Shown piece by piece: positions 1 to 64,000 of a stretch of DNA of 64,000 nucleotides. The stretch spans positions 983 to 64,982 of the forward strand of contig CANDFO010000003.1 in the NCBI GenBank assembly GCA_947384055.1, read 5' to 3'. The translations under genes and the position numbers were made by a program. Position 1 is the stretch's first letter; each line of letters begins with the position of its first letter. Under the pieces are notes generated by a model. It searched no databases, had not been told where the DNA came from, and saw only the letters and a program-made list of their open reading frames with translations. The stretch comes from an uncultured Flavonifractor sp. GTDB lineage: Bacteria > Bacillota > Clostridia > Oscillospirales > Oscillospiraceae.

Positions 1-360
1 CGGGTCATTTATGACGCCATCAACGAGATTGAGTCCGCCATGAAGGGAATGCTGGCCCCCAAGTTCAAAGAGGTGGACCTGGGCCGGGCAGAGGTGCGCA
101 ATGTCTTCCGCATTACCGGCGTGGGCATGGTGGCCGGCTGCTACGTGTTGGAGGGCAAGGTCCAGCGGGGCGCGCAGATGCGCCTGCTGCGGGACAACAT
201 CGTCATCTACGACGGGGCCATCGCCTCTCTCCAGCGCTTTAAGGACAGCGTCAAGGAGGTGGCCGCAGGTTATGAGTGCGGCATCACCTTTGAGAAATTC
301 CAGGATATCAAGGAGGGCGACATCATCGAAGCCTTCCTCATGGAGCAGATTGAGGTATAA
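1..360 (+). CDS. infB: Translation initiation factor IF-2, C-terminal fragment (5' end lies outside the window)
   Basis: Frame 1 is open from base 1. The tail ([66 protein letters not shown]) matches the conserved IF-2 C-terminal beta-barrel. It is followed by rbfA-truB-ribF, as in the nusA-infB operon. Confidence 0.9.
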
Positions 361-457
361 CGGCACCACCACAGCGGGGGCGGGCGATTCTCGCCCGCCC
401 CCGCCTGTTTTTGCCCCGCCGCACACAACGGAACAAATTACAGCAAAGGAGAACGCT

Positions 458-853
458 ATGCCAAGCAATCGTATTGGACGCATCAATGAAGAGATCCAGC
501 GGGAACTCTCCGCGCTGATCCGCACGGTAAAGGACCCCCGCGTCCACGGACTGGTGTCGGTTACGGCGGTTGATACCACACCGGACCTGCGTTACGCCAA
601 AATATATGTCAGCGTCCTGGACAAAGGCGATGGAAACGAGGTAGTCAAGGGCCTTAAATCCGCCGGGGGCTATCTGCGGCGGGAGCTGGGCCGGGCTCTG
701 TCCCTGCGGTATACACCGGAGCTGAGCTTTGAATGGGACGACTCCATTGACAAGGGGGCCCATATTCTGGGCCTGCTGCGAAATCCGGAGGTTGTCAAGC
801 CGGCAAATCCGGCCAACGCCCACATTCGCCTGGATGAGGAGGAGGACACTTGA
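458..853 (+). CDS. rbfA: Ribosome-binding factor A
   Basis: An internal ATG at 458 is preceded by AAAGGAG. The product (MPSNRIGRINEEIQRELSALIR..DPRV..VSVTAVDTTPDLRYAKIYVSV..LRYTPEL.F) is typical RbfA. The upstream part of the 101..853 ORF overlaps infB and is rejected. Confidence 0.9.
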   Translation: MPSNRIGRINEEIQRELSALIRTVKDPRVHGLVSVTAVDTTPDLRYAKIYVSVLDKGDGNEVVKGLKSAGGYLRRELGRALSLRYTPELSFEWDDSIDKGAHILGLLRNPEVVKPANPANAHIRLDEEEDT

Positions 854-1800
854 ACACAGCAGAGACCGCCGCGCTCCTAGCGGCGCAGGACAACATTCTG
901 ATCATAACCCACAGGCGTCCCGACGGTGACACCACCGGCTGCGCCGCCGGGCTGTGTGCCGCCCTGCGGCGTCTGGGAAAGCAGGCCTGGGTCCTGCCCA
1001 ATCCGGACATCACGGAGCTGTTCGCCCCCTATCTGGAGCCCTATCTGGCCCCGGCGGAGGTCCGCCCCGCCTTTGTCGTCACCGTAGATGTAGCGGCCCG
1101 GAGCCTCTTTACCCCCCAGGGGGAACTGTGGCTGGCCCGGGGCATCGACCTGGCCATCGACCACCACCCCTCCTATGAGGGCTTTGGCCGGGAGAGCTGT
1201 GTGGACCCGGGGCGGGCCGCCTGCGGGGAGCTTATTTACGACATCGCGCGGCAGTGGGGGCTGGTGACGCCGGAGACCGCCCTGCCTCTATACGTAGCGG
1301 TGTCCACTGACACCGGCTGCTTCCAGTATGGCAACACCACCCCCGCCACCCACCGTACAGCCGCCGCCCTGATGGAGACCGGCATCGACTATACCGCGCT
1401 GAACAAAAAACACTTCCGCACCAAGTCCTTCAAGCGTCTGGCCCTGGAGGGCCGTCTGACGGCGGATATGGAATTTTATGACGGCGGAACAGTCGCCATT
1501 GCCGCGGTGCCTCTGTCCATGGCCGCGGAGCTGGGCGCCTCCGCCCAGGATATGGAGGATATTGCCGCCTTTCCCGGCCAGATTGAGGGGGTGGAGACCG
1601 CCATTACCATCAAGGAGAGAGAGGGCGGCGGGTGCAAGCTCAGCGTGCGGACCACCGGCGGGCTCAACGCCTCCCGGGTCTGTGCTCTGCTGGGCGGCGG
1701 CGGACATGCCGCCGCCGCCGGATGCAGCACTTCCGGAACCCTGTCGGAGGCCAGAGTCGCCGTGCTGGAGGCCATTCGGACGGTGCAGCGGGATGGCTAA
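850..1800 (+). CDS. DHH/DHHA1 family phosphoesterase (NrnA-like oligoribonuclease/pAp phosphatase)
   Basis: 316 aa with DHH-type motifs (ITHRRPDGDT, DHH) and the DHHA1 motif GGGGHAAAAG. It occupies the conserved position between rbfA and truB and overlaps the rbfA stop by 4 nt. Confidence 0.8.
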   Translation: MNTAETAALLAAQDNILIITHRRPDGDTTGCAAGLCAALRRLGKQAWVLPNPDITELFAPYLEPYLAPAEVRPAFVVTVDVAARSLFTPQGELWLARGIDLAIDHHPSYEGFGRESCVDPGRAACGELIYDIARQWGLVTPETALPLYVAVSTDTGCFQYGNTTPATHRTAAALMETGIDYTALNKKHFRTKSFKRLALEGRLTADMEFYDGGTVAIAAVPLSMAAELGASAQDMEDIAAFPGQIEGVETAITIKEREGGGCKLSVRTTGGLNASRVCALLGGGGHAAAAGCSTSGTLSEARVAVLEAIRTVQRDG

Positions 1801-2674
1801 CGGAATTCTGGTGGTAGACAAGCCGGAGGGCTGGACCTCCATGGATGTGTGCGCCAAGCTGAGGGGTGTCTTTCACGAAAAGCGCGTCGGCCACGGGGGA
1901 ACCCTGGACCCTATGGCCACCGGGGTTCTGCCGGTTTTCATCGGGCGGGCTACCCGGGCGGTGGAGTTCGCCGCGGAGTCCCGAAAGGAATACATTGCCG
2001 GGCTCAGGCTGGGCGCCGTTACCAACACCCAGGACACCACCGGGGAGGTGCTGGAAGAGCACCCCGTCTCCGTCACCCGGGAACAGCTTCTGGATGCGCT
2101 GGAGCGTTTCACCGGCCCATTGGAGCAGATTCCCCCTATGTATTCCGCCGTCAAGATTAAGGGGAAAAAGCTCTACGAGCTGGCCCGGAAGGGCCAGGAG
2201 GTGGAGCGCAGGCCCCGGCCGGTCCACATCTACGCCCTGGAGCTTTTAAACGAGACGCCCCCGGCGGGAAGCAGCTGCCTTCTGCGGGTGGTGTGCTCCA
2301 AGGGCACTTATGTGCGCACTCTCTGTCACGACATCGGGCAGGTCCTGGGCTGCGGAGCCTGCATGAGCGCTCTGCGCCGGACTCAGGCGGCAGGCTTTAC
2401 GCTGTCTGACGCCGTTACCCTGGACCAGATTTTGATGGCGGAGGCCCCCTCGTCTCTGCTGCTGCCGGTGGACCGGTTTTTTGCCCGCGGCGGCTGGAAG
2501 GGAGCCGTTACTGTCCGCCCGGCGGCGGAGAAAGTCCTGCGCAACGGCGGCGCCGTGTCAACGCCCGGTGTGGAGGGTGAGTGGCGGGTTTACAGCGAGA
2601 GCGGAGAATTTCTGGGGCTGGGGGCCAGCCAGGGAGCCCGCCTGCGCCTGATTAAGAGCTTTTATGAGGTGTAA
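1793..2674 (+). CDS. truB: tRNA pseudouridine(55) synthase
   Basis: Start chosen at MANGILVVDKPEGWTSMDV..HGGTLDPMATGVLPV (TruB catalytic motif). The N-terminal extension of ORF 1478..2674 overlaps the previous gene and is rejected. Confidence 0.92.
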   Translation: MANGILVVDKPEGWTSMDVCAKLRGVFHEKRVGHGGTLDPMATGVLPVFIGRATRAVEFAAESRKEYIAGLRLGAVTNTQDTTGEVLEEHPVSVTREQLLDALERFTGPLEQIPPMYSAVKIKGKKLYELARKGQEVERRPRPVHIYALELLNETPPAGSSCLLRVVCSKGTYVRTLCHDIGQVLGCGACMSALRRTQAAGFTLSDAVTLDQILMAEAPSSLLLPVDRFFARGGWKGAVTVRPAAEKVLRNGGAVSTPGVEGEWRVYSESGEFLGLGASQGARLRLIKSFYEV

Positions 2675-2679
2675 ACAGG

Positions 2680-3588
2680 ATGGAACAGACAAAACGCATC
2701 ATCGCCCTGGGCTTTTTTGACGGGGTACACCTGGGTCACGGGGCCCTTTTACGGCGCGTCAGCCAGCTGGCCGCCCAGAGGTGGGCAATTCCGGCCGCCG
2801 TGACGTTTGACACCCACCCCGCCAATCTGATTCTGAAAGCCCCCATGCCTCTGCTGACTTCCCCCACCGACCGGGCAGACCTGATGATCCGGCACTACGG
2901 TATCCGGGAGGTTATCATCGCCCGCTTTGACCAGGCCATGATGCAGATGCCCTGGCAGGACTTTGTCACCGATTACCTGGTGAGGGAGCACGGGGCGGTT
3001 CACCTGGTGGTAGGCCACGACCACCACTTCGGCTATCGGGGAGAGGGCACCCCGGAAAAGCTGAAAGCTCTCTGCGGGGAGCTGGGTCTGGGCTGCGACA
3101 TCATCCCCAAGGTGGAGCGGGACCACATCACCATCTCCTCCACCTATATCCGCACGCTGGTGGCTCAGGGGGAGATGGAGCTGGCCAACGAATTCTTAGG
3201 GCACCCCCACACTCTCACCGACACAGTGGCCCACGGCAAGAAGCTGGGCAGCACCCTGGGCTTTCCCACGGTCAATCTGCGCTTTCAGCCGGGGGTGCTG
3301 GTGCCCGCCCACGGCGTTTACGCCACCAAGGTCTATTTTGAAAACGGGGACAGCCGCCCTGCCGTAACCAACATCGGGGTGCGCCCCACGGTAGACGACG
3401 GCAGCCGGGTGACGGTGGAGGGTTTTATTCTGGACTTTCACGGGGACCTGTACGGGCAGACCCTCCGCATGGAATTTTACAAGCGCCTGCGCCCGGAGGA
3501 AAAATTCCCGGATCTGGAGTCTCTGCGGGCGGAGGTCCTGCGCAACACCGAGCAGACCCGCGCCTATTTCCGAAACTTCTCCTCCTGA
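2680..3588 (+). CDS. ribF: Bifunctional riboflavin kinase / FAD synthetase
   Basis: 302 aa. The N-terminus has the FMN adenylyltransferase motif (ALGFFDGVHLGH) and the C-terminus the riboflavin kinase motif (GFPTVNL..GVYA..NIG.RPT). It follows truB as in most bacteria. Confidence 0.92.
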   Translation: MEQTKRIIALGFFDGVHLGHGALLRRVSQLAAQRWAIPAAVTFDTHPANLILKAPMPLLTSPTDRADLMIRHYGIREVIIARFDQAMMQMPWQDFVTDYLVREHGAVHLVVGHDHHFGYRGEGTPEKLKALCGELGLGCDIIPKVERDHITISSTYIRTLVAQGEMELANEFLGHPHTLTDTVAHGKKLGSTLGFPTVNLRFQPGVLVPAHGVYATKVYFENGDSRPAVTNIGVRPTVDDGSRVTVEGFILDFHGDLYGQTLRMEFYKRLRPEEKFPDLESLRAEVLRNTEQTRAYFRNFSS

Positions 3589-3891
3589 GTGGGAACTCAT
3601 GATTTCTCAATAAAATGTGCCATATCACCGCCGTGCGGGAATTCAAAAACCTGTATTCATAACCGGGGAATGCTGGATGGGCGAGGATTTTTCCCGCCAG
3701 ACAAGGAGATTTTTCGCAGCCATTCTGACAGATGGCAAGGGAAAGCGCCCCAGTATGGCGGAAAAAATCCGCTCAGACGGCGTTTAACGGTTGTGAATCC
3801 AGGTTCTAGGACCAAGGGTTTGAAGCGCGAAAGGAATGTTCTTTCCAGACCTTTTTCGGCCATATTACATAAGATAAGAGGGGGATCTGCC

Positions 3892-5214
3892 GTGCGCTAT
3901 AAACGAATGTATCCAGCCCTGCTGTGCTTCGCGGCTTTCTGGGGCGCCTTTGGCATTTTGATGGACAACCCGGCCAATATCCTGCCCGGTCTTTGGAAGA
4001 TCATCCTGACAGAAGACGCGCTCATTACCGATTACGTGGAAATTGCCGGCGTAGGCGCGGCCTTTGTGAACTCCGCTTTGGTTATCCTGATCAGCATTGG
4101 CATTCTGTACGTATCCAAGGACCCGCTCAACGGCTATACCCTGGTGGAAATCGGCCTTATGGCCGGGTTCTCCCTCTTCGGCAAAAACATTGTCAACATC
4201 TGGCCCATTATTGCCGGCACCTGGCTCTATTCCCGGGTAGTCAAGGAGCCCTTTTCCAAGCATGCCTCTATCTCTCTGCTGGCCACCTCACTGGCCCCGG
4301 TGGTCAGTTATATCAGCCTGGACAACGGCTGGGGCAGCCCGCTGCTGGGAATTCTGGTAGGCCTGGCGGTAGGGTTTGTCCTGCCTCCGCTGTCGGGCTA
4401 TACCTACAAAATTCAAAACGGTATGAACCTCTATAACATGGGCTTTGCCTGCGGCCTGCTTGCCATGATGCTGGTGCCCCTGATGAACTCCATGGGCGCC
4501 CAGATGGAGACCGCACACCACTGGGCTACCGGCTATAATCTGCCCTTTGGGATCATGATGGTATTCCTCTGCTCCGTCCTGATCATCGCCGGGCTCTTTT
4601 TCTGCGGCCGGCCGCCGTGGGCGGCCTGGGCGGGCTACCGGCGGCTGCTGCTCAGCACCGGCCGGGCCCCCAGCGACTACCTGCGTATGTTTGGCTCCGC
4701 TCCGGTGCTTATCAACATGGGGGTGGACGGGCTTTTGGGCACCGCCCTGATTCTCATCACCGGCGGTGATCTCAACGGCCCCACTCTGGGCGGAATTTTC
4801 ACCATCATCGGCTTTTCCGCCTTTGGCAAGCATGCCCGGAATATCCTGCCCGTTATGGGCGGCGTCGTGCTGGGGGGATATTTCATGAAGTGGGGCATCA
4901 ACCACAGCTCGGTTCAGCTGGCCATGCTCTTCGGCACCACCCTGGCCCCCATCTCCGGCTACTTTGGCTGGCCCTTCGGCATCATCGCCGGATTCCTGCA
5001 CTCGGCGGTAGTGCTCCACGCGGGCACGCCGGTAGAGGGCATCAACCTCTACAACAACGGCTTTTCCGGGGGACTGATCGCTATCGTCCTCTTTCCCATC
5101 ATCACCTCCGCCATCAGCCGCCGGAAGCCCGAGCTCCAGGATGAGGATTACTTCGATGCCTTTGAGCACGATACCCCCATTCCCCCTCCCCCCTCCAAAC
5201 CCAGGCAGGACTGA
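3892..5214 (+). CDS. Polytopic membrane protein (DUF1576-like); start uncertain (GTG 3892 or ATG 3907)
   Basis: The product is very hydrophobic with many predicted TM helices. AGAGGGGGA lies 6-15 nt upstream of the proposed starts. The 100-codon N-terminal extension in the ORF track (3589..) is non-hydrophobic and compositionally odd, so it is rejected. The family name is from memory. Confidence 0.65.
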   Translation: MRYKRMYPALLCFAAFWGAFGILMDNPANILPGLWKIILTEDALITDYVEIAGVGAAFVNSALVILISIGILYVSKDPLNGYTLVEIGLMAGFSLFGKNIVNIWPIIAGTWLYSRVVKEPFSKHASISLLATSLAPVVSYISLDNGWGSPLLGILVGLAVGFVLPPLSGYTYKIQNGMNLYNMGFACGLLAMMLVPLMNSMGAQMETAHHWATGYNLPFGIMMVFLCSVLIIAGLFFCGRPPWAAWAGYRRLLLSTGRAPSDYLRMFGSAPVLINMGVDGLLGTALILITGGDLNGPTLGGIFTIIGFSAFGKHARNILPVMGGVVLGGYFMKWGINHSSVQLAMLFGTTLAPISGYFGWPFGIIAGFLHSAVVLHAGTPVEGINLYNNGFSGGLIAIVLFPIITSAISRRKPELQDEDYFDAFEHDTPIPPPPSKPRQD

Positions 5215-5234
5215 GCTCCCCCTGTAAACCGTTT

Positions 5235-5280
5235 CCCCCGCGGCCGTCCTCCTGTAGGACAGGCCGCGGGGGAACGTTTT
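5235..5280 (+). terminator. Intrinsic terminator hairpin between the convergent membrane-protein gene and malQ
   Basis: CCCCCGCGGCC..GGCCGCGGGGG stem with an inner GTCCT/AGGAC stem, followed by AACGTTTTT. Confidence 0.6.
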
Positions 5281-5289
5281 TCGACAGTC
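5266..5289 (+). repeat. Isolated 22-nt fragment matching one terminus of the 200 bp MITE-like repeat
   Basis: GGGGGAA(C)GTTTTTCGACAGTC here versus GGGGGAAGTTTTTCGACAGTC at the reverse complement of 8302..8322 (21 of 22 positions). It abuts and partly overlaps the 3' arm of the terminator stem. Confidence 0.5.
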
Positions 5290-5362
5290 AGTGGGTCCGC
5301 TTTTATGCGGACCCTGTTATTTTTGGAGAGAAACGCGCAGCAATCTTACCAATCTGTCAGGA

Positions 5363-6865
5363 TTATTGCGGCTGTACGCCAGAGGCCAGACGCCCGTACA
5401 GCTCCGTCTCCCGCCGCAGTTTTTGGGCCAGCTCTGGGCTGTCAAAACCCGCCGGCGCCCGCCACCGCCAGTTTTCTCCCACTGTAGAGGGCGTGTTCAT
5501 GCGGGCCTCGCTGCCCAGGCCCAGCAGATCCTGCATCTGGACCACGGCGGTATCGGCTACACTGGCCCATACCGCCCGGAGCAGCCCCCAGGCCTCCCCC
5601 TCCTCCCGGTTCAGGCGCAGGTATTCCCTGGCGTAGGCTACGTCCCCCCGGCCAGCGCTGTTCAGCCACCCGAGGGCGGTGTCGTTGTCGTGGGTGCCCA
5701 CATAGGCCACGCAGTTGCGGGGATAGTTGTGGGGCAGGTACACGGAACCGCTCCCGTCCCGGCTGTCAAATGCGAACTGGAGTACCTTCATACCAGGGAA
5801 CCCTGTCTCATCCCGCAGGGCGTGAACCGAGGGCGTTAAAAACCCCAAATCCTCCGCGATAATCCGCCGGGGCCCCAGGGCGGCCTCCACCGCCTGGAAG
5901 AGGCGGACACCGGGACCCTGCCGCCAGCGGCCCTTCTGGGCGGTGGCCTCCCCGCGGGGAATGGCGTAGTAGGAGTCGAACCCGCGGAAGTGGTCAATGC
6001 GGAGAATGTCATAGATCCCACACTGATAGGCAATGCGCTGAATCCACCAGCCGTATCCGTCCGCCTCCATAAAATCCCAGTCGAACAGGGGATTGCCCCA
6101 CAGCTGGCCGTCGGCGGAAAAGCCGTCCGGCGGACATCCGGCCACCTCTACCGGCCGGTGCTCCTCATCCAGCTGGAACTGCTCCGGGTGAGCCCATACG
6201 TCCACGCTGTCTCCGGAGACGTAGATGGGCAGATCACCGATGAGACCCACGCCCCGGTGATTGGCATATTTTTTCAGCCTCCGCCACTGGCGGAAAAAGA
6301 GGAACTGCACACATTTCCAGAACACCACGTCCTCCGCCAGGCTCTGCCGCGCGCGGGCCAGGGCCAGCCCGTTCCGGTCCCGCAGGGAGGGGCCCCACTG
6401 GGTCCAGGGAATGCCGCCGTGGGCCTCCTTCAGCGCCATAAACAGAGCATAATCCTCCAGCCAAAAGGCATTTTGGTTGCAGAATACGGCAAACTCCGCC
6501 GGAGGAGCAGCCCGCAGCCGGCCGCAGGCCAGGCGCAGCACCGGAAGCCGCTGCCGGTACAGCAGACCGTAGTCCACCGCCAGCGGGTCGTTTCCCCAGC
6601 TCAGGCCGGCGTATTCCGCCCGCTCCAGCAGTCCCTCCTCCGCCAGGTCGTCCAGGTCGATCAGATACGGATTTCCGGCAAAGGTGGAAAAGCTCTGATA
6701 GGGGGAATCCCCATAACCGGTGGGGCAGACAGGGAGAATCTGCCACCATGCCTGCCCCGCCGCCTGGAGAAACTCCACAAACCGCCGGGCCTCTGCCCCC
6801 ATGGTCCCGATACCCCAGGGGGTGGGCAGAGAGGTAATATGCATCAAAATACCGCTGCTTCTCAA
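5363..6865 (-). CDS. malQ: 4-alpha-glucanotransferase (amylomaltase)
   Basis: 500 aa. N-terminus MRSSGILMHITSLPTPWGIGTMG and GH77 motifs (RIDHFRGF, IAEDLG, YVGTHDNDT). Confidence 0.9.
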   Translation of the reverse strand: MRSSGILMHITSLPTPWGIGTMGAEARRFVEFLQAAGQAWWQILPVCPTGYGDSPYQSFSTFAGNPYLIDLDDLAEEGLLERAEYAGLSWGNDPLAVDYGLLYRQRLPVLRLACGRLRAAPPAEFAVFCNQNAFWLEDYALFMALKEAHGGIPWTQWGPSLRDRNGLALARARQSLAEDVVFWKCVQFLFFRQWRRLKKYANHRGVGLIGDLPIYVSGDSVDVWAHPEQFQLDEEHRPVEVAGCPPDGFSADGQLWGNPLFDWDFMEADGYGWWIQRIAYQCGIYDILRIDHFRGFDSYYAIPRGEATAQKGRWRQGPGVRLFQAVEAALGPRRIIAEDLGFLTPSVHALRDETGFPGMKVLQFAFDSRDGSGSVYLPHNYPRNCVAYVGTHDNDTALGWLNSAGRGDVAYAREYLRLNREEGEAWGLLRAVWASVADTAVVQMQDLLGLGSEARMNTPSTVGENWRWRAPAGFDSPELAQKLRRETELYGRLASGVQPQ

Positions 6866-6995
6866 ATCGGATCAAATCCTCTCCCGCTCCCTTTTCCCCG
6901 GAAAAGGGGAGCAAACAGAACTTCCAGCCGGCAACACCCGGACCATCCCGCGGCAAAGAGTCCGCTCAGACGGCGGCCGGCGGCATTGAATCCTT

Positions 6996-8012
6996 TTATA
7001 TCAAGGACGACGCCCGGCCTGCGCTCTCTCCGGGGACAAAGGTGTGGGGAACCAGCTCATGGACCGGGCCGTTCCCCGTCTCTATCTGCTGGAGCAGAAG
7101 CGCAACGCTCCGCTTTGCCAGCAGCAGTTCATTCTGCCGTATGGTGGTCAGCCGGGGGACCACATAGTCTCCCAGAGCGATGCCGTCAAAGCCGACCACG
7201 GAAATATCCCGGGGCACTTGCAGCCCCCGGTCCTGTAGGGCCCGAATAGCTCCCACCGCCTGAACGTCGGACATGGCAAAGACAGCGGTCAGGTCCTTCA
7301 TTCTGTCCAGCAGACGGCCCATGGCCTCATAGCCGCAGGACATGGAAAAATACGTGGACTCATACTGTCGCTCCAGGTCCAGTTCCAGCCCCCGCTCCCG
7401 GAAAGCCGCCCGCACTCCCTGGAGGCGGGTGCGGGCCGCGTTGGGCATATCGGTGCAGCCGCCCAAAATTCCGATCTCCCGGTGCCCCAGGTCCATAAGC
7501 CGCAGAACCGCCTGCCGCGCGGCCTGTACATCGTCGGTGCTGACGCTGGACAGGTTGGGAAAGCCCAGCCCCGCCGCCGAGTTTGTCACCAGCACACAGG
7601 GAACCTGAATATCCTGAAACTGCGCCCGGAACAGCTCCAGATTGGAACCCAGGAAGAGAATACCCAGGGGACGCCGCTCCCGGCACAGCCGCCGGGCCTG
7701 CTCCACCTCGTTGTCGTCTTCCTCCAGATAATAAACCATGCTGGGGTGCCCGCTGTCCCGGATTAAAACCTGAATGTGCTCTACAATGGCCGCAAAAAGC
7801 ATGTTGCCGGAGCCCTTGATGATAATCGCAACCCCGCTGTTGTAGTGCTGCTTCAGGTGCTTGGCGTTGCTGTTCAGCTTAAAATCCTGGGCCTTTACCA
7901 CCGCCATTACCCGCTCGCGGGCCTGCTCCGAGACGTTAGGATGGCCGTTGAGCACCCGGGAAACCGTGCCGACCGCATAACCGGACAGCCGGGCAATATC
8001 TTTGATGGTCAT
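6996..8012 (-). CDS. LacI-family transcriptional regulator
   Basis: Start set at MTIKDIARLSGYAVGTVSRVLNGHPNVS (the LacI helix-turn-helix). The rest resembles a periplasmic-binding-protein sugar sensor domain. The 51-codon upstream extension in the track is rejected. Confidence 0.85.
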   Translation of the reverse strand: MTIKDIARLSGYAVGTVSRVLNGHPNVSEQARERVMAVVKAQDFKLNSNAKHLKQHYNSGVAIIIKGSGNMLFAAIVEHIQVLIRDSGHPSMVYYLEEDDNEVEQARRLCRERRPLGILFLGSNLELFRAQFQDIQVPCVLVTNSAAGLGFPNLSSVSTDDVQAARQAVLRLMDLGHREIGILGGCTDMPNAARTRLQGVRAAFRERGLELDLERQYESTYFSMSCGYEAMGRLLDRMKDLTAVFAMSDVQAVGAIRALQDRGLQVPRDISVVGFDGIALGDYVVPRLTTIRQNELLLAKRSVALLLQQIETGNGPVHELVPHTFVPGESAGRASSLI

Positions 8013-8237
8013 CTCCACCACCTCGTCGTCGCAAAGTGCATTGCATTCGGTCCGCCCGAAGGGGCAGACCTCATTCCATTCCCTTGCTCCTCCTCTCCCC
8101 GGCGGACCCGCTGCGCTGGGCTCCGCCGGGGCCCTGCGGGGGACGGGAGTATTTACACGGTGCATTGCAAAAGAAGTGTTCTGTCAGTTCTCTTTCTGGC
8201 GTATGCCGCTTGAACAGGGCCACATACTTCTCTTGTA

Positions 8238-8303
8238 GTGCCGCTTCGCCCGTTACGGAGTAAGGGCGAAGCGCCGGGAAGCGGAAACAGAACAGCCCGG
8301 GGA
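8238..8303 (+). repeat. Intergenic repeat family B, left segment (copy 1)
   Basis: GTGCCGCTTCGCCCGTTACGGAGTAAGGGCGAAGCGCCGGGAAGCGGAAACAGAACAGCCCGGGGA matches 63689..63754 with about 4 mismatches. It contains the hairpin CGCTTCGCCC/GGGCGAAGCG. Confidence 0.75.
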
Positions 8304-8501
8304 CTGTCGAAAAACTTCCCCCACGGGAACGCTTCGCAGAGTTTTGCCGCCCGAGGGCGGCAAAATAAAGTCAAAATCGGTCATTTTCGGGGACATGTGC
8401 CTCGAAAATGACACATCTCGGCCTGCAAGTGTGCCCAAAGGGTGCGCGCAGCAGGCCGTATCCCTTTTGTCGAAAAAGGCCAGAGGCCTTTTTCGACAGG
8501 C
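8302..8501 (+). mobile_element. MITE-like 200 bp non-coding repeat, copy 1 (nested inside repeat B)
   Basis: It is the reverse complement of 33372..33571, with about 13 mismatches over 200 nt by manual alignment. The imperfect terminal inverted repeats are G(A/C)CTGTC(G/A)AAAAA ... TTTTTCGACAGGC. Internal hairpins are TTGCCGCCC-GAG-GGCGGCAA and CGAAAAAGGCC-AGA-GGCCTTTTTCG. No credible ORF. Confidence 0.75.
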
Positions 8502-8533
8502 CCCCTTCCCTGGTCGTTTGGGGAGGGTGGGTT

Positions 8534-8573
8534 GTCAGGGAGGGAGGGAAATCGAAATCCCTCCCTCCCTGAC
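8534..8573. repeat. 16 bp-stem purine/pyrimidine palindrome preceded by G-tracts
   Basis: GTCAGGGAGGGAGGGA-aatcgaaa-TCCCTCCCTCCCTGAC. Upstream GGGGAGGGTGGG adds further G-runs, giving G-quadruplex potential on the + strand. Confidence 0.7.
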
Positions 8574-8604
8574 CGGCTCTTTCGCCCCTTTCTGTCCACA
8601 CAGA

Positions 8605-8691
8605 AAGGGGGCCGCCGGAGGCTGGACAGCCAAATCTCAGCAGAGACCAACACGGGAAAAGTACCCGTCTCTCCAAACGGACAATGATTCA
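8605..8691 (+). repeat. Intergenic repeat family B, right segment (copy 1)
   Basis: AAGGGGGCCGCCGGAGGCTGGACAGCCAAATCTCAGCAGAGACCAACACGGGA... aligns with 63767..63855 at roughly three quarters identity by eye. Confidence 0.65.
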
Positions 8692-8745
8692 ACCCCTCGC
8701 AGGAGCCGGAACAAAACTTGTCAGTCTGTATTTCAGGACAGCCGC

Positions 8746-9585
8746 TCAGCCCTTGACGGCTCCGGCGGCCACGCCCTTGATGATATATTTCTGGCAGGAC
8801 AGGTAGAACACGATAATGGGAATAATCGCCATCACCAGGCAGGCCATAATTGCTCCCATATCCACCCGTCCATAGGAGCCCTGCATATATTGAATCGCGA
8901 TGGAAATTGTCTTGTAGTGCTCCAGATCCAGGGTAAGATAGGGCAGAAGGAAGTCATTCCAGATCCACATGGTCTCCAGGATTCCCACAGAGATATAGGT
9001 GGGCTTCATAATCGGGAGCACCACAGAGAAGAATGTCCGCAGGGGAGAGCACCCGTCCATCATGGCGGCCTCTTCAATTTCCAGGGGAATGGATTTTACA
9101 AAGCCGCAGAACATAAACACCGCCAGTCCCGCGCCAAAACCCAGATAGACGATAATCAGACCCCACGGGGTGTTCAGGTGAAGGGTGTCGGTCGTTTTTG
9201 AAAGGGTAAACATGACCATCTGGAAGGGCACCACCATGGAGAAAACGCATAGAAGATAGATCCCCTGAGTCAGGCGGCTGCGCACCCGGGTGATAAACCA
9301 TGCGCACATGGAGGTGCACACCAGAATTACCACCACCGAGCATACCGTGATGAAAAGCGTCCACCCTACCGCTTTCAGGAAGCCGTATTTCTCAATGCCG
9401 TTCATGTAGTTCTCAAAGCCTACCAGTGTCTTTTCGCTGGGCAGGGCAAAGGGCTCCTTGCTGATAAACGCCTTTTTCTTGAAGGAGTTGATGAGCACAA
9501 TAAAGAGAGGGGAGACATAGAAAATTGAAATTACGGTAAACAGAATTGTGGCAAACCAGCCGCCCCGTGCGCGGTTCTTTCTCAT
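8746..9585 (-). CDS. Carbohydrate ABC transporter permease (MalG-like)
   Basis: 279 aa with 6 TM helices and the EAA loop (IEEAAMMDGCSPLRTFFSVVLP). It overlaps the upstream permease gene by 4 nt. Confidence 0.85.
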   Translation of the reverse strand: MRKNRARGGWFATILFTVISIFYVSPLFIVLINSFKKKAFISKEPFALPSEKTLVGFENYMNGIEKYGFLKAVGWTLFITVCSVVVILVCTSMCAWFITRVRSRLTQGIYLLCVFSMVVPFQMVMFTLSKTTDTLHLNTPWGLIIVYLGFGAGLAVFMFCGFVKSIPLEIEEAAMMDGCSPLRTFFSVVLPIMKPTYISVGILETMWIWNDFLLPYLTLDLEHYKTISIAIQYMQGSYGRVDMGAIMACLVMAIIPIIVFYLSCQKYIIKGVAAGAVKG

Positions 9586-10424
9586 TGCTGCACCTCCTTA
9601 GAGCGGGTGAATCTCAGCTGTAACAGGCCGATGCCCACCACCAGGATAAAGAACAGCACCGCCTTGGCCTGGCCGACACCCTCAAATCCCACCCGGCCGT
9701 AAAATGTGCGGTAGATATTCAGCGCCATCAGCTCCGACATGCGGGAGGGCTCGCCGGCGGTGAGGGAGAGGTTCTGGTCAAATAGCTTAAAACCGTTGGT
9801 GATGGTCAGGAACGTACAGATGGTGATGGAGGGCATCATGTTGGGGATGGTCACATGAATCAGCCGCTGCCAGGCGTCGGCGCCGTCGATCTCCGCCGCC
9901 TCATTCAGGGAGGGCGGGATGGACTGGAGGCCGGCAATGTAAATAATCATCATGTAGCCGATCTGCTGCCAGCAGACCAGAATGACCAGTCCGGCAAATC
10001 CCAGCTTCTCGCTGAGCTTAAGGGCCGTGTCAAACTTTTCAAAAATACCGTTGAAAATCAGCTGCCAGACATAGCCCAGCACAATTCCGCCGATGAGGTT
10101 GGGCATAAAGAACACCGTGCGGAAAATATTGGTACCCCGGATTTCCCGGGTGAGCACCAGGGCCACCGCAAAGGCCAGCACATTGATGAGCACCAGCGTC
10201 ACCACCGCAAACGCCACAGTGAACAGGAAGGAGTGGCCAAACAGTGGGTCGCTGAACGCCTTGATATAATTGGTTATGCCCACAAAGCGGGCATCGTTGA
10301 CGGTGGTAAACTCGCAGAAGGACAGGTAAATTCCCATTACAAACGGGATTACAAAACCGATGAGGAAAGCGGCCATGGTGGGCAAAATGAACACGGGCAG
10401 ATAGCGCTTAATCGCTTTTTCCAC
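9582..10424 (-). CDS. Carbohydrate ABC transporter permease (MalF-like)
   Basis: 280 aa with an EAA loop (LNEAAEIDGADAWQRLIHVTIP), typical of a CUT1-family membrane component. Confidence 0.85.
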   Translation of the reverse strand: MEKAIKRYLPVFILPTMAAFLIGFVIPFVMGIYLSFCEFTTVNDARFVGITNYIKAFSDPLFGHSFLFTVAFAVVTLVLINVLAFAVALVLTREIRGTNIFRTVFFMPNLIGGIVLGYVWQLIFNGIFEKFDTALKLSEKLGFAGLVILVCWQQIGYMMIIYIAGLQSIPPSLNEAAEIDGADAWQRLIHVTIPNMMPSITICTFLTITNGFKLFDQNLSLTAGEPSRMSELMALNIYRTFYGRVGFEGVGQAKAVLFFILVVGIGLLQLRFTRSKEVQQ

Positions 10425-10532
10425 AGGGGTCCCCCCTTATCGCTCAATTTCTCCCGGCGTCTGTTTGGAAACCATCGGAGACTTTCCGGTCCTTTTCAAG
10501 CAGACGCCGGCTGCATGCTCTGCCTTATGAAA

Positions 10533-10562
10533 GCGGGGTGGGCGGCGCGCCGCCCACCCCGC
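10533..10562 (-). terminator. GC-rich intercistronic hairpin after the binding-protein gene (attenuator or mRNA stabiliser)
   Basis: GCGGGGTGGGCGGCGCGCCGCCCACCCCGC is a near-perfect 30 bp palindrome lying between the SBP stop (10603) and the permease start (10424). Confidence 0.5.
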
Positions 10563-10602
10563 CGCGTCAGATGCGCTGGGTCAGTTTCACATCCGCTGGT
10601 CT

Positions 10603-11964
10603 TCAGCTCTTGGTGGCCGCAGCCTCGGCAGCCCAGCCGTCCACAAAGGCGGAGACAACCTTCTCCCAGTTGGCGTCGCTCTGGTCGGCGGCGTAGCCGG
10701 TCAGGGCGGAGCCCACGCCGTTCTTCCATTCCTCAGAGGGGATATAGTTAAACGCCCAGTCCACAGCGTAGGTGCCGGAGGCAACCAGCGCGTTCATCTT
10801 GTTATTCAGGACATTGGCGGTCTCTTTGGCGCTCTTGAAGGGGCAGATGAAGCCCATCTCGCTGGCCATGGCAGTGGTGCCGGCCTCGCTGGTGACGCAC
10901 CAGTACATAAAGTCCAGGGTGGCCTGGATGTCCTCGGGGCTGGCCTTGCCGTTGACGCACCAGTAGTTCTCGGTGCCGATGCACAGGCCCTGGCCCTCGT
11001 CCTTAACGCCTGCGTAGATGGGCAGAATATCCAGGTTCTCGTCCCCGATGTCGGAGGCGATATCGCCGTAAGCCCAGGTGCCGTTCTGATAGAACACGGC
11101 TTCTTCGGTCACAAAATCGGCGATGGCGTCGTCGCCGGTCTTAACGGAGAGCTGGGAGGGAGCGCACACAGAGTTGTTGATGTACAGATCCCACAGTGCG
11201 CGGTATTTGTCCAGATAAGTGCCCTTGATGGCGTCGGGAGTGCCCTCATAGCCCTCGTCCTCAAACTCGTAATACAGGGGCATATTGGCCAGATGGGTCT
11301 TGAAGCGCCAGTCGGAGGAGCCGTCCATACCGGCGGAGGTAAAGGCAGAGAAGCCCAGCTCGCCGGAGCGGGCGGTGATATCCTCGGCCACAGCCTTCAG
11401 CTGGTCAAAGCTCTTAATGTCGTCCATGGTATAGCCGGCCTGCTCCAGCAGGTTGGTGTTGACAATGATGCCGTAGCCCTCGTACACATAGGCTACGCCC
11501 AGCACGGCGGAGCCATCCTTCAGGGTGAAATCCTCGCTGGTCAGCTCGCCGTAAAAGGCGGAGCCGGACATATCGTAGCAGTAGTCCTTCCACTTGGCCA
11601 GACCCACCGGGCCGTTGACCTGGAAGAGGGTGGGAGCTTCGCTCTTGGCCATCTCGGATTTGAGGGTGGTCTCATACTGGCCGGAGGCGGCGGTCATCAC
11701 CTTTACAGGCACACCGGTCTCGTCGGTATAGGCCTTGGCCAGGGCCTGCCACTGCGCGTCGGCCTCGGGCTTGAAGTTCATGTAGTAGACGGAGCCGGAG
11801 GCGGTATTGCCGTCATTGGCGGGAGCGGGAGTGGCATCGCCGGCAGGAGCGGGGGTGGCGGGAGCGGGAGTGGTGGCAGAGCCGCCGGTGCTGTTGCCGC
11901 AGCCGGCCAGCAGACCTACGAGCATAGCGCCGGCAAGGGTAAGTGCAAACAGACGTTTCTTCAT
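10603..11964 (-). CDS. Extracellular sugar-binding lipoprotein of the ABC transporter
   Basis: Start set at MKKRLFALTLAGAMLVGLLAGCGNS (signal peptide plus lipobox), with AGGAGGAAC 8 nt upstream. The Thr/Pro/Ala linker is followed by a family-1 solute-binding fold. The upstream 45 codons in the track are rejected. Confidence 0.85.
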   Translation of the reverse strand: MKKRLFALTLAGAMLVGLLAGCGNSTGGSATTPAPATPAPAGDATPAPANDGNTASGSVYYMNFKPEADAQWQALAKAYTDETGVPVKVMTAASGQYETTLKSEMAKSEAPTLFQVNGPVGLAKWKDYCYDMSGSAFYGELTSEDFTLKDGSAVLGVAYVYEGYGIIVNTNLLEQAGYTMDDIKSFDQLKAVAEDITARSGELGFSAFTSAGMDGSSDWRFKTHLANMPLYYEFEDEGYEGTPDAIKGTYLDKYRALWDLYINNSVCAPSQLSVKTGDDAIADFVTEEAVFYQNGTWAYGDIASDIGDENLDILPIYAGVKDEGQGLCIGTENYWCVNGKASPEDIQATLDFMYWCVTSEAGTTAMASEMGFICPFKSAKETANVLNNKMNALVASGTYAVDWAFNYIPSEEWKNGVGSALTGYAADQSDANWEKVVSAFVDGWAAEAAATKS

Positions 11965-11997
11965 GAGATAGTTCCTCCTGTTTTCAGTGTGGTGTGC

Positions 11998-12026
11998 TTG
12001 GAAACGTTTCATGGAAACGTTTCCAA
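11998..12026. promoter_or_regulatory. Tandem LacI/CcpA-type operator (cre-like) in the SBP leader
   Basis: TTGGAAACGTTTC-atg-GAAACGTTTCCAA is a perfect 13 bp inverted repeat. Each arm holds the palindrome GAAACGTTTC, and TGGAAACGTTTCCA fits the TGNAANCGNWNNCA cre/LacI-family consensus. It lies just downstream of the predicted -10. Confidence 0.6.
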
Positions 12027-12040
12027 GCCCCTGTGTCATT

Positions 12041-12069
12041 ATCATACGCTTCCCCGCAAAAAATAGCAA
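12041..12069 (-). promoter_or_regulatory. Sigma-70-type promoter for the sugar ABC operon
   Basis: On the minus strand: TTGCTA, a 17 nt spacer, then TATGAT(AAT), located about 75 nt upstream of the SBP start. Confidence 0.5.
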
Positions 12070-12393
12070 GCGTTTTTTGTCCCCCGGCGGCATTTTCAAC
12101 GTTGTGCTGAAAATTTACCGGGTATAATTGTACAATTCGCCTGGAAATATAGAGTCAGCGGTATGAGATGCTGCGTACACAGTTTTCCACAAGCTTTGAA
12201 CGCTGCTGTAAAGTCTCTCCCTGAGAGGTTCTTTTTATTACCCATCCATACCTGTTATTCCTGCCGGGACGGGGCACCCCTTTTTCTTTTATATTGCCGC
12301 ATTTGGGCATCGGCAATTTCACTCATTCAGGATTGAAACGCAAAGTTCTCCATGATATCATCAGTATAGCAAGCTGAGCTTTGCAGAGGAGTT

Positions 12394-12627
12394 GTGAATG
12401 ACGTGAAATGCGGAAAACTGGTCTGGAAATTTTTGTTGCTTTTGGGGACCTTTCCATTTTTAATTGCGTTTGGCTATTGTTTTATCAGCAGCCTGCTTGA
12501 TGGCGGCGGACTATTTAAGCTGACTTTGGGAGACTATTTGATCTTATACAGTTTTTTGTATTGGCCGACGTATATTGCAGGAATTGTTTTGATTCTACTA
12601 TCCATTATAAAGCTCAAGAGGAAATAG
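12394..12627 (+). CDS. Hypothetical small membrane protein in an AT-rich islet
   Basis: 77 aa with 2-3 hydrophobic helices. It has a GTG start with a poorly spaced AGGAG, and I recognise no homology. It lies in a roughly 0.5 kb visibly AT-rich stretch. Confidence 0.3.
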   Translation: MNDVKCGKLVWKFLLLLGTFPFLIAFGYCFISSLLDGGGLFKLTLGDYLILYSFLYWPTYIAGIVLILLSIIKLKRK

Positions 12628-12819
12628 TTATCAGGTAATTGCCGCCTCGGTACTTTGAAGAAGTACTTCAAAATTCGGCTTTAAACAGCACAGACGGTGA
12701 CAGAGACAGGGCGGACGCGTCCCAAACGTAGCGCTCCTATCTGTGTTTCCCCCCGCTTTCAGAGGGGGAAACACGTCAATAAGCCTTCTCTGCGGACAGC
12801 TCCCCCATGGGGATCTCCG

Positions 12820-12848
12820 TTGACAAATCCGGCATTCTGTGATACATT
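12820..12848 (+). promoter_or_regulatory. Sigma-70-type promoter of the hisS-aspS leader
   Basis: TTGACA (12820-12825), a 17 nt spacer, then TACATT (12843-12848), with a TG two bases upstream of the -10 (extended -10). Confidence 0.55.
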
Positions 12849-12854
12849 GGGCAA

Positions 12855-13092
12855 AACCGTTATGACGGGGCATGAGTACCCCCCACACCGCCGGACAGAG
12901 AGGAGCGCCAGAGGCTGGAAGCGCCCACGGCAAGGAGCGGGGGAAAGACAGCTCTACCAGCGGGCCCGGAGACGGGCGCGGTCTTTCTCCCGCAACAGAG
13001 GAGCTGAGGGGGCGGCTTCGCCCTGAACATGGGTGGCACCACGAAAGCGCTGACGCTCTCGTCCCGTGACCGGGGATGGGAGTGTTTTTTTT
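12855..13092 (+). promoter_or_regulatory. T-box riboswitch leader of hisS-aspS
   Basis: Contains AGTA and AGAGAGG stem I elements and the T-box core AACATGGGTGGCACCACG (13026-13043). A terminator hairpin (CTCTCGTCCCG..CGGGGATGGGAG) plus T8 ends at 13092, 35 nt before the hisS ATG. Confidence 0.8.
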
Positions 13093-13126
13093 ATCCCTGA
13101 CAACCAAATACAAAGGAGATATGACA

Positions 13127-14476
13127 ATGGCAAAGTTGAAACCCCGCACGCTGTCCGGCTTTATGGAGCTGCTGCCCCGGAGACAGGCGCAGTTTGACCG
13201 CATGGCCGAAATCCTCCGCCGCACGTATGCCCTGTATGGCTTTACTCCCCTGGACACTCCTCTTGTGGAGGCCAGCGAGATTCTGCTGGCCAAGGGGGGC
13301 GGGGAGACGGAAAAGCAGATTTACCGTTTTACCAAGGGGGACGCCGACCTCTCCTTACGCTTTGACCTGACGGTGCCTTTGGCCAAGTATGTGGCGCTCC
13401 ACCAGAATGAGCTGACGTTTCCCTTCCGGCGATTCCAGATCGGCAAGGTCTATCGGGGTGAGCGGGCCCAGCGGGGCCGCTTCCGGGAGTTTTATCAGGC
13501 GGATATCGACGTCATTGGCGACGGCGCTTTGGACATCATCAACGAGGCGGAGATCCCCTCTATTATTTACCAGGCCTTTACCGCACTGGGCCTGAAGCGG
13601 TTCAGAATCCGCCTCAACAACCGGAAGGTGCTCAGCGGCCTTTTCGCCGCCCTGGGACTGGAACAGCGGACAGGGGAGATCATGCGCGCCATCGACAAGC
13701 TGGAGAAAATCGGCCCGGAGAAGGTGGCGGCCATCCTGACCGAGGATGCGGGCGTCCCCATCGAAACCGCCGACCGCCTGCTCGAACTGCTGTCCGCCCC
13801 GGAGCCCCTCTCCGCGCTGGCTCCTTACCGGGGCCGGAACGACCTGCTGGACCGGGGCATCGAGGAGCTGGAGACGGTCGTGCGCTGTCTGTCCGCCTTC
13901 GGTGTGCCCGAGGATCACTTTATTATCGACCTGACCATTGCCCGGGGGCTGGACTACTACACCGGAACCGTCTATGAGACGGTAATGCTGGACCATCCGG
14001 AGATCGGATCCATCTGTTCCGGCGGGCGGTATGATAACCTGGCGGAATATTATACCGATAAAAAACTTCCCGGCGTAGGTATCTCCATCGGCCTGACCCG
14101 CCTGTTCTTCGTTTTGGAGGACCAGGGATATCTGAATGAGGACCTGCCCTCGGCCCCGGCGGACGTGCTGGTGCTGCCCATGACGGAGGAGCTCTCCCCC
14201 GCCATTGCCGCCGCCACCGCCCTGCGCCGGCGGGACATCCGGGCCCAGCTCTACACCGAGCCCAAAAAGTTTAAGCAGAAAATGAGCTATGCGGACAAGC
14301 TGGGCATCCCCTTTGTGCTTTTGCTGGGGGAGGACGAGATTGCGCAGGACAGGGTGTCCCTGAAAAATATGCGCTCCGGTGTCCAGTCCCTGCTGACCCT
14401 GGAGGAGGCTGCCGCCGCAATCGCGCAATCTCTGGCGGTCTCTGCCGCCCCTGTCCGGGAACCGGAACAGGAATGA
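13127..14476 (+). CDS. hisS: Histidine--tRNA ligase
   Basis: Start at MAKLKPRTLSGFMELLP with AAGGAG 8 nt upstream. Class II motifs are present (FRRFQIGKVYRGERAQRGRFREFYQADID; GGRYDNL), with a C-terminal anticodon-binding domain. Confidence 0.92.
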   Translation: MAKLKPRTLSGFMELLPRRQAQFDRMAEILRRTYALYGFTPLDTPLVEASEILLAKGGGETEKQIYRFTKGDADLSLRFDLTVPLAKYVALHQNELTFPFRRFQIGKVYRGERAQRGRFREFYQADIDVIGDGALDIINEAEIPSIIYQAFTALGLKRFRIRLNNRKVLSGLFAALGLEQRTGEIMRAIDKLEKIGPEKVAAILTEDAGVPIETADRLLELLSAPEPLSALAPYRGRNDLLDRGIEELETVVRCLSAFGVPEDHFIIDLTIARGLDYYTGTVYETVMLDHPEIGSICSGGRYDNLAEYYTDKKLPGVGISIGLTRLFFVLEDQGYLNEDLPSAPADVLVLPMTEELSPAIAAATALRRRDIRAQLYTEPKKFKQKMSYADKLGIPFVLLLGEDEIAQDRVSLKNMRSGVQSLLTLEEAAAAIAQSLAVSAAPVREPEQE

Positions 14477-14707
14477 ATAAGCGCTCCCCTCTGTATAAAA
14501 CGCTTTGAAAATAAAGTTTTGTAGTTCAATTGCAGCGGGCAGGTGTGGAATATTTCTCTACGCACCGCGGTCGGGCGGGGGGAATTCTGCCGCCCGTCTG
14601 TGGCAAGTGCAATTCCTTAACATACACCGGAACAGAGACCGGCCCCCCTGTGAAACCCCAAGAAGTTGAAATATTCAGGCAAAATAATACGAATAGGAGT
14701 AGGTTTT

Positions 14708-16492
14708 ATGGAGAACACAAAGACCGCATACCGCACCCACAGCTGCGGAGAACTGCGCCTGACCCATGTGGGACAGACCGTCACACTGGCGGGCTTTCTG
14801 GAGAACATCCGGGAGGTTGGGGCAAATCTTGCCTTCGCTGTGCTCCGGGATTTTTACGGCGCTACCCAGCTGGTGCTGGAGGACGCAGAGACTCTGGCGG
14901 CCTTTAAGGAACTCAATAAGGAATCCACCGTAGCCGTGAAGGGCGTGGTTCGGGAGCGGGACAGCAAAAATCCCAAGCTGCCCACCGGAGAGATTGAGGT
15001 AGTTCCCAGCAGTGTCCGGGTGCTGGGCCGCTGCCGGCACAACGAGCTCCCCTTCCCCATCAACCGCAGCCGGGACGCAGATGAGAGCACCCGCCTGAAG
15101 TACCGCTATCTTGACCTGCGCAACCCCCAGGTCAAAGAGAATATCATTCTGCGGTGCAATGTAGTAGCCGCTCTGCGGCAAGCTATGACGGAGCAGGGCT
15201 TCCTGGAGGTGACGACCCCTATCCTCACCGCCTCCTCCCCCGAGGGGGCCCGGGATTACCTGGTGCCCTCCCGCAAGCATCCGGGCAAATTCTACGCCCT
15301 CCCCCAGGCTCCTCAGCAATTTAAGCAGCTGTTGATGGCCTCCGGATTTGACCGGTATTTCCAAATCGCTCCCTGCTTCCGGGATGAGGACGCCCGGGGA
15401 GACCGCTCTCCCGGCGAGTTCTATCAGCTGGATATGGAAATGGCCTTTGCCGGGCAGGAGGATGTGTTCGCCGTCCTGGAGCAGGTCCTGCCCCCCATTT
15501 TCGCCCGGTACGGCAAGTACAGCTCCGCTTCCTCCGCCCCCTTCCGCCGCATCCCTTACCTGGAGGCCATGGAGCTCTACGGTTCCGACAAGCCGGACCT
15601 GCGCATTGACCTGACGGTGACGGACGCCACGGCGCTTTTGGCGGACTGCGGCTTCCCGCCCTTTGCCGGGAATGCCGTAAAAGCCGTGGTGGTGTCGGAT
15701 TTCTCCGGCACCCGCAAGCAGATTGACCAGCTCTGCGCTGATGTGGAGGTTCAGGCCGGCGAGAAAGCCTACTGGTTCCGTCTGGATGAAAAGGGCGAGC
15801 TGGTGGGCGGCATATCCAAATTCCTCCAGGAGAACAAGGCCCGGGTGGTGGAGGCTCTGGGGCTTGCCCCCAACAGCTTTGTGGGCCTCACCGCCGGAAA
15901 GAAACCGGCCGCTCAGAAAACGGCGGGCGTCCTGCGCAACAAGCTGGGAAACTTCTGCCCCAACCACATGGACAGGGAGAAATACGAGTTCTGCTGGATT
16001 GTGGACTTCCCCATGTACGAAATCGGCGAGGAATCCGGCCAGCTGGAGTTCTGTCACAACCCGTTTTCCATGCCCAACGGCGGGCTGGAGATTTTGCAGA
16101 AGGCCGCGGCCGGAGCGGTGGACCCTCTGAGTATCACCGCCTTCCAGTATGACCTGGTGTGTAACGGCGTGGAGCTCTCCTCCGGCGCCGTGCGCAACCA
16201 TGACCCGGAGATTATGATTGAGGCCTTCCAGCTGGTCCGCCTGGGCGAGGCGGACGTCAAGGCCAAGTTCCCCGCCATGTACAGCGCCTTCACCTATGGC
16301 GCGCCGCCCCACGCGGGCATCGCCCCCGGCGTGGACCGTATGGTGATGCTTCTCTCCGGCGAGGATTCCATCCGCGAAGTCATCCCCTTCCCCATGAACA
16401 AAAACGCCCAGGACCTGATGATGGGAGCTCCCGGCCCGGTGGAGCCCAGGCAGCTTCAGGAGCTGAACATCGCCTGTGTGGAGCCCGACTGA
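14708..16492 (+). CDS. aspS: Aspartate--tRNA ligase
   Basis: Start at MENTKTAYRTHSCGELR. It has the OB-fold N-domain and class IIb motifs (FYALPQAPQQFKQLLM, FRDEDARGDR.PEFYQLD, GAPPHAGIAPGVDR). It follows hisS as in Bacillus. Confidence 0.92.
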   Translation: MENTKTAYRTHSCGELRLTHVGQTVTLAGFLENIREVGANLAFAVLRDFYGATQLVLEDAETLAAFKELNKESTVAVKGVVRERDSKNPKLPTGEIEVVPSSVRVLGRCRHNELPFPINRSRDADESTRLKYRYLDLRNPQVKENIILRCNVVAALRQAMTEQGFLEVTTPILTASSPEGARDYLVPSRKHPGKFYALPQAPQQFKQLLMASGFDRYFQIAPCFRDEDARGDRSPGEFYQLDMEMAFAGQEDVFAVLEQVLPPIFARYGKYSSASSAPFRRIPYLEAMELYGSDKPDLRIDLTVTDATALLADCGFPPFAGNAVKAVVVSDFSGTRKQIDQLCADVEVQAGEKAYWFRLDEKGELVGGISKFLQENKARVVEALGLAPNSFVGLTAGKKPAAQKTAGVLRNKLGNFCPNHMDREKYEFCWIVDFPMYEIGEESGQLEFCHNPFSMPNGGLEILQKAAAGAVDPLSITAFQYDLVCNGVELSSGAVRNHDPEIMIEAFQLVRLGEADVKAKFPAMYSAFTYGAPPHAGIAPGVDRMVMLLSGEDSIREVIPFPMNKNAQDLMMGAPGPVEPRQLQELNIACVEPD

Positions 16493-16498
16493 AAAAAC

Positions 16499-16529
16499 AC
16501 CCGCGGCGCAGGATACCTGCGCCGCGGGT
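16499..16529. terminator. Bidirectional intrinsic terminator between convergent aspS and purL
   Basis: ACCCGCGGCGCAGG-ata-CCTGCGCCGCGGGT (14 bp stem), flanked by an A-run on the 5' side and GTTTTCC on the 3' side. Confidence 0.7.
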
Positions 16530-16567
16530 CAGCGTTTTCCAAAAATCTTCCAAAGCGAAGGCGGGCC

Positions 16568-19500
16568 TCAGCGGAAGTAAGCCGCGCCGCTCTCAAACAG
16601 GGGCTGGTTATGCTCTCCGGGAACATTGACACCCACCCACCGGCCCCGGCGCTCCGAGTGGCCCATCTTGCCGAACACCCGTCCGTCCGGGGAGAAGATA
16701 CCCTCGATACAGGCGGCGGAGCCGTTGGGGTTGACGGCAATATCCATGGAGGGGACCCCATCCGGGTCCACATACTGGGTCGCCACCTGGCCGTTGGCGA
16801 TCAAACCGGCGATAACCGGCCCGGGGGCCACAAACCGGCCCTCTCCGTGGGAGACGGGGATGGTGTGCAGGTCTCCCACCTGGCTCCTGAGCATCCAGGG
16901 GGAGCGCACCGAGGCCACCCGAGTGGTGACATAACGGCTCTGATGACGGCCGATCTCATTGTAGGTGAGGGTGGGGCAGTCCGCATCCATGGGGCGGATC
17001 TCCCCAAAGGGGACCAGTCCCAGCTTCACCAGTGCCTGGAAGCCGTTGCAGATGCCCAGCATCAGTCCGTCCTGCCGGTTCAGCAGCCGGTGCACCGCGT
17101 CGGTGAGCCGCGGGCTTCGGAAGAACGAGCAGATAAATTTGGCGGAACCGTCGGGCTCGTCGCCGCCGGAGAAGCCGCCGGGGAGAATAACCATCTGGGC
17201 ATTTCGGATGGCCGCCTCCAGCGCCAGGGCGGACTCCTCCAGGGCCGCGGCGGTGAGGTTGCGCACCACCACAATCTCCGGGTCAATCCCCGCCCGGATA
17301 CAGGCTCTGGCGGTGTCATACTCGCAGTTGGTGCCGGGAAATACGGGAATCACCGCCCTGGGATGGGCGGACGGATGCCTGCACACCGCCGGAGAGCATT
17401 CCGGCCACGAGATTGGCTCCACTGCCCCCACCGCCTGGGTACGGGTGGGGTAAATATCCTCCAGCACGCCCTCGCTGAGGGCAAGCAGTTCCCGGATGGA
17501 GGCGGCGTCTTCTCCCAGTACGATATCCGCCTCAGCGGTCGTGCGGCCGATTCTGGCCCAAAGTCCCTCCGGATGGCAGTTGTCCAGCTCCTCGGTCAGC
17601 TCGGCGACAATGGCGCCGGGCCGGGCCCTGTGCCATGCCGGGCCGCCCTTATCCAGGGCCCGGAAGCCGATCCGGTTGCCGAAGGACATATTCATCACAG
17701 CCTCGGCCAGGCTGTGCTCCACCGCGTAAGCGGCGGCAATTTTCCCCGCGCGGGCAAGCCGGAGGAACTCCGACCAGACCTTTTTCCGGTCTTCCGCACC
17801 ATTCTCCGGGAACAGGTACACGGGATGCCCCGCCTCCTTAAACTCCGGGGAGAGGACCTCCCCGGCCTGGACAGGGGCAATGGCAAAAGAGATCAGCGTA
17901 GGGGGCACGTCTCTGTCCAGGAAGGAACCGGACATGGAATCCTTGCCGCCGATGGCGGCGCAGCCGTAATCCAGCTGAGCGTCCATGGCCCCCAGCAGGG
18001 CAGAGAAGGGCCTGCCCCAGCGCTCCGGCTCGTCCCGGAGCTTTTCAAAGAATTCCTGAAGGGTCAGATAGGCCTTTCGGTAGTCCGCGCCCGCCGCCAC
18101 CAGCTTGGCAATGGAGACCGTCACCGCGTCATAGGCCCCCGGGTAGGGGTCGGCGGACAGGGCCTCCGGGTCGCAGCCCCAGGCCATTACGCTGGCCTGC
18201 TCCGTCTCCTGTCCCGGAAGGACGGGCAATAGCGCGGCCATTGCCTGGGCGGGGGTAGCCTGATATGTTCCACCATAGGGCATCAGGACCGAGCCTGCGC
18301 CGATGGAGCTGTCGAACCGCTCCACCAGCCCCCGGCGTGAGGCGCAGGACAGGCTGGAGGCGGTTTTACGCAGGTCCAGACTGTGCCGCGGCATCCCGGC
18401 GGTCTGTTCCCCCGCCGGCACCGAGACCCCGGCGTGCTTTACCGCCCCGTTGGTATTGAGAAACGCACGGCTCAGGTCGGCGATGGTCTGTCCTTTCCAG
18501 CGCATGACCATCCGCGGGGCCTCCGTGACTACCGCCACCCGGTAGGCCTCCAGATTTTCCCGCTCCGCCGCGGCGACCAGGGCCTCCTCATCCCGGGGGT
18601 CCACCACCACCGCCATACGCTCCTGGCTCTCAGAGATAGCCAGCTCCGTACCGTCCAGTCCGTCATACTTTTTGCGCACCGCGTCCAGGTTGATTTCCAG
18701 ACCGTCGGCCAGCTCGCCGATGGCCACGCTGACGCCTCCCGCGCCGAAGTCGTTGCACCGCTTGATCAGCCGGGTCACGTCCCCGTTTCGGAACAGCCGC
18801 TGGAGCTTGCGCTCCTCCGGGGCGTTGCCCTTCTGAACCTCGCTGGCCATGGTGTCCAGGCTGGTCAGGTTGTGGCTCTTGGAGGAGCCGGTAGCCCCGC
18901 CGATGCCGTCTCGCCCGGTGCGCCCTCCCAGCAGAATCACCACATCCCCCGGAGCGGGCCGTTCCCGGCGGACATGCTCCGCCGGCGCCGCCGCCGCCAC
19001 TGCGCCGCACTCCAGATGCTTGGCCACATAGCCGTCGTGGTAGAGCTCCGCCACGTGGCCGGTGGCCAGGCCGATCTGGTTGCCGTAGGAAGAGTATCCC
19101 GCGGCGGCGGTCTGGGCAATTTTCCGCTGGGGGAGCTTGCCCTCCAGGGTCCGGTCTAAAGGTGTGCGGGGATCGCCGCAGCCAGTTATGCGCATAGCCT
19201 GGTGGACATAGGCCCGGCCGGACAGGGGGTCCCGGATACACCCGCCGATGCAGGTGGCCGCGCCGCCAAAGGGCTCAATCTCGGTAGGATGGTTGTGGGT
19301 CTCATTTTTGAACATCAGCAGCCAGTCCTGCTCTTCCCCATCCACCACGGCGGGCACATGGATGGAGCATGCGTTGATCTCCTCACTCTCGTCCAGCTCG
19401 GGGAGCTGGCCCCGCTTTTTCAGCACTTTCGCCCCGATGGTGGCAATGTCCATCAGCGTCTGGGGCCGTCCGGCAGCCTTTTCCCCGCCGTAGACCTCCT

Positions 19501-20275
19501 CCCGGGCGGATAAGTACCGCTGATAGGCCCCATACACGGCGGGGTCCTCCACCCGGATGTCCTCCAGATGGGTGGAAAAGGTGGTGTGGCGGCAGTGGTC
19601 GGACCAGTAGGTGTCCACCACCCGCACCTCCGTAAGGGTGGGATCCCGCTGCTCCTGGTCCCGGAAATAGGCCTGCAAAAACTCCAGGTCCCCCAGGTCC
19701 ATGGCCAGGCCGTACTGCTCCAGCAGAGCCTCCAGCGCCGCCCGGTCCAGGGCGCGAAAGCCCTCCAGCACAGGCACCCGCTCCGGGGCGGCGTACTGCT
19801 GCCGCAGTGTCTCCGGCTTGTCCAGCGCGGCTTCCCGGCACTCTACGGGGTTGATCAAATAATGCCGGGCTTTCTCCACCCCGGCTGGGGTAAGATTCCC
19901 CTCCAACACATATACCGAGGCGCAGCGCACCGTGGGGCGCTCCCCGCCGGTCATCATCTGGATACACTGGGCGCAGGAATCCGCCCGCTGGTCGTATTGA
20001 CCGGGCAGAGCCTCCACCGCCAGCAGGGTGTGCGCTCCCGCCGGAGCGGGCATGACCTCGTCCCAGATGTCGTCCACCTGGGGCTCAGACAGGACGGTGG
20101 TCCGGGCGGACTCGTAGACCTGACGGTCCACCCCCTCCACATCATAGCGGGCCAAAATCCGCACCCCGGCAAGGCCGCTCAGCCCCAGGGGACCCCTCAG
20201 CTCCCCCAGGAGTCCCGCCGCTTCCACGGCAAAACCGGGGCGCTTTTCTACAAAACAGCGAAAGACACTTCCCAT
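16568..20275 (-). CDS. purL: Phosphoribosylformylglycinamidine (FGAM) synthase, single-chain large form
   Basis: About 1235 aa from MGSVFRCFVEKRPGF. It has AIR-synthase-like domains (NHPTEIEPFGGAATCIGG, DFGAGGVSVAIGE) and a C-terminal glutaminase domain (GICNGFQAL...HGEGRF). Confidence 0.92.
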   Translation of the reverse strand: MGSVFRCFVEKRPGFAVEAAGLLGELRGPLGLSGLAGVRILARYDVEGVDRQVYESARTTVLSEPQVDDIWDEVMPAPAGAHTLLAVEALPGQYDQRADSCAQCIQMMTGGERPTVRCASVYVLEGNLTPAGVEKARHYLINPVECREAALDKPETLRQQYAAPERVPVLEGFRALDRAALEALLEQYGLAMDLGDLEFLQAYFRDQEQRDPTLTEVRVVDTYWSDHCRHTTFSTHLEDIRVEDPAVYGAYQRYLSAREEVYGGEKAAGRPQTLMDIATIGAKVLKKRGQLPELDESEEINACSIHVPAVVDGEEQDWLLMFKNETHNHPTEIEPFGGAATCIGGCIRDPLSGRAYVHQAMRITGCGDPRTPLDRTLEGKLPQRKIAQTAAAGYSSYGNQIGLATGHVAELYHDGYVAKHLECGAVAAAAPAEHVRRERPAPGDVVILLGGRTGRDGIGGATGSSKSHNLTSLDTMASEVQKGNAPEERKLQRLFRNGDVTRLIKRCNDFGAGGVSVAIGELADGLEINLDAVRKKYDGLDGTELAISESQERMAVVVDPRDEEALVAAAERENLEAYRVAVVTEAPRMVMRWKGQTIADLSRAFLNTNGAVKHAGVSVPAGEQTAGMPRHSLDLRKTASSLSCASRRGLVERFDSSIGAGSVLMPYGGTYQATPAQAMAALLPVLPGQETEQASVMAWGCDPEALSADPYPGAYDAVTVSIAKLVAAGADYRKAYLTLQEFFEKLRDEPERWGRPFSALLGAMDAQLDYGCAAIGGKDSMSGSFLDRDVPPTLISFAIAPVQAGEVLSPEFKEAGHPVYLFPENGAEDRKKVWSEFLRLARAGKIAAAYAVEHSLAEAVMNMSFGNRIGFRALDKGGPAWHRARPGAIVAELTEELDNCHPEGLWARIGRTTAEADIVLGEDAASIRELLALSEGVLEDIYPTRTQAVGAVEPISWPECSPAVCRHPSAHPRAVIPVFPGTNCEYDTARACIRAGIDPEIVVVRNLTAAALEESALALEAAIRNAQMVILPGGFSGGDEPDGSAKFICSFFRSPRLTDAVHRLLNRQDGLMLGICNGFQALVKLGLVPFGEIRPMDADCPTLTYNEIGRHQSRYVTTRVASVRSPWMLRSQVGDLHTIPVSHGEGRFVAPGPVIAGLIANGQVATQYVDPDGVPSMDIAVNPNGSAACIEGIFSPDGRVFGKMGHSERRGRWVGVNVPGEHNQPLFESGAAYFR

Positions 20276-20367
20276 GGACAAACTCCCCCTATCGGTTTTG
20301 GAGACGCGGCCTCCGCCCGCAGGCGTGCGGATGGAGGCCGCTTTGTCGGTTCTCTTATAGTCAAAGC

Positions 20368-20423
20368 GGTTCAAAAGGAGCAAATCGCTCCTTTTGAACC
20401 CTGCGGCGAAAATCGCCGCAGGG
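20368..20423. repeat. Two abutting perfect palindromes upstream of purL
   Basis: GGTTCAAAAGGAGC-aaatc-GCTCCTTTTGAACC (14 bp arms) is immediately followed by, and shares CC with, CCCTGCGGCGA-aaa-TCGCCGCAGGG (11 bp arms). Confidence 0.6.
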
Positions 20424-20507
20424 ACCGTTCATGCGGCCCTGCTTTGGACTTCATAGACACCGCTGGCGTGCATTGCACGCTCCAGTGGGCCATTAGCCCA
20501 CTGAAGG

Positions 20508-20530
20508 AAAAAGCGCATGTTGCGCTTTTT
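20508..20530 (-). terminator. Short intrinsic terminator right after the family-5 SBP gene
   Basis: On the minus strand: TGA-AAA-AGCGCA-aca-TGCGCT-TTTTCC. Confidence 0.5.
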
Positions 20531-22086
20531 CAACTGCGGCGGCTATATCGCGCGATATTCCACTGGGCAAAATTGTCAAAGATATTTTGCTGGGTGGGCG
20601 TCAGGCCGGAAATCTGCTTCCATTGGATAAGCACCGACCAGTTTTTAAAGCAGAGCACCACAAACGGAGGGTCCTCCGCCAGACGGCGGTAGAGATTTTT
20701 GGCGGCCAGGGTGCGGGCCTGGCCGGAGGCCGCCCGAAAGCTATCCAGCGCCTCCTGCACCTGAGGCGCGGCATAGCCGCCGTAGTTCAGCACGCCGCCG
20801 GGGGCCATCAGCGCCGAGGGGTCAAAGTCCGCAGTCATACGCACCTCTCCCAAATAGAGGTCAAATTCCCCCCGGCTCAGGGCCTCCAGATAGCTCTCCC
20901 AAGGCAGGCGGCGGACCGTTACGGCCATCCCCAGATTTTTCAGCGTCTCCGCCATCTGCTCGGCCAGGGCAACCCGCCCGGCGTTGTCGCCGGAGACCAC
21001 CAGGGTCAGCTCCAGCCGCTCCTGCCCCTTCTGCCGCACACCGTCCTCCCCCTCGGGGAGCCAGCCGCCGGCAGACAGAATCTCTTCCGCCTCAGCCGGG
21101 GAGAAGGACATGGCCTGGGCCACATCATCGTGGTAGAGCACGCTGCCGGGAGCCGCGGGCAGAGCCGCAGGTACGGCGTGCCGGGCCAGCAGAACAGAAG
21201 TCATAACCTCTCGGTCCGCCGCCCGCTGAAGAGCACGGCGGACCGCGCTGTCCCGGCAGGGGCCCCGCTCCGTCTGGAATCCCACAAATACCATGGTGCT
21301 GGTGGGATAGTCGATGGTCTCATAGCTCCCGGAAAAGCCCAGGGCGCTGCTTCCGGTCAGGTCGGTGGACACCAGGGCCACGGCGCGGGTATCGAAGGCC
21401 TGAATCAATTCATCCGCCGCCTGGACGCCGTACAGGGGAATGACCTCCCTGGGCAGTGTACCCGCCCGGTCCGGCCGGGCTCGGAGCCGGAGTCCCTCTT
21501 CCGTCTCCTCCAGCAGGTAGGGTCCTGTGCCCAAGGGCCGCTCCCCGCCGCCTTTGGAGATGGGGATGTCCAGCAGGGCGGGCAGATTGCCGTTGGGCGT
21601 CCGGAGGGTGATTGTCACACTTCCCTCTCCCGGCCGGACCGCCGTCACATCCGCCAGCCGGGAGGCGTAGAGGGGGCTGGTTCTGGCCTCCTCCAGCGCG
21701 GCGGCGGCGACGGCGGCGGTAAGGGGGCTCCCATCGGAAAAGGACACGTCCGGCTTCAGTACAAAAGTCCAGGCGCGGGCATCCTCCGAGACGGTATAAC
21801 TCTGACAGAGCACCGGCCGCACCTGAAACTGCTGGTCCAGAGCAAAGAGTCCCTCATAGAGCAGGCCACCCAGGTTCAGATTGGTGCGGTTGTCCCCGGC
21901 GGCGGGGTGAAAGCTGCTGCCGGGGTAACTGGCCAGTGCAAACTCTACAGGCTCCGGCGCCGGGGACGCGCTGGGCGTGGGGGTGGGAAGCGGCGCGGGC
22001 GGCGGCGGAGTCTCTTCCCCGCAGGCCGCCAGCACAAGCAGGCAGGCGGCCAGCAGGACACACAGCCGCAGTCTGTACCGTCCCAC
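20530..22086 (-). CDS. ABC transporter substrate-binding lipoprotein, family 5 (peptide/nickel type)
   Basis: 518 aa with signal peptide plus lipobox (LLVLAACGEE), a Pro/Thr-rich linker and a family-5 SBP-like body. No cognate permease genes are adjacent. Confidence 0.75.
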   Translation of the reverse strand: MGRYRLRLCVLLAACLLVLAACGEETPPPPAPLPTPTPSASPAPEPVEFALASYPGSSFHPAAGDNRTNLNLGGLLYEGLFALDQQFQVRPVLCQSYTVSEDARAWTFVLKPDVSFSDGSPLTAAVAAAALEEARTSPLYASRLADVTAVRPGEGSVTITLRTPNGNLPALLDIPISKGGGERPLGTGPYLLEETEEGLRLRARPDRAGTLPREVIPLYGVQAADELIQAFDTRAVALVSTDLTGSSALGFSGSYETIDYPTSTMVFVGFQTERGPCRDSAVRRALQRAADREVMTSVLLARHAVPAALPAAPGSVLYHDDVAQAMSFSPAEAEEILSAGGWLPEGEDGVRQKGQERLELTLVVSGDNAGRVALAEQMAETLKNLGMAVTVRRLPWESYLEALSRGEFDLYLGEVRMTADFDPSALMAPGGVLNYGGYAAPQVQEALDSFRAASGQARTLAAKNLYRRLAEDPPFVVLCFKNWSVLIQWKQISGLTPTQQNIFDNFAQWNIARYSRRS

Positions 22087-22090
22087 GGCT

Positions 22091-22903
22091 TTACACCAGG
22101 GCGATCATCGCCGCCTGACTGCCCCGCTTCCCCTGCGTCACCCGGTGCGACCAGTACTTTTCCGGCATGCAGGCGGTGCAGTCGGGCGAGACGGCGATAT
22201 GCTCTTCCAAAACGCCCGCCGCCTCCAGCCGTTTGGCGTTGAGTCCCTTTAAGTCCAGGCGGAATTTCCCGGTGGGGAGCACCTCGATAAATTGCAGGGC
22301 AGAGGCGCCCAAGGCCTCCGTCATGGCGTTAGGGACATCCTCGTGGGTCTCGAAGCAGCACTTGGAGATGCCCGGCCCGATGGCCGCCAGAATGTCCTCC
22401 CGACGGCAGCCAAAACAGTCGTTCATCCGCTCCACCGTCCGGGTGACGATGCCCAGGGAGGTGCCCCGCCAGCCCGCGTGGACCGCCCCCACTGCCCGAC
22501 GGACCGGGTCGTAGAGAAGAATGGGCAGGCAGTCGGCGGAGAAAACCGTCAGCGCCAGACCGGGGACGTCGGTGATGAGGGCGTCGGCCTCATAGTCCAC
22601 CGGCCTGTTCAGACCTTTTCCGGTGTCCGCCGTGGTGACGACCCGCACACCGCAGCCGTGAACCTGGCAGGAAAAGACAAGCTTGTCCGGGTCGGTCCCG
22701 ACGGCGGCACAGAAACGGCGGTAATTTTCCCGCACATGCTCCGGCGCGTCCCCGCGGCTGGTCCCCAGGTTCAACGAGGCGTAAATTCCCTCCGATACGC
22801 CGCCCAGCCGGGTGGAGAATCCGTGGGCTGCGCCTCCGTCTGACTGAATTCCGTCCGCGGTCAGGTATACGAGGCCGTTTACGTTTTGTTCCGTAATGTT
22901 CAT
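22091..22903 (-). CDS. pgeF: Peptidoglycan editing factor PgeF (YfiH/DUF152, laccase-domain protein)
   Basis: Start at MNITEQNVNG, preceded by AGGAG. Conserved motifs are HGFSTR.GGVS, QVHG, DALIT, ADCLPILLYD and HAGWRG. Confidence 0.85.
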   Translation of the reverse strand: MNITEQNVNGLVYLTADGIQSDGGAAHGFSTRLGGVSEGIYASLNLGTSRGDAPEHVRENYRRFCAAVGTDPDKLVFSCQVHGCGVRVVTTADTGKGLNRPVDYEADALITDVPGLALTVFSADCLPILLYDPVRRAVGAVHAGWRGTSLGIVTRTVERMNDCFGCRREDILAAIGPGISKCCFETHEDVPNAMTEALGASALQFIEVLPTGKFRLDLKGLNAKRLEAAGVLEEHIAVSPDCTACMPEKYWSHRVTQGKRGSQAAMIALV

Positions 22904-22967
22904 AGAAGAACTCCTTCTGATGGGGTGGAAACAGGATTGACGCCGCTGGAACCACAAAAATACAGTG

Positions 22968-25715
22968 TCAATCCGTCTCGTGGAGGCCACAGCATTTTTT
23001 ATACTTCTTGCCGCTTCCGCAGGGACAGGGGTCGTTGCGCCCCGGCTTTTTGGCCTTTTTCACAGGCTGCTTTTTGACGGTCTGGTCCCCGCCGGCGCTC
23101 TCGCCGGTGACTTTTGCCACCCGCTCCCGCTTGACGCTGGAGCCGGTCTGGATACGGGCCAGATATACTCTGCGGAGGGTCTCCTCCTGGATGGCGGCGA
23201 TCATCTGCTCGAACATCTCATAGCCTTCGCGCTTGTACTCCACTACCGGGTCGCTCTGGCCGTAGGCCCGCAGACCGATGCCCTGGCGCAGCTCGGTCAT
23301 ATTGTCCAGGTGGTCCATCCAGTACTCGTCCACCACCCGGAGCATCATCACCCGCTCCAGCTCCCGCATCAGGGGCTCCCCCAAGGCCTTTTCCTTCTGG
23401 GCGTAGAGCTCCGCCGCCCGGCCGTGGAGCAGGTTAATCAGCCCCTCCGCGTCGTACTGTTCCAGCTCCCGGTCACTGAATTTAAACTCATCCGGCCGCA
23501 GAAACACCCCCCGGAACTGGGCGCAGGTCTCCCGCCAGCCCTCGGCATCCATGTGCTTGAGCTCCCCCATATGGGCCTGGACCTCATTAGAGATAACGGT
23601 GGTGAGCATGTTCTGTACCGACTCCTGGAGGTTTTCGCCGTCCAGCACCTTCCGGCGCTGCTCATAAATCACCTTTCGCTGGGTGTTCATCACATCGTCG
23701 TACTCCAGCACCGTTTTACGGGTCTGAAAGTTCCGGGATTCCACCTGTTTTTGGGCGTTTTCGATGGCTCCGGAGAGAATCTTGGCGTCAATGGGGGTGT
23801 CCTCGTCCACGCCCATGCGCTCCATCATGCCCATCACCCGCTCGGAGCCGAACAGCCGCATGATATCGTCCTCCAGGGACAGGAAGAAGCGGCTCTCGCC
23901 GGGGTCCCCCTGGCGGCCGGCCCGGCCGCGGAGCTGATTGTCAATGCGGCGGGATTCGTGCCGCTCCGTGCCCAGAATAAACAGCCCCCCGGCCTCCCGG
24001 ACCCGGTCGGCCTCCGCTTTGATCTCGTCCTTGTACCTGGCCTCCGCCTCGGCATACCGCCGCCGGGCGTCCAGGATCTCCTGATTGCCGGTCTCCGCGA
24101 AGCCGGTGGCCTCGGCAATCAGCTCGTCGCTGAGACCGGCCTTGCGCAGGTCCGCCTTGGCCAGGAACTCCGCGTTGCCCCCCAGCATGATATCAGTGCC
24201 GCGGCCCGCCATGTTGGTGGCCACCGTCACCGCTCCGAACTTGCCCGCCTGGGCCACAATTTCCGCCTCTTTCTCGTGGAACTTGGCGTTCAGAACATTG
24301 TGCTTGATGCCCTTGCGCCTGAGCATGGCGGAGAGCTGCTCCGACTTCTCAATGGAGATGGTGCCCACCAGCACGGGCTGCCCCTTTTCGTGGCAGGCCG
24401 CAATCTGCTCCACAATGGCCCGGAGCTTGCCCGCCTCATTTTTATAGACCACGTCCGGGTTGTCCTTCCGGGCCAGGGGCTTGTTGGTGGGAATCTCCAC
24501 AATGTCCAGGGCGTAGATAGTGCCAAACTCCTCCTCCTCGGTCATGGCGGTGCCCGTCATGCCGGAGAGCTTATTGTACAGGCGGAAGTAGTTCTGGAAG
24601 GTGATGGTGGCCAGAGTTTTGGATTCCCGGGCCACCTCCACCCGCTCCTTGGCCTCAATCGCCTGGTGAAGGCCCTCGGAGTACCTGCGTCCATACATCA
24701 GGCGTCCGGTAAACTCGTCTACGATGATAACCTCTCCATCCTTGACCACGTAGTCGATGTCCCGTTTCATCAGGCCCCGGGCGCGGATGGCCTGGTTGAT
24801 GTGGTGGGAGAGGGTGGTATTCTCCGGGTCGGCCAGGTTTTCCAGCTGGAACTGCTGCTCCGCCTTGGCCACACCCCGGGCGGTAAGGGTGACGGTGCGG
24901 GCTTTTTCGTCCACAATATAGTCGGCGTCCAGGTTGGGGTCCTCCTCCTCCTTGGCGTCCACGCTGGTGACGCGCTGACCCTTCAGCCGGGAGACAAAGG
25001 AGTCCACAATGGTATAGAGCTGGGTGGACTTGTCTCCCTGGCCGGAGATGATGAGGGGGGTGCGGGCCTCGTCAATGAGGATGGAGTCCACCTCGTCCAC
25101 AATGGCGAAGGCATGGCCCCGCTGGACCATCTCGCTGGCATAGATGGCCATGTTGTCCCGCAGGTAGTCAAAGCCGAACTCGTTGTTGGTGCCATAGGTG
25201 ATATCGGCGTCGTAGGAGGCCTTGCGCTCCCTGGGGTTCACGTCATGGATCACCAGCCCCACGGTGAGGCCCATAAAGCGGTAGACCTTGCCCATCCACT
25301 CGCTGTCGCGCTTGGCCAGGTAATCGTTGACGGTGACGATGTGGACGCCCTCCCCCGCCAGAGCGTTCAGATAGGCGGGCAGGGTGGCCACCAGCGTTTT
25401 GCCCTCGCCGGTTTTCATCTCGGCGATGCGCCCCTGGTGGAGGATAATGCCGCCGATGAGCTGCACCCGGTAGGGCTTCATCCCCAGCACCCGCCAGGCC
25501 GCCTCCCGGCAGGCGGCAAAGGCCTCCGGCAGAAGGTCGTCCAGGGTCTCGCCGTTTTTCAGGCGCTCTTTAAATTCCGGCGTCTTGGCCTGGAGCTGCT
25601 GGTCGGTCAGGGCGGAGTACTCCCCCTCCAGTGCTTCAATCCTGTCCGCAATAGGCTTGACCGACCGCAGCTCCTTCTCCGAGGTGGTGCCGAATAGCTT
25701 TTTCAAAAGTCCCAT
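22968..25715 (-). CDS. secA: Preprotein translocase ATPase SecA
   Basis: 915 aa with DEAD-like motor motifs ([39 protein letters not shown]) and a C-terminal zinc finger ([14 protein letters not shown]). Confidence 0.96.
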
Positions 25716-25931
25716 GGCTGTTCACCTTTCCCATGTCAGGGCCCGGCCGGGGCCGGACTGCCTGATGCTAAACTGATTCAGCTTACAAGTATAGCATACT
25801 TCCCCACAATAAAAAAGGGGAAATTGTGAACAAGGCCCTATATGGCTCTATCTCTCAGCCGGGACCACGGTCCGGGCGGGAATTTTCCCGCCGGAGAGCG
25901 CTCCCGGCTATGGCGGCGGGCATACCGCTCC

Positions 25932-27353
25932 TCAGCCCCCTGCCGGCTCTCCGGTAAGGGACCATTTGTTGGCCCCGGTGATAACAATGTCCAGAAAGCG
26001 GCCTGCCAGCTCCTCTCCCCCCTGGAGGCGCACCAGGCGGTTGCCCGGCGTCCGGGCGGTAAGTCCCTTCTCGTCCGCCCCATCCACCAGGCACCGCAGG
26101 GTTTTCCCAATATACGCGGCGTGCTTCTCCTCAGAAATTTTGTCCTGCACGGCTACCAGCCGCTGAAAATGGGCGGCCTTCTCCTCCCGGGGCATCGGGT
26201 CGGGCATGGAGGCGGCGGGAGTTCCCTTTCGGGGGGAAAAAATAAAGGTAAACAGAGCGTCAAAGCGCACCTCTTCGATTAAGCTCAGTGTCTCTTCAAA
26301 TTCCCCGGCGGTCTCCCCGGGGAAACCCACAATCACGTCGGAGGTCAGCACGATATCAGGGATCAGCGCCCGCAGCGCCGCCACCTTTTCCAGATAGCCC
26401 TCCCTGGTGTAGCGGCGGTTCATAGCCTCCAGCACCCGGGTGCTCCCGGACTGGAAGGGCAGGTGGAAGTGCGGGGCGGCCTTTTCGCACTCCGCCATGG
26501 CCTTAAAGAGCTCCTGGGACGCGTCCTTGGGGTGACTGGTCATAAACCGCAGCAGAAATTCCCCGGGAATCTCGTTGGCCGCCCGGAGCAGGCCAGCGAA
26601 ATCCATGCCACCCGCCAAATCTGCTCCGTAGGAGTTGACGTTCTGTCCCAGCAGAGTGATGTCCCGGCAGCCCGCCTGGACCAGCTCCCGGATTTCGGCC
26701 AAAATATCCTCCGGCGCGCGGCTCCGCTCCCGGCCCCGGACATAGGGGACGATGCAGTAGGAGCAGAAATTATTACACCCGTACATAACCGGCACCCAGG
26801 CCTTTACCCCCTCCTGACGCACCACGGGGATGCCCTCGGCGATGGCGCCGGCGCTGAGGTCGGTGTCGAAAATGCGCCCCCGCCGGGTGAGCAGACGGTG
26901 GAACAGCTCCGGAAAACGCCAGAGGGCCTGGGGCCCAAAGACCAGGTCCACCTGGCGGTAGGAACGCTTCAAGGTCTCCGCCGTGTGGGGCTCCTGGGCC
27001 ATGCAGCCGCAGACGCAGATAAGCTGTCCCGGCTTCTCCCGCTTGGTGTGGACCAGCGCGCCCACCGCACCCAGCACCCGGTGCTCGGCGTGCTCCCGGA
27101 TGGCGCAGGTGTTGAGAATAATCACGTCGGCCTCCGCCGGGCTTTGAGTAAACGCGTAACCCATTTCGGCCAAATACCCCCGCAGCCGCTCCGTATCGGC
27201 CTCATTCTGCTGGCAGCCGTAAGTCTGGGTGCAGGCCAGGGGAGGGCCGCCCGGACGGGCGCTGTGAAGCGCCCGGATTTCTGCGCAGAAGCGCAGCTGG
27301 CGGCAGATATCCTCCCGGCTGATCTTCTGTGTGCTCCTGTGTTCTTCAAGCAT
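25932..27353 (-). CDS. miaB: tRNA (N6-isopentenyl-A37) methylthiotransferase MiaB
   Basis: Start at MLEEHRSTQ. It has the UPF0004 domain cysteines (YGCQQNEAD..NTCAIRE), the radical-SAM CxxxCxxC motif (GCNNFCSYCIVP) and a C-terminal TRAM domain. Confidence 0.88.
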   Translation of the reverse strand: MLEEHRSTQKISREDICRQLRFCAEIRALHSARPGGPPLACTQTYGCQQNEADTERLRGYLAEMGYAFTQSPAEADVIILNTCAIREHAEHRVLGAVGALVHTKREKPGQLICVCGCMAQEPHTAETLKRSYRQVDLVFGPQALWRFPELFHRLLTRRGRIFDTDLSAGAIAEGIPVVRQEGVKAWVPVMYGCNNFCSYCIVPYVRGRERSRAPEDILAEIRELVQAGCRDITLLGQNVNSYGADLAGGMDFAGLLRAANEIPGEFLLRFMTSHPKDASQELFKAMAECEKAAPHFHLPFQSGSTRVLEAMNRRYTREGYLEKVAALRALIPDIVLTSDVIVGFPGETAGEFEETLSLIEEVRFDALFTFIFSPRKGTPAASMPDPMPREEKAAHFQRLVAVQDKISEEKHAAYIGKTLRCLVDGADEKGLTARTPGNRLVRLQGGEELAGRFLDIVITGANKWSLTGEPAGG

Positions 27354-27600
27354 GCTATCTACTCCTGTTCTGGGCGCCTGTCCCGTGTCCCGGCATGTAT
27401 AGAGCGGGGCGAAAACAGGCTTTGACATAGGGGCGGGGCAGGGCAACCTGCCCCGCACTGAAACGGCAAAAGCGCCGCGGAACCGGCGATTCCATGGCGT
27501 GATTATATCAGGTTTTTTTGAAAAGGACAACGGTGAGCACGCAGAAGGCGGAAAAAGCGGGCGCACCCTTTTTTAGGATGCGCCCGCCCGGGCCCTCGGA

Positions 27601-28926
27601 TTACCAGCCAAAGGGCCAGCTGAAATAGCCGCCTCCGCTCTGCTGGCGCTCTTCCTGCTGCCGCTGGGCTTCGGCTTCTCTGATTTGAGCGTCCAGCTCA
27701 TTGAGGTCCTGCTGGCGCTGCTGGCTGCTCTCATCAAACGTAATGTTCAGCGTCTTATTCTCCCCGTCCCGGTAGACGGTGAACTGGGCCGTGTCCCCGG
27801 CCTTGAAGCTCCTCACCGCGGTCTGCAGGGCGCTGATGGAGGTAACGGCCGTGTCGTTGACGGCGGTGATGATATCCCCCTCCTGAAGGCCGGCCTTTTC
27901 CCCCGCCGCTCCGGAGAGCACACCCCGCACATAGGCTCCGGCGGGAATGCCGTAGCGGACAGCCTGGTCGGAGACCTCCTCCAGAAGAATGCCCACGTTG
28001 GGCTTCCCGGTGACGTAGCCGTGCTCCATAATGTCGCTGACCATGTCCACCACGTCATTGATGGGAATGGCGAAGCCCAGGCCCTCCACGCTGGCGGAGC
28101 CGCTGCCGCCGGAGGAGGAGAGCTTGGCGGTGGTAATGCCCACCACCTCGCCGTAGAGATTGAACAGCGGGCCGCCGGAGTTGCCGGAGTTAATGGCGGT
28201 ATCGGTCTGGAGCATATTCATGGTCACGCCGTCGCTCATGGTAATGTTCCGGTCCAGGGCCGACACATATCCCCCCGTGAGGGTGAAGGTCAGCTCACCC
28301 AGGGGGTTGCCGATGGCCACCACCTGGTCCCCCACGTGGAGGTCGCTGGAGTTGCCGATGACCACGGGCTTGAGGCCCTGGGCTTCCACCTTCAGCACCG
28401 CGATGTCGTTGTCCTCCTCGCCGCCCACCAGCTGGGCGTCATAGCTGGAGCCGTCATGCAGGGTGACTTTGATATCGCTGACCCCGTCAATCACGTGATA
28501 GTTGGTGAGGATATAGCCGTCCTGGGAGATGATGAAGCCGGAGCCGGATACGGCGTTGCGCACCGTCTGCCCCCAGACGTTGGTGGTGACATTGCCGCTG
28601 ATACCCACCGTGGACACCACGTTGGTGGCATAGACCTCGGGGACGGTGAGCAGGTCCCGGCCGTTGACGTTGGCGATATTTACCACGGTGGGGGTGCGGC
28701 TGGACTGATAGATGGTGGTGGAGGAAAAGCCTCCGCCCAGGGCCCAGACTCCCGCGCCTCCGGCCAGGCCGCCCACCAGGGCGCAGCACAGGCCCACCGC
28801 TACCAGCTTGGCGGCCATGCCCTTTTTCTTCTTGGGGGGCTCCGGAATGGGCTCGCTGACCCGGAAGCCATAGGCTTCGATGGGCTCCCGGCTGTCATAG
28901 GGGCGGTTATAATCGCTGTTATACAT
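27601..28926 (-). CDS. HtrA/DegP-family serine protease with PDZ domain
   Basis: Start at MYNSDYNRPY. It has an N-terminal TM anchor, a trypsin-like catalytic triad context (TNYHV, DIAVLK, GNSGGPL) and a PDZ domain, followed by a Gln/Glu-rich tail. Confidence 0.88.
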   Translation of the reverse strand: MYNSDYNRPYDSREPIEAYGFRVSEPIPEPPKKKKGMAAKLVAVGLCCALVGGLAGGAGVWALGGGFSSTTIYQSSRTPTVVNIANVNGRDLLTVPEVYATNVVSTVGISGNVTTNVWGQTVRNAVSGSGFIISQDGYILTNYHVIDGVSDIKVTLHDGSSYDAQLVGGEEDNDIAVLKVEAQGLKPVVIGNSSDLHVGDQVVAIGNPLGELTFTLTGGYVSALDRNITMSDGVTMNMLQTDTAINSGNSGGPLFNLYGEVVGITTAKLSSSGGSGSASVEGLGFAIPINDVVDMVSDIMEHGYVTGKPNVGILLEEVSDQAVRYGIPAGAYVRGVLSGAAGEKAGLQEGDIITAVNDTAVTSISALQTAVRSFKAGDTAQFTVYRDGENKTLNITFDESSQQRQQDLNELDAQIREAEAQRQQEERQQSGGGYFSWPFGW

Positions 28927-29102
28927 GGTCGTGCACACTCCTCTTGTGGAACGGTTTCCCGCGGCGTCCTCCGGGGCCGCCGCAGGTCTTTCCGCTTTTA
29001 ACAGAACATAGAATAACCGCAATTTGTGTATAAAGCATGAAGATTTTTCACACGAAATTTGAATAGTTGGAAAACCTTTTTTGAAGGGATGGCGGGCGGG
29101 GC

Positions 29103-30620
29103 TCAGCGTCTGATGCAGCCGTTCTCCCGGTACTGGACAGCCTCCGCCAGATGGTCCACAGCGATGGACTCCGCGCCGTCCAGGTCGGCAATGGTGCGGG
29201 CCACCCGGAGTATGCGGTCATAGCTGCGGGCGGTCAGGCCGATGCGGGTAAAAGCCCCCTTCATCAGAGCGGTGCCGGCGCGGTCCAGCTCACAGCAGCG
29301 GCTCAGCTCCCTGGGACCCATGTGGGCGTTGCAGGCGGGCCCGCCGGGGCCAAAGCGGGCGGCCTGCACCGCCCGGGCCCGGTTCACCCGGACTTTGATC
29401 TCCGCGGAGGTCTCCGCCGGGGCGCTTCTGCCGGAGAGCTCCTCAAAATTCAGGGGCGGCACCTCCACATGCAGGTCGATGCGGTCCAGCAGGGGCCCGG
29501 AGAGCCGGTTCCGGTAGCGCTCCACCTCCGCCTCGGAGCAGCGGCAGCGGCCCCCGTAGCCATGCCAGCCGCATTTACAGGGGTTCATGGCGCACACCAG
29601 CATAAACCGGGCGGGAAACACCTCTGTCCCCGTTACCCGGGAAATCTGAACCCGCCCATCCTCCAGGGGCTGACGGAGGACCTCCAGCGTCTCCTTGCCG
29701 AACTCGGGCAGCTCATCCAGAAAAAGGACGCCGTTGTGGGCCAGGGAGATCTCCCCCGGCCTGGGAGGGGACCCTCCGCCGGAGAGCCCCATAACCGAGA
29801 TGGTGTGGTGGGGCGTGCGGAAAGGCCGCCGCACCAGCATGGGCAGCTCCCGGGAGGTAAGCCCCAGCACTGAATGAATATTTGTGGACTCCAGGGCCTC
29901 CCGGCGGGTCATGTCCGGCAGAATGCCGGGCAGTCGGCGGGCCAGCATGGATTTGCCGGAGCCGGGCGGTCCGGACATGAGGACATTGTGCCCTCCGGCG
30001 GCGGCGATCTCCAGGGCACGCTTGACATTGTCCTGGCCCTTCACGTCGGCGAAGTCCGGACCGGCCAGGTCCGACGGCGCGGGAGTCCACGGCGCGGCGG
30101 GGGTCAGCGGGGCCTCTCCCCGCAGATGCCCCACCAAGGCGGCCACGTTTTCCACGGGATACACCGTCAGATTCCCGGCCAGGGTAGCCTCCGGCGCGGA
30201 ATCGGCCGGGACATAGAGCTCGGCGATTCCCGACGCGGCGGCGGCCAGTGCCATGGGGAGCATTCCGGCGACGGGACGCAGCGCCCCGGACAGGGAGAGC
30301 TCCCCCACAAAGGCCGCGCCGGGGTTCAGGGGCCGGATCTGCCCTCCGGCGGCCAAAATCCCCACCAGAATGGGCAGGTCATAGACCGTTCCGGCCTTTC
30401 TCCGGTTGGCGGGCGCCAGATTGACGGTGATTCGGGATACCGGGAAGTCAAAGCCGCAGTTTTTAATGGCCGCGCGGACCCGTTCCCGGGCCTCCCGCAC
30501 GGCCGTGTCGGGCAGGCCCACAATCTCGAAGGCGGGCAGGCCGTTGGACAGGTCGCACTCCGCGCTGACCTCGTATCCCGAGACGCCGCTGAGCCCCAGT
30601 GAACGTACATTATAGAGCAT
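29103..30620 (-). CDS. YifB/ComM family Mg-chelatase-like AAA+ ATPase
   Basis: Start at MLYNVRSLGLSGVSGYEV. It has a Lon-like N-domain, Walker A (GPPGSGKSM), Walker B (LFLDELPEF) and the C-terminal Cys cluster typical of ComM/YifB. Confidence 0.88.
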   Translation of the reverse strand: MLYNVRSLGLSGVSGYEVSAECDLSNGLPAFEIVGLPDTAVREARERVRAAIKNCGFDFPVSRITVNLAPANRRKAGTVYDLPILVGILAAGGQIRPLNPGAAFVGELSLSGALRPVAGMLPMALAAAASGIAELYVPADSAPEATLAGNLTVYPVENVAALVGHLRGEAPLTPAAPWTPAPSDLAGPDFADVKGQDNVKRALEIAAAGGHNVLMSGPPGSGKSMLARRLPGILPDMTRREALESTNIHSVLGLTSRELPMLVRRPFRTPHHTISVMGLSGGGSPPRPGEISLAHNGVLFLDELPEFGKETLEVLRQPLEDGRVQISRVTGTEVFPARFMLVCAMNPCKCGWHGYGGRCRCSEAEVERYRNRLSGPLLDRIDLHVEVPPLNFEELSGRSAPAETSAEIKVRVNRARAVQAARFGPGGPACNAHMGPRELSRCCELDRAGTALMKGAFTRIGLTARSYDRILRVARTIADLDGAESIAVDHLAEAVQYRENGCIRR

Positions 30621-30915
30621 AACAGCCCCGCCTTTCTCATTCTCTATCGTTGCCGCGCGGTTTATGCTGGTGTTATGTGGATTTTCAGCGGACGCGCTCC
30701 ATTCCGCCGTTCTGTGCGCGGATTTCGTCAGCGGCTTTATTATAGCACACACCGCCGCAAAAAGGAAACCCTGTCCGGACATACGGCGCCGGTTCAAAGG
30801 ATCCCGCTCCCCGCCTTCTGGCCTTTTTTGGATGCTCTTCACTTGCGTTTTTTCGGTAGCCGTGATATAATTTCACCCATATCTTACAAAACTGAACGCA
30901 TCTATGGAGGTCCCT

Positions 30916-32133
30916 ATGGAAAAGCTGAACATGACCACCCCGCTGGTAGAGATGGACGGCGACGAGATGACCCGCATTCTCTGGCAGCAGATTAAAGACG
31001 AGCTGCTGCTGCCTTACATCGACCTGAAGACGGTATATTACGACCTGGGCCTGCCTGAGCGTGAGCGCACAAAGGACCAGGTGACAGTGGACTCCGCCGA
31101 GGCCGCCAGGCAGTACGGCGTGGCGGTAAAATGCGCCACCATCACCCCCAACGCACAGCGGGTGGAGGAGTACAAGCTCTCCCAGATGTGGAAATCCCCC
31201 AATGGCACCATCCGGGCCATTCTGGACGGCACGGTATTCCGGGCCCCCATTATGGTAAAGGGCATCTCCCCGGCGGTTAAGACCTGGAAGCGCCCCATCA
31301 CCATCGCCCGCCACGCCTACGGCGACGTCTACCGCGCCTCCGAGTACCGGGTTCCCGGCCCCGGCAGGGCGGAGCTGCTCTTCACCGGCGCGGACGGCGC
31401 CCAGTTCCGTCAGACCATTTATGAGTTTGAGTGCGCCGGCGTCCTTCAGGGCCAGTACAACAAGGACAGCTCCATCGCCTCCTTCGCCCGCTCCTGCTTT
31501 CAGTATGCCCTGGACACCCGGCAGGACCTGTGGTTTTCCACCAAGGATACCATCTCCAAGCAGTATGACCACACCTTTAAAGACCTTTTCCAGGAGATTT
31601 TCGACGCCGAGTATCAGGCGCGGTTTGCCGCCCTGGGCCTGGAGTATTTCTATACCCTTATTGACGACGCGGTGGCCCGGGTTATTCGCTCCCAGGGGGG
31701 CTTTATCTGGGCCTGCAAAAACTACGACGGCGATGTGATGAGCGACATGGTGTCCACTGCCTTCGGCAGTCTGGCCATGATGACCTCTGTGCTGGTGTCT
31801 CCCGACGGCAAGTATGAGTATGAGGCCGCCCACGGCACTGTTACCCGCCACTATTATAAATATCTGGAGGGGGAGCAGCCCTCCACCAACCCCGTGGCCA
31901 CCATTTTTGCCTGGACAGGCGCTCTGGCCAAGCGGGGTGAGCTGGACCATCTGTCCGGCCTGACGGATTTTGCCCACACCCTGGAGCGCGCCTGCATCGA
32001 AACCATTGAGAGCGGCGTCATGACCAAGGACCTGGCCGGCATGTGGGAGGGGGCGGTCCCCGCCCGGTCTGTCACCAGCGTGGAGTTTCTCAAAGCTGTC
32101 CGCACCCGCCTGGACGCTCTTCTGGCGGACTGA
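30916..32133 (+). CDS. icd: NADP-dependent isocitrate dehydrogenase (subfamily II, eukaryote-like ~405 aa type)
   Basis: Start at MEKLNMTTPLVEMDGDEMTRILW, with GGAGG 5 nt upstream. The protein is IDH1/2-like throughout (TITPNA, ARHAYGD, NYDGDV.SD). Confidence 0.9.
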   Translation: MEKLNMTTPLVEMDGDEMTRILWQQIKDELLLPYIDLKTVYYDLGLPERERTKDQVTVDSAEAARQYGVAVKCATITPNAQRVEEYKLSQMWKSPNGTIRAILDGTVFRAPIMVKGISPAVKTWKRPITIARHAYGDVYRASEYRVPGPGRAELLFTGADGAQFRQTIYEFECAGVLQGQYNKDSSIASFARSCFQYALDTRQDLWFSTKDTISKQYDHTFKDLFQEIFDAEYQARFAALGLEYFYTLIDDAVARVIRSQGGFIWACKNYDGDVMSDMVSTAFGSLAMMTSVLVSPDGKYEYEAAHGTVTRHYYKYLEGEQPSTNPVATIFAWTGALAKRGELDHLSGLTDFAHTLERACIETIESGVMTKDLAGMWEGAVPARSVTSVEFLKAVRTRLDALLAD

Positions 32134-32143
32134 GGGCAGTCCC

Positions 32144-32794
32144 ATGGCAAACAAGCGCTATTGCGCCTCCGTTCTCCGGGACACGGCCCGGCGGCGCCTG
32201 CTGTGGGCTCTGGGCAGTCTGGCCGGAGCCGCCGCCTTTTATTTCCTGGCCGGGGACCTGGACTTCAGGCCCGGCTATACCACCCGGGCAGAGGGTCAGA
32301 GCTACGCTGCCATGATAGCCCTTGCGCTCTGTCTGCTGGTGGTGGGGGTGGTCTGCCTGATTCTCGCCCTGTTCACCTTCCTTCGACCGGAGCAGCACCC
32401 CTTTACCCAGGGCCTGCGGCGGAGGTGTCCTGACCAGGCGGATACCCCTGTCCGCGCCCTCTTTGCCCTGGTAGACGGGGATTTAAACGAGTATGGGGAG
32501 ACCTTTGGCGGCGGCGCGGCGGTAATGGGCCGTCAGTGGCTGTTTTTTGCCCCGCCCCTGTCCTTTGCTCTGCGGCTGCGGGACATCCGCGGCGCGGCCT
32601 GGCAGGGGGACGACAAGCTGCTCCTTGCTCTTGCCGGCGGCGGCTATGCCACGCTCACGGACGGACGCCTCACCCGCCCTGTCCTTATGGAGCTCCTGAT
32701 CCTCCTGCAAACCCGGCAGCCTTCCCTGATTCTCTGGTCCAGTATTCTGGAGCTGGACCAGTGGCGGCAGCAGCAGCGGGGCCTTCGCCGCTGA
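32144..32794 (+). CDS. Hypothetical membrane protein (2 TM helices plus a soluble C-terminal domain)
   Basis: 216 aa with host-like composition. No family is recognised and no clear RBS is visible. Confidence 0.45.
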   Translation: MANKRYCASVLRDTARRRLLWALGSLAGAAAFYFLAGDLDFRPGYTTRAEGQSYAAMIALALCLLVVGVVCLILALFTFLRPEQHPFTQGLRRRCPDQADTPVRALFALVDGDLNEYGETFGGGAAVMGRQWLFFAPPLSFALRLRDIRGAAWQGDDKLLLALAGGGYATLTDGRLTRPVLMELLILLQTRQPSLILWSSILELDQWRQQQRGLRR

Positions 32795-32881
32795 TCTCAG
32801 CGTCCGCCCCCCGCTTCTCTCACACGCTGTAATGCAAGACCGAGACAGGCTCATATGCGAACAGAAAGGATGGATTGCACC

Positions 32882-33331
32882 ATGTATGAACAGAAATCGA
32901 AATCTCCCGTCCGCGTTTTCCCTACTCTGCTGCTCTCCTTGTCCGTGTTTGCGGTGCTGTACCTCTCTGCGCACCGCCCGCTGGTCATTCTGTTTCACCA
33001 CGGGCACAGCGGCATTTTTGAGCTGATGCTGCTGCTCTCCAACATGCTTCTAGGGCTGGTGCTGGCGGCGGTGGTTAACTCTCTGCTGGAGGAAACCGCT
33101 TTTAAACCCTACGCTGTCTTTCTGGCGGCGCTCTTCGCCGTGGTATTTTGTCTGAGCGGCCTGCTGGTCCTCGCCGTCCCGTCCTTTTATCCCTCTGAGC
33201 CCCGCTGGTTTACCCTGCTCCTCACCTGTTTCCCGCAGTTTGTCGGGGTGGCGTTTACCGTTCCTGGCATAGCCGTCCATCTGATCGGTCTTTGCTGGCT
33301 GAATTGGAGACGGCGGGCCTCTGCCCGTTAG
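32882..33331 (+). CDS. Hypothetical small polytopic membrane protein
   Basis: About 149 aa from MYEQKSKSP with 4 hydrophobic helices. No family is recognised, and the start is uncertain (an alternative ATG lies at 32855). Confidence 0.45.
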   Translation: MYEQKSKSPVRVFPTLLLSLSVFAVLYLSAHRPLVILFHHGHSGIFELMLLLSNMLLGLVLAAVVNSLLEETAFKPYAVFLAALFAVVFCLSGLLVLAVPSFYPSEPRWFTLLLTCFPQFVGVAFTVPGIAVHLIGLCWLNWRRRASAR

Positions 33332-33335
33332 ATAA

Positions 33336-33369
33336 AAAGACCAGGCGCGCCACATGGCGCGCCTGGTCT
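33336..33369. terminator. Terminator hairpin, left copy of a perfect 34 bp direct duplication
   Basis: AAAGACCAGGCGCGCC-acat-GGCGCGCCTGGTCT (14 bp perfect stem) lies directly after the stop of the 32882..33331 gene and is identical to 33574..33607. Confidence 0.7.
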
Positions 33370-33371
33370 CA

Positions 33372-33571
33372 GCCTGTCGAAAAAGGCCGGTGGCCTTTTT
33401 CGACAAAAGGGATACGGCCTGCCGCGCGCACCCTTTGGGCACACTTGCAGACCGAGATGTGTCATTTCCGAGGCACATGTCCCCGAAAATGACTATTTTT
33501 CACTTTATTTTGCCGCCTTCGGGCGGCAAAACTCTACGAGGCGTTCCCGTGGGGGAAGTTTTTTGACAGTC
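33372..33571 (-). mobile_element. MITE-like 200 bp non-coding repeat, copy 2
   Basis: It is the reverse complement of 8302..8501 (about 13 mismatches). The ends are CAGCCTGTCGAAAAA / TTTTTTGACAGTCTG, a 15 bp TIR matching at 13 of 15 positions. It is bracketed by the duplicated hairpin. Confidence 0.75.
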
Positions 33572-33573
33572 TG

Positions 33574-33614
33574 AAAGACCAGGCGCGCCACATGGCGCGC
33601 CTGGTCTTTTTTTG
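33574..33614. terminator. Terminator hairpin, right copy of the 34 bp duplication, with T7 tail
   Basis: The same 34 nt as 33336..33369, followed by TTTTTTT. It lies 50 nt beyond the ileS stop on the opposite strand. Confidence 0.7.
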
Positions 33615-33663
33615 TGCAGCACGGTCTCATCCCAGGGCAAGCTGTTTTCCGGAAAAGAATCTG

Positions 33664-36465
33664 TCACATCTTCTTCACCACTGCGGCACAGCGGGGGCAC
33701 AGCTCCGGGTGGTCCTGGTCCTCGCCCACATGCTCGTTGTGGTTCCAGCACCGGACGCACTTGGGGGCCTCAGACAGCTTGACGGCGATGGTGCAGGGAA
33801 TCAGACATTCGCTGTTCTCCTCCCCGTCCAGGGCGCCCTCGGCAATCCGGACCTTGGATACAATGCACAGGGCCGCCAGATCCATATGCTCCAACAGGGC
33901 AGCGTCGTCAGGATTCTGAACAGCAATGGTCACTTCGGTATCCTGCGCCTTCTTGAACACCCCGGCGTTCCGGGCGTTTTCCAGCGCCTTGTTGACTGCG
34001 TCCCGCAGGGAGACCAGTTTTTCCCACCGCTCCTTGTCTGTCCCGGTCAGCTCCAGGGCCTCCTCATAGACGGGCATATCGTTGAGCAGAACACTCCTGG
34101 CGTCAGCGTCTTTGCCGTGAGGCATAGCATGCCAGATCTCATCGCTGGTGAACGCCAAAATGGGGGCGATCAGCTTGGTCATGCCGTCCAAAATGGTGTA
34201 TAGAGCGGTCTGCGCGGAGCGGCGGGAGGCAGTATCAGCGCAGTAGAGCCGGTCCTTAATGATATCCAGGTAGAAGTTGGACATCTCCACTACGCAGAAG
34301 TTATACACCGCCCGGTAAACGCCGTGGAACTCATAGCGCCCGTAGGCCTCCTGCGCTGTCCGGGTCAGTTCGTTGAAGCAGTGCAGAGCGTAGCGGTCCA
34401 GCTCCATCAGGTCCTTCCAGTCCACCCGCTCGGTGTTTGGGTCGAAGTCCGCCAGATTGCCCAGCATATACTTGGCGGTATTGCGGATTTTCAGATATGC
34501 CTGGCTGAGCTGCTTCATAATATTCTCAGAAATACGCATATCCTGAGTATAATCAGCACTTGCTACCCAAAGCCGGAGCAGGTCCGCGCCGTAATCCTTG
34601 ATAATCTCCTCCGGGCCGATGGCGTTGCCCAGGCTCTTGTGCATGGCTCTGCCCTCGCCGTCTACCGTCCAGCCGTGGGTAATAATCTGCTTATAGGGAG
34701 CTGTACCCTTGACGGCGATGGAGGTAAGCATGGAGGATTGGAACCAGCCCCGATACTGGTCGCCGCCCTCCAGGTATACATCGGCGGGGAAGCTGAGATA
34801 ATCTCTCTCATCCAGCACGGCGGCATGGGTGGAGCCCGAGTCAAACCACACGTCCATAATATCCGATTCCTTGGTAAAATGGGTGTGTCCGCATACCGGG
34901 CATACCAGTCCTTCCGGAACCAGCTCGTCGGCGGTCTTGTCAAACCAGATATTGGAGCCATGCTCCCGGAAGAGGGCAGCTGTACGCGCAATCGTCTCGG
35001 GCGTTACAATGTCCTTGCCGCATTCGGCGCAGTAGAAGATCGGGATGGGCACGCCCCACACCCGCTGACGGGAGATACACCAGTCGTTGCGCTCACTGAT
35101 CATGGAGGTCATGCGCTCCTTGCCCCAGGCGGGATGCCATTGGATCTTATCGCAGGCGTCTACAGCGGCCTTTTTGATGGCGTCCACCGAGCAGAACCAC
35201 TGCTCGGTTGCCCGGTAGATAATGGGCTGCTTGCAGCGCCAGCAGTGGGGGTACGAGTGAGTGATCTTCTCGCTGGCCAACAGCGCTCCCGCCGCCTCCA
35301 GGTCGCCGGGAATGGCTTCGTTGGCCTCGGCATAGTAGCGCCCGTTGTATTTGTCGTCTGTCATGACGCCCTTGGCGTTGACGGGCACCGGAGTACCGAT
35401 GTGGGTGAGGCCCGCGTCGTCGTACTGCTTGCAGATGTTGAAGTCGTCGGCGCCGAAGCCGGGGGCGGTGTGGACGCAGCCGGTGCCGGCTTCCAGGGTG
35501 ACATGCTCTCCGCACAGCAGGACAGAGTCCCGGTCAAAGAAGGGGTGCCTGGCGGTCATGAGCTCAAATTCTTCGCCCTTGAGGGTGGCCAGCACCTTGG
35601 AAGCGGTGTAGTCGATGCCCGCCTCTCTGCACACGCCTTCAGCCAGCGCCTGGGCCATGATATAAACCTCGCCGCCGGGGACCTGGAGAAGCACATAGTC
35701 CAGCTCGCCATTGACACAGATGGCCATATTCCCGGGGATCGTCCAGGGGGTGGTAGTCCAGATTACAAAATATGTTTTACTCAAATCGGCGTATTGGCTC
35801 AGCTTACCCTTATCGTCCCGGACCGGGAATTTTACAAAAATGGTGGTGCAGGGGTCGTCCTGATATTCAATTTCGGCTTCCGCCAGGGCGGTCTGGTCGT
35901 GGGGACACCAGTAGACCGGCTTCATCCCCTTATAGATGAAGCCCTGTTCGGCCATCTTTCCAAAGACCTCAATCTGCCTGGCCTCAAAGTCCGGGGTGAG
36001 GGTCAGATAAGGGCGCTCCCACTCGCCCAGCACACCCAGCCGCTTGAAGCCCTCCCGCTGCTTATCCACAAATTCCAGGGCGTACTCCTTGCACTTCTCC
36101 CGGAACTCGCTGATGGTCAGCTCATCCCGCTTGACCTTTTTGCTTTTCAGAATGGCGGATTCAATGGGCAGGCCATGAGTGTCCCAGCCCGGTACATAGG
36201 GGGCATAAAAACCGTTCATATTCCGGTGCTTGACAATCATGTCCTTTAAAATTTTATTCAGCGCCGTGCCGATATGGATGTTTCCGTTGGCATAGGGCGG
36301 TCCGTCATGGAGCACAAAGGAAGGCTTCCCCTCATTGCGGGAGACCATCGCGTGATACAGATCCTGGTCATACATGGCCCGGAGCATATCCGGCTCCCGC
36401 TGGGGGAGCTTCCCCCGCATGGGAAAATCCGTCTTGGGAAGGTGTACGGTCTGATTGTAATCCAT
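33664..36465 (-). CDS. ileS: Isoleucine--tRNA ligase (type 1, with C-terminal zinc finger)
   Basis: 933 aa with HIGH (PYANGNIHIGTALNK), KMSKS (AMHKSLGN), the CP1 editing domain and the C-terminal CVRCWNH..CPRC motif. AGGAGG lies 9 nt upstream of the ATG. Confidence 0.96.
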   Translation of the reverse strand: MDYNQTVHLPKTDFPMRGKLPQREPDMLRAMYDQDLYHAMVSRNEGKPSFVLHDGPPYANGNIHIGTALNKILKDMIVKHRNMNGFYAPYVPGWDTHGLPIESAILKSKKVKRDELTISEFREKCKEYALEFVDKQREGFKRLGVLGEWERPYLTLTPDFEARQIEVFGKMAEQGFIYKGMKPVYWCPHDQTALAEAEIEYQDDPCTTIFVKFPVRDDKGKLSQYADLSKTYFVIWTTTPWTIPGNMAICVNGELDYVLLQVPGGEVYIMAQALAEGVCREAGIDYTASKVLATLKGEEFELMTARHPFFDRDSVLLCGEHVTLEAGTGCVHTAPGFGADDFNICKQYDDAGLTHIGTPVPVNAKGVMTDDKYNGRYYAEANEAIPGDLEAAGALLASEKITHSYPHCWRCKQPIIYRATEQWFCSVDAIKKAAVDACDKIQWHPAWGKERMTSMISERNDWCISRQRVWGVPIPIFYCAECGKDIVTPETIARTAALFREHGSNIWFDKTADELVPEGLVCPVCGHTHFTKESDIMDVWFDSGSTHAAVLDERDYLSFPADVYLEGGDQYRGWFQSSMLTSIAVKGTAPYKQIITHGWTVDGEGRAMHKSLGNAIGPEEIIKDYGADLLRLWVASADYTQDMRISENIMKQLSQAYLKIRNTAKYMLGNLADFDPNTERVDWKDLMELDRYALHCFNELTRTAQEAYGRYEFHGVYRAVYNFCVVEMSNFYLDIIKDRLYCADTASRRSAQTALYTILDGMTKLIAPILAFTSDEIWHAMPHGKDADARSVLLNDMPVYEEALELTGTDKERWEKLVSLRDAVNKALENARNAGVFKKAQDTEVTIAVQNPDDAALLEHMDLAALCIVSKVRIAEGALDGEENSECLIPCTIAVKLSEAPKCVRCWNHNEHVGEDQDHPELCPRCAAVVKKM

Positions 36466-36549
36466 CGGTCAGATTCCTCCTGATAAAATAAATGTTCATG
36501 GCCGTGCCAGCGCATTCTGCCTCATGGTCATCGGTGCTGCGCCGGATGC

Positions 36550-37554
36550 CTATGTTGTATTGATAATACAGTTAAAGTCTTTTATCGCTGCGTCTATACT
36601 ATATTGAAAAACATACTCGGGGGGATATTCCGGCAGTGCTATCTGCCCCAGCCGTACCCCCTTCGGTTTTCTGCCATAAGAAAATTTGTAACGGTTATTG
36701 GTAATGCACTGCGCATAAAACAGTTTTTCCTGTAGTCCCATCTTTCTTTTCGGTATTAAAACCGATATATCGCTGTTGGGAACAAATTCAAAAATTGAAA
36801 CGTAGGAAAATGTATGGCTCCCCTGTCCATTGGTCGATACATATAATGTTTCCGCCGGAAATATTTTTTCTTGTGGAACGGCCTTTTTATTTACATAAGC
36901 AGCTACACTGGTCTCCTGCCGGTAAGATGGCCTGACAAAGGGAATCCAATTCTCGTTTTCCTTTTCTTTCCTTCGCATGACTTGGGAGGACGCAATCCCA
37001 TTTTTTATGATAAACAAATTTTTTAACGGTAATAGCGCACTCTTTTCTGCGCATCTCCCGTCAGCCGTTGGAACGGCAAGCTGTCCAATCAAGTCTTTCC
37101 CATATTCTTTTAACGAAAAATTTCTTACATACTGCGGAATATACTCAATTTTGGGCACTTCCAAATAAGCCAGTGTAGCGTTTGCCTGCCTTCCATAGTT
37201 GTATTTGTATTGATTCTCTCTGATACATTGGCAATAGTATAGCTTAACAGCGCTGCTCATTTCGATGCGCGGCGTTAAAACCATCACATGAAAGCCCGTA
37301 TAGAAGGGACTGGGCTGTAAAAATGTCTCAAGCACGCTCCCACTCACTGCAACCGTAATCAGTCCCGCCGGAAACGGCTGTACCAAAGCCAACCGCTCAA
37401 CTTTTGACGACACACCGTTCCTCTTTGCCGTTCTGGAGACAAAATTAATTCCGTCCGCTTTTTTTTTCAAATAAATTAATTCCAGTGAATTTCCGTATTG
37501 TATGTGGAACAGCTGACTCAGTTTACAGGTCGTTTTCGTCTTTGTCTTCACCAT
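36550..37554 (-). CDS. Putative specificity (S) subunit of a BcgI-like type IIB R-M system, with two tandem TRD-like halves
   Basis: 334 aa in low-GC DNA. Two internally homologous halves each start with an HsdS-like L..LF.I..G motif and end with Y(Y/A)QCI..N.YK(Y/F).YGR....L..(L/I).(V/L)P. It overlaps the upstream RM gene by 32 nt. The functional call is an inference from architecture. Confidence 0.55.
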   Translation of the reverse strand: MVKTKTKTTCKLSQLFHIQYGNSLELIYLKKKADGINFVSRTAKRNGVSSKVERLALVQPFPAGLITVAVSGSVLETFLQPSPFYTGFHVMVLTPRIEMSSAVKLYYCQCIRENQYKYNYGRQANATLAYLEVPKIEYIPQYVRNFSLKEYGKDLIGQLAVPTADGRCAEKSALLPLKNLFIIKNGIASSQVMRRKEKENENWIPFVRPSYRQETSVAAYVNKKAVPQEKIFPAETLYVSTNGQGSHTFSYVSIFEFVPNSDISVLIPKRKMGLQEKLFYAQCITNNRYKFSYGRKPKGVRLGQIALPEYPPEYVFQYSIDAAIKDFNCIINTT

Positions 37555-39385
37555 CTTTTATCATCCCAGTCCTGTTCATAAGATTAAACATAAGATACTT
37601 TTTTACCGTATCCTCGTAATCACTGAATGTGAACATGCTGTAATCCGTCTCTAAATACGCTTCCACACACCACTCGTCTTTTTCGGAAACTTCCCGCATT
37701 AAGCTAAAACGTTCCACTACTTCCCGGTTCCGGTAAGCGTTGACCCAGCTTTCTCTTGTTTTTTCCCAAGTGTGCTTTGCATCAATCCTGCCTCTGTTTT
37801 TCATCTTGATAAAGCCGTCATTCCGGCAATAAGCAAACCAGGTTTTCTTCCCCTTCGGATGCGGCTTCTTTGCTGTGACAATCATTGCGCAGGTAACTGT
37901 ATTAACCCTCGAATTATGAAACAATTCCTCCGGCATAGACAAAACGGCTTCCAATGTATGTTTTTCCAGGATTCTTTTTTTCAGATTTCTAGCGGCAGCT
38001 GTCTTCTCAATCACACAGCTGATAGGAATAATTGCAATACATGTTCCACCTGGTTCCAATGCCTCCAGGTTGTTTAGAATAAACTCAATCTCCTCTATAT
38101 CGGAAGCCTTTGTCTTATATGGAGGATTCAGCAGCCCTACCGTGGGTTTAAACCTCTTTTTGACATCCTTGATTTCCCGAAAACAGTCTCCCCAATAAAT
38201 ATTGGTTCTTCCATCCCGATGAATAATCATATTGGAAATAAGCAAAGCATAAATATCATCCTGGAATTCTATTCCGATCAGCTGATTATCTTTTATATTT
38301 TTCTCTTTTTCTTTATCTCCGTCTGCATCAATCAGCATTTTTTTCATGGCGCTGATAAGGAATCCGCCTGTCCCGCAGCAATTGTCTAACACAACGCTGT
38401 TTTTATCTACCCCTGCCAGCTCAACAAACAGTTCTGTAATATGCGGAGGGGTCAATACGATGCCAAGGCCTTTATCGTTGTTGGCGTAACGGAGAAACTC
38501 TATATAAAACTGACTGACTGTATCAACATATTGATGTGTCACCATAAAACTGTTGATCTCTTGGTCTATTTCGCTGATCAGGTCCTCTAAAAACTGCTTT
38601 CCCTCTTTTTTATCAGTCAGTGCGGAATTTGTTTTCATAAAGGTGAACGCATGGGTCATTACATCAATCTTTCTTTGCGAGATATCACCGCCAGATAACT
38701 GTCCATCAATTGCTGTATAAAGAGATTTTACAAGCTGTTCTCCCTTTTCGTGTTTTTTGTAGCTGTCCTTAAACGCTTTATCCTTTAATGCAATCAGGAT
38801 ACCACTGATCAGCAGAGCCCTCTGGGATTCTTTAATCTTTTTTGCATGCAGCGTCTCGTTGAGTGTTTTAGTATATGCTATCAGCTTTGCATAATCCTGA
38901 TGAAATTTATAGTCGCTCTGTTGAATACCTTCTACACATTCCTCCATTGTAAGAAACGTATCACCAAATATGGGATGATATTCTTTTTCTTCTTTCAATT
39001 GAAGAAATTGTGATATTCTGAACTGCTCAAGGGTTTCTCCACTGATCCCAACCGCCAGCACATCAAATTCCTTTGAGAGAAAGGATGCGTATAATAATGC
39101 CCCATCAACGGCATACTCAGAATAACTATCCATAGTAGCGCTGACGTGCCGATTGTTCTCTGCCTTCGCTTCAACAACAATTAAAAATTCCGGATATTTT
39201 TTCGAGTGAATCATAAAATCCGGAAAACCCTTTTTGCTGCCCTGTTTCGATGCGTGTTTCAGCAGCTTGTCAATCTTGGGATTATCACTTTTCTGCTCTT
39301 CAACAATAATATCGTCACTGCTGTAATAACCTTTTTCCCTGATTAAATCTCTAAAAATCGCCGATGTTTTCGCTTCATTTGCCAC
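37523..39385 (-). CDS. Fused restriction endonuclease / gamma-class N6-adenine DNA methyltransferase (BcgIA-like RM subunit)
   Basis: 620 aa in low-GC DNA with a GTG start and AGGTGA 8 nt upstream. The N-terminus has a PD-(D/E)xK-like motif (GFPDFMIH..x12..IVVEAKAE). Methylase motif I (VLDNCCGTGGFL) precedes motif IV (NPPY), which is the gamma-class order. Confidence 0.8.
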   Translation of the reverse strand: MANEAKTSAIFRDLIREKGYYSSDDIIVEEQKSDNPKIDKLLKHASKQGSKKGFPDFMIHSKKYPEFLIVVEAKAENNRHVSATMDSYSEYAVDGALLYASFLSKEFDVLAVGISGETLEQFRISQFLQLKEEKEYHPIFGDTFLTMEECVEGIQQSDYKFHQDYAKLIAYTKTLNETLHAKKIKESQRALLISGILIALKDKAFKDSYKKHEKGEQLVKSLYTAIDGQLSGGDISQRKIDVMTHAFTFMKTNSALTDKKEGKQFLEDLISEIDQEINSFMVTHQYVDTVSQFYIEFLRYANNDKGLGIVLTPPHITELFVELAGVDKNSVVLDNCCGTGGFLISAMKKMLIDADGDKEKEKNIKDNQLIGIEFQDDIYALLISNMIIHRDGRTNIYWGDCFREIKDVKKRFKPTVGLLNPPYKTKASDIEEIEFILNNLEALEPGGTCIAIIPISCVIEKTAAARNLKKRILEKHTLEAVLSMPEELFHNSRVNTVTCAMIVTAKKPHPKGKKTWFAYCRNDGFIKMKNRGRIDAKHTWEKTRESWVNAYRNREVVERFSLMREVSEKDEWCVEAYLETDYSMFTFSDYEDTVKKYLMFNLMNRTGMIKDGEDKDENDL

Positions 39386-39461
39386 TTTAAATCACCTGTC
39401 CTCAAACAGCACGCATTCCTGACGAAATCCACCAGAGCTATCTTTTCAAAAATATGTTCTT

Positions 39462-39797
39462 AAAAAACAACGCCTCTGTCTCCCAAGAGACAAAGGCGCA
39501 ATTCCTCTGCGGTACCACTCTCGCTGTCCCGCCGGGGCGGGACCACTCTACGGCGGATAACGGCGCCGCCCGTCCCCACCTACGCCCCCACGAGAGGTTC
39601 AGCGGGCCGCTCCGAGGTGATTTTCCCCTTCCGGTCCCGTCCGCCTTTCACCATACGGCGGCTCTCTGCTCAGTCCCGGGGAAGGGTACTCCTCCTCATC
39701 CCAGCGTGTATGCTGCGGGAATCTGCGCCTCTCCGCGGAAACACGGAAAGGGCGGGCTCCCCTATGAAGTTCACGCACAGACGCGATGAAACAGCGT
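39462..39797 (-). promoter_or_regulatory. T-box riboswitch, isoleucine specifier (AUC)
   Basis: On the minus strand, stem I carries GATGA/AGTA, an AG bulge (GCAGAGAGCC) and a distal loop (GTATGGTGAAA). The specifier loop is GGGG-AAA-AUC-A-CCTC, with the codon at 39621-39619. The T-box core is AGAGTGGTACCGCA (39521-39508). The terminator is GCCTTTGTCTC-ttgg-GAGACAGAGGC followed by GTTGTTTTTT. Confidence 0.85.
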
Positions 39798-39805
39798 CTG
39801 CGCGT

Positions 39806-39834
39806 ATTTTAACCGCAAAAATCCGTTCTGTCAA
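39806..39834 (-). promoter_or_regulatory. Near-consensus sigma-70 promoter driving the Ile T-box leader
   Basis: On the minus strand: TTGACA (39834-39829), a 17 nt spacer, then TAAAAT (39811-39806). It begins 7 nt after the divIVA stop. Confidence 0.65.
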
Positions 39835-39840
39835 GCCATT

Positions 39841-40530
39841 TTACCGAATTTCATAGTCCTTCCCAAATTGCAGGTGGTCAAAGTCAATTCGGCGGGTCGG
39901 CTCCTCGGCCTCTTCCGGTCCCGGCACTCCCTGCGAAATCATCTCCTGAAGTTCGGCATACAGGCCCCCCTCCGCGGACTTTGGGGGGTCCGGCTCCGCC
40001 TCCGCCCGCACCAGCTTGTCTACCGACGCCTCAATCTCCTGGGCGGCGGCGGCCACCTGGTCTGCCGGAGGAGGCGGGGCGGTCACGCCGGAGAGATTGT
40101 TCAAAAACTCCGTCTCCTTACGGCACAGCTCCCGGGCCTGTACCACAAAGCTGCTGGTGGCCTCTTGCGCTGAACGCAGGCGCAGCTCTTCGCTGGCAAT
40201 CTCCTGGCGCAGCTGGTCCATCCGCTCCCGGGCGGCCTTCTCCGTATCCTTCAGCAGCGCGGCCTTTTTTGCCTCGGCCTCTGCCAGCATATCGTCCGCC
40301 ATCTTCTGGGCCGCCAACAGCGCCCGGCGCATGGCTTCTTCTGTGGAGCGGTACTCCTCTACCTTCTCCACCAGCACCTTCATCTTGGCCTTTAAGGTAG
40401 TGTTCTCCTTGTACAGGGCGGTGTAATCCGCCGTGAGCACATCCAGAAACTCGTCCACCATCCCCATATTGTAGCCGCCGAAGGACGCCTTTGAAAAGGC
40501 GTGCTCAGAGACCTCCTGCGGTGTCAGCAT
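39841..40530 (-). CDS. divIVA: Cell-division/septum-site protein DivIVA
   Basis: 229 aa. The N-terminus MLTPQEVSEHAFSKASFGGYNMGMVDEFLD is the DivIVA lipid-binding domain, followed by a long coiled coil. Synteny is sepF-divIVA-ileS. Confidence 0.88.
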   Translation of the reverse strand: MLTPQEVSEHAFSKASFGGYNMGMVDEFLDVLTADYTALYKENTTLKAKMKVLVEKVEEYRSTEEAMRRALLAAQKMADDMLAEAEAKKAALLKDTEKAARERMDQLRQEIASEELRLRSAQEATSSFVVQARELCRKETEFLNNLSGVTAPPPPADQVAAAAQEIEASVDKLVRAEAEPDPPKSAEGGLYAELQEMISQGVPGPEEAEEPTRRIDFDHLQFGKDYEIR

Positions 40531-40629
40531 CCGTATCCCCCCGATCCTTTGGCCCGCTTCCTGTCAAAGCGGGCTTCTGCCGCTCCGCGAAAGCCTTCCG
40601 TCTGGCCTTTCGCGGTATCTCCGGCCCTT

Positions 40630-41136
40630 TTACAGATAGAGCCCGTTATTCTCCAGCTCGTCGATCAGGTCGCCCAATATGTCTACGTTGTACGGCGTAA
40701 TGATGTAGGTGGAAATGGCAACCTTTTTGATCTTACCCTCATTGGCATAGGCCACGCCGGACAGAAAGTCCAGCAGCCGCCGGGCGATGTCCTTATTGGT
40801 GGACTCCAGATTCAGGACCACCGTGCGCTTTTCCCGCAGGTGGTCGGCAATTTCCGAGGCATTTTCAAAGCGTTCCGGCTTCACCAGCACCACCTGGAGC
40901 TGGGTGGTGGTGTGGATATTGACTACCTTGTTGCTGCGGCGTTCGCTGTGCTCGCTGTCGCTGGAAAAAATGCTCCCCGTATCCCCGGAGACGGCCGCTT
41001 TTGCCTGCCGCCGCTCTGGGCGTTCCGCCCGGTCGTTCCGCTCGCCCCGGTAGACTGGCTCAAAGTCGTCAAACTCTTCCTCTTCCTCGTCTTCATAGGG
41101 CCGTGCCAGCCGCCTGAGCTCGTCCATAAATCCCAT
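40630..41136 (-). CDS. sepF: Cell-division protein SepF
   Basis: 168 aa with an acidic, disordered N-terminus and the conserved C-terminal SepF core (VVLVKPERFENASEIADHLREKRTVVLNLE...RLLDFLSGVAYA). Confidence 0.88.
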   Translation of the reverse strand: MGFMDELRRLARPYEDEEEEEFDDFEPVYRGERNDRAERPERRQAKAAVSGDTGSIFSSDSEHSERRSNKVVNIHTTTQLQVVLVKPERFENASEIADHLREKRTVVLNLESTNKDIARRLLDFLSGVAYANEGKIKKVAISTYIITPYNVDILGDLIDELENNGLYL

Positions 41137-41180
41137 TCTATGATACCCTCCGAACTGTTCTGTTGTAATGCCGCCCCGCC

Positions 41181-41882
41181 TCAGTGCAGCGGGGGCCGGG
41201 GGCCGAACAGGGCGGTGCCCACCCGCACCAGGGTGGCACCCTCCGCCACAGCATCCTCGAAATCACCGCTCATCCCCATGGAAAGGCAGTTAACCTGTTC
41301 TCCATTATCTCCTAAATCGGTTCTTATGTCAACAAAAAGCTGATACATTTCCGCAAAGAAATTGCGGTTTCCGCCGGGCTCCGCCGCCGCGGGGGGAATG
41401 GCCATCAGCCCTCGCAGGCGCACATGGTCCAATTCCAGGCAGTGCCGGACCAGCTGGGGCAGCTCCTCCGGGGCGGCGCCGCTCTTGCTCTCTTCGCCGC
41501 CAATGTTTACCTCCAGCAGAATCTCCTGGACAATACCCAGCTTGGCAGCCTGGGCCTGAACCGCCTGGAGGAGCTTCAGGGACCCCACCGATTCCAGCAG
41601 GTCCACCCGGCCCACCACCTGCCGTACTTTATTGGTCTGGAGGTGTCCAATAAAGTGGAGCTTGGCCCCGGCATAGGCGTTGTCCTCCAGGTGGGCGGTC
41701 ATCTCCTGGACGCGGTTTTCACCACAGACGGTGACGCCCGCTGCGATCGCCTCCCGTATAGTGTCAGAGGTCTGCACTTTCGTGGCCGCCACCAGGGTAA
41801 TTTCCTCCGGGTTCCGCCCTGACCGCCGGGCGGCGGCGTCAATGCGTCTGCGCACCGCGGCGATATTTTCTGCAAGAGACAT
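41181..41882 (-). CDS. YggS/YlmE-family pyridoxal-phosphate homeostasis protein
   Basis: Start at MSLAENIAAVRRRI, with AAGGAGAGGAG upstream. It has the conserved lysine context (LVAATKVQ) and HFIGHLQTNK, GMSGDFE and VRVGTALFG motifs. Confidence 0.88.
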   Translation of the reverse strand: MSLAENIAAVRRRIDAAARRSGRNPEEITLVAATKVQTSDTIREAIAAGVTVCGENRVQEMTAHLEDNAYAGAKLHFIGHLQTNKVRQVVGRVDLLESVGSLKLLQAVQAQAAKLGIVQEILLEVNIGGEESKSGAAPEELPQLVRHCLELDHVRLRGLMAIPPAAAEPGGNRNFFAEMYQLFVDIRTDLGDNGEQVNCLSMGMSGDFEDAVAEGATLVRVGTALFGPRPPLH

Positions 41883-41938
41883 TGCGCTCCTCTCCTTTGC
41901 GTCTAACAAGATGGACTGAAAACCTGTATTCCGCGCTG

Positions 41939-43228
41939 TCAGCGCACTACCTTCCCGTCAAAGAGTTCCTCCGCGGCCACGATGATCTCATCTCCCGCCC
42001 GGAGCGTCTTTTTTGCCTCACTGGTCCGCTGGGAGGGGATTCCCTCTACCAGGCAGTAGTCCTCCCCCTGTTCCAGCACCTTTACGGGCTTAAACTCCGC
42101 CTGGGACCCCACCAGGGCATAGACCCCTGTCACATTGACCTGGGTCTCCCGCCCGGTATCCGGGTCAGTCTGGGTCTGAACATCCACCCGGATAGCCGCC
42201 TTGGGCACACGTATGCCCGTCTGGGTGCCAAACACCAGTTCTACAGTCTGACGCCGCAGAAGCGTGGTGTTGGACAGGTAGCGGTCGCTGGAGAAAACCG
42301 TTAAAACCTGTCCGTTTTCGTTATCGCTGATGCGCTCTACCGTCATATCCACCTCTCCGGACCAATCTGTGGAAAAGCGTACGGTGACGGAGCGCCCCTC
42401 GGTAAGCCGGGCGGCGGTGTCCTGGGGCGTCATGCAGACAAAATACCATCGGTTTCCGGTAACGAGCTTTCCAATCGCCCCCGCAGGGGCCTGAGGCCGC
42501 TGCAGGTCTACCGCCCGCAGGCCTGCGGGCGTCAGATCCTCCAGCATATCGGGGGTCAGCAGCTCCTCATAGCCGTCGGCCTCGCCGGAAAAGACGCCGG
42601 AAACCTGCGCCGTAACCGCGGCGGTGTCCTGGGCTGCCTGGCTGCGGAGGGCCGCAATCTGCCGGTCCAGCTCCTGTATGGAGGCCGCCAGGGAAGCGGC
42701 GGCGTCTGTGTCCTCATAGGTCAGCTCCCGCCGGTACACCAGAGAGCGCAGAGACATGGTCTGCTCCTCCAGGGCGTGCAGATTTCCGGCGGACACGCTG
42801 GCCCGCAGGTCCACAATGGCCTCAATTACCTGCCGGCTGAGCTGGGCAGTATCTCCCCCGCCCTCCAAGTGCTGGAGAGCGTATTGCAGCTGTTCCCGCT
42901 CCAGCGCCAGCGCCTGAAGGGTCTGGCGGCGGCCGAACCCGGCCTCGCTCTGGTACACCAGGGCCACAGTCTCGCCACGGGCCACTTTTTCTCCCTCGTC
43001 GGGGAGCAGGTCTACAATCCCTCCGCTCCCGGCCAGCACAGTCTCTTCCCGCACCAGATAGCCTGTGCATTCCGCGGTGTCGTCCACCGCCCAGGTGTAG
43101 GAGAGAAACGTGGAGAAGGGCTCCTGAAGGCTCATCCAGGCCGCTCCCGCCAGGTAGATCAGTACAGCCAGCAGCAGCACACAGGTGACGATGCGGCTGA
43201 TGGCGATTCCTTCTTTTTTCTGTTTCAT
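41939..43228 (-). CDS. HlyD-like membrane-fusion/adaptor family protein (tentative)
   Basis: About 429 aa from MKQKKEG. It has an N-terminal TM anchor, a lipoyl-like hairpin segment (GEKVARGETVALVY), long coiled-coil regions and a beta-barrel C-terminus. The assignment rests on overall architecture only. Confidence 0.55.
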   Translation of the reverse strand: MKQKKEGIAISRIVTCVLLLAVLIYLAGAAWMSLQEPFSTFLSYTWAVDDTAECTGYLVREETVLAGSGGIVDLLPDEGEKVARGETVALVYQSEAGFGRRQTLQALALEREQLQYALQHLEGGGDTAQLSRQVIEAIVDLRASVSAGNLHALEEQTMSLRSLVYRRELTYEDTDAAASLAASIQELDRQIAALRSQAAQDTAAVTAQVSGVFSGEADGYEELLTPDMLEDLTPAGLRAVDLQRPQAPAGAIGKLVTGNRWYFVCMTPQDTAARLTEGRSVTVRFSTDWSGEVDMTVERISDNENGQVLTVFSSDRYLSNTTLLRRQTVELVFGTQTGIRVPKAAIRVDVQTQTDPDTGRETQVNVTGVYALVGSQAEFKPVKVLEQGEDYCLVEGIPSQRTSEAKKTLRAGDEIIVAAEELFDGKVVR

Positions 43229-43270
43229 GGACTGCGTTTCCTCTGCTGGCACTTTCTATGGAATTGCTTT

Positions 43271-43299
43271 ATTTTACGTCTTTTTACGCCCAATTGCAA
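43271..43299 (-). promoter_or_regulatory. Sigma-70-type promoter for the HlyD-like gene
   Basis: On the minus strand: TTGCAA, a 17 nt spacer, then TAAAAT, located about 40 nt upstream of the ATG at 43228. Confidence 0.45.
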
Positions 43300-43444
43300 C
43301 AATTTATTTCGTGGATATTTCTTCCTGTCCGCTTGTCCCACCTTTAGAGCCTGTGCTGCTGAGGACGCGCAGGAAAACTGAGCGCTCCGTCAGGCGGCAA
43401 AGGGCTCTCCGCGCGCGATTCATTTCCTCATGGACACAGGTAAC

Positions 43445-43548
43445 GGAGCCGCTGACTCAATCCATACGCGCGCACCGGCAGGTCTCCTGCCCCGGCGGGC
43501 CGGAATACCCGCCCATTGCACGTACATGAACATTGACTCAGCGGCTCC
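43445..43548 (-). other. Structured ~100 nt element immediately 3' of hfq (long inverted repeat enclosing two GC hairpins)
   Basis: 17 nt arms GGAGCCGCTGA(C/G)TCAAT match at 16 of 17 positions and enclose GGCGGG..CCCGCC and GGCAGG-aga-CCTGCC hairpins. It starts 8 nt after the hfq stop and has no U-tail. Confidence 0.35.
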
Positions 43549-43556
43549 CTGACAGT

Positions 43557-43793
43557 TCAGCTCTCCGGTTCCTCCGTGTTCAGCGGAATCATTTTTTCCG
43601 GCACAATGGTGGAAATTGCGTGTTTGTAAATCACCTGCTGCTTTCCCTCGGTCATAAGTACCACCACAAAGGCGTCGTACCCTGTGATCTGTCCCCGGAG
43701 CTGATAGCCGTTCATCAAAAATATGGTGACATTGGCGCGGTTTTTTCTCGCACGGAGGAGGAAGAGGTCCTGAAGATTGTTGATTTTCTGCAT
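43557..43793 (-). CDS. hfq: RNA chaperone Hfq
   Basis: 78 aa. [53 protein letters not shown] carries the Sm1/Sm2 motifs. Confidence 0.93.
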
Positions 43794-43898
43794 TTGGAAG
43801 CACCCTTTCTATCTGTCAAGATGTATCCAATATATACCATTTCCTGGAGGAAAGCTGTCGAACCCGGTCGAAGGGCGAAATTTCCCGGACAACCCTGC

Positions 43899-45944
43899 TC
43901 AGGTCCGTCCGAACCGCCGCTCCAGCTGTCTCCGGGTGAGCTCTACAGCCACCGGTCTCCCGTGGGGGCAGTATTTCACCTGTCCGTCCATTACCGCCTG
44001 AGCCACCCGCAGCAGCTCCTGCCGGGCGTTTTTTTGTCCCCCCTTGATGGCGGCCTTGCACGCCATTGTGTGCAAAAGCGCATCCCTGGCCGCCTCCGGG
44101 TCGGCCCTGCCGGTGGCCAGCAGCTTGACTCCCAGCTCCGCCAGCGCCCCTTCAATCTCCCCGGCGTCTACGTCCGCGGGCGCCGCCCGGACAATCAGCG
44201 CGCCGCCGCCGAAGTCCTCAAGCTCAAACCCAAACCGCTCCAGCAGGGACAGATGCGCCAGCAGCGCAGCTCCCTCCTCCGGTGGCGGCGTAAACACCAC
44301 CGGCGTCAGCAGCGCCTGGACCATAGGGCGGTAACTCTCCGCTTTAAGTCGGTCAAAATTCATCCGCTCATGGGCGGCGTGCTTGTCAATGAACAGGACG
44401 CTGTCTCCCTGCTCCACAATGATATAGGTGTTGAGCACCTCTCCCGCCAGACGCCAGGAGACGGGGTCCGGCATGGCTTCCAACTGGGGCTCCGGAGGCA
44501 CGGCAGACGCCTCCCCGCCGCCGGAGGACCGTGCTTCCGCCAGCTCCGTTTCCTCCGCCTCCCGGCAGAGCTCCTCCGGTGTTTCCGCCGGAACACGCCT
44601 TTCTCTGGGTATTCCGGTTTCCCCGCTCTCTTTGGATGCGTCCTCCTCCCGGCTGCGGGACAAACCGTATTTCTCCTGCCGGGCCGTCGGAACATTTGGC
44701 CGCCCGGTGGCGCCCTCTCCGGCCCGCTCCTGGCACGCGGTTATGTCGTGCAGGGGCAGCGCCGCGGCCAGGCCTCCCTCACGCTTCAAAAACTCCTGTG
44801 CGGTCATGGTCTGAAACCCGCCCCGTCCCGTGGCGAAAGGCTTTCCTGCCCGTCTGTCCGCCGGATATCCGGCCGCCCCCGCTTTCATACGGCCGGCGCT
44901 CTGCCCGGCAGGAATCTTATCCCGGTCCGGTGCGCCCTGTGCCGGGGGCCGGGTATGGTCGGCTTCCAGCGCGGAAAGCACTGCGTAATACACCGCCTCG
45001 AACACCCGCCGCTCAGAGCCGAACTTCACCTCCTGCTTGGTAGGGTGGACGTTTACATCCACCGTGCTGAGCTTACAGGTCAGGTGCAGTACACAGCCGG
45101 GGAATTTACCCACCATCTTCTGGTTGGCATAGGCCTCCTCCAGCGCGGCCAGCATGGTGCGGCTTTTGATGTGCCGCCCGTTGACGAAGAAAAACTGATA
45201 GCCTCTTGTTCCCCTGCAGCAGGAGGGCAGCGAGACAAATCCGCTTACCGACATCTCCTCGCCGGAGCCGTTTACGGGAATAAACCCCAGGGCCAAGTCC
45301 CGGTCCAGCACCGCATACAGGGCGCTCTGCAAAAGTCCGTCCCCCGGCGTAAGCAGCTCCTGTCTGCCATCCCGCAGGAACTTTACGCTTACCTCCGGGT
45401 GCGACAGGGCTGTGCGCTGGACCGCCGCGAAGCAGGCCGCGCCCTCGGCGGCGTCTTTTTTCATAAACTTCAGCCGGGCAGGGGTGTTGTAGAACAGGTC
45501 TCGCACCACTATGGTAGTCCCCTGGGGACATCCCGCCTCCTCCTGAGAAAGGACGGTTCCACCCTCCAGAGAGAGACTGGTCCCCAGCTCCGCGCCCCGG
45601 GCCCGGGTCAGAAGCTCCACCCGGGAGACCGCAGCTATGGCGGCCAGCGCCTCCCCCCGGAAGCCCAGTGTTCCAATGGCCTCCAGGTCGAATTCACTGC
45701 GCAGCTTGCTGGTGGCGTGGCGCAGAAAGGCGCACGGAGCCTCCTCCGGCACGATGCCGCAGCCGTCGTCGGTTACGCGGATCAGCGTCATTCCGCCGTG
45801 CTGAATTTCTACCGTGACGCTCCCCGCGCCCGCGTCCACGGCGTTCTCCATCAGCTCCTTTACCACGCTGGCCGGCCGTTCTACCACCTCTCCGGCCGCA
45901 ATTAAATCGGCCACATGGGGGGAAAGCTGTTCAATATGGGGCAT
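43899..45944 (-). CDS. mutL: DNA mismatch repair protein MutL
   Basis: 681 aa with an N-terminal GHKL ATPase (IAAGEVVERPASVVKELMENAVDAG, DDGCGI, FRGEAL). The C-terminal endonuclease domain has DKHAAHERMNF and CPHGRP motifs. Confidence 0.94.
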   Translation of the reverse strand: MPHIEQLSPHVADLIAAGEVVERPASVVKELMENAVDAGAGSVTVEIQHGGMTLIRVTDDGCGIVPEEAPCAFLRHATSKLRSEFDLEAIGTLGFRGEALAAIAAVSRVELLTRARGAELGTSLSLEGGTVLSQEEAGCPQGTTIVVRDLFYNTPARLKFMKKDAAEGAACFAAVQRTALSHPEVSVKFLRDGRQELLTPGDGLLQSALYAVLDRDLALGFIPVNGSGEEMSVSGFVSLPSCCRGTRGYQFFFVNGRHIKSRTMLAALEEAYANQKMVGKFPGCVLHLTCKLSTVDVNVHPTKQEVKFGSERRVFEAVYYAVLSALEADHTRPPAQGAPDRDKIPAGQSAGRMKAGAAGYPADRRAGKPFATGRGGFQTMTAQEFLKREGGLAAALPLHDITACQERAGEGATGRPNVPTARQEKYGLSRSREEDASKESGETGIPRERRVPAETPEELCREAEETELAEARSSGGGEASAVPPEPQLEAMPDPVSWRLAGEVLNTYIIVEQGDSVLFIDKHAAHERMNFDRLKAESYRPMVQALLTPVVFTPPPEEGAALLAHLSLLERFGFELEDFGGGALIVRAAPADVDAGEIEGALAELGVKLLATGRADPEAARDALLHTMACKAAIKGGQKNARQELLRVAQAVMDGQVKYCPHGRPVAVELTRRQLERRFGRT

Positions 45945-46031
45945 CGGGTTCTCCTTTCTTTCGGCTGTCCTTTTCGGCCGGGTTTCCCCGGTGCGGAACC
46001 GCCGCCCTTATGCAGCCGGACACCGGAACTA

Positions 46032-48632
46032 CTACAGCATCTGCTTCAGCTCAAAGAGAAGATTCATCGCCTCAATGGGGGTCAGGGTATTCACATCCAC
46101 CTGCCGCAGGCGCTCTGCAATCCGCCCGGCCCCCATATCCAGCAGCGACACCTGCTCCTCCCCGGCGCTCTCCGAGGCGGCGGGGGCTCGCGGAGGCCCT
46201 CCGGCCTCCAGCTCCTCCAGAATCTGCCTGGCCCGCTGTACCACCCGCTCCGGCACGCCGGCCAGCTTCGCCACCTCCACGCCAAAGCTCTCGTCCGCGC
46301 CTCCCCGGACAATTTTTCGCAGGAAAATCACGTCGTCCTTCCGCTTTTTAGCGGCAATATTGTAATTTTTTACTCCCGGGAGCTGCCCTTCCAGACAGGT
46401 CAGCTCGTGATAGTGGGTGGCAAAGAGGGTCTTTGCCCCCAGCCGCTTTTTGTCGGCGCAGTACTCCAGCACCGCCCGCGCAATGGCCATCCCGTCATAG
46501 GTGGAGGTGCCCCGGCCGATCTCGTCCAAAATCAGCAGGCTTTTGTCCGTGGCGTTTTTCAGCAGCTCGGCCACCTCGGTCATCTCCACCATAAAGGTGG
46601 ACTGCCCGGCGGACACGTCGTCGCTGGCCCCGATGCGGGTGAACACCCGGTCTACAATCCCAATCCGGGCGGCTTTGGCCGGCACAAAAGACCCCATCTG
46701 CGCCATTAGCACAATCAGCGCCACCTGGCGCATATAGGTAGACTTTCCCGCCATATTGGGTCCGGTGATAATGGCCGCGGTGTGCTCTCCCCCGTCCATC
46801 CGTGTGTCGTTGGGTACAAAAAGGCTGTTTTTCAGCCTCCGCTCCACCACTGGGTGGCGTCCCTCCACAATTTCCAACCTGCCCGACAGGTCCACCTCCG
46901 GGCGGCAATATCCGTACTCCGCCGCTGCTGCCGCAAAAGAGGTCAGCACGTCAATCTGCCCTGCCGCCGCCGCGGAGCGCTGAACCCGCCCCACCTGAGC
47001 TGCTGTTTGCTCCCGAACCTGACAGAACAGCTCGTATTCCAGGGCGGTAATCCGGTCCTGAGCGGAGAGGATGGTGTGCTCCATGTCTTTGAGCTCCTGG
47101 GTGATATATCGCTCGCAGTTGGCCAGAGTCTGCTTGCGCACATAGTCCTGGGGCACCTGGTCATAGTAGGATTTGGACACCTCGATGTAGTAGCCAAATA
47201 CCTTATTGAAGCCTACCTTCAGACTTTTAATCCCGGTGCGCTCTTTTTCCCGGGCCTCTACCGCGGCCACCATGCCCTTGCCGTTGGCCATAATGTCCCG
47301 CAGGCGGTCCACCTCCTGGCTGAAACCGGCCCGGATTATGCCGCCCTCCCGGACGGAAAAGGGAGGCTCATCCACAATGGCGCTGTCGATCAGCGCCCGC
47401 AGCTCCCGCAGGTCGTCCAGCTCCTCCCGCAGAGTCCTCAGCAGCGCGGAGGAATAGGGCTCCAGCCTCTCCCGCAGGGCAGGCAGCCTTCCCAATCCCC
47501 TGGACAGGGCCGCCAGGTCCCGGCCCCCGGCCGTGCCGTAGACAATCCGCCCGATCAGCCGCTCCAGGTCTCCGACCTCCCGCAGGCAGAGAATCAGCTC
47601 CTCCCGGCCGATGGCGTCCCCCGTCAGCTCACCCACCGCGGACAGCCGGCGGCTGATGGCCCCCGGAGAGAGCAGGGGACGCTCCATCCATGCCCGGATG
47701 AGCCGGTGTCCCATGGGTGTGCGGGTCTTGTCCAGCACACCCAGCAGGCTTCCCCGCTTTTCGCCCCCCCGCATGGTCTGCGCGAGCTCCAGTGTCCGCC
47801 GGGCAGTGGCGTCCAGCTCCATGAACTGACCGCAGGTGAGATACCGCAGAGCGGCGATATGGGACAGGTCCGTCTTCTGGGTCTCGTAGAGATAGCTCAG
47901 CAGTCCGCCGACGGCCTGGAGCCCATGGGTGTTCCCCTGGGGAAGCTCTTCCAGTCCCTCTTTAAACTGCTTCCGCACCAGGGTTTCGGCGGCATCCTCC
48001 CGAAAGCGGGCCTCTCCCCCGTTTTCACAGCGGCATTCCAACGTCCGCTTCAGATATTGCAGCAGGTTTTCATCCGACCACGCCCCGTCGCTGAGCACCG
48101 CCTCCCGGGGAGAAAAGCGGCTCAGCTCGTTGAAAAGATGCTCCTCTCCCTCTCCGCCGGGGGCAAAGTCGGCGGCGGCGCACTCCCCTGTGGATATATC
48201 GCAGAAGCACAGGCCCGTGCCCTGGCTGTCCCGGTAGAGGGAACAGATATAGTTGTTCCGGCCCTCTTCCAGCATGGAGGTGTCGATTACTGTGCCTGGC
48301 GTTACAATGCGGATCACCTCCCGGTCCACCAGACCCTTGGCCTGGGCCGGGTCCTCCATCTGTTCGCAGATGGCTACTTTATAGCCCCGGGCGATGAGGC
48401 GGGCAATATAGGCGTCGGCAGAGTGGTAGGGCACGCCGCACATGGGGGTGCGCTCCTCCTGGGGCTTGCTTCGGTCCCGGCTCGTCAGGGTAAGCTCCAG
48501 CTCCTTGGACGCCAAAACCGCATCCTCGTCGAACATCTCATAAAAGTCCCCCAGGCGGAAAAACAGGATACAGTCCGGATGAAGGTCCTTTATTTTTCTG
48601 TACTGCTTGCGCATAGGGGTTAATTCGGCCAT
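46032..48632 (-). CDS. mutS: DNA mismatch repair protein MutS
   Basis: 866 aa with the mismatch-binding N-terminus (TPMRKQY..FFRLGDFYEMF), Walker A (GPNMAGKSTYMRQ) and DEIGRGTSTYDG. Confidence 0.96.
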   Translation of the reverse strand: MAELTPMRKQYRKIKDLHPDCILFFRLGDFYEMFDEDAVLASKELELTLTSRDRSKPQEERTPMCGVPYHSADAYIARLIARGYKVAICEQMEDPAQAKGLVDREVIRIVTPGTVIDTSMLEEGRNNYICSLYRDSQGTGLCFCDISTGECAAADFAPGGEGEEHLFNELSRFSPREAVLSDGAWSDENLLQYLKRTLECRCENGGEARFREDAAETLVRKQFKEGLEELPQGNTHGLQAVGGLLSYLYETQKTDLSHIAALRYLTCGQFMELDATARRTLELAQTMRGGEKRGSLLGVLDKTRTPMGHRLIRAWMERPLLSPGAISRRLSAVGELTGDAIGREELILCLREVGDLERLIGRIVYGTAGGRDLAALSRGLGRLPALRERLEPYSSALLRTLREELDDLRELRALIDSAIVDEPPFSVREGGIIRAGFSQEVDRLRDIMANGKGMVAAVEAREKERTGIKSLKVGFNKVFGYYIEVSKSYYDQVPQDYVRKQTLANCERYITQELKDMEHTILSAQDRITALEYELFCQVREQTAAQVGRVQRSAAAAGQIDVLTSFAAAAAEYGYCRPEVDLSGRLEIVEGRHPVVERRLKNSLFVPNDTRMDGGEHTAAIITGPNMAGKSTYMRQVALIVLMAQMGSFVPAKAARIGIVDRVFTRIGASDDVSAGQSTFMVEMTEVAELLKNATDKSLLILDEIGRGTSTYDGMAIARAVLEYCADKKRLGAKTLFATHYHELTCLEGQLPGVKNYNIAAKKRKDDVIFLRKIVRGGADESFGVEVAKLAGVPERVVQRARQILEELEAGGPPRAPAASESAGEEQVSLLDMGAGRIAERLRQVDVNTLTPIEAMNLLFELKQML

Positions 48633-48723
48633 TCCTGTTTCTCCTTTTCTCTCTGTGCCGTCGGCGTGTCCGCTCCTGACAGCGCCTGCCTATGGATGGA
48701 ATTTGTCGGTTATAAAACGGCGG

Positions 48724-49452
48724 CTACAGCGGAGCCTTCTGGATTTTCGCCCACCGCCTGGGGAAGCCCTTGGGCCCAGGGGCTATTTTTTCTATGTGCA
48801 CAACCCGGTGTGTAATCTGCGTACCGGGAATGGCGTAGTTCCATCCGGGGCGCAGAACACCCCCCAGGGTCTGAATCCCCCGGGCAGCCCTGGAGATCTC
48901 CCCGTCGCAATCCACACTCTTCATGGCCAGAAACGCGCCCCCTGTCCTGACAAAGGGCAGGCAGAGCTCGCATAAAAGTTCCAGCGGAGCCACAGCCCGG
49001 GAGGTCACGATATCAAAGCCGTCCCGAAATCCGGGCTTGTGGGCCTGCTCCTCCGCCCGAGCGTGGAGTGTACGAATCCCCTCCAGCTCCAGCCGGGCAC
49101 AGACCTCCGCCAGCCAGTCCAACCGTTTGTTCAGACTGTCCAACAGTGTGACGTCCAGGCTGGGCTGGAGGATTTTCAGCACCATCCCCGGAAAACCCGC
49201 GCCGGTTCCCACATCCAGCAGCCGCTTTCCCTGAAACTCCATGCCGGGCATGCGCAAAAGTGCGGCACAGTCCAGCATATGGAGGTTCACCACGTCCACC
49301 GGGTCTGTAATAGCCGTCAGGTTCATCACCTTGTTTTTTTCCAGCAGGAGCCGGCCATAGGTCTCCAGCTGTTCGGCGGAACCGGAGGGAATCCCACCGG
49401 ACAGGCCCAGCTCTTCCAGTCCCCGGGTCAGCAGCTCCATAACCTCATCCAT
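48724..49452 (-). CDS. rsmG: 16S rRNA (guanine527-N7)-methyltransferase
   Basis: Start at MDEVMELL (an alternative ATG lies at 49440). It has the SAM-binding motif DVGTGAGFPG and the GidB fold. Confidence 0.88.
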   Translation of the reverse strand: MDEVMELLTRGLEELGLSGGIPSGSAEQLETYGRLLLEKNKVMNLTAITDPVDVVNLHMLDCAALLRMPGMEFQGKRLLDVGTGAGFPGMVLKILQPSLDVTLLDSLNKRLDWLAEVCARLELEGIRTLHARAEEQAHKPGFRDGFDIVTSRAVAPLELLCELCLPFVRTGGAFLAMKSVDCDGEISRAARGIQTLGGVLRPGWNYAIPGTQITHRVVHIEKIAPGPKGFPRRWAKIQKAPL

Positions 49453-49816
49453 ATGTCTGCCCCCCCAGACCGGCAATCAGGGCGGGCAGACCGTCCGCCA
49501 GCCCCAGTAGAACCACAAGGACACACAGCACGGCCAGCACCGCCAGCACGCAGCGCTTCCACGCGGGACATTCCGCCTGCCGCAGCTGGAGCAGGCACAG
49601 CACCGCCATGCCCGCTGCACCAGGGCACACCAGCAGAGGTCCTACTCCGGTCAAGTAGGTTCCGCCGCTATAAAAGGGATATAGATTCAGCAGCACCAGT
49701 AAAACCATATATACCACCCCTACCCAGGCGGCGGTGCGTTTGGCAGGGGACGCGGGTGTAAATTTCTCCTGTCCTTCCGGTTTTTCCACATCAGCATGTT
49801 TTTCCTCTTGAGCCAC
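49445..49816 (-). CDS. Hypothetical small membrane protein
   Basis: GTG at 49816 lies 7 nt after AAGGAGG. The ~123 aa product has 3 hydrophobic helices. Its end overlaps the rsmG start by 8 nt. The longer 178-aa ORF in the track lacks an RBS. Confidence 0.45.
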   Translation of the reverse strand: MAQEEKHADVEKPEGQEKFTPASPAKRTAAWVGVVYMVLLVLLNLYPFYSGGTYLTGVGPLLVCPGAAGMAVLCLLQLRQAECPAWKRCVLAVLAVLCVLVVLLGLADGLPALIAGLGGQTYG

Positions 49817-50062
49817 GGCCGTGCCTCCTTTCCGGTTATGGAAACCGGAACCAGCCGTCCCTGCGGCTGGTTCCGTCGTCCCTCCGTTATATAGTCGAAT
49901 AATTTGAAAACAGTACGGCTGTTCTTCAAAGGAATTTTGCCCGCCTGCATATAACGCGCGATATTTGCCTATGAAATCCAAACCGAGACTGCCCTGTTCG
50001 GGCGTTTGGCCCGGGCATTTGAAAACGGTTCACAGGCTCTCTTCAGGACGGCTGATTACGCT

Positions 50063-51376
50063 CTATGATTTGGCCGGTGTCAGCCGCTCTTTGCCGCCCA
50101 TGTAGGGCCGCAGAACCTGGGGCACTGTGACGCTCCCGTCCTCGCACAGGTTGTTCTCCAACAGGGCAATGAGCATCCGGGGCGGAGCCACTACCGTATT
50201 GTTCAGGGTGTGGGGAAGATAGGTTTTTCCGTCGCTCCCCTTGGCGCGGATTTTCAGGCGGCGGGACTGGGCGTCCCCCAGATTGGAGCAGGAGCACACT
50301 TCAAAATACTTCTGCTGACGGGGCGACCAGGCCTCGATATCGCAGGATTTAACCTTCAGGTCCGCCAGATCTCCGGAACAGCACTCCAGCTGGCGCACTG
50401 GAATATCCATGGAGCGGAAGAGCTCCACCGAGTAGCGCCACATCTTCTCATACCAGTCCATAGAGTCCTCCGGCCTGCATACCACAATCATCTCCTGCTT
50501 TTCAAACTGGTGAATGCGGTAAACTCCCCGCTCCTCAATACCGTGGGAGCCTTTCTCCTTGCGGAAGCAGGGGGAGTAGGAGGTCAGGGTCTGGGGCAGC
50601 GAGCTCTCCGGGAGAATCTGGTCAATAAAGCGGCCGATCATGGAGTGCTCAGAGGTGCCGATCAGGTAGAGGTCCTCTCCCTCAATCTTATACATCATGG
50701 CCTCCATGTCCGCAAAAGACATGACGCCCTCCACCACGTTGCCGTGGATCATAAAGGGTGGAATGCAGAAGGTAAAGCCCTTGTCAATCATAAAGTCCCG
50801 GGCATAGGCCAGCACCGCCTCGTGGAGCCGGGCCACGTCCCCCAGCAGATAGTAAAATCCGGAGCCGGATACCCGCCCGGCGGCGTCCATGTCAATGCCG
50901 GCCAGAGATTCCATAATCTCTGTGTGATAGGGGATGGGGAAGGACGGGGTCACGGGCTCTCCAAAGCGCTCTACCTCCACATTGGCGGAGTCGTCCGGTC
51001 CAATGGGTACCGACGGGTCAATTATCTGGGGAATTACCATCATGATTTTCCGGATCTCTTCGGCCAGCTCGCTCTCCCGCTTTTCCAACTCCGCCAGCCG
51101 CTGGGCGTCGTCGGATACCTGCCGCTTCAGACGCTCGGCCTCTTCCAGCTTAGCCGGGTCGTTGGATTTTTTAGCCTGCCCCATGAGTATGCCAACCTGC
51201 TTGGACAGGGCGTTGCGCTGGGTGCGCAGATTCTGGGCCTCCTGGATGGTATCCCGGTTCTCCTTGTCCAGGGCAATTACCCGGTCTACCAGGGGGAGTT
51301 TATCCTCTTGGAATTTTTTCTTAATGTTCTCTTTTACGGCTTCCGGGTTCTCCCGGAGGAATTTAATGTCTATCAT
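50063..51376 (-). CDS. serS: Serine--tRNA ligase
   Basis: Start at MIDIKFLRENPE, with GAGGTG 6 nt upstream. It has the N-terminal coiled-coil arm and class II motifs (FRKEKGSHG..RG.YR.HQF.K.E, GR). Confidence 0.93.
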   Translation of the reverse strand: MIDIKFLRENPEAVKENIKKKFQEDKLPLVDRVIALDKENRDTIQEAQNLRTQRNALSKQVGILMGQAKKSNDPAKLEEAERLKRQVSDDAQRLAELEKRESELAEEIRKIMMVIPQIIDPSVPIGPDDSANVEVERFGEPVTPSFPIPYHTEIMESLAGIDMDAAGRVSGSGFYYLLGDVARLHEAVLAYARDFMIDKGFTFCIPPFMIHGNVVEGVMSFADMEAMMYKIEGEDLYLIGTSEHSMIGRFIDQILPESSLPQTLTSYSPCFRKEKGSHGIEERGVYRIHQFEKQEMIVVCRPEDSMDWYEKMWRYSVELFRSMDIPVRQLECCSGDLADLKVKSCDIEAWSPRQQKYFEVCSCSNLGDAQSRRLKIRAKGSDGKTYLPHTLNNTVVAPPRMLIALLENNLCEDGSVTVPQVLRPYMGGKERLTPAKS

Positions 51377-51425
51377 ACTTTTCACCTCATATTATTTTCC
51401 GCTGCCCTCCCATGGTCCGCCGGGC

Positions 51426-51441
51426 TGTTTCACGTGAAACA
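51426..51441. promoter_or_regulatory. parS centromere-like site 1
   Basis: TGTTTCACGTGAAACA is a perfect 16 bp palindrome matching the Firmicute parS consensus TGTTNCACGTGAAACA. Confidence 0.85.
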
Positions 51442-51513
51442 AAGCGCATAGGGAAAACCGGGCAGATATGCGGGAACAGGGCCAACCCGGTGTGTGGAGA
51501 CTTGGTCAGGTGT

Positions 51514-52092
51514 TTATGGATTCAGCCACCCCGCAAGTGCCCGATAGGACTCCAGCGGGTTATAAAGCTCCCGCTCCTCCTGGCTCATTCCCTGGGTAAA
51601 GTCCTCCAGCCGGGCCTCTAAATCCGGGTACTCCTCCAGCAGCGCCCTGGCCTCCCGGTTGCGGTGCTGATTGTAGAGGGCCCGCACCTCGTTAAGAATC
51701 TGGAGAGCCTGGGCCTGGGCCTGGGCTGCCTGAGCCGCCTGTTCTGCCTGCGCGGTATCTCCGGCAGCGGCATCCAGCTGGGTCTGGAGTGTTTCAGACT
51801 GACGTTCCAGCTGTTCCAGCTGCTCCTCCAGCGTCTGACGCTCCTGAACCAGGCGGTCCCGCTCCTCAATTAAGTTTTCCAGAGACTGGACTGCCGAGGT
51901 GGAGGTCTTTTGCAGGTCATCCAGCGTCTCCCGATTGATTCGCTGCTGCATAAAGTAAGACAGCAGCAGCAACAGAAACGCTGCCGCAAAGAGGACCGCC
52001 AGATAGACCATAACCGATCCTCGTTTGTGAGGCCGAGTGTGTTCCGCCTCGTGCTGGAGGTCATTGGCGGTGTGCTCCTGTTCGGTATTCAC
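51514..52092 (-). CDS. Membrane-anchored coiled-coil protein, translationally coupled to parB
   Basis: 192 aa. Its GTG start overlaps the parB stop (GTGA). It has one TM helix followed by Gln/Glu/Leu-rich heptad-like repeats. The family is not confidently recognised. Confidence 0.6.
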   Translation of the reverse strand: MNTEQEHTANDLQHEAEHTRPHKRGSVMVYLAVLFAAAFLLLLLSYFMQQRINRETLDDLQKTSTSAVQSLENLIEERDRLVQERQTLEEQLEQLERQSETLQTQLDAAAGDTAQAEQAAQAAQAQAQALQILNEVRALYNQHRNREARALLEEYPDLEARLEDFTQGMSQEERELYNPLESYRALAGWLNP

Positions 52093-52988
52093 GGAACCCC
52101 GCCTCCTTTCCTGCCCGCTGAGTGGTTTTCCAGCTGTTCCAGCAGGAGAGTCAGGTCCTCGTCATTGTAAAACTCAATTTCCACCTTGCCTTTTTTGGCT
52201 CCCATGGTGATGGACACCTTGCGGCCCCAGTGGGTGCTCAGGTCCTTGGCGGCGGCATCCCGGTAGAGCTTCATGGGATCTGCTTTTTCACCACTTTCGC
52301 CGTCCGTCTCCTCCTCCTGGCTCTTGGTTAAGCGGCGGGCCAGCGCCTCAGTCTGTCGGACAGACAGGTCCTCCGCTACGACCTTCTGGGCCAGTTTTTT
52401 TTGGCAATCCCCGCTGGGGGCCGAGAGAATCGCCCTGGCATGTCCGGCGGAAAGCCTCCCTTCTTCCAGCAGCAGGCAGACCGAATCCGGCAGCGCCAGA
52501 AGCCGCAGGGCGTTGGCCACCGCCGGCCGGGACCGGCCCACCCGCTGGGCCACCTCCTCCTGTGTAAGGCCGTACTCCTCAATCAGCGCCCGGTAGCCTC
52601 CGGCCTCCTCCATGGGATTCAAATCCTCCCGCTGAAGATTTTCAATCAGACCCAGCTCCATTACCTTTCGGTCGTCGGCTTCCAGAATCACGGCGGGTAT
52701 CTCTGTCAGTCCCGCCAGCTTTGCCGCCCGCCAGCGCCGCTCCCCGGCGATAATCTGATAATAGCCCGAGGACAGTCGGCGGACGCTGAGAGGCTGAATT
52801 ACCCCATGGGTGCGAATTGAATCGGCCAAATCTGCCAGGCTCTCCTCATCGAACCGCTTGCGGGGCTGCTTTACCCCCGGTTCCACCTGGGAAATGGGAA
52901 GAGAGAGCGAACCGCCCTCCTGAGTCTGCAAGGCGGCATCCCCCAAAAGTGCGCCCAGGCCCTTGCCCAGGCCGCGTTCTGATGCCAT
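52089..52988 (-). CDS. parB: Chromosome partitioning protein ParB (Spo0J)
   Basis: 299 aa with the ParB box (IRTHGVIQPLSVRR..YQIIAGERRWRAAKLAGL) and the HTH (LTQEEVAQRVGRSRPAVANALRLL). Confidence 0.9.
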   Translation of the reverse strand: MASERGLGKGLGALLGDAALQTQEGGSLSLPISQVEPGVKQPRKRFDEESLADLADSIRTHGVIQPLSVRRLSSGYYQIIAGERRWRAAKLAGLTEIPAVILEADDRKVMELGLIENLQREDLNPMEEAGGYRALIEEYGLTQEEVAQRVGRSRPAVANALRLLALPDSVCLLLEEGRLSAGHARAILSAPSGDCQKKLAQKVVAEDLSVRQTEALARRLTKSQEEETDGESGEKADPMKLYRDAAAKDLSTHWGRKVSITMGAKKGKVEIEFYNDEDLTLLLEQLENHSAGRKGGGVP

Positions 52989-53038
52989 AAGCTCCTCCTT
53001 TAACCATTTTTATGAATGCTGTTTCTATCGTTCGCCGC

Positions 53039-53809
53039 TCACTTCTGAACAGCCTGTCCATTGTGTTCCATCAGCTCCCGGGCCAGCTGGTCATATGCTT
53101 CCGTACCCCGGGAAAATGCGTCGTAAGCTGATACGGGCTTGCCGTGACTGGGGGCCTCGCTGAGGCGCACGTTGCGGGGAATCACTGTGGCATAGACCTG
53201 ACCGGGAAAATGGCGCTTGACCTCTTCGGACACCTGCATAGACAGGTTGGTTCGGCCGTCGTACATCGTCAGCACCACCCCCTCCAGGCTGATTCCGGGA
53301 TTCAAAGAGCGTTTTACAATACGGATGGTGGAAAGCAGGTCGCTGAGCCCCTCCAGGGCATAGTACTCACATTGAACCGGTACCAGCACCGTGTCTGCCG
53401 CGCACAGGGCGTTGACAGTCAGCATCTCCAGCGAAGGAGGACAGTCCACAAAAATGTAGTCATAATCCCCTTGAAGCTCCTCTAAAGCAGTCCGCAGACG
53501 GTATTCCCTCCCCTCCATAGAGATCATCTCTATGGAAGCGCCTGCCAAAGCCTTGCTGGACGGGAGTACATCTCCATAGGGAGTAGAGACCACAGCTTTT
53601 CGTGGGCCGGCGCCGTTGAGCAACAGGTCATACACGTTGGGAGAGGCGGTCTTGTCCACGCCAAAGCCGGAAGTGGTATTAGCCTGGGGGTCAAAATCAC
53701 AGGCCAGTACCCGGCATCCAAGATTTTTCAGGGCCGCAGACAGATTAACACAGGTGGTTGTCTTGCCTACGCCGCCCTTTTGATTTACGATTGCAATGGT
53801 CTTTGCCAT
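53039..53809 (-). CDS. parA: Chromosome partitioning ATPase ParA (Soj)
   Basis: Start at MAKTIAIVNQKGGVGKTTT (deviant Walker A). The Walker B context is DYIFVDCPPSL. Confidence 0.92.
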   Translation of the reverse strand: MAKTIAIVNQKGGVGKTTTCVNLSAALKNLGCRVLACDFDPQANTTSGFGVDKTASPNVYDLLLNGAGPRKAVVSTPYGDVLPSSKALAGASIEMISMEGREYRLRTALEELQGDYDYIFVDCPPSLEMLTVNALCAADTVLVPVQCEYYALEGLSDLLSTIRIVKRSLNPGISLEGVVLTMYDGRTNLSMQVSEEVKRHFPGQVYATVIPRNVRLSEAPSHGKPVSAYDAFSRGTEAYDQLARELMEHNGQAVQK

Positions 53810-53948
53810 AACACACCTGTCCTCTTTCCTTTCTCTGTATGGGAACAAGCTCTATTATAATGCTGGCAGGCAGGTAAAGCAAGACCATTCGTTCAAAATA
53901 ATTCCCAATCTGGATCCATTGCTTTATGGAGCTTACCTCTTTCCTGAT

Positions 53949-53964
53949 TGTTTCACGTGAAACA
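53949..53964. promoter_or_regulatory. parS centromere-like site 2
   Basis: TGTTTCACGTGAAACA, identical to site 1, lies between noc and parA. Confidence 0.85.
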
Positions 53965-54010
53965 GAGTATCTGTCACCGGCATACCTGAAAACAACAGAC
54001 TTCAGCGGTC

Positions 54011-54044
54011 AAAAAAGCGCGGATGTTTCACGTGAAACATCCGC
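54011..54044 (-). terminator. parS site 3 embedded in the probable noc terminator hairpin
   Basis: GCGGATGTTTCACGTGAAACATCCGC is a 26 bp perfect palindrome with the parS core at 54024-54039. On the minus strand it is followed by GCTTTTTT. It lies 85 nt after the noc stop. Confidence 0.65.
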
Positions 54045-54128
54045 AAAAACAAGGAGGAAAGAAAATTCCGGATGGAGTCCCCTATACCAAAAAACAGGGC
54101 GCTCCTCCATATCACAGAAAAACTCTAA

Positions 54129-54941
54129 TTAAATTCGCATCTGCTTGGGAATACGGATGGTCAAAAGAATGGAGTCCGCCGTCTCCTGCCGGTCACAGGC
54201 GGCATCCACCCCCGCGCTCTTCATAATGGAAAGGCCCTTGGTGACAGTGTTCAAAAACAGCCGTACATCCCGGACAATATAAGATGGCTTTCGCCGGGGC
54301 GGGGGGACGGGGTCCGTCAAAAGCTCCTCCACCAGCTCCTCCGTCTGGCTGACTGTCAGGCCACGCTCCACCAAAGTCCGTGCCGCTTCCAGCCGAAGCG
54401 CTGTGTCCTCAATCCGCAGCAGTGCCCGGGCATGACGCTCCGTACACCCGTGCTCCCGCAAAAGGGACAGCACCTCTGGCGCCAGCCGTAGAAGCCGCAG
54501 CTTGTTTGCCACCGCAGATTGAGACTTTCCAATACGGCGGGCCGCCTCCTCCTGGGAAAGCCCATAGGTCTGGATCAGCTTTGCTAAAGCAGCGGCCTCT
54601 TCTACAAAATCCAAATCCCGGCGCTGGAGATTTTCCACCAGCGCCAGCAGAGAGGAGCCCTCGCTGTCCACCGTCACAACAATACAGGGCACCTGCGACA
54701 GGCCCGCCAGCTTGGAAGCCCGCAGACGGCGTTCACCGGAAACCAGCTCATAGCCGCCGGGAATCCGACGGACAGACAGAGGCTGTAGAACGCCATGCTC
54801 CCGAATACTGGCGGAAAGTTCCTCCAGACCTTCCGGTGAAAAATCCCGTCTGGGCTGGTCCGGATTGGGAGTGATGGACCCGATCGGCAAAAACAGGACC
54901 CGGCCGCTTTCAAACAGACCTTTTCTATGCAGTAAACTCAT
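54129..54941 (-). CDS. noc: ParB-like nucleoid occlusion protein (Noc)
   Basis: Start at MSLLHRKGLF, with AGGAGG upstream. It has the ParB box (IREHGVLQPLSVRR..YELVSGERRLRASKLAGL) and the HTH. It sits upstream of parA-parB, as noc does in Firmicutes. Confidence 0.78.
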   Translation of the reverse strand: MSLLHRKGLFESGRVLFLPIGSITPNPDQPRRDFSPEGLEELSASIREHGVLQPLSVRRIPGGYELVSGERRLRASKLAGLSQVPCIVVTVDSEGSSLLALVENLQRRDLDFVEEAAALAKLIQTYGLSQEEAARRIGKSQSAVANKLRLLRLAPEVLSLLREHGCTERHARALLRIEDTALRLEAARTLVERGLTVSQTEELVEELLTDPVPPPRRKPSYIVRDVRLFLNTVTKGLSIMKSAGVDAACDRQETADSILLTIRIPKQMRI

Positions 54942-55127
54942 GATCGGTCCTCCTCTTATGTATGGGAAATACTGGTAATATCTATATAGTAGCACAGATT
55001 TCCGCAAAACAAGGCGGAAGCTGTCGTTCGGGAAATATTTTTTCTGACCTGCAACCGCAATTCTGTCCGGCGTCAAAAAACATGCCCTGTCCCATATTGG
55101 GACAGGGCATGGCCAAATTGAATGATG

Positions 55128-56642
55128 TCAGCTCAGATAGGCCAGAGGATTTACCGAAGTGCCGCCGATTTTAACCTCAAAGTGGCAGTGATTTCCCGTA
55201 GAGCGGCCGGTACTGCCTACCCGCGCAATGGTCTGCCCCTGGTACACATGGTCTCCCGCGGAAACCAGAATACTGGAGCAGTGTCCATAATAGGTCTGCT
55301 TGCCGTTGCCGTGGTCCACAATTACCAGATTGCCATAACTCCAGTTGTATCCGGTGGCGCGGCCCGCGAAGGTAACGGTTCCGCCGTCAGCGGCGGCGAT
55401 GCCGGTGCCATAGGCGGTGGCAATATCAATGCCGCCGTGATAGCTGTAGGAGCCGAAGATGGAGCGATAGCCAAAGCGGGAGGTAATATGTCCATATACC
55501 GGCCAGATAAAGTATCCGTTGGGATACCAGGAGGGTCGTACTTTGGTTCCCACCGCAATTACCCGCGTGGTAGGCTCGCTGAGCGTTTCGCTCTCCAAAA
55601 TTTCCCGGTCCTGTTCCCTGCCGTTAACATAGGTCACATCAGCCGTTACCAGAGCTTCACCGGGTATGCCCGCCTCAATAACCCGGGTTTCCCCCTGATA
55701 CATGGAGCTGTCCTCCAGCTGTTCCACCGGACACTCGATAGGCTCATGATAGGTCAAACGGTCTACGGTCGTTACCGACAGGAAAGGAATTTCCTCCCGA
55801 ATGTTCAGCAGCTGGCCAATATGGATCAGGTCAATATTGATATCGGGGTTCAGTTCCTGCATCTCCCGAACTGTCATGCCATTGTCCAGGGCAATCTGCA
55901 TAAAGGTATCGCCCTTGACTACCTCATAGGTAGTCTGACCGTTGGTATTTTCCGTCAGTTGGGCAAACATGGCCTCCAGATCCAGGTTGACGTCCGTGGG
56001 CGTATACTCCTGAAAGACCGTCACCCGGGAGGTAAAGTCGGAAGAAACGGTATTCTCCGTCACATAAGGGGCCTTTACCTCTTTCAGCAGTTCCTCCAAG
56101 CTGCTCTCTTCCAGCGCCGCACCAATGAACTGACCGTCTACCTTCAGCACATAACTGCTCATGATCTCATCAATCTGATGGAAGAGATATTCCTCAATCT
56201 CACGCACATCGGTAAGCTCTCCACGTTCAGAGAGCGCAAAGTCAAAGGCTGGCTCCCCTTCCAGTACATAGCCGCGGCCAAGAATGCTCTCCGCCCTGGC
56301 TTCTACCCGGTCCACGACTTCCTCAAAAACCTGTGGATTCCGGACCACACCCAGAGGCACGCCGTCCATTGTCACCGCATAGCTGGGTGTATACACCGTG
56401 CTTACTACCGCGGCCACGCCCACTACCGCCGCCACCGCGAAAAAATGCACCGGGTTGACCAGGCGGCGGCCTCCCGCCGTAGCCTCATCCAACTTTAAGC
56501 GCAGGTTTTTTATTGCCTGCCGCAGGGCTTCGGCGCCTTCCTCCCACCGTTCTTTCCAGTGTACAGCGGACTCAGGCAGGTCCGGCGCGGCGTTTGGTCT
56601 TCTCCTCACAGGGGAATTAGGCTGATATAGGATTTCATCCAT
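55128..56642 (-). CDS. LysM/G5-domain M23-family peptidoglycan metalloendopeptidase
   Basis: It has a TM anchor, LysM (YEVVKGDTFMQIALDNGMTVREMQELNP), a G5-like segment and M23 motifs (HGGIDIA, DHGNG..TYYGH, GRSTGNHCHFEV). The start is uncertain: ATG 56642 after AAGGAGG is preferred over 56699. Confidence 0.83.
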   Translation of the reverse strand: MDEILYQPNSPVRRRPNAAPDLPESAVHWKERWEEGAEALRQAIKNLRLKLDEATAGGRRLVNPVHFFAVAAVVGVAAVVSTVYTPSYAVTMDGVPLGVVRNPQVFEEVVDRVEARAESILGRGYVLEGEPAFDFALSERGELTDVREIEEYLFHQIDEIMSSYVLKVDGQFIGAALEESSLEELLKEVKAPYVTENTVSSDFTSRVTVFQEYTPTDVNLDLEAMFAQLTENTNGQTTYEVVKGDTFMQIALDNGMTVREMQELNPDINIDLIHIGQLLNIREEIPFLSVTTVDRLTYHEPIECPVEQLEDSSMYQGETRVIEAGIPGEALVTADVTYVNGREQDREILESETLSEPTTRVIAVGTKVRPSWYPNGYFIWPVYGHITSRFGYRSIFGSYSYHGGIDIATAYGTGIAAADGGTVTFAGRATGYNWSYGNLVIVDHGNGKQTYYGHCSSILVSAGDHVYQGQTIARVGSTGRSTGNHCHFEVKIGGTSVNPLAYLS

Positions 56643-56936
56643 TTGGAGGGCCGCCTCCTTTATCTCTATTATCATTCTGTAATATTTAAATTGTAACAAG
56701 TCTGTAATAATGATTACAAAAGGTTACAATCAATATATTACACGCAATTCCCCCTTCCGTCAAGTCTTTTCTCTAAACCCGAACAGAAAAAAACCAGGGC
56801 CTTGTTTCCCCGGCGTTAACAGGGTAGTATATGCTTCAGCAAGAGTACTTCCACAAAGAGACAATGCCCAGCTAAAAACTCAAAAACCCCGCCGGACCCG
56901 CGCTGTCGGGGATTTGTCTGAAAGAAAAGAAACCAA

Positions 56937-56969
56937 AGTTCGACCTGCCCTGGCGGGGCAGGTCGAACT
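56937..56969 (-). terminator. Intrinsic terminator of rnhA
   Basis: On the minus strand: AGTTCGACCTGCCCC-gcca-GGGCAGGTCGAACT followed by TTGGTTTCTTTTCTTTC. Confidence 0.7.
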
Positions 56970-56987
56970 CAGCGAACTTTTCGGCGG

Positions 56988-57431
56988 TCAGTCCTTTTTA
57001 AATTTTTTGCTTTCCGCTACGGCCAGTTCGTCACAGCGGTTGTTAAATTCATTTTGGGCATGGCCCTTGACCCAGTGCAGACGCACCGTATGCCGGGCGC
57101 ACAGCTCCAGCAGCCTCTCCCAGAGATCCGGGTTTAAAGCAGGTTTTTTGTCCGGCTTGATCCATCCGCGCTTCCGCCAACCTTCCGCCCAGCCCTTTTG
57201 AAGAGCGTCAATTACATACTTGGAATCAGAATAGAGCTCTACCTCACAGGGTGTTTTCAGCGCCTCCAGCGCCGCGATCACCCCTGTCAGCTCCATCCGG
57301 TTATTGGTGGTGGAGGGCGCTCCGCCGGAGAGCTCCTTCTGATGCTCCCCATATTGGAGAATAGCGCCCCAGCCGCCGGGCCCCGGATTGCCGGAACAGG
57401 CCCCGTCCGTGTAAATGGTCACATGTTTCAT
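56988..57431 (-). CDS. rnhA: Ribonuclease HI
   Basis: 147 aa with [34 protein letters not shown]-like motifs and the DEDD catalytic residues in context. Confidence 0.9.
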
Positions 57432-57436
57432 AGGCG

Positions 57437-58477
57437 CTATCCTACAATATAGTCATTATAATCAGAGATTAGGTCCGAATAATTCATCTCCAAAAATTCC
57501 AGGCTTCCCGAAATATCTTTTCCATTTCCGGCATACTGCATAGCCTCTTCCACATAACTGACAATGCCATTCACATGGACCTGATACGTGCGGAAAAACT
57601 GATATTTCAAGTCATCTTCATTCATATAATTCAGCTTTTCGGTTTTTTGCCGCTGCTCTTTATCCCCCAGTGCCTCCAGCAGCAGCGCTCCCGTATCCGC
57701 TACCTGCCCGGCGGCGGCGCTCAGTTCATCCATATTCATGGGAATAATCTGCTCACCGCTGATATTTCCCTCCGCGCAAGCCACCGCATAGAAATCTGCC
57801 GCATTTTTCAGCAAAATATTGGTATAATAGGCGATCATCTCATTATTTTCCCGCATTCTGTCCAGCTCTTCCTCCTGGAAAGACTCATCCAGAAGGCTCA
57901 GCTGGTTATCCGCCTCGGCCAAGGCAGCAAGAAAGGGGTCAATTGTAGGCAGCAGCGCCGCGTGGAGCTCTGCCGCCTTTGCCAGGCCGTCCTCCCGCCA
58001 GTCCCCACTGCGGGCGTAGCTGGCAATGGCCAGCAGCGCCTCCTCATTGCTCTTGGCCAGCGGTATCAGCGCCTTCATTGCGGCATCCATGTCCGGATAT
58101 TCCGGCTCCTCCTCCGCCAGCTCTAGGCAGGTATCCATCCGCTTGGTCGGGTCTCCGATGGCCGTGCCGACGCTCATCTGTATATCGCCGTACTCCCCGC
58201 CGTCCAGCACAGCGAACTCCTCCTGATAGGCCACTACCGCGAAATATTTATTCAGATACTCCACATTATCATAGAGATAATTCAGCGTATCCAGATAGGT
58301 GTTAAACTTATAATAGTTCGGGGTATCCGGCTCCGGTGTGGCCGTCGGCGCCGCTGTTGGAGCCGGCGTGGGCGCCTTCGTCTCCCTGGGAGCGGCAGCA
58401 TCCCCGCAGCCGCTCAGTACCATCGACGCCGCCAGACCAAGGGCCAGCGCCTGGACAAAAAGTGTTTTCTTTTTCAC
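57437..58477 (-). CDS. Putative lipoprotein of unknown function
   Basis: 346 aa with signal peptide plus lipobox ([10 protein letters not shown]), a Pro/Thr/Ala linker and a helical body. The family is not confidently recognised. Confidence 0.6.
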
Positions 58478-58755
58478 GATGACCTTCTCCTTGTCTGCTG
58501 TTTTTTTTCTTCGTATTCCTCACGGGTCAGAATCCCCGCCTGGTACAGGGTATCCAGCTGGTCTCCGGAGCGGCCCGGCGGTCTGCGCTCCTCCCTGCGC
58601 TTCCGTCGGGACTCCTTTCTCCTTTTTTGGGCGGCCGCGTCTTTTTTGACCGCCCTGGTTGACACCACCGCTAAAATTACACAGACTGCCAAGGCCAGTA
58701 TTTCAACTCCGGCCGGTGTAAACATCCCGATGGTTGAAAAGATCATACTGCCCAT
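58474..58755 (-). CDS. Small membrane protein with C-terminal SHOCT-like domain
   Basis: 93 aa with an N-terminal TM helix, a Lys/Arg-rich linker and a DTLYQAGILTREEYEEKK motif. It overlaps the downstream lipoprotein gene by 4 nt. Confidence 0.6.
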   Translation of the reverse strand: MGSMIFSTIGMFTPAGVEILALAVCVILAVVSTRAVKKDAAAQKRRKESRRKRREERRPPGRSGDQLDTLYQAGILTREEYEEKKQQTRRRSS

Positions 58756-58761
58756 AACCGT

Positions 58762-61293
58762 TTACTCCCCTGTCCGCTCCGGTCCGCCTTCTGCGGCTTC
58801 CTCCGTAACAGGCTCCTCTTCCGGCTCCTCATGCTCTGTTCGGGCAAAAGAGATGACCTTTACCCCTTCTTCCAGATTCATCAGCTTTACACCCTGGGCA
58901 GAGCGGCCGTAGGTGCTGATTCCCGACACCGCCATACGGATAATAACGCCTGCGTCGTTGATGACAAGAATATCATCCTCATCGCTGACTACCTTTACGC
59001 CTACCACCGGACCGGTCTTTTCCGTCACCTGATAACCCTTCAAACCGTATCCGCCCCGCCTCTGGGGGCCGTCGGCCCGGATATATTCGTCCATAGCGGT
59101 GCGCTTTCCGTAGCCGTTTTCCGTCACCATCAGCACCTGATGCTCCCGTTTGGCCCGGGCCGCGCCGATTACATAATCGCCGGGCCGCAGATTGATTCCT
59201 TTTACGCCATAGGCGTCCCGGCCCATACACCGCACTTGAGTCTCCAAAAAGGCGATGGACATGCCGTCATGTGTGGCGATGAGAATACACTGCTCCCCAT
59301 CGGTTTCCCGCACACAGATCAGATCGTCCCCCTCATCCAGAGTGATACAGCGGATACCCGCTTTTCGGGCGGTATTGATCACCGAGAGCTGAATACGCTT
59401 TACCGTACCGCTGCGCGTCACCATAGTCAGATAGCGATTTTCCGGGAATTCCCGCAGGTGGATCATCGCCGTTACTTTTTCTCCAGCTTCTACCGGAAGC
59501 ACATTGCCGATATAGGTGCCCTTGGCCGTTCGGCCCGCCTCCGCAATCTGATAGCCCTTTTTCCGGTGCACCCGGCCCTTATTGGTAAAGAACAGAATAA
59601 AGTCGTGAGTAGAGGCGGTAAATACCGATTCCACATAGTCCTCTTCTTTCAGAGACTGGGCGGTAATGCCCTTTCCACCCCGCCGCTGTGCTTTATAGCT
59701 GGACACCGGCGTCCGCTTGATGTAACCCGCCGCCGTAAGGGTAAAGACACAGGATTCCTCTTCAATCAGGTCCTCCACATCCAGGTCGTCCTCAACAAAG
59801 GCAATCTCCGTCATACGGTCGTCGCCATATTTGTCCCGGATTTCGAGCAGTTCATCCTTGAGCACCTGCCGCAGCATAGCCTCATCGCTGAGCAGGCGGT
59901 TGAAGTAGGCAATGCGCTCCTCCAGCTCCTTATACTCTGCCTCCAGCTTCTCCCGGTTCAAACCCTGGAGAGCAATCAGGCGCATATCACAGATGGCCTG
60001 AGCCTGTACCTCGTCCAGGGAAAAGCGCTCCATCAGATTGTCCCTGGCATTGTCATAGCTGGTGCGGATAATCCGGATGACCTCGTCAATATTGTCCTGG
60101 GCGATTAACAGACCCTCCAGCAGATGGGCCCGGTCCTGGGCTTTTTTCAGGTCAAATCTGGTCCGGCGGAGAATGACTTCCTCCTGGAAAGCCAGATACT
60201 CATCTAAAATATGCCGCAGAGAGAGAATTTTCGGCTGGGACTGGTCGTTCACCAGCGCCAGCATATTGATAGCAAAGGTAGTCTGAAGCTGAGTCTGGGC
60301 AAAAAGGCGGTTGAGCACCACTTGGGCGTTGGCGTCTTTTTTCAGCTCAATGACAATGCGCATGCCGTTCCGGTCGGACTCGTCCCGGATGGCGGAGATA
60401 CCGTCCAGCCGCTTATCCTCCACCTGGTCGGCCATATTTTTAATCAGCATCCGCTTGTTCACCTGATAGGGAATTTCAGTGACGATGATACGGACGCGGT
60501 TATTGCCGAATTCCTCAAATTCTGTCCGGGCCCGGACCCGAATATGTCCCCGCCCGGTAGCGTAAGCCTGCCGGATACCCGCCCGGCCCATAATCATGCC
60601 GCGGGTGGGGAAGTCAGGACCCTTTACGTGCTCCATCAAATCGTCCAGAGTGGCTTCCGGGTCGTCCAGTACACAGATAGCCGCATTGATCACCTCCCGC
60701 AGGTTGTGGGGAGGAATGTTGGTGGCCATGCCTACCGCAATGCCGCTGGAACCGTTTACCAACAGATTGGGAAAGCGGCTGGGCAGTACACGCGGCTCCC
60801 TGCGGCTTTCGTCAAAATTGGGGTCCCAATTCACCGTATCCTTTTCAATATCCCGAAGCATTTCCTGGGAAATTCTGTCCAGCCGCGCCTCGGTATACCG
60901 GTAGGCCGCCGCCGGGTCTCCGTCCACGGAGCCGAAGTTTCCGTGACCGTCTACCAGCGGGTAGCGCATGGAGAAGTCCTGAGCCAGGCGGACCAGCGCG
61001 TCATAGACGCTGGCGTCCCCGTGGGGGTGGTAGCGGCCCAGCACGTCGCCCACGCAGGTAGCCGATTTTTTAAAAGGCCGGTCATGGGTCAGATTATCCT
61101 CATACATGGCATAGAGAATCCGCCGGTGAACCGGCTTCAGGCCGTCCCGCACATCGGGCAGGGCCCGGCCCTTAATCACGCTCATGGCGTATTCAATATA
61201 AGACTGCTCCATCTCCGGCACCAGTGCCGAATGCACAATTTTCTGGTCCGGAAATCGAATCTCTTCCGGGTCGTATTGGGGTTTTTTTGTCAT
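58762..61293 (-). CDS. gyrA: DNA gyrase subunit A
   Basis: Start at [11 protein letters not shown]. The active-site region is [10 protein letters not shown], the QRDR context is [14 protein letters not shown], and the C-terminus has beta-pinwheel repeats and an acidic tail. Confidence 0.96.
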
Positions 61294-61348
61294 GCTTCTA
61301 TATTCTCCTTCTCGTTCCTCCAAAAAGGATATCGAATTGCGCTCCCCA

Positions 61349-63289
61349 TCAATAGTCCAGGTTCACCGCATATTTGGCGTTGCGCTCAATAAATTCCTTG
61401 CGGGGCTCCACCTTTTCTCCCATCAGGACAGAAAAAGTGGCGTCCGCCAGAACTGCATCGTCCAGCTCAATGCGTTTTAACGTGCGGCGCTCCGGGTCCA
61501 TAGTGGTCTCCCACAGCTCATGGGGATTCATCTCGCCCAAGCCCTTAAATCGGTTGATCTCAATTTTCGCGTTGGGATTGTCCCCCCGCAGTTCGGCGGA
61601 AATGGCGTCCCGCTCCTCCTCAGAGAAGGCCAGATGGGTGGTCTTGCCGCGGGTCAGCTTAAACAGTGGTGGCACGGCCGCGTAGACATAGCCCTGCTCG
61701 ATCAGGGGTCGCATGAAGCGGAAAAAGAAGGTCAGCAGCAGGGTGCGGATATGAGAACCGTCCACGTCCGCATCGGCCATGATAATCACTTTGTGATAAC
61801 GAAGACGGTTTGGGTCAAAGTCATCTCCAATGCCCGCGCCCAGGGCGGTAATCACCGGCTGGAGTTTGTCGTTTCCATAGACCTTGTCGGCTCTGGCCTT
61901 CTCCACATTGAGCATTTTGCCCCACAGAGGGAGAATAGCCTGAAACCGGGAATCTCTCCCCTGGGTGGCGGAGCCTCCGGCGGAATCGCCCTCGACGATA
62001 TACAGCTCGGTCAGCTCCGGATTATTTTCATTACAGTCCCGCAGCTTGTCGGGCATGGCCGCCCCGCCCAGGGCAGTTTTGCGACGGATAGATTCCCGGG
62101 CTTTTCGGGCGGCTTCCCGGGCGCGGTTGGCCATAAGCGCCTTATCCAGAATCGCCCGGCCCACAGCGGGATTTTCCTCTAAAAACTCCTCCAGCCGGTC
62201 GCTGACCAGTCCTGCCACCATGGCACGGATCTCACTGTTGCCCAGCTTGGCCTTGGTCTGTCCTTCAAACTGGGCGTCGGTGAGCTTTACCGAGATGACG
62301 CAGGTAATTCCCTCCCGGCAGTCCTCTCCGGAGACTTTTTCCTCATCCTTCAAAATCTTCATCTTGCGGCCGTAGGCGTTGAGTACGGTAGTCAGAGCCC
62401 GCTTAAAGCCCTCTTCGTGCATGCCGCCCTCCGGCGTGTGGACATTGTTGGCAAAAGAAATAATAGTCTCATTATAGCCGTCGTTATACTGAAAGGCCAC
62501 CTCTGCTACAGAATCGTCTTTCTCTCCTGCCATATAGACCACGTTTTCATGGATTGGGGTTTTTGCCCGGTTCAGCCAGGTGACAAATTCCCGGATGCCC
62601 CCGGCGTAGTGCATTTCGTCGGTCTGTTCCCGCCCGGGGCGCTCGTCAACGGTGCGGATCCGTACACCGGCGTTTAAGAACGCCTCCTCCCGCATGCGGG
62701 TGTGGAGCGTCTCATAATTATATTCCGTTACCTCGAACATCTCCGGGTCCGGCTTAAAAACTACTTCCGTTCCATGGCGCTGGGTATCACCGACAATCTT
62801 CATCTCCTGGGTGACTTGTCCCCGGGAAAACTTCATCTCATAGATTTTTCCGTCCTTGTGCACACGCACTTCCAGCCACTGACTAAGGGCGTTGACTACG
62901 CTGGCGCCTACTCCATGCAGTCCGCCGGATACCTTGTAGCCGCCGCCGCCAAATTTTCCGCCTGCGTGAAGAATGGTAAACACCACTTCCAGAGCGGGCT
63001 TGCCGGTCTGCTCCTGCATATCCACCGGGATGCCCCGTCCATTATCGGTGACGGTAATAATGTCGCCCGCACCGATTTTTACTGTGATTTCATCGCAATA
63101 TCCTGCCAGAGCCTCGTCAATGGAGTTGTCCACTATCTCATAGACCAGGTGGTGCAGTCCGCTCTCTGACGTGGAGCCGATATACATGCCGGGCCGCTTG
63201 CGGACCGCTTCCAATCCCTCCAGTACCTGAATTTCAGACGCGCCGTACTCGTGGTCTACCTGGGTAGCGCTGTTGTATAACTCTTCCAT
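61349..63289 (-). CDS. gyrB: DNA gyrase subunit B
   Basis: Start at MEELYNS, with GGAGGT 4 nt upstream (the track's TTG start at 63301 would sit over this GGAGGT). It has the GHKL ATPase ([30 protein letters not shown]) and TOPRIM ([16 protein letters not shown]). Confidence 0.96.
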
Positions 63290-63361
63290 AGATACCTCCA
63301 ATAACCGCTTTCCGCGGCTGTTATGTGAAAGGGCGGCCGGCCGCCCTGCTGTCTGCGCTTC

Positions 63362-63643
63362 TTATACAGTCAAGCTGTCGCTTCCAAAACTCATATTCTC
63401 CGCCCTGCCCCGCAGTGTCGCTGTGGACAGCTGTGAGAGATAAATTACCGGGGGACCCTGATCCGACTGGCACAGTATAAAGGATTTCGGAAGATCCTCC
63501 GACACATTGACTACCTGACCTCTGCGCTCCGCCTGTTCCAGCGTTCTGCGTGTGCGCTTGCTGAAACTTGTATTGTCCAAATCGAATATTCCAATGATAT
63601 CCCGGTAAGGGACAACTACCGACTGTCCTAAATGAAGGTACAT
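63362..63643 (-). CDS. remB: DUF370 protein (RemB/YaaB-like)
   Basis: 93 aa. Its conserved position between recF and gyrB, and the N-terminus MYLHLGQSVVVPYRDIIGIFDLD, are typical of the family. Confidence 0.82.
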   Translation of the reverse strand: MYLHLGQSVVVPYRDIIGIFDLDNTSFSKRTRRTLEQAERRGQVVNVSEDLPKSFILCQSDQGPPVIYLSQLSTATLRGRAENMSFGSDSLTV

Positions 63644-63688
63644 TGATCCGCGTCCTTTTCTTTTGACTTTAGGGCGGTTTCCTACAGC

Positions 63689-63855
63689 GTGCCGCTTCGC
63701 CCGTTACGGAGTAAGGGCAAAGCGCCGGGACGTGGAAACAGAACAGCCCGGGGATGGGTCCACGGGAAGGGGGTCCGCTGGAGGCATGACAAGCCAAATC
63801 TCAGCAGGAACCAACATGGGAGAAGCATCGACTTTCCCTCAACGGGAAAGAATCA
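63689..63855 (+). repeat. Intergenic repeat family B, compact copy 2
   Basis: Its left 66 nt match 8238..8303 and its right ~89 nt match 8605..8691. Only 12 nt (TGGGTCCACGGG) lie between them here, versus 301 nt in copy 1. Confidence 0.7.
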
Positions 63856-63861
63856 TCTTCT

Positions 63862-64000
63862 TTAACCGGTTCTGTTTTGAAGCAGCTGCCCGTCGTGTAC
63901 ATAAAACGTTCTCCCCTGTTCCAGCTGTGCCAATCCCATATCCTCGCAGCAGGTAATAAAAACCTGTCCTCCGGTAATACGCTGAAGCACATATTCCTGC
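63862..64000 (-). CDS. recF: DNA replication/repair protein RecF, C-terminal fragment (5' end lies outside the window)
   Basis: This frame is not listed in the ORF track because it has no in-window start. The reverse strand translates as QEYVLQRITGGQVFITCCEDMGLAQLEQGRTFYVHDGQLLQNRTG*, and (GQVFIT..) is the RecF C-terminal signature. Synteny is recF-remB-gyrB-gyrA. Confidence 0.75.
   Translation of the reverse strand, partial: QEYVLQRITGGQVFITCCEDMGLAQLEQGRTFYVHDGQLLQNRTG

What the first reader, a model, noticed from the sequence alone, without database searches (positions are those of the whole stretch)
33336..33614. MITE-like element flanked by a perfect 34 bp duplication of an entire terminator hairpin
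Seen in sequence:
- AAAGACCAGGCGCGCCACATGGCGCGCCTGGTCT occurs twice in direct orientation, at 33336-33369 and 33574-33607, with zero mismatches.
- It is itself a 14 bp-stem hairpin.
- Its A-run lies on the outer left side and its T7 on the outer right side. This is what a single bidirectional terminator between the convergent membrane-protein gene and ileS would look like if it were split by an insertion.
- Between the two copies lie exactly 204 nt, consisting of the 200 bp repeat also found at 8302-8501, with ends CAGCCTGTCGAAAAA / TTTTTTGACAGTCTG.
- The hairpin is absent from the flanks of the other copy, so it is target sequence, not part of the element.

Inference:
- A 34 bp target duplication is far longer than the 2-14 bp produced by classical DDE transposition.
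- It suggests a hairpin- or cruciform-directed insertion, a replication- or repair-mediated insertion with long target duplication, or template switching at a stalled terminator.
Basis: partly seen in the sequence, partly recalled or inferred. Interest (0 to 1): 0.65.

Follow-up and report, generated by a model that had tools for sequence, protein, structure and literature searches.

The report
Terminator-hairpin-duplicating miniature transposon (IS1182 type)
A 204-bp gene-less mobile element landed on the shared terminator hairpin between a membrane-protein gene and ileS and copied the whole 34-bp hairpin to both of its sides; this is the regular habit of a roughly 150-copy family in this mouse-gut bacterium, and its ends match IS1182-family insertion sequences that do the same, so it is a clear example of a known kind.

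Summary
The identical 34-nt hairpin AAAGACC..GGTCT lies at 33336-33369 and 33574-33607. Between the copies is a 204-bp element with inverted ends CAGCCTGTCGAAAAA / TTTTTTGACAGTCTG.

- **Family rule.** The genome holds 88 full-length and 61 partial copies. Of 87 copies with readable flanks, 54 are bracketed by an 18-41 nt duplication (median 31) of a different complete hairpin. Random controls gave 0 of 200.
- **Hairpin is target, not element.** The 34-mer occurs nowhere else in the genome.
- **Empty site.** Contigs of a ~97%-identical sister strain, from three mouse-gut runs of two studies, join 33335 directly to 33574 and so carry a single hairpin.
- **Transposase family.** Full-length ~1.57-kb elements in other gut Oscillospirales have the same tips. 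They encode an IS1182-family DDE transposase and show whole-hairpin duplications, including all six copies in one near-complete assembly.

Best reading: a non-autonomous IS1182-type element whose 3' ends are joined at the 5' feet of an extruded hairpin or cruciform, so the hairpin sets the stagger. No partner transposase was found in this 81%-complete genome.

Hairpin targeting is published for IS1272/TnSha1 (IS1182 family), and hairpin duplication for IS1630 (IS30 family). I file this as a new member of a known kind, of moderate interest.

The parts
33336..33369 (.). Left copy of the duplicated target: a complete terminator hairpin (14-bp stem, ACAT loop). It keeps the upstream A run, which is the U-tract for ileS on the minus strand.
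   Evidence: (D10). Present once in the empty-site contigs.
33370..33573 (+). 204-bp non-coding miniature transposon (MITE), 93% identical at most to any other copy in the genome.
   Evidence: 88 full-length plus 61 partial copies. Consensus. No Rfam match at E<=0.05.
33370..33386 (+). Left terminal inverted repeat, CAGCCTGTCGAAAAAGG.
   Evidence: 16 of 17 nt identical to the left tip CAGTCTGTCGAAAAAGG of the full-length Pygmaiobacter IS1182-family elements; several other loci carry the exact first 16 nt CAGCCTGTCGAAAAAG.
33375..33405 (.). Subterminal hairpin in which the left inverted repeat pairs with an inner inverted copy of itself (TGTCGAAAAAGGCC-GGTG-GGCCTTTTTCGACA).
   Evidence: D13. 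Pairs kept in 98-100% of 84 copies, with a few compensatory changes. The full-length IS ends have the same layout.
33461..33493 (.). Internal conserved imperfect palindrome, GTCATTTCCGAGGCACATGTCCCCGAAAATGAC.
   Evidence: minus-strand consensus fold.
33508..33531 (.). Internal conserved G+C hairpin, TTTTGCCGCC-TTCG-GGCGGCAAAA.
   Evidence: pairs at consensus positions 139-162, 98-100% kept.
33559..33573 (+). Right terminal inverted repeat, TTTTTTGACAGTCTG (family consensus GTTTTTCGACAGACTG).
   Evidence: The consensus is identical to the right tip of a clade of full-length IS1182-family elements (L042-L047, L052, L055, L056).
33574..33607 (.). Right copy of the duplicated hairpin. It keeps the downstream T7, which is the U-tract for the plus-strand membrane-protein gene.
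32855..33331 (+). 158-aa hydrophobic ORF with no Pfam match. Its stop codon lies 4 nt before the left hairpin copy.
   Evidence: An orthologue sits at the same place in same-genus genome G001.
33664..36465 (-). ileS (isoleucyl-tRNA synthetase), convergent with the gene above. Its stop codon lies 56 nt from the right hairpin copy.
   Evidence: tRNA-synt_1 5e-139, Anticodon_1, zf-FPG_IleRS.
8302..8501 (-). Second copy of the element in the window, in opposite orientation. Its tips are altered (GGG../..CCC) and it has no hairpin duplication.
   Evidence: (I1).

Best explanation
The 204-bp insert is a non-autonomous miniature transposon derived from, and presumably moved in trans by, an IS1182-family insertion sequence with a DDE transposase. 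This family selects DNA hairpins, in practice intrinsic terminators, by shape and not by sequence.

**Inferred mechanism**
- The palindrome is extruded as a cruciform, or the two strands fold separately.
- The element's two 3'-OH ends are joined at the 5' foot of the hairpin on each strand.
- The stagger between the two joints therefore equals the hairpin length.
- Gap filling then leaves one complete hairpin on each side of the element.

**At this locus**
- The single bidirectional terminator shared by the membrane-protein gene and ileS was the target.
- After insertion, the hairpin nearer each gene has lost most of its U-tract. The farther hairpin keeps it.
- Both transcripts probably now run about 240 nt through the element and end at the far hairpin. 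Termination, and so neutrality of the insertion, is preserved.

**Shown versus inferred**
- Shown: the anatomy, the family-wide rule, the empty site, and identical tips and behaviour in transposase-bearing relatives.
- Inferred: the cruciform, the 5'-foot joining chemistry, mobilisation in trans, and the transcript consequences.
For: - **Exact duplication.** A 34-nt duplication brackets a 204-bp element with terminal inverted repeats.
- **Copy number.** 88 full-length and 61 partial copies lie in 2.48 Mb.
- **Family-wide rule.** 54 of 87 copies carry an 18-41 nt flanking duplication (median 31). Each is a different sequence that folds as a hairpin, and 20 are perfect. Random controls gave 0 of 200.
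- **Hairpins abut the element.** 84 of 87 copies have a hairpin touching at least one end.
- **Duplication ends sit at the stem base.** 29 of 48 have 0 unpaired nt at the 5' end of the duplication, and 29 of 48 at the 3' end.
- **Terminator-like sites.** 81 of 87 sites adjoin the 3' end of an ORF of at least 120 aa, and 43 lie between convergent ORF ends (a crude ORF test).
- **Empty site.** Contigs from X8, X10 and X11 (two studies) carry one hairpin and differ from the window at about 3% of flank positions.
- **Assembler control.** In the same runs, contigs break at the hairpins of a filled locus. The skipping contig is therefore unlikely to be an assembly-graph artefact.
- **Transposase family.** The element in related genome G012 scores 407 bits on NF033551 (IS1182 family; cut-off 270). 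Its right tip is ..TTCTTCGACAGGCTG.
- **Widespread relatives.** 334 relatives of that transposase were found in gut Oscillospirales.
- **Relatives behave the same.** Six 99%-identical copies in a Pygmaiobacter assembly have tips CAGTCTGTCGAAAAAGG / TTCGACAAGCTG, and each is flanked by a perfect whole-hairpin duplication. At least 15 further loci show the same.
- **Literature.** IS1272/TnSha1 of the IS1182 family target terminator hairpins irrespective of sequence (PMC4923244, PMC5678879). Model pathway b in PMC5678879 predicts whole stem-loop duplication when joining is at the 5' feet.
Against: - No IS1182-type transposase is present in this genome: PF13751, PF05598 and PF01609 searches and tblastn were all negative. 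The assembly is only 81% complete and multi-copy elements are often lost, so mobilisation in trans is unproven.
- 31 of 87 copies have a hairpin on one side only, and 5 have unrelated hairpins on the two sides.
- 7 related pairs have the loop inverted between the two copies. Simple staggered joining plus fill-in does not predict this.
- The studied family members IS1272/TnSha1 delete the hairpin instead of duplicating it.
- No two copies are more than 96.6% identical, so a recent burst is not visible.
- The empty site could be a secondary precise excision through the 34-nt repeats, not the ancestral state.
Confidence: 0.8

Rival explanations
1. The duplication arises without a transposase, through a replication or repair event at a stalled terminator hairpin: template switching, or capture of a DNA fragment into a break with fill-in of long overhangs.
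For: - The duplication is long and variable in length.
- No transposase is found in this genome.
- Loop inversions in 7 pairs recall template switching within palindromes.
Against: - The inserted DNA is always the same element, with precise inverted tips and exact boundaries in about 90 copies.
- Transposase-bearing elements with the same tips give the same duplications.
- Random capture would not yield a defined family.
Confidence: 0.05
2. It is a MITE of another hairpin-duplicating transposon family, such as the IS30-type IS1630 of Mycoplasma fermentans, or of an integrase that measures out long duplications (Cas1 or casposase-like).
For: [quoted passage not shown] This is the title and summary as cited in PMC3317919 and PMC2853133.
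- From general knowledge, not tested here: Cas1-Cas2 duplicates partly palindromic repeats of about 30 bp.
Against: - Both tips match the tips of elements that encode an IS1182-family transposase (NF033551): 16 of 17 nt on the left for this copy, and 16 of 16 on the right for the family consensus.
- Duplication length follows each hairpin (18-41 nt) instead of a fixed ruler.
Confidence: 0.05
3. The insertion is real, but the two hairpins pre-existed as tandem terminators, or the hairpin travels with the element.
For: None found.
Against: - The sister strain has one hairpin and no element.
- Same-genus genomes G001 and G002 have a single hairpin downstream of ileS.
- The 34-mer occurs only here.
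- Flanking hairpins differ at every copy.
Confidence: 0.02
4. The mechanism is as in the best explanation, but the target is a hairpin on single-stranded DNA, for example the lagging-strand template, and not a cruciform in duplex DNA.
For: - Copies with a hairpin on one side only are common, 31 of 87. This could reflect events in which only one strand was folded.
- Structure-specific single-strand targeting exists in other transposon families (IS200/IS605; general knowledge, not tested here).
Against: - A symmetric duplication of the whole hairpin needs joints on both strands at mirror-image positions, which a four-way junction provides naturally.
- The element shows no strong orientation bias relative to the T-tract: 18 versus 13.
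Confidence: 0.15

Closest known systems
IS1272 and its composite TnSha1 (IS1182 family, staphylococci; PMC5678879, PMC4923244)
   Same: - Same transposase family as the full-length relatives of this element.
- The target is a stem-loop or terminator chosen by structure with no sequence consensus.
- Element ends can themselves fold as stem-loops.
- The published cruciform model includes a whole-hairpin-duplication branch (pathway b).
   Different: - IS1272/TnSha1 delete or replace the hairpin and leave no duplication. Here the whole hairpin is duplicated in most copies.
- This element carries no transposase and is present in about 150 copies.
Full-length IS1182-family elements of gut Oscillospirales (for example the six copies in Pygmaiobacter MAG CAXXMP01; loci L018-L023 and L095)
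   Same: - Tips CAGNCTGTCGAAAAAG... / ...TTCGACAGNCTG.
- A subterminal hairpin at the left end.
- Perfect whole-hairpin target duplications, for example 31, 28 and 36 bp in L018, L019 and L021.
   Different: - They are about 1.57 kb long and encode a ~466-aa DDE transposase.
- Their interior is unrelated to the MITE interior. BLAST of five such elements against this genome matches only their first ~50 nt.
IS1630 of Mycoplasma fermentans (IS30 family; Calcutt, Lavrrar & Wise 1999, as cited in PMC3317919 and PMC2853133)
   Same: [quoted passage not shown]
   Different: - It belongs to a different transposase family (IS30).
- It is autonomous and low in copy number.
- I could not read the original paper; it is not held.
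Classical bacterial MITEs (Correia, RUP, ERIC, Chunjie and others; review PMC10969869)
   Same: Small, gene-less, with terminal inverted repeats, intergenic, structured and high in copy number.
   Different: - Those described have short fixed duplications.
- The 2024 review mentions neither IS1182-derived MITEs nor whole-hairpin duplications.

Membership tests
MITE (non-autonomous DNA transposon) | Short (under 500 bp), no transposase gene, terminal inverted repeats. | tested here: met
   204 bp with tips CAGCCTGTCGAAAAA / TTTTTTGACAGTCTG (13 of 15 complementary). The only ORFs of at least 80 aa that overlap it run in from the flanks.
MITE (non-autonomous DNA transposon) | Many dispersed copies with target-site duplications, and empty sites. 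| tested here: met
   88 full-length and 61 partial copies. 54 long duplications. Empty site in a sister strain.
IS1182-family derivative | Tips match those of elements encoding an IS1182-family transposase (NCBIfam NF033551). | tested here: met
   Transposase scores 407 bits against a cut-off of 270. For this copy the left tip matches the Pygmaiobacter IS in 16 of 17 nt, and several other loci carry its first 16 nt exactly. On the right, the 16-nt match to full-length elements is for the family consensus.
IS1182-family derivative | A cognate transposase in the same genome that can act in trans. | tested here: not met
   No hit to PF13751, PF05598 or PF01609, and no tblastn hit at E<=1. The genome is 81% complete in 126 contigs, so absence is not established.
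IS1182-family derivative | Actual mobilisation by that transposase. | not testable with these tools
   Needs a transposition assay.
IS1272-type 'stem-loop-replacing' transposition | The target hairpin is deleted or replaced, with no target duplication. | tested here: not met
   The hairpin is duplicated at this locus and at 53 others. Only a minority of copies lack a hairpin on one side.
IS1630-like (IS30 family) | IS30-type transposase. | tested here: not met
   Full-length elements with these tips encode an IS1182-type enzyme.
Known structured RNA family (Rfam) | Match to a covariance model at or near its gathering score. | tested here: not met
   The best hits lie on the hairpins only, at E 0.07-0.7 and far below the gathering scores. 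The window-wide search returns only a T-box.

The most novel reading that the evidence does not exclude
This transposase clade is a truly structure-specific DDE integrase that reads an extruded cruciform as a four-way junction and joins the transposon at its 5' feet, much as a junction resolvase places its cuts. The target hairpin, not the enzyme, would then be the ruler for the duplication. The long palindromic duplications would also make insertions neutral, because terminators are preserved on the outer sides. They would make insertions reversible too, through precise excision across 20-40 nt repeats. That would explain how about 150 copies are tolerated in 2.5 Mb. The inverted loops and one-sided hairpins would be footprints of alternative processing of the folded single-stranded gaps.
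Probability: 0.45. Interest if true: 0.55.

Novelty: new member of a known kind. Interest (0 to 1): 0.4.

Why it matters
- **Rule at scale.** One genome gives 54 independent examples of a rule that the open literature I could search states only as a hypothetical branch of a model for IS1182 elements, and shows only for IS1630. The rule is that the duplicated target is the entire hairpin, whatever its length or sequence.
- **Annotation.** Genome annotators should expect 'doubled terminators' around small repeats in gut Clostridia.
- **Assembly.** The repeats break short-read assemblies. Many contigs of this genome end inside the element.
- **Gene expression.** Each insertion probably adds a structured 3' extension of about 240 nt to neighbouring genes. 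Between convergent genes the two extensions would overlap in antisense.
- **Tool potential.** An enzyme that integrates at any cruciform could serve as a probe of DNA structure in vivo.

Tried and rejected
- **Rfam.** The E-value search of the locus and the gathering search of the window found no RNA family for the element.
- **Autonomous partner in the genome.** A scan for extra tip motifs found only solo hairpins and fragments. Pfam searches and tblastn found nothing.
- **Orthologous site in same-genus genomes G001 and G002.**
  - Each has a single but unrelated hairpin downstream of ileS.
  - The intergenic DNA is too diverged for a clean empty site.
  - G001 carries a possible relic of the element's right end (atttcttcgacagccc) next to its hairpin.
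- **Raw-read run X23.** No reads laid on the locus.
- **RNA runs.**
  - Only low-depth contigs of uncertain RNA or DNA origin were found.
  - They confirm both filled-site junctions in rat-gut samples.
  - They cannot show read-through.
- **Second locus for polymorphism (C13:41022).** Contigs break at the hairpins and no empty allele is seen.
- **Literature.**
  - I found no open paper that documents whole-hairpin duplication by IS1182-family members or IS1182-derived MITEs.
  - The original IS1630 paper is not held.
  - My recollection that ISfinder lists direct repeats of 0-60 bp for the IS1182 family could not be verified here.
- **Covariation in the element's internal hairpins.** Pairs are kept in 92-100% of copies, but too few vary to argue for or against a selected RNA or DNA structure.

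Full report
**1. Observation**

- The 34-mer AAAGACCAGGCGCGCCACATGGCGCGCCTGGTCT stands at 33336-33369 and again at 33574-33607 without a mismatch (family D10).
- The neighbouring bases differ on both sides, so the repeat is exactly 34 nt and the insert exactly 204 nt (33370-33573).
- The 34-mer folds as a 14-bp stem with a 4-nt loop, dG -31.5 kcal/mol.
- An A run precedes the left copy and T7 follows the right copy.
- The 204 nt are 94% complementary to 8302-8501 (pair I1).
- The locus lies between the 3' ends of a 158-aa hydrophobic ORF (32855-33331, +) and ileS (33664-36465, -).

**2. The duplication is the family's rule**

- The window's whole genome is 2.48 Mb in 126 contigs and 81% complete. 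It holds 88 full-length and 61 partial copies of the element. Many contigs end inside one.
- The 34-mer hairpin occurs only at this locus.
- I lined up the flanks of the 87 full-length copies that have readable flanks.
  - 54 carry a flanking direct duplication of 18-41 nt, median 31 nt. Each has a different sequence and folds as a complete hairpin. Twenty are perfect.
  - The same procedure at 200 random positions gave none; the longest chance repeat was 12 nt.
  - 84 of 87 copies have a hairpin abutting at least one end: 53 at both ends, 16 at the left only, 15 at the right only.
- In 48 well-preserved pairs the duplication usually ends at the outermost base pair of the stem. There are 0 unpaired nt in 29 of 48 at the 5' end, and in 29 of 48 at the 3' end.
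- Sites are terminator-like. 81 of 87 adjoin the 3' end of an ORF of at least 120 aa, and 43 lie between convergent ORF ends. This is a crude ORF test in a G+C-rich genome.
- T-tracts or A-tracts flank many of the sites, with no strong orientation bias of the element: 18 versus 13.

**3. Empty site**

- The organism lives in mouse and rat guts.
- In three runs from two studies (X8, X10, X11), contigs of a sister strain join 33335 directly to 33574. They skip 238 nt, and 34 nt fit either side. The sister strain shows, for example, 6 differences in 186 nt of the left flank.
- That is the predicted empty site, with one hairpin.
- In runs carrying the window's own strain (X1, X4), contigs break at the two hairpins.
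- As a control for an assembly-graph artefact, I laid the same three runs on another filled locus (C13:41022). Contigs break at its hairpins and none skips.
- Same-genus genomes G001 and G002 have one hairpin downstream of ileS, of unrelated sequence.
- The empty allele could be ancestral. It could also be a precise excision across the 34-nt repeats. Both readings confirm that the filled and empty states differ by the element plus one hairpin copy.

**4. What moves it**

- The genome has no detectable IS1182-, IS5- or IS4-type transposase.
- A related genus (G012) carries an element whose ORF scores 407 bits on NCBIfam NF033551, the IS1182 family model with a cut-off of 270. Its right end reads ..GGGTTCTTCGACAGGCTG, followed directly by a terminator hairpin.
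- A scan of one genome per species found 334 relatives of this transposase in gut Oscillospirales and other gut taxa.
- A Pygmaiobacter assembly (the copies lie on contigs of 2.56 and 0.93 Mb) has six copies that are 99% identical.
  - All have tips CAGTCTGTCGAAAAAGG... / ...GGGTTCTTCGACAAGCTG.
  - All are flanked by a perfect duplication of a different whole hairpin.
- At least 15 further loci from other genomes show the same. These include mouse-gut assemblies L053 and L060.
- The MITE's tips agree with these.
  - Family consensus: GAGCCTGTCGAAAAAGG... / ...GTTTTTCGACAGACTG.
  - Left tip: this copy's CAGCCTGTCGAAAAAGG matches the Pygmaiobacter tip in 16 of 17 nt. Several other loci carry its first 16 nt exactly.
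  - Right tip: the family consensus matches one clade of full-length elements in 16 of 16 nt.
- The interiors are unrelated.
- I therefore read the MITE as a non-autonomous IS1182-type element. Hairpin duplication is a property of that transposase clade.

**5. Mechanism**

Published work on IS1272 and TnSha1 (IS1182 family) shows insertion into terminator hairpins of any sequence, but with loss of the hairpin and no duplication (PMC4923244; PMC5678879). The latter paper's model has the element's 3' ends attack a cruciform. Attack at the 3' feet removes the hairpin. Attack at the 5' feet (its pathway b) would duplicate the whole stem-loop.

The data here fit pathway b.
- Duplication length equals hairpin length over an 18-41 nt range.
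- The duplication boundaries sit at the stem base.
- There is no sequence consensus among targets.

The joining chemistry is inferred, not shown.

At this locus each gene's near hairpin has lost most of its U-tract: GGTCT|CAGCC for the plus-strand gene and GGTCTTT|CAGAC for ileS. The far copies keep T7 and T5. Transcripts probably read through the element and stop at the far hairpin. This is inference. The RNA data were too thin to test it.

**6. What the simple model does not explain**

- **Inverted loops.** Seven of about 48 related hairpin pairs have the loop inverted between the left and right copy. All 21 matched duplications of full-length elements are direct. Later loop flipping within palindromes seems the likelier cause, but a hairpin-capped intermediate is not excluded.
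- **One-sided hairpins.** 31 copies have a hairpin on one side only, split 16 to 15. Three causes are possible:
  - The nick opposite a folded single-stranded gap is sealed, and replication then segregates the two strands.
  - One hairpin copy is deleted later.
  - The assembly is chimeric.
- **Mismatched flanks.** Many full-length elements in short-read assemblies have different hairpins at their two ends. None of the six in the contiguous Pygmaiobacter assembly do. This points to chimeric assembly through repeats.
- **No recent burst.**
  - No two MITE copies exceed 96.6% identity, and the median divergence from consensus is 6.6%.
  - The paired duplications differ by 4.7%.
  - This fits an old family that still moves conservatively, or hairpins held by selection.

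**7. Comparison and novelty**

- The element is a MITE by every testable criterion, and an IS1182-family derivative by its tips. A cognate transposase in the same genome was sought and not found.
- It is not an IS1272-type 'replacing' insertion, and not an IS30-type element like IS1630. [quoted passage not shown]
- A 2024 review of prokaryotic MITEs mentions neither IS1182-derived MITEs nor hairpin duplications.
- Earlier notes of this scan report the same kind of element in many other genomes. I treated them as leads. Here I re-derived the IS1182 link and the IS1630 citation independently.
- Verdict: real, well supported, a new and very abundant member of a known kind. Interest is moderate. 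The most valuable open point is the untested structure-specific integration chemistry.

Noticed in passing
window 8238-8661 versus 63689-63825: The other copy of the element (8302-8501) sits, together with a G-rich perfect palindrome (about 8546-8585, GTCAGGGAGGGAGGGAAATCGAAATCCCTCCCTCCCTGAC), inside a second repeat. That repeat is uninterrupted at 63689-63825, 95% and 88% identical in its two parts. This copy has altered tips (GGG../..CCC) and no hairpin duplication. The host repeat has no Rfam match.
   Followed up: partly
genome copies C8:21510, C2:28743, C40:10795, C60:13056, C50:3434, C44:19302 (contig coordinates): The two flanking hairpin copies have identical stems, but the loop of one is the reverse complement of the other (for example GAAG versus CTTC).
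   Followed up: partly
L003 964-2877 (-), genome G012: The IS1182-family transposase reading frame has no stop codon inside the element. It runs through the right inverted repeat into flanking DNA, giving a 637-aa ORF against about 466 aa of homology. PMC5678879 states the same for the TnSha1 transposase. About 200 bp upstream of the gene there is a second left-end-like hairpin, TTTGTCGAAAAACATGGTTTTTCGACAA (L003 about 3119-3146).
   Followed up: no
L001 about 2190-2215 (same-genus genome G001, downstream of ileS): Next to the single terminator hairpin lies atttcttcgacagccc, which resembles the element's right tip. It may be a relic of an old insertion at the orthologous site.
   Followed up: no
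genome: C7:45771-45801, C8:4260-4292, C18:30313-30345, C25:10371-10401, C43:17669-17699: The element's 31-nt left-end hairpin (TGTCGAAAAAGG..CCTTTTTCGACA) also occurs alone, away from any full element.
   Followed up: no
window 39483-39711 (-): A T-box leader (Rfam RF00230, 100.9 bits) lies about 3 kb upstream of ileS. Genes with restriction-modification domains lie in between (Methylase_S at 36550-37554).
   Followed up: no
relatives G026, G012, G029, G007: Other genera of the same family carry many repeats that match only modules of the element: nt 1-43 in G026 and nt 84-176 in G012, G029 and G007. This suggests a modular family of related MITEs.
   Followed up: no

What the first reader, a model, noticed from the sequence alone, without database searches (positions are those of the whole stretch)
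36466..39834. Low-GC restriction-modification cassette inserted between the Ile T-box riboswitch and ileS
Seen in sequence:
- A near-consensus promoter (TTGACA-17-TAAAAT) and a complete T-box leader sit directly after divIVA on the minus strand at 39462-39834. The leader's specifier loop reads AAA-AUC-A (Ile), and it has the AGAGUGGUACCGCA core and a terminator with a U-tail.
- In Firmicutes the conserved order is sepF-divIVA-[T-box]-ileS.
- Here the first gene after the T-box terminator, 76 nt downstream, is a fused nuclease/N6-adenine methylase. It is followed by its specificity-like partner.
- The ileS ATG comes only at 36465, about 3.0 kb after the terminator.
- The 84 nt between the cassette and ileS contain no second T-box, no obvious promoter and no terminator.
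- The two cassette genes are conspicuously AT-rich, by eye mid-30s % GC against more than 60 % in both flanks. The composition changes within a few nt of the S-gene stop at 36550.
- No integrase, transposase or inverted repeats accompany the cassette.

Inference:
- A naked R-M unit landed in the ileS 5' UTR.
- One possibility is that R-M expression is now gated by tRNA-Ile charging and ileS is read through about 2.9 kb of foreign genes.
- The other is that ileS has been uncoupled from its riboswitch by a cryptic promoter inside the AT-rich insert.
- I am not aware of a described case of either outcome for an essential aaRS gene.
Basis: partly seen in the sequence, partly recalled or inferred. 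Interest (0 to 1): 0.8.

Follow-up and report, generated by a model that had tools for sequence, protein, structure and literature searches.

The report
Restriction-modification genes inside ileS T-box leader
A foreign two-gene DNA-cutting/marking defence system sits between the tRNA-sensing riboswitch of the essential isoleucyl-tRNA synthetase gene and that gene, with no recognisable promoter of its own, so defence and synthetase probably share one starvation-gated transcript, an arrangement I could not find described.

Summary
On the minus strand the order is:
- divIVA
- an 11/12 sigma-70-type promoter
- an Ile (AUC) T-box (Rfam 100.9 bits) with its terminator
- a 76-nt spacer
- a 620-aa nuclease-methylase gene
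- an overlapping 334-aa specificity gene
- an 84-nt spacer
- ileS

The two inserted genes form a BcgI-like Type IIB restriction-modification (R-M) system. They are foreign: 40.8% GC against 60.1% for the rest of the window.

A congener with the same synteny has the empty site, with about 51 nt between the T-box terminator and ileS. No cassette was found among 118 other ileS loci.

The junctions recur in at least 15 independent assemblies. They also occur in a sister lineage about 93% identical in DNA. There dN/dS is 0.05-0.08 and the T-box is intact, so the insertion is old, inherited and selected.

New here: five of seven related cassettes elsewhere carry their own promoter, operator-like motif and controller (C) gene. 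The window copy has none of these. Homology begins at the nuclease-methylase start codon.

No sense-strand terminator follows the T-box terminator before ileS. Internal promoter-like sites are weak.

Best reading, at about 0.6: one T-box-gated transcript covers the R-M genes and ileS. This needs RNA evidence. All parts are known; the wiring appears undescribed.

The parts
39841..40530 (-). divIVA, the last gene of the conserved yggS-sepF-divIVA block upstream of the ileS leader
   Evidence: Pfam DivIVA 5.9e-24. The same synteny is seen in relatives.
39806..39834 (-). Leader promoter, TTGACA-17-TAAAAT
   Evidence: 11 of 12 matches, the best site in 36300-39900. It is conserved in L110, L114 and L119.
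39483..39711 (-). Ile T-box riboswitch. The AUC specifier is at 39621-39619 and the AGAGUGGUACCGCA T-box sequence at 39521-39508.
   Evidence: Rfam RF00230, 100.9 bits, E 4.5e-21, full length 1-219. 14 of 63 predicted pairs show compensatory changes across 6 relatives.
39462..39499 (-). T-box intrinsic terminator: a 13-bp stem at 39499-39470 followed by UGUUUUUU
   Evidence: read directly.
39386..39461 (-). 76-nt spacer at 38% GC, containing the left junction of the insert. No recognisable promoter.
   Evidence: GC. No promoter at or above 9/12. No significant similarity to the 3' ends of C genes. 93.5% identical in sister lineage L110.
37523..39385 (-). Gene for a BcgI-A-like fused endonuclease / N6-adenine methyltransferase, 620 aa, GTG start
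   Evidence: PADLOC REase_MTase_IIG 6.7e-191 and Pfam N6_Mtase 1.4e-28. Motifs P55-D56...E72-A-K74, GTGGF at 338 and NPPY at 420. 31-33% identical over 92% of its length to the Staphylococcus phage phi42/bcgIA-type protein. dN/dS 0.047 against L101.
36550..37554 (-). Gene for a BcgI-B-like specificity subunit, 334 aa, overlapping the upstream gene by 32 nt
   Evidence: PADLOC Specificity_II 4e-76 and Pfam Methylase_S in 2 stretches. dN/dS 0.078.
36466..36549 (-). 84-nt host-like spacer at 55% GC, containing the right junction and the ileS RBS (AGGAGG, 36481-36476)
   Evidence: No T-box, promoter or terminator. 94% identical in L101.
33664..36465 (-). ileS (type 1 IleRS, 933 aa), the native target of the T-box
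   Evidence: Pfam tRNA-synt_1 5.3e-139, Anticodon_1 and zf-FPG_IleRS.
37236..37265 (-). The only internal sense-strand promoter-like site whose hexamers are kept in the sister lineage (TCGAAA-18-TATACT, 9/12). It is the candidate cryptic promoter for ileS.

Best explanation
A two-gene BcgI-like Type IIB restriction-modification cassette was acquired horizontally. It consists of the nuclease-methylase A gene and the specificity B gene. It lies in the short spacer between the terminator of the Ile T-box riboswitch and the ileS ribosome-binding site, in an Oscillospiraceae gut bacterium with about 60% GC.

Only the two coding sequences plus 76 nt of low-GC leader are present. The autonomous promoter, the operator-like motif and the controller (C) gene found in its closest relatives are absent.

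The cassette is therefore most likely transcribed from the ileS leader promoter as one mRNA: promoter, T-box, A gene, B gene, ileS. Transcription of both the defence genes and the synthetase would then pass through the tRNA-Ile-sensing terminator/antiterminator decision.

Shown:
- the anatomy;
- the foreign origin;
- the empty site in a relative;
- inheritance in two lineages;
- purifying selection on the cassette;
- loss of the controller module;
- no recognisable terminator between the T-box and ileS.

Inferred:
- co-transcription;
- T-box gating of the R-M genes;
- enzymatic activity.
For: Anatomy.

Foreign origin:
- GC 0.408 against 0.601, and GC3 0.43/0.45 against 0.76/0.78.
- Empty site in L119, with about 51 nt between the T tract and the ileS ATG and a T-box of 95.2 bits.
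- No RM or S hit in 80 GTDB ileS loci.
- The distance from the T-box to ileS is 61-392 nt in 38 metagenomic loci.

Real and inherited:
- Identical junctions in at least 15 contigs from separate samples and studies.
- A sister lineage is about 93% identical in DNA across flanks and cassette.
- Between the two lineages dN/dS is 0.047 for the A gene and 0.078 for the B gene at dS 0.26, and both reading frames are intact.
- The T-box scores 100.9 bits in both lineages.

Loss of autonomous control:
- Homologous cassettes in L095, L096-100, L105, L106-109 and L242 all have a 108-120-aa HTH_3 gene abutting or overlapping the A gene.
- The four aligned (L095, L096, L105, L106) have a TTGAC-like -35, a TATAAT/TATACT -10 and a conserved AGTTAGTTTAC..ATTTAC motif upstream of that gene.
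- DNA homology between the window and these cassettes starts at base 2 of the A gene.
- No C homologue is found anywhere in the window.

Transcription:
- The only strong promoter in 36300-39900 is the leader promoter, and the only sense-strand terminator between it and ileS is the T-box terminator.
- There is no promoter-like site within about 770 nt upstream of ileS.
- Three of the four weak internal sites have hexamer changes in the sister lineage.
Against: - No RNA data are available. A 3-kb tract of 41% GC could contain a functional promoter that a consensus scan misses.
- One 9/12 site (37265-37236) keeps its hexamers in both lineages.
- Two more distant homologous cassettes (L241, L243/244) have no C gene, so C control is not universal in the family.
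- The 76-nt spacer contains a 47-nt run with no differences from the sister lineage. Its function is unknown, and it could hold an unconventional promoter.
- The cassette dS (0.26) is lower than that of the flanks (0.43-0.55). One ancient insertion followed by strict co-divergence is therefore not the only possible history.
Confidence: 0.6

Rival explanations
1. Uncoupling by cryptic promoters. The AT-rich insert supplies one or more internal sigma-A promoters that drive ileS, and perhaps the R-M genes, independently of the T-box. The riboswitch would then gate at most part of the expression.
For: - Four 9/12 promoter-like sites lie on the sense strand inside the cassette.
- One of them (TCGAAA-18-TATACT, 37265-37236) is unchanged in the sister lineage.
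- In relative L003, a divergently arranged XRE gene pair lies between the T-box and ileS. So ileS can evidently tolerate an upstream unit that may carry its own promoter.
Against: - The number of promoter-like sites is not clearly above the shuffled expectation (11 found against 6.2 +/- 2.1 over both strands), and none exceeds 9/12.
- Three of the four sites are degraded in the sister lineage.
- The T-box and leader promoter remain fully intact in both cassette-bearing lineages. That is expected if they still control an essential gene.
Confidence: 0.3
2. The cassette is a decaying or silent passenger. It is transcribed by read-through but is not functional as a defence system, for example a methylase-only or inactive remnant. 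It would be tolerated only because removing it risks ileS.
For: - The C gene and its promoter are missing.
- The A gene uses a GTG start in the window.
Against: - Both ORFs are full length, with the PD...EXK, GTGGF and NPPY motifs intact.
- dN/dS is 0.05-0.08 over dS 0.26 between two lineages.
- The 32-nt gene overlap is preserved, and the sister lineage has an ATG start.
Confidence: 0.06
3. Assembly chimera or mis-binning: low-GC DNA wrongly joined into a high-GC contig.
For: There is an abrupt GC change at both ends.
Against: - The same two junctions appear in more than 10 ENA assemblies of different samples, in an NCBI MAG, and in Logan and ENA assemblies of other studies.
- In the sister lineage those junctions are diverged by about 7%.
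Confidence: 0.01

Closest known systems
BcgI (Bacillus coagulans) and Sau42I (Staphylococcus phage phi42), two-subunit Type IIB restriction-modification systems
   Same: - The A subunit has an N-terminal PD...EXK nuclease followed by a gamma-type N6-adenine methyltransferase. The B subunit is HsdS-like with two target-recognition halves.
- Subunit sizes are 620 and 334 aa here. BcgI has subunits of 71.6 and 39.2 kDa (PMC3592470).
- tblastn gives 31-33% identity over 92% of the protein to the phi42 and 'bcgIA' phage genes.
   Different: - It is only distantly related in sequence.
- The recognition site and double-sided cleavage are untested.
- The genomic setting, inside a riboswitch-controlled leader of an essential gene, has no counterpart in those systems.
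Controller (C) protein-regulated R-M operons (C.PvuII, C.AhdI, C.Csp231I type; PMC3115060, PMC3874152)
   Same: Five of the seven examined cassette relatives (those 72-81% identical) have exactly this layout. It consists of a promoter, a conserved operator-like repeat, a small HTH_3 gene, and then the R-M genes.
   Different: The window cassette has lost, or never received, the C gene, the operator and the promoter. Host riboswitch-gated read-through appears to replace C-dependent autoregulation.
R-M gene complexes inserted into operon-like gene clusters (Furuta, Abe and Kobayashi 2010, PMC2853133)
   Same: It is a compact R-M unit with no mobility genes, inserted between genes of a host transcription unit while leaving the target genes intact.
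   Different: - No long or short target duplication is detectable.
- The insertion point is inside a 5' leader, downstream of a riboswitch terminator and upstream of an essential aaRS gene.
- That paper says nothing about promoters; the word does not occur in its text.
Canonical Firmicute ileS T-box leaders
   Same: It has a promoter, Stem I with an AUC specifier, the T-box sequence UGGU (which pairs with the ACCA end of tRNA-Ile), and a terminator. It also lies in the conserved position after divIVA.
   Different: The distance from the terminator to ileS is about 3.0 kb here. It is roughly 50-150 nt in most relatives.

Membership tests
T-box leader (Rfam RF00230) | Covariance-model score at or above the curated gathering threshold over the full model | tested here: met
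   100.9 bits against 93, model positions 1-219 of 219, E 4.5e-21.
T-box leader (Rfam RF00230) | Specifier loop with S-turn elements (AGUA...GAA) and a codon followed by a purine | tested here: met
   AGUA at 39690-39687, and GAA-A-AUC-A with AUC at 39621-39619. The same AUC is present in L110, L114, L119, L001 and L002.
T-box leader (Rfam RF00230) | T-box sequence with a UGGN bulge complementary to the tRNA NCCA end, competing with an intrinsic terminator | tested here: met
   AGAGUGGUACCGCA at 39521-39508, and a 13-bp terminator with a U tract at 39499-39462. The match of UGGU to discriminator A73 of tRNA-Ile rests on general knowledge.
T-box leader (Rfam RF00230) | Read-through induced by uncharged cognate tRNA | not testable with these tools
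   This needs in vitro transcription or in vivo reporter and Term-seq experiments.
Type IIB (BcgI-like) two-subunit R-M system | One polypeptide with an N-terminal PD-(D/E)XK nuclease and an N6-adenine methyltransferase domain | tested here: met
   PADLOC REase_MTase_IIG PDLC03608, 6.7e-191, covering residues 3-604. Pfam N6_Mtase covers residues 288-579. Motifs PD55-56, EAK72-74, GTGGF338 and NPPY420. The PD...EXK motif in BcgI A is described in PMC3592470.
Type IIB (BcgI-like) two-subunit R-M system | Separate HsdS-like specificity subunit with two recognition halves, encoded immediately downstream | tested here: met
   PADLOC Specificity_II PDLC03594, 4e-76, and Pfam Methylase_S in two stretches. 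The gene overlaps the A gene by 32 nt.
Type IIB (BcgI-like) two-subunit R-M system | Cleavage on both sides of a bipartite site; SAM-dependent nuclease | not testable with these tools
   This is a biochemical property.
C-protein-controlled R-M operon | Small HTH controller gene with its own promoter and operator directly upstream of the R-M genes | tested here: not met
   - No C homologue in the window: best tblastn E is 0.09, at unrelated positions.
- The 76-nt upstream spacer is not similar to C-gene 3' ends (p 0.17-0.73).
- No promoter at or above 9/12 in the spacer.
- The feature is present in 5 of 7 homologous cassettes elsewhere.
Self-mobile element (IS, transposon, or integrative element carrying R-M) | Integrase, transposase or recombinase gene, terminal inverted repeats, or target-site duplication | tested here: not met
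   - Only two ORFs of at least 150 aa lie in the insert.
- No shared k-mer of 8 or more between the junctions, and the single shared 7-mer is expected by chance in 78% of shuffles.
- No terminal repeats.
- Homologues elsewhere do sit next to serine recombinases or a tyrosine integrase.

The most novel reading that the evidence does not exclude
The cassette has been rewired so that anti-phage R-M expression is physiologically coupled to tRNA-Ile charging. The host T-box would replace the lost C-protein switch and raise nuclease-methylase dosage whenever isoleucine charging drops, for example under starvation, mupirocin-like inhibitors, or translation stress during infection. Because the essential ileS must be transcribed through the cassette, the cassette would be guaranteed expression, and polar or imprecise loss would be selected against. 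This would be a riboswitch-controlled defence system and a new way for a selfish R-M unit to become fixed.
Probability: 0.3. Interest if true: 0.7.

Novelty: new variant of a known kind. Interest (0 to 1): 0.55.

Why it matters
R-M systems normally bring their own timing circuit (C proteins, promoter methylation), and aaRS T-boxes normally abut their gene. Here a defence cassette has apparently given up its own control and become part of the leader-controlled mRNA of an essential housekeeping gene. It has been kept under purifying selection through divergence of the two lineages to about 93% DNA identity.

If transcription is as inferred, this is a natural case of immune-gene dosage tied to a tRNA-charging signal. 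It would also show an essential aaRS gene tolerating 3 kb of foreign coding sequence between its riboswitch and its start codon.

It gives a concrete, testable system for two questions:
- How far downstream can a T-box decision act?
- How do selfish R-M units become domesticated or entrenched?

The same leader-to-ileS spacer also carries other cargo in relatives: a SepF-domain ORF, an XRE gene pair, an unknown ORF, and repeat-rich expansions. It may therefore be a recurrent landing site.

Tried and rejected
- I tested whether the 76-nt spacer upstream of the A gene is a remnant of the C-gene 3' end. An ATNTTTTTGA string lies at the same distance from the start codon as in L095 and L105. However, anchored ungapped identity is 26-30 of 76 against a null of 26-28 +/- 2.4 (p 0.17-0.73), and the global alignments score no better than their shuffled nulls. 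This idea is rejected as unsupported.
- I looked for target-site duplications and terminal inverted repeats at the junctions and found none.
- I could not define nucleotide-exact junctions by aligning the window spacers with the empty site in L119. The spacers are too diverged. The junctions can only be bracketed to 39461-39386 and 36549-about 36485.
- The closest lineage expected to show an empty site (DivIVA 79% identical, P0129) was uninformative. All 6 contigs shown end 0.4-0.9 kb after divIVA, inside a GC-rich hairpin- and repeat-laden tract that follows the T-box.
- The metagenome scan with the antiterminator/terminator pattern was only partly specific. About half of the 80 returned loci are T-boxes in front of SBF-family transporter genes, not ileS.
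- The viral-contig scan gave a single relative (75% identical, no C gene, own promoter), so it gave no statistics on vehicles.
- PDB sequence search returned only Type I M subunits. No solved close relative exists, so I made no structure prediction.
- The assembly-chimera explanation was rejected.


Full report
**1. What is in the sequence**

On the minus strand the order of features is as follows.
- divIVA lies at 40530-39841 (Pfam DivIVA).
- The promoter TTGACA-17-TAAAAT lies at 39834-39806. It scores 11 of 12 and is the best site in the region.
- A full-length T-box lies at 39711-39483. It matches Rfam RF00230 at 100.9 bits against a gathering score of 93, E 4.5e-21, and is the only Rfam hit in the window.
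- Its specifier loop reads GAA-A-AUC-A, with AUC (Ile) at 39621-39619. The T-box sequence AGAGUGGUACCGCA is at 39521-39508.
- A 13-bp terminator stem at 39499-39470 is followed by UGUUUUUU, ending at 39462.
- After 76 nt a GTG at 39385 opens a 620-aa ORF. A 334-aa ORF overlaps it by 32 nt (37554-36550).
- After a further 84 nt comes the ileS ATG at 36465 (933 aa; Pfam tRNA-synt_1, Anticodon_1, zf-FPG_IleRS).

Only the GC estimate was off. The cassette is 40.8% GC (GC3 0.43 and 0.45). The rest of the window is 60.1% GC, and ileS and divIVA have GC3 of 0.76 and 0.78. The low-GC tract begins directly after the terminator T tract: the 76-nt spacer is 38% GC. The 84-nt spacer before ileS is host-like at 55% GC.

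**2. What the two genes are**

The 620-aa protein:
- matches the PADLOC model REase_MTase_IIG end to end (6.7e-191);
- has a Pfam N6_Mtase domain at residues 288-579;
- carries P55-D56...E72-A-K74 near the N-terminus, GTGGF at 338 and NPPY at 420.

The 334-aa protein matches PADLOC Specificity_II (4e-76) and Pfam Methylase_S in two stretches.

This is the BcgI architecture. In BcgI an A subunit carries a PD...EXK nuclease and the methyltransferase, and an HsdS-like B subunit recognises the site (PMC3592470). Phage homologues include the Staphylococcus phi42 gene and one annotated bcgIA, at 31-33% identity over 92% of the protein. Cleavage chemistry cannot be tested here.

**3. It is an insertion**

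- Locus L119 comes from a congener (DivIVA 73% identical) with the same MutS-MutL-Hfq-...-YggS-SepF-DivIVA-ileS synteny. There divIVA and ileS are separated by 366 nt that contain only the promoter and a T-box (95.2 bits). About 51 nt lie between the T tract and the ileS ATG.
- None of 80 GTDB ileS loci, the closest at 77-79% IleRS identity, contains a homologue of either cassette gene.
- In 38 metagenomic ileS T-box loci, the distance from the terminator's 5' arm to ileS is 61-102 nt in 29, 185-212 nt in 4, and 321-392 nt in 5. It is never of kilobase size.
- Cassettes 65-81% identical at the protein level occur in unrelated places: next to chromate-transporter or TrkH genes, PPDK, a two-component system, a Zip transporter, serine recombinases, an integrase-RadC element, and an IMG/VR viral contig.
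- No integrase, transposase, terminal repeat or target-site duplication accompanies the window copy.

**4. It is real, old and maintained**

- The exact DivIVA and A-subunit proteins occur on more than 10 contigs from separate ENA samples and in MAG GCA_949747805.1. In every contig long enough to show it, the order is divIVA, T-box, A, B, ileS.
- A second lineage from other studies (L101-L104, L110-L111) has the same junctions. It is about 93% identical in DNA across flanks and cassette alike.
- Between the two lineages the A gene has dN/dS 0.047 and the B gene 0.078, at dS about 0.26. Both frames are intact.
- The T-box scores 100.9 bits in both lineages.
- An alignment of six relatives shows 14 of 63 predicted pairs with compensatory changes.

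The insertion therefore predates the split of these lineages, or it spread between them by homologous recombination. The cassette dS is lower than that of divIVA (0.43) and the 5' part of ileS (0.55), which leaves the second possibility open. In either case, the cassette genes are under purifying selection and the T-box has stayed intact.

**5. The new point: the cassette has no control module of its own**

- In five of seven homologous contexts examined (L095, L096-100, L105, L106-109, L242) a 108-120-aa HTH_3 protein gene abuts or overlaps the A-gene start.
- In the four contexts aligned (L095, L096, L105, L106), a TTGAC-like -35, a TATAAT/TATACT -10 and a conserved AGTTAGTTTAC..ATTTAC motif lie upstream of that gene. 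This is the classic controller (C) protein layout.
- The other two contexts (L241, L243/244) lack a C gene. L241 has a TTGAAG-17-TATAAT promoter and L243 an AT-rich upstream region.
- In the window, DNA homology to these cassettes begins at base 2 of the A gene and ends 43 nt before the B-gene stop codon.
- No C homologue exists anywhere in the 64-kb window.
- The 76-nt spacer is not significantly similar to C-gene 3' ends and contains no promoter-like site at the scan threshold.

**6. How it most likely works**

- Between the leader promoter and ileS, the only terminator-like structures on the sense strand are the nested stems of the T-box terminator.
- No promoter-like site lies within about 770 nt upstream of ileS.
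- The four weak (9/12) sense-strand sites inside the cassette are not clearly more than chance: 11 sites on both strands against 6.2 +/- 2.1 in shuffles.
- Three of those four carry hexamer-weakening changes in the sister lineage. Only TCGAAA-18-TATACT at 37265-37236 is unchanged.

The most economical reading is a single transcript (promoter, T-box, A, B, ileS) whose elongation past 39462 depends on uncharged tRNA-Ile. Basal read-through, which an essential aaRS needs anyway, would then supply the low R-M level that is sufficient for restriction (compare PMC7315355, listed).

I put this at about 0.6. The main rival, at about 0.3, is that a cryptic promoter in the AT-rich insert contributes to or dominates ileS expression. 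Continued conservation of the T-box in both cassette-bearing lineages argues that it still controls something important. Only RNA mapping can decide.

**7. Comparison with what is known**

- R-M units without mobility genes that insert into operon-like clusters have been described (PMC2853133).
- C-protein control of R-M is well known (PMC3115060, PMC3874152).
- T-box control of ileS is canonical.
- Full-text searches for T-box riboswitch with restriction-modification, and for T-box/ileS with insertion terms, returned nothing relevant.

This is therefore a new arrangement of known parts, not a new kind of system.

**8. Context worth noting**

The spacer between the T-box and ileS is unusually variable in this clade.
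- L001 carries an 88-aa SepF-domain ORF (Pfam 1.6e-17).
- L002 carries a 120-aa ORF with no Pfam hit.
- L003 carries a divergent pair: an XRE HTH gene and a weakly DUF6809-like ORF.
- L029 and the P0129 lineage (L113-L118) carry 0.37 kb to more than 0.58 kb of GC-rich, hairpin-laden non-coding sequence.

The R-M cassette is by far the largest cargo seen there. It may be one instance of a recurrent landing site.

**9. Verdict**

- The insertion inference is supported.
- The regulatory consequence is plausible but unproven.
- Interest is moderate (0.55). It is a clean, evolutionarily stable and apparently undescribed coupling of a defence system to a tRNA-sensing riboswitch and an essential gene. 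It is directly testable, but it is built entirely from known components.

Noticed in passing
L001:3746-4012; L002:9603-9965; L003:9347-9882; L029:4820-5150; L113-L118 downstream of the T-box: In related Oscillospiraceae the spacer between the Ile T-box terminator and ileS carries different cargo. L001 has an 88-aa SepF-domain ORF, L002 a 120-aa ORF with no Pfam hit, and L003 a divergent XRE-HTH / weakly DUF6809-like pair. L029 and L113-L118 have 0.37 kb to more than 0.58 kb of GC-rich hairpin- and repeat-laden non-coding DNA. This spacer may be a recurrent insertion site.
   Followed up: partly
L113-L118 (contigs carrying DivIVA variant P0129): All 6 contigs shown for this lineage end 0.4-0.9 kb after divIVA, inside the repeat-rich tract that follows the T-box. 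This suggests a repeated or strain-variable sequence that breaks assemblies at this point.
   Followed up: no
L122, L124-L127, L131, L142, L148, L152, L161, L163, L169, L174, L176-L179, L182, L188, L196-L198 and others: About half of the 80 returned gut-metagenome contigs matching the same antiterminator/terminator pattern (AGAGTGGTACCGCAGRGG...CCTTTGTCTC) are T-box leaders in front of an SBF (sodium/bile-acid symporter family) transporter gene, not ileS (Pfam SBF 1.1e-28). I did not determine their specifier or substrate.
   Followed up: partly
window 39712-39805 (-): The leader has about 95 nt between the -10 element and Stem I. This includes a hairpin (GCGCAGACGC...GCGTCTGTGC) that is also present in L110 and L114. 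It also includes a segment of about 50 nt (GGGGAGCCCGCC...CCCGCAGC) that is present only in the two cassette-bearing lineages and absent from L114 and L119. Its function is unknown.
   Followed up: no
L095:5590-5670, L096:5590-5670, L105, L106 (upstream of the C genes): A conserved motif, AGT(T/A)AG(T/C)T(T/A)AC-NN-ATTTAC, lies between the -10 element and the RBS of the controller gene in four diverged cassettes. It is probably the C-box operator of this BcgI-like family.
   Followed up: partly
window 36550-39385 compared with L101/L102; window divIVA and the 5' part of ileS compared with L110/L102: Synonymous divergence between the two cassette-bearing lineages is lower in the cassette (dS 0.26) than in divIVA (0.43) and the first 465 nt of ileS (0.55). 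Possible causes are a codon-composition effect, later acquisition, or recombinational spread of the cassette between lineages.
   Followed up: no
window 39386-39461 (-) compared with L110: A 47-nt run in the 76-nt spacer (TTGAAAAGATAGCTCTGGTGGATTTCGTCAGGAATGCGTGCTGTTTG) has no differences between lineages that differ by about 7% overall. The chance of such a run is roughly 3%. It could be a functional element such as an RNA structure, a processing site or an atypical promoter.
   Followed up: no
L083/L091:2134-2834: In one sample (ERZ12802899) the yggS (Ala_racemase_N) gene upstream of sepF is called as two ORFs of 124 and 74 aa instead of one of 233 aa. This suggests a frameshift or an assembly error in that strain.
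   Followed up: no
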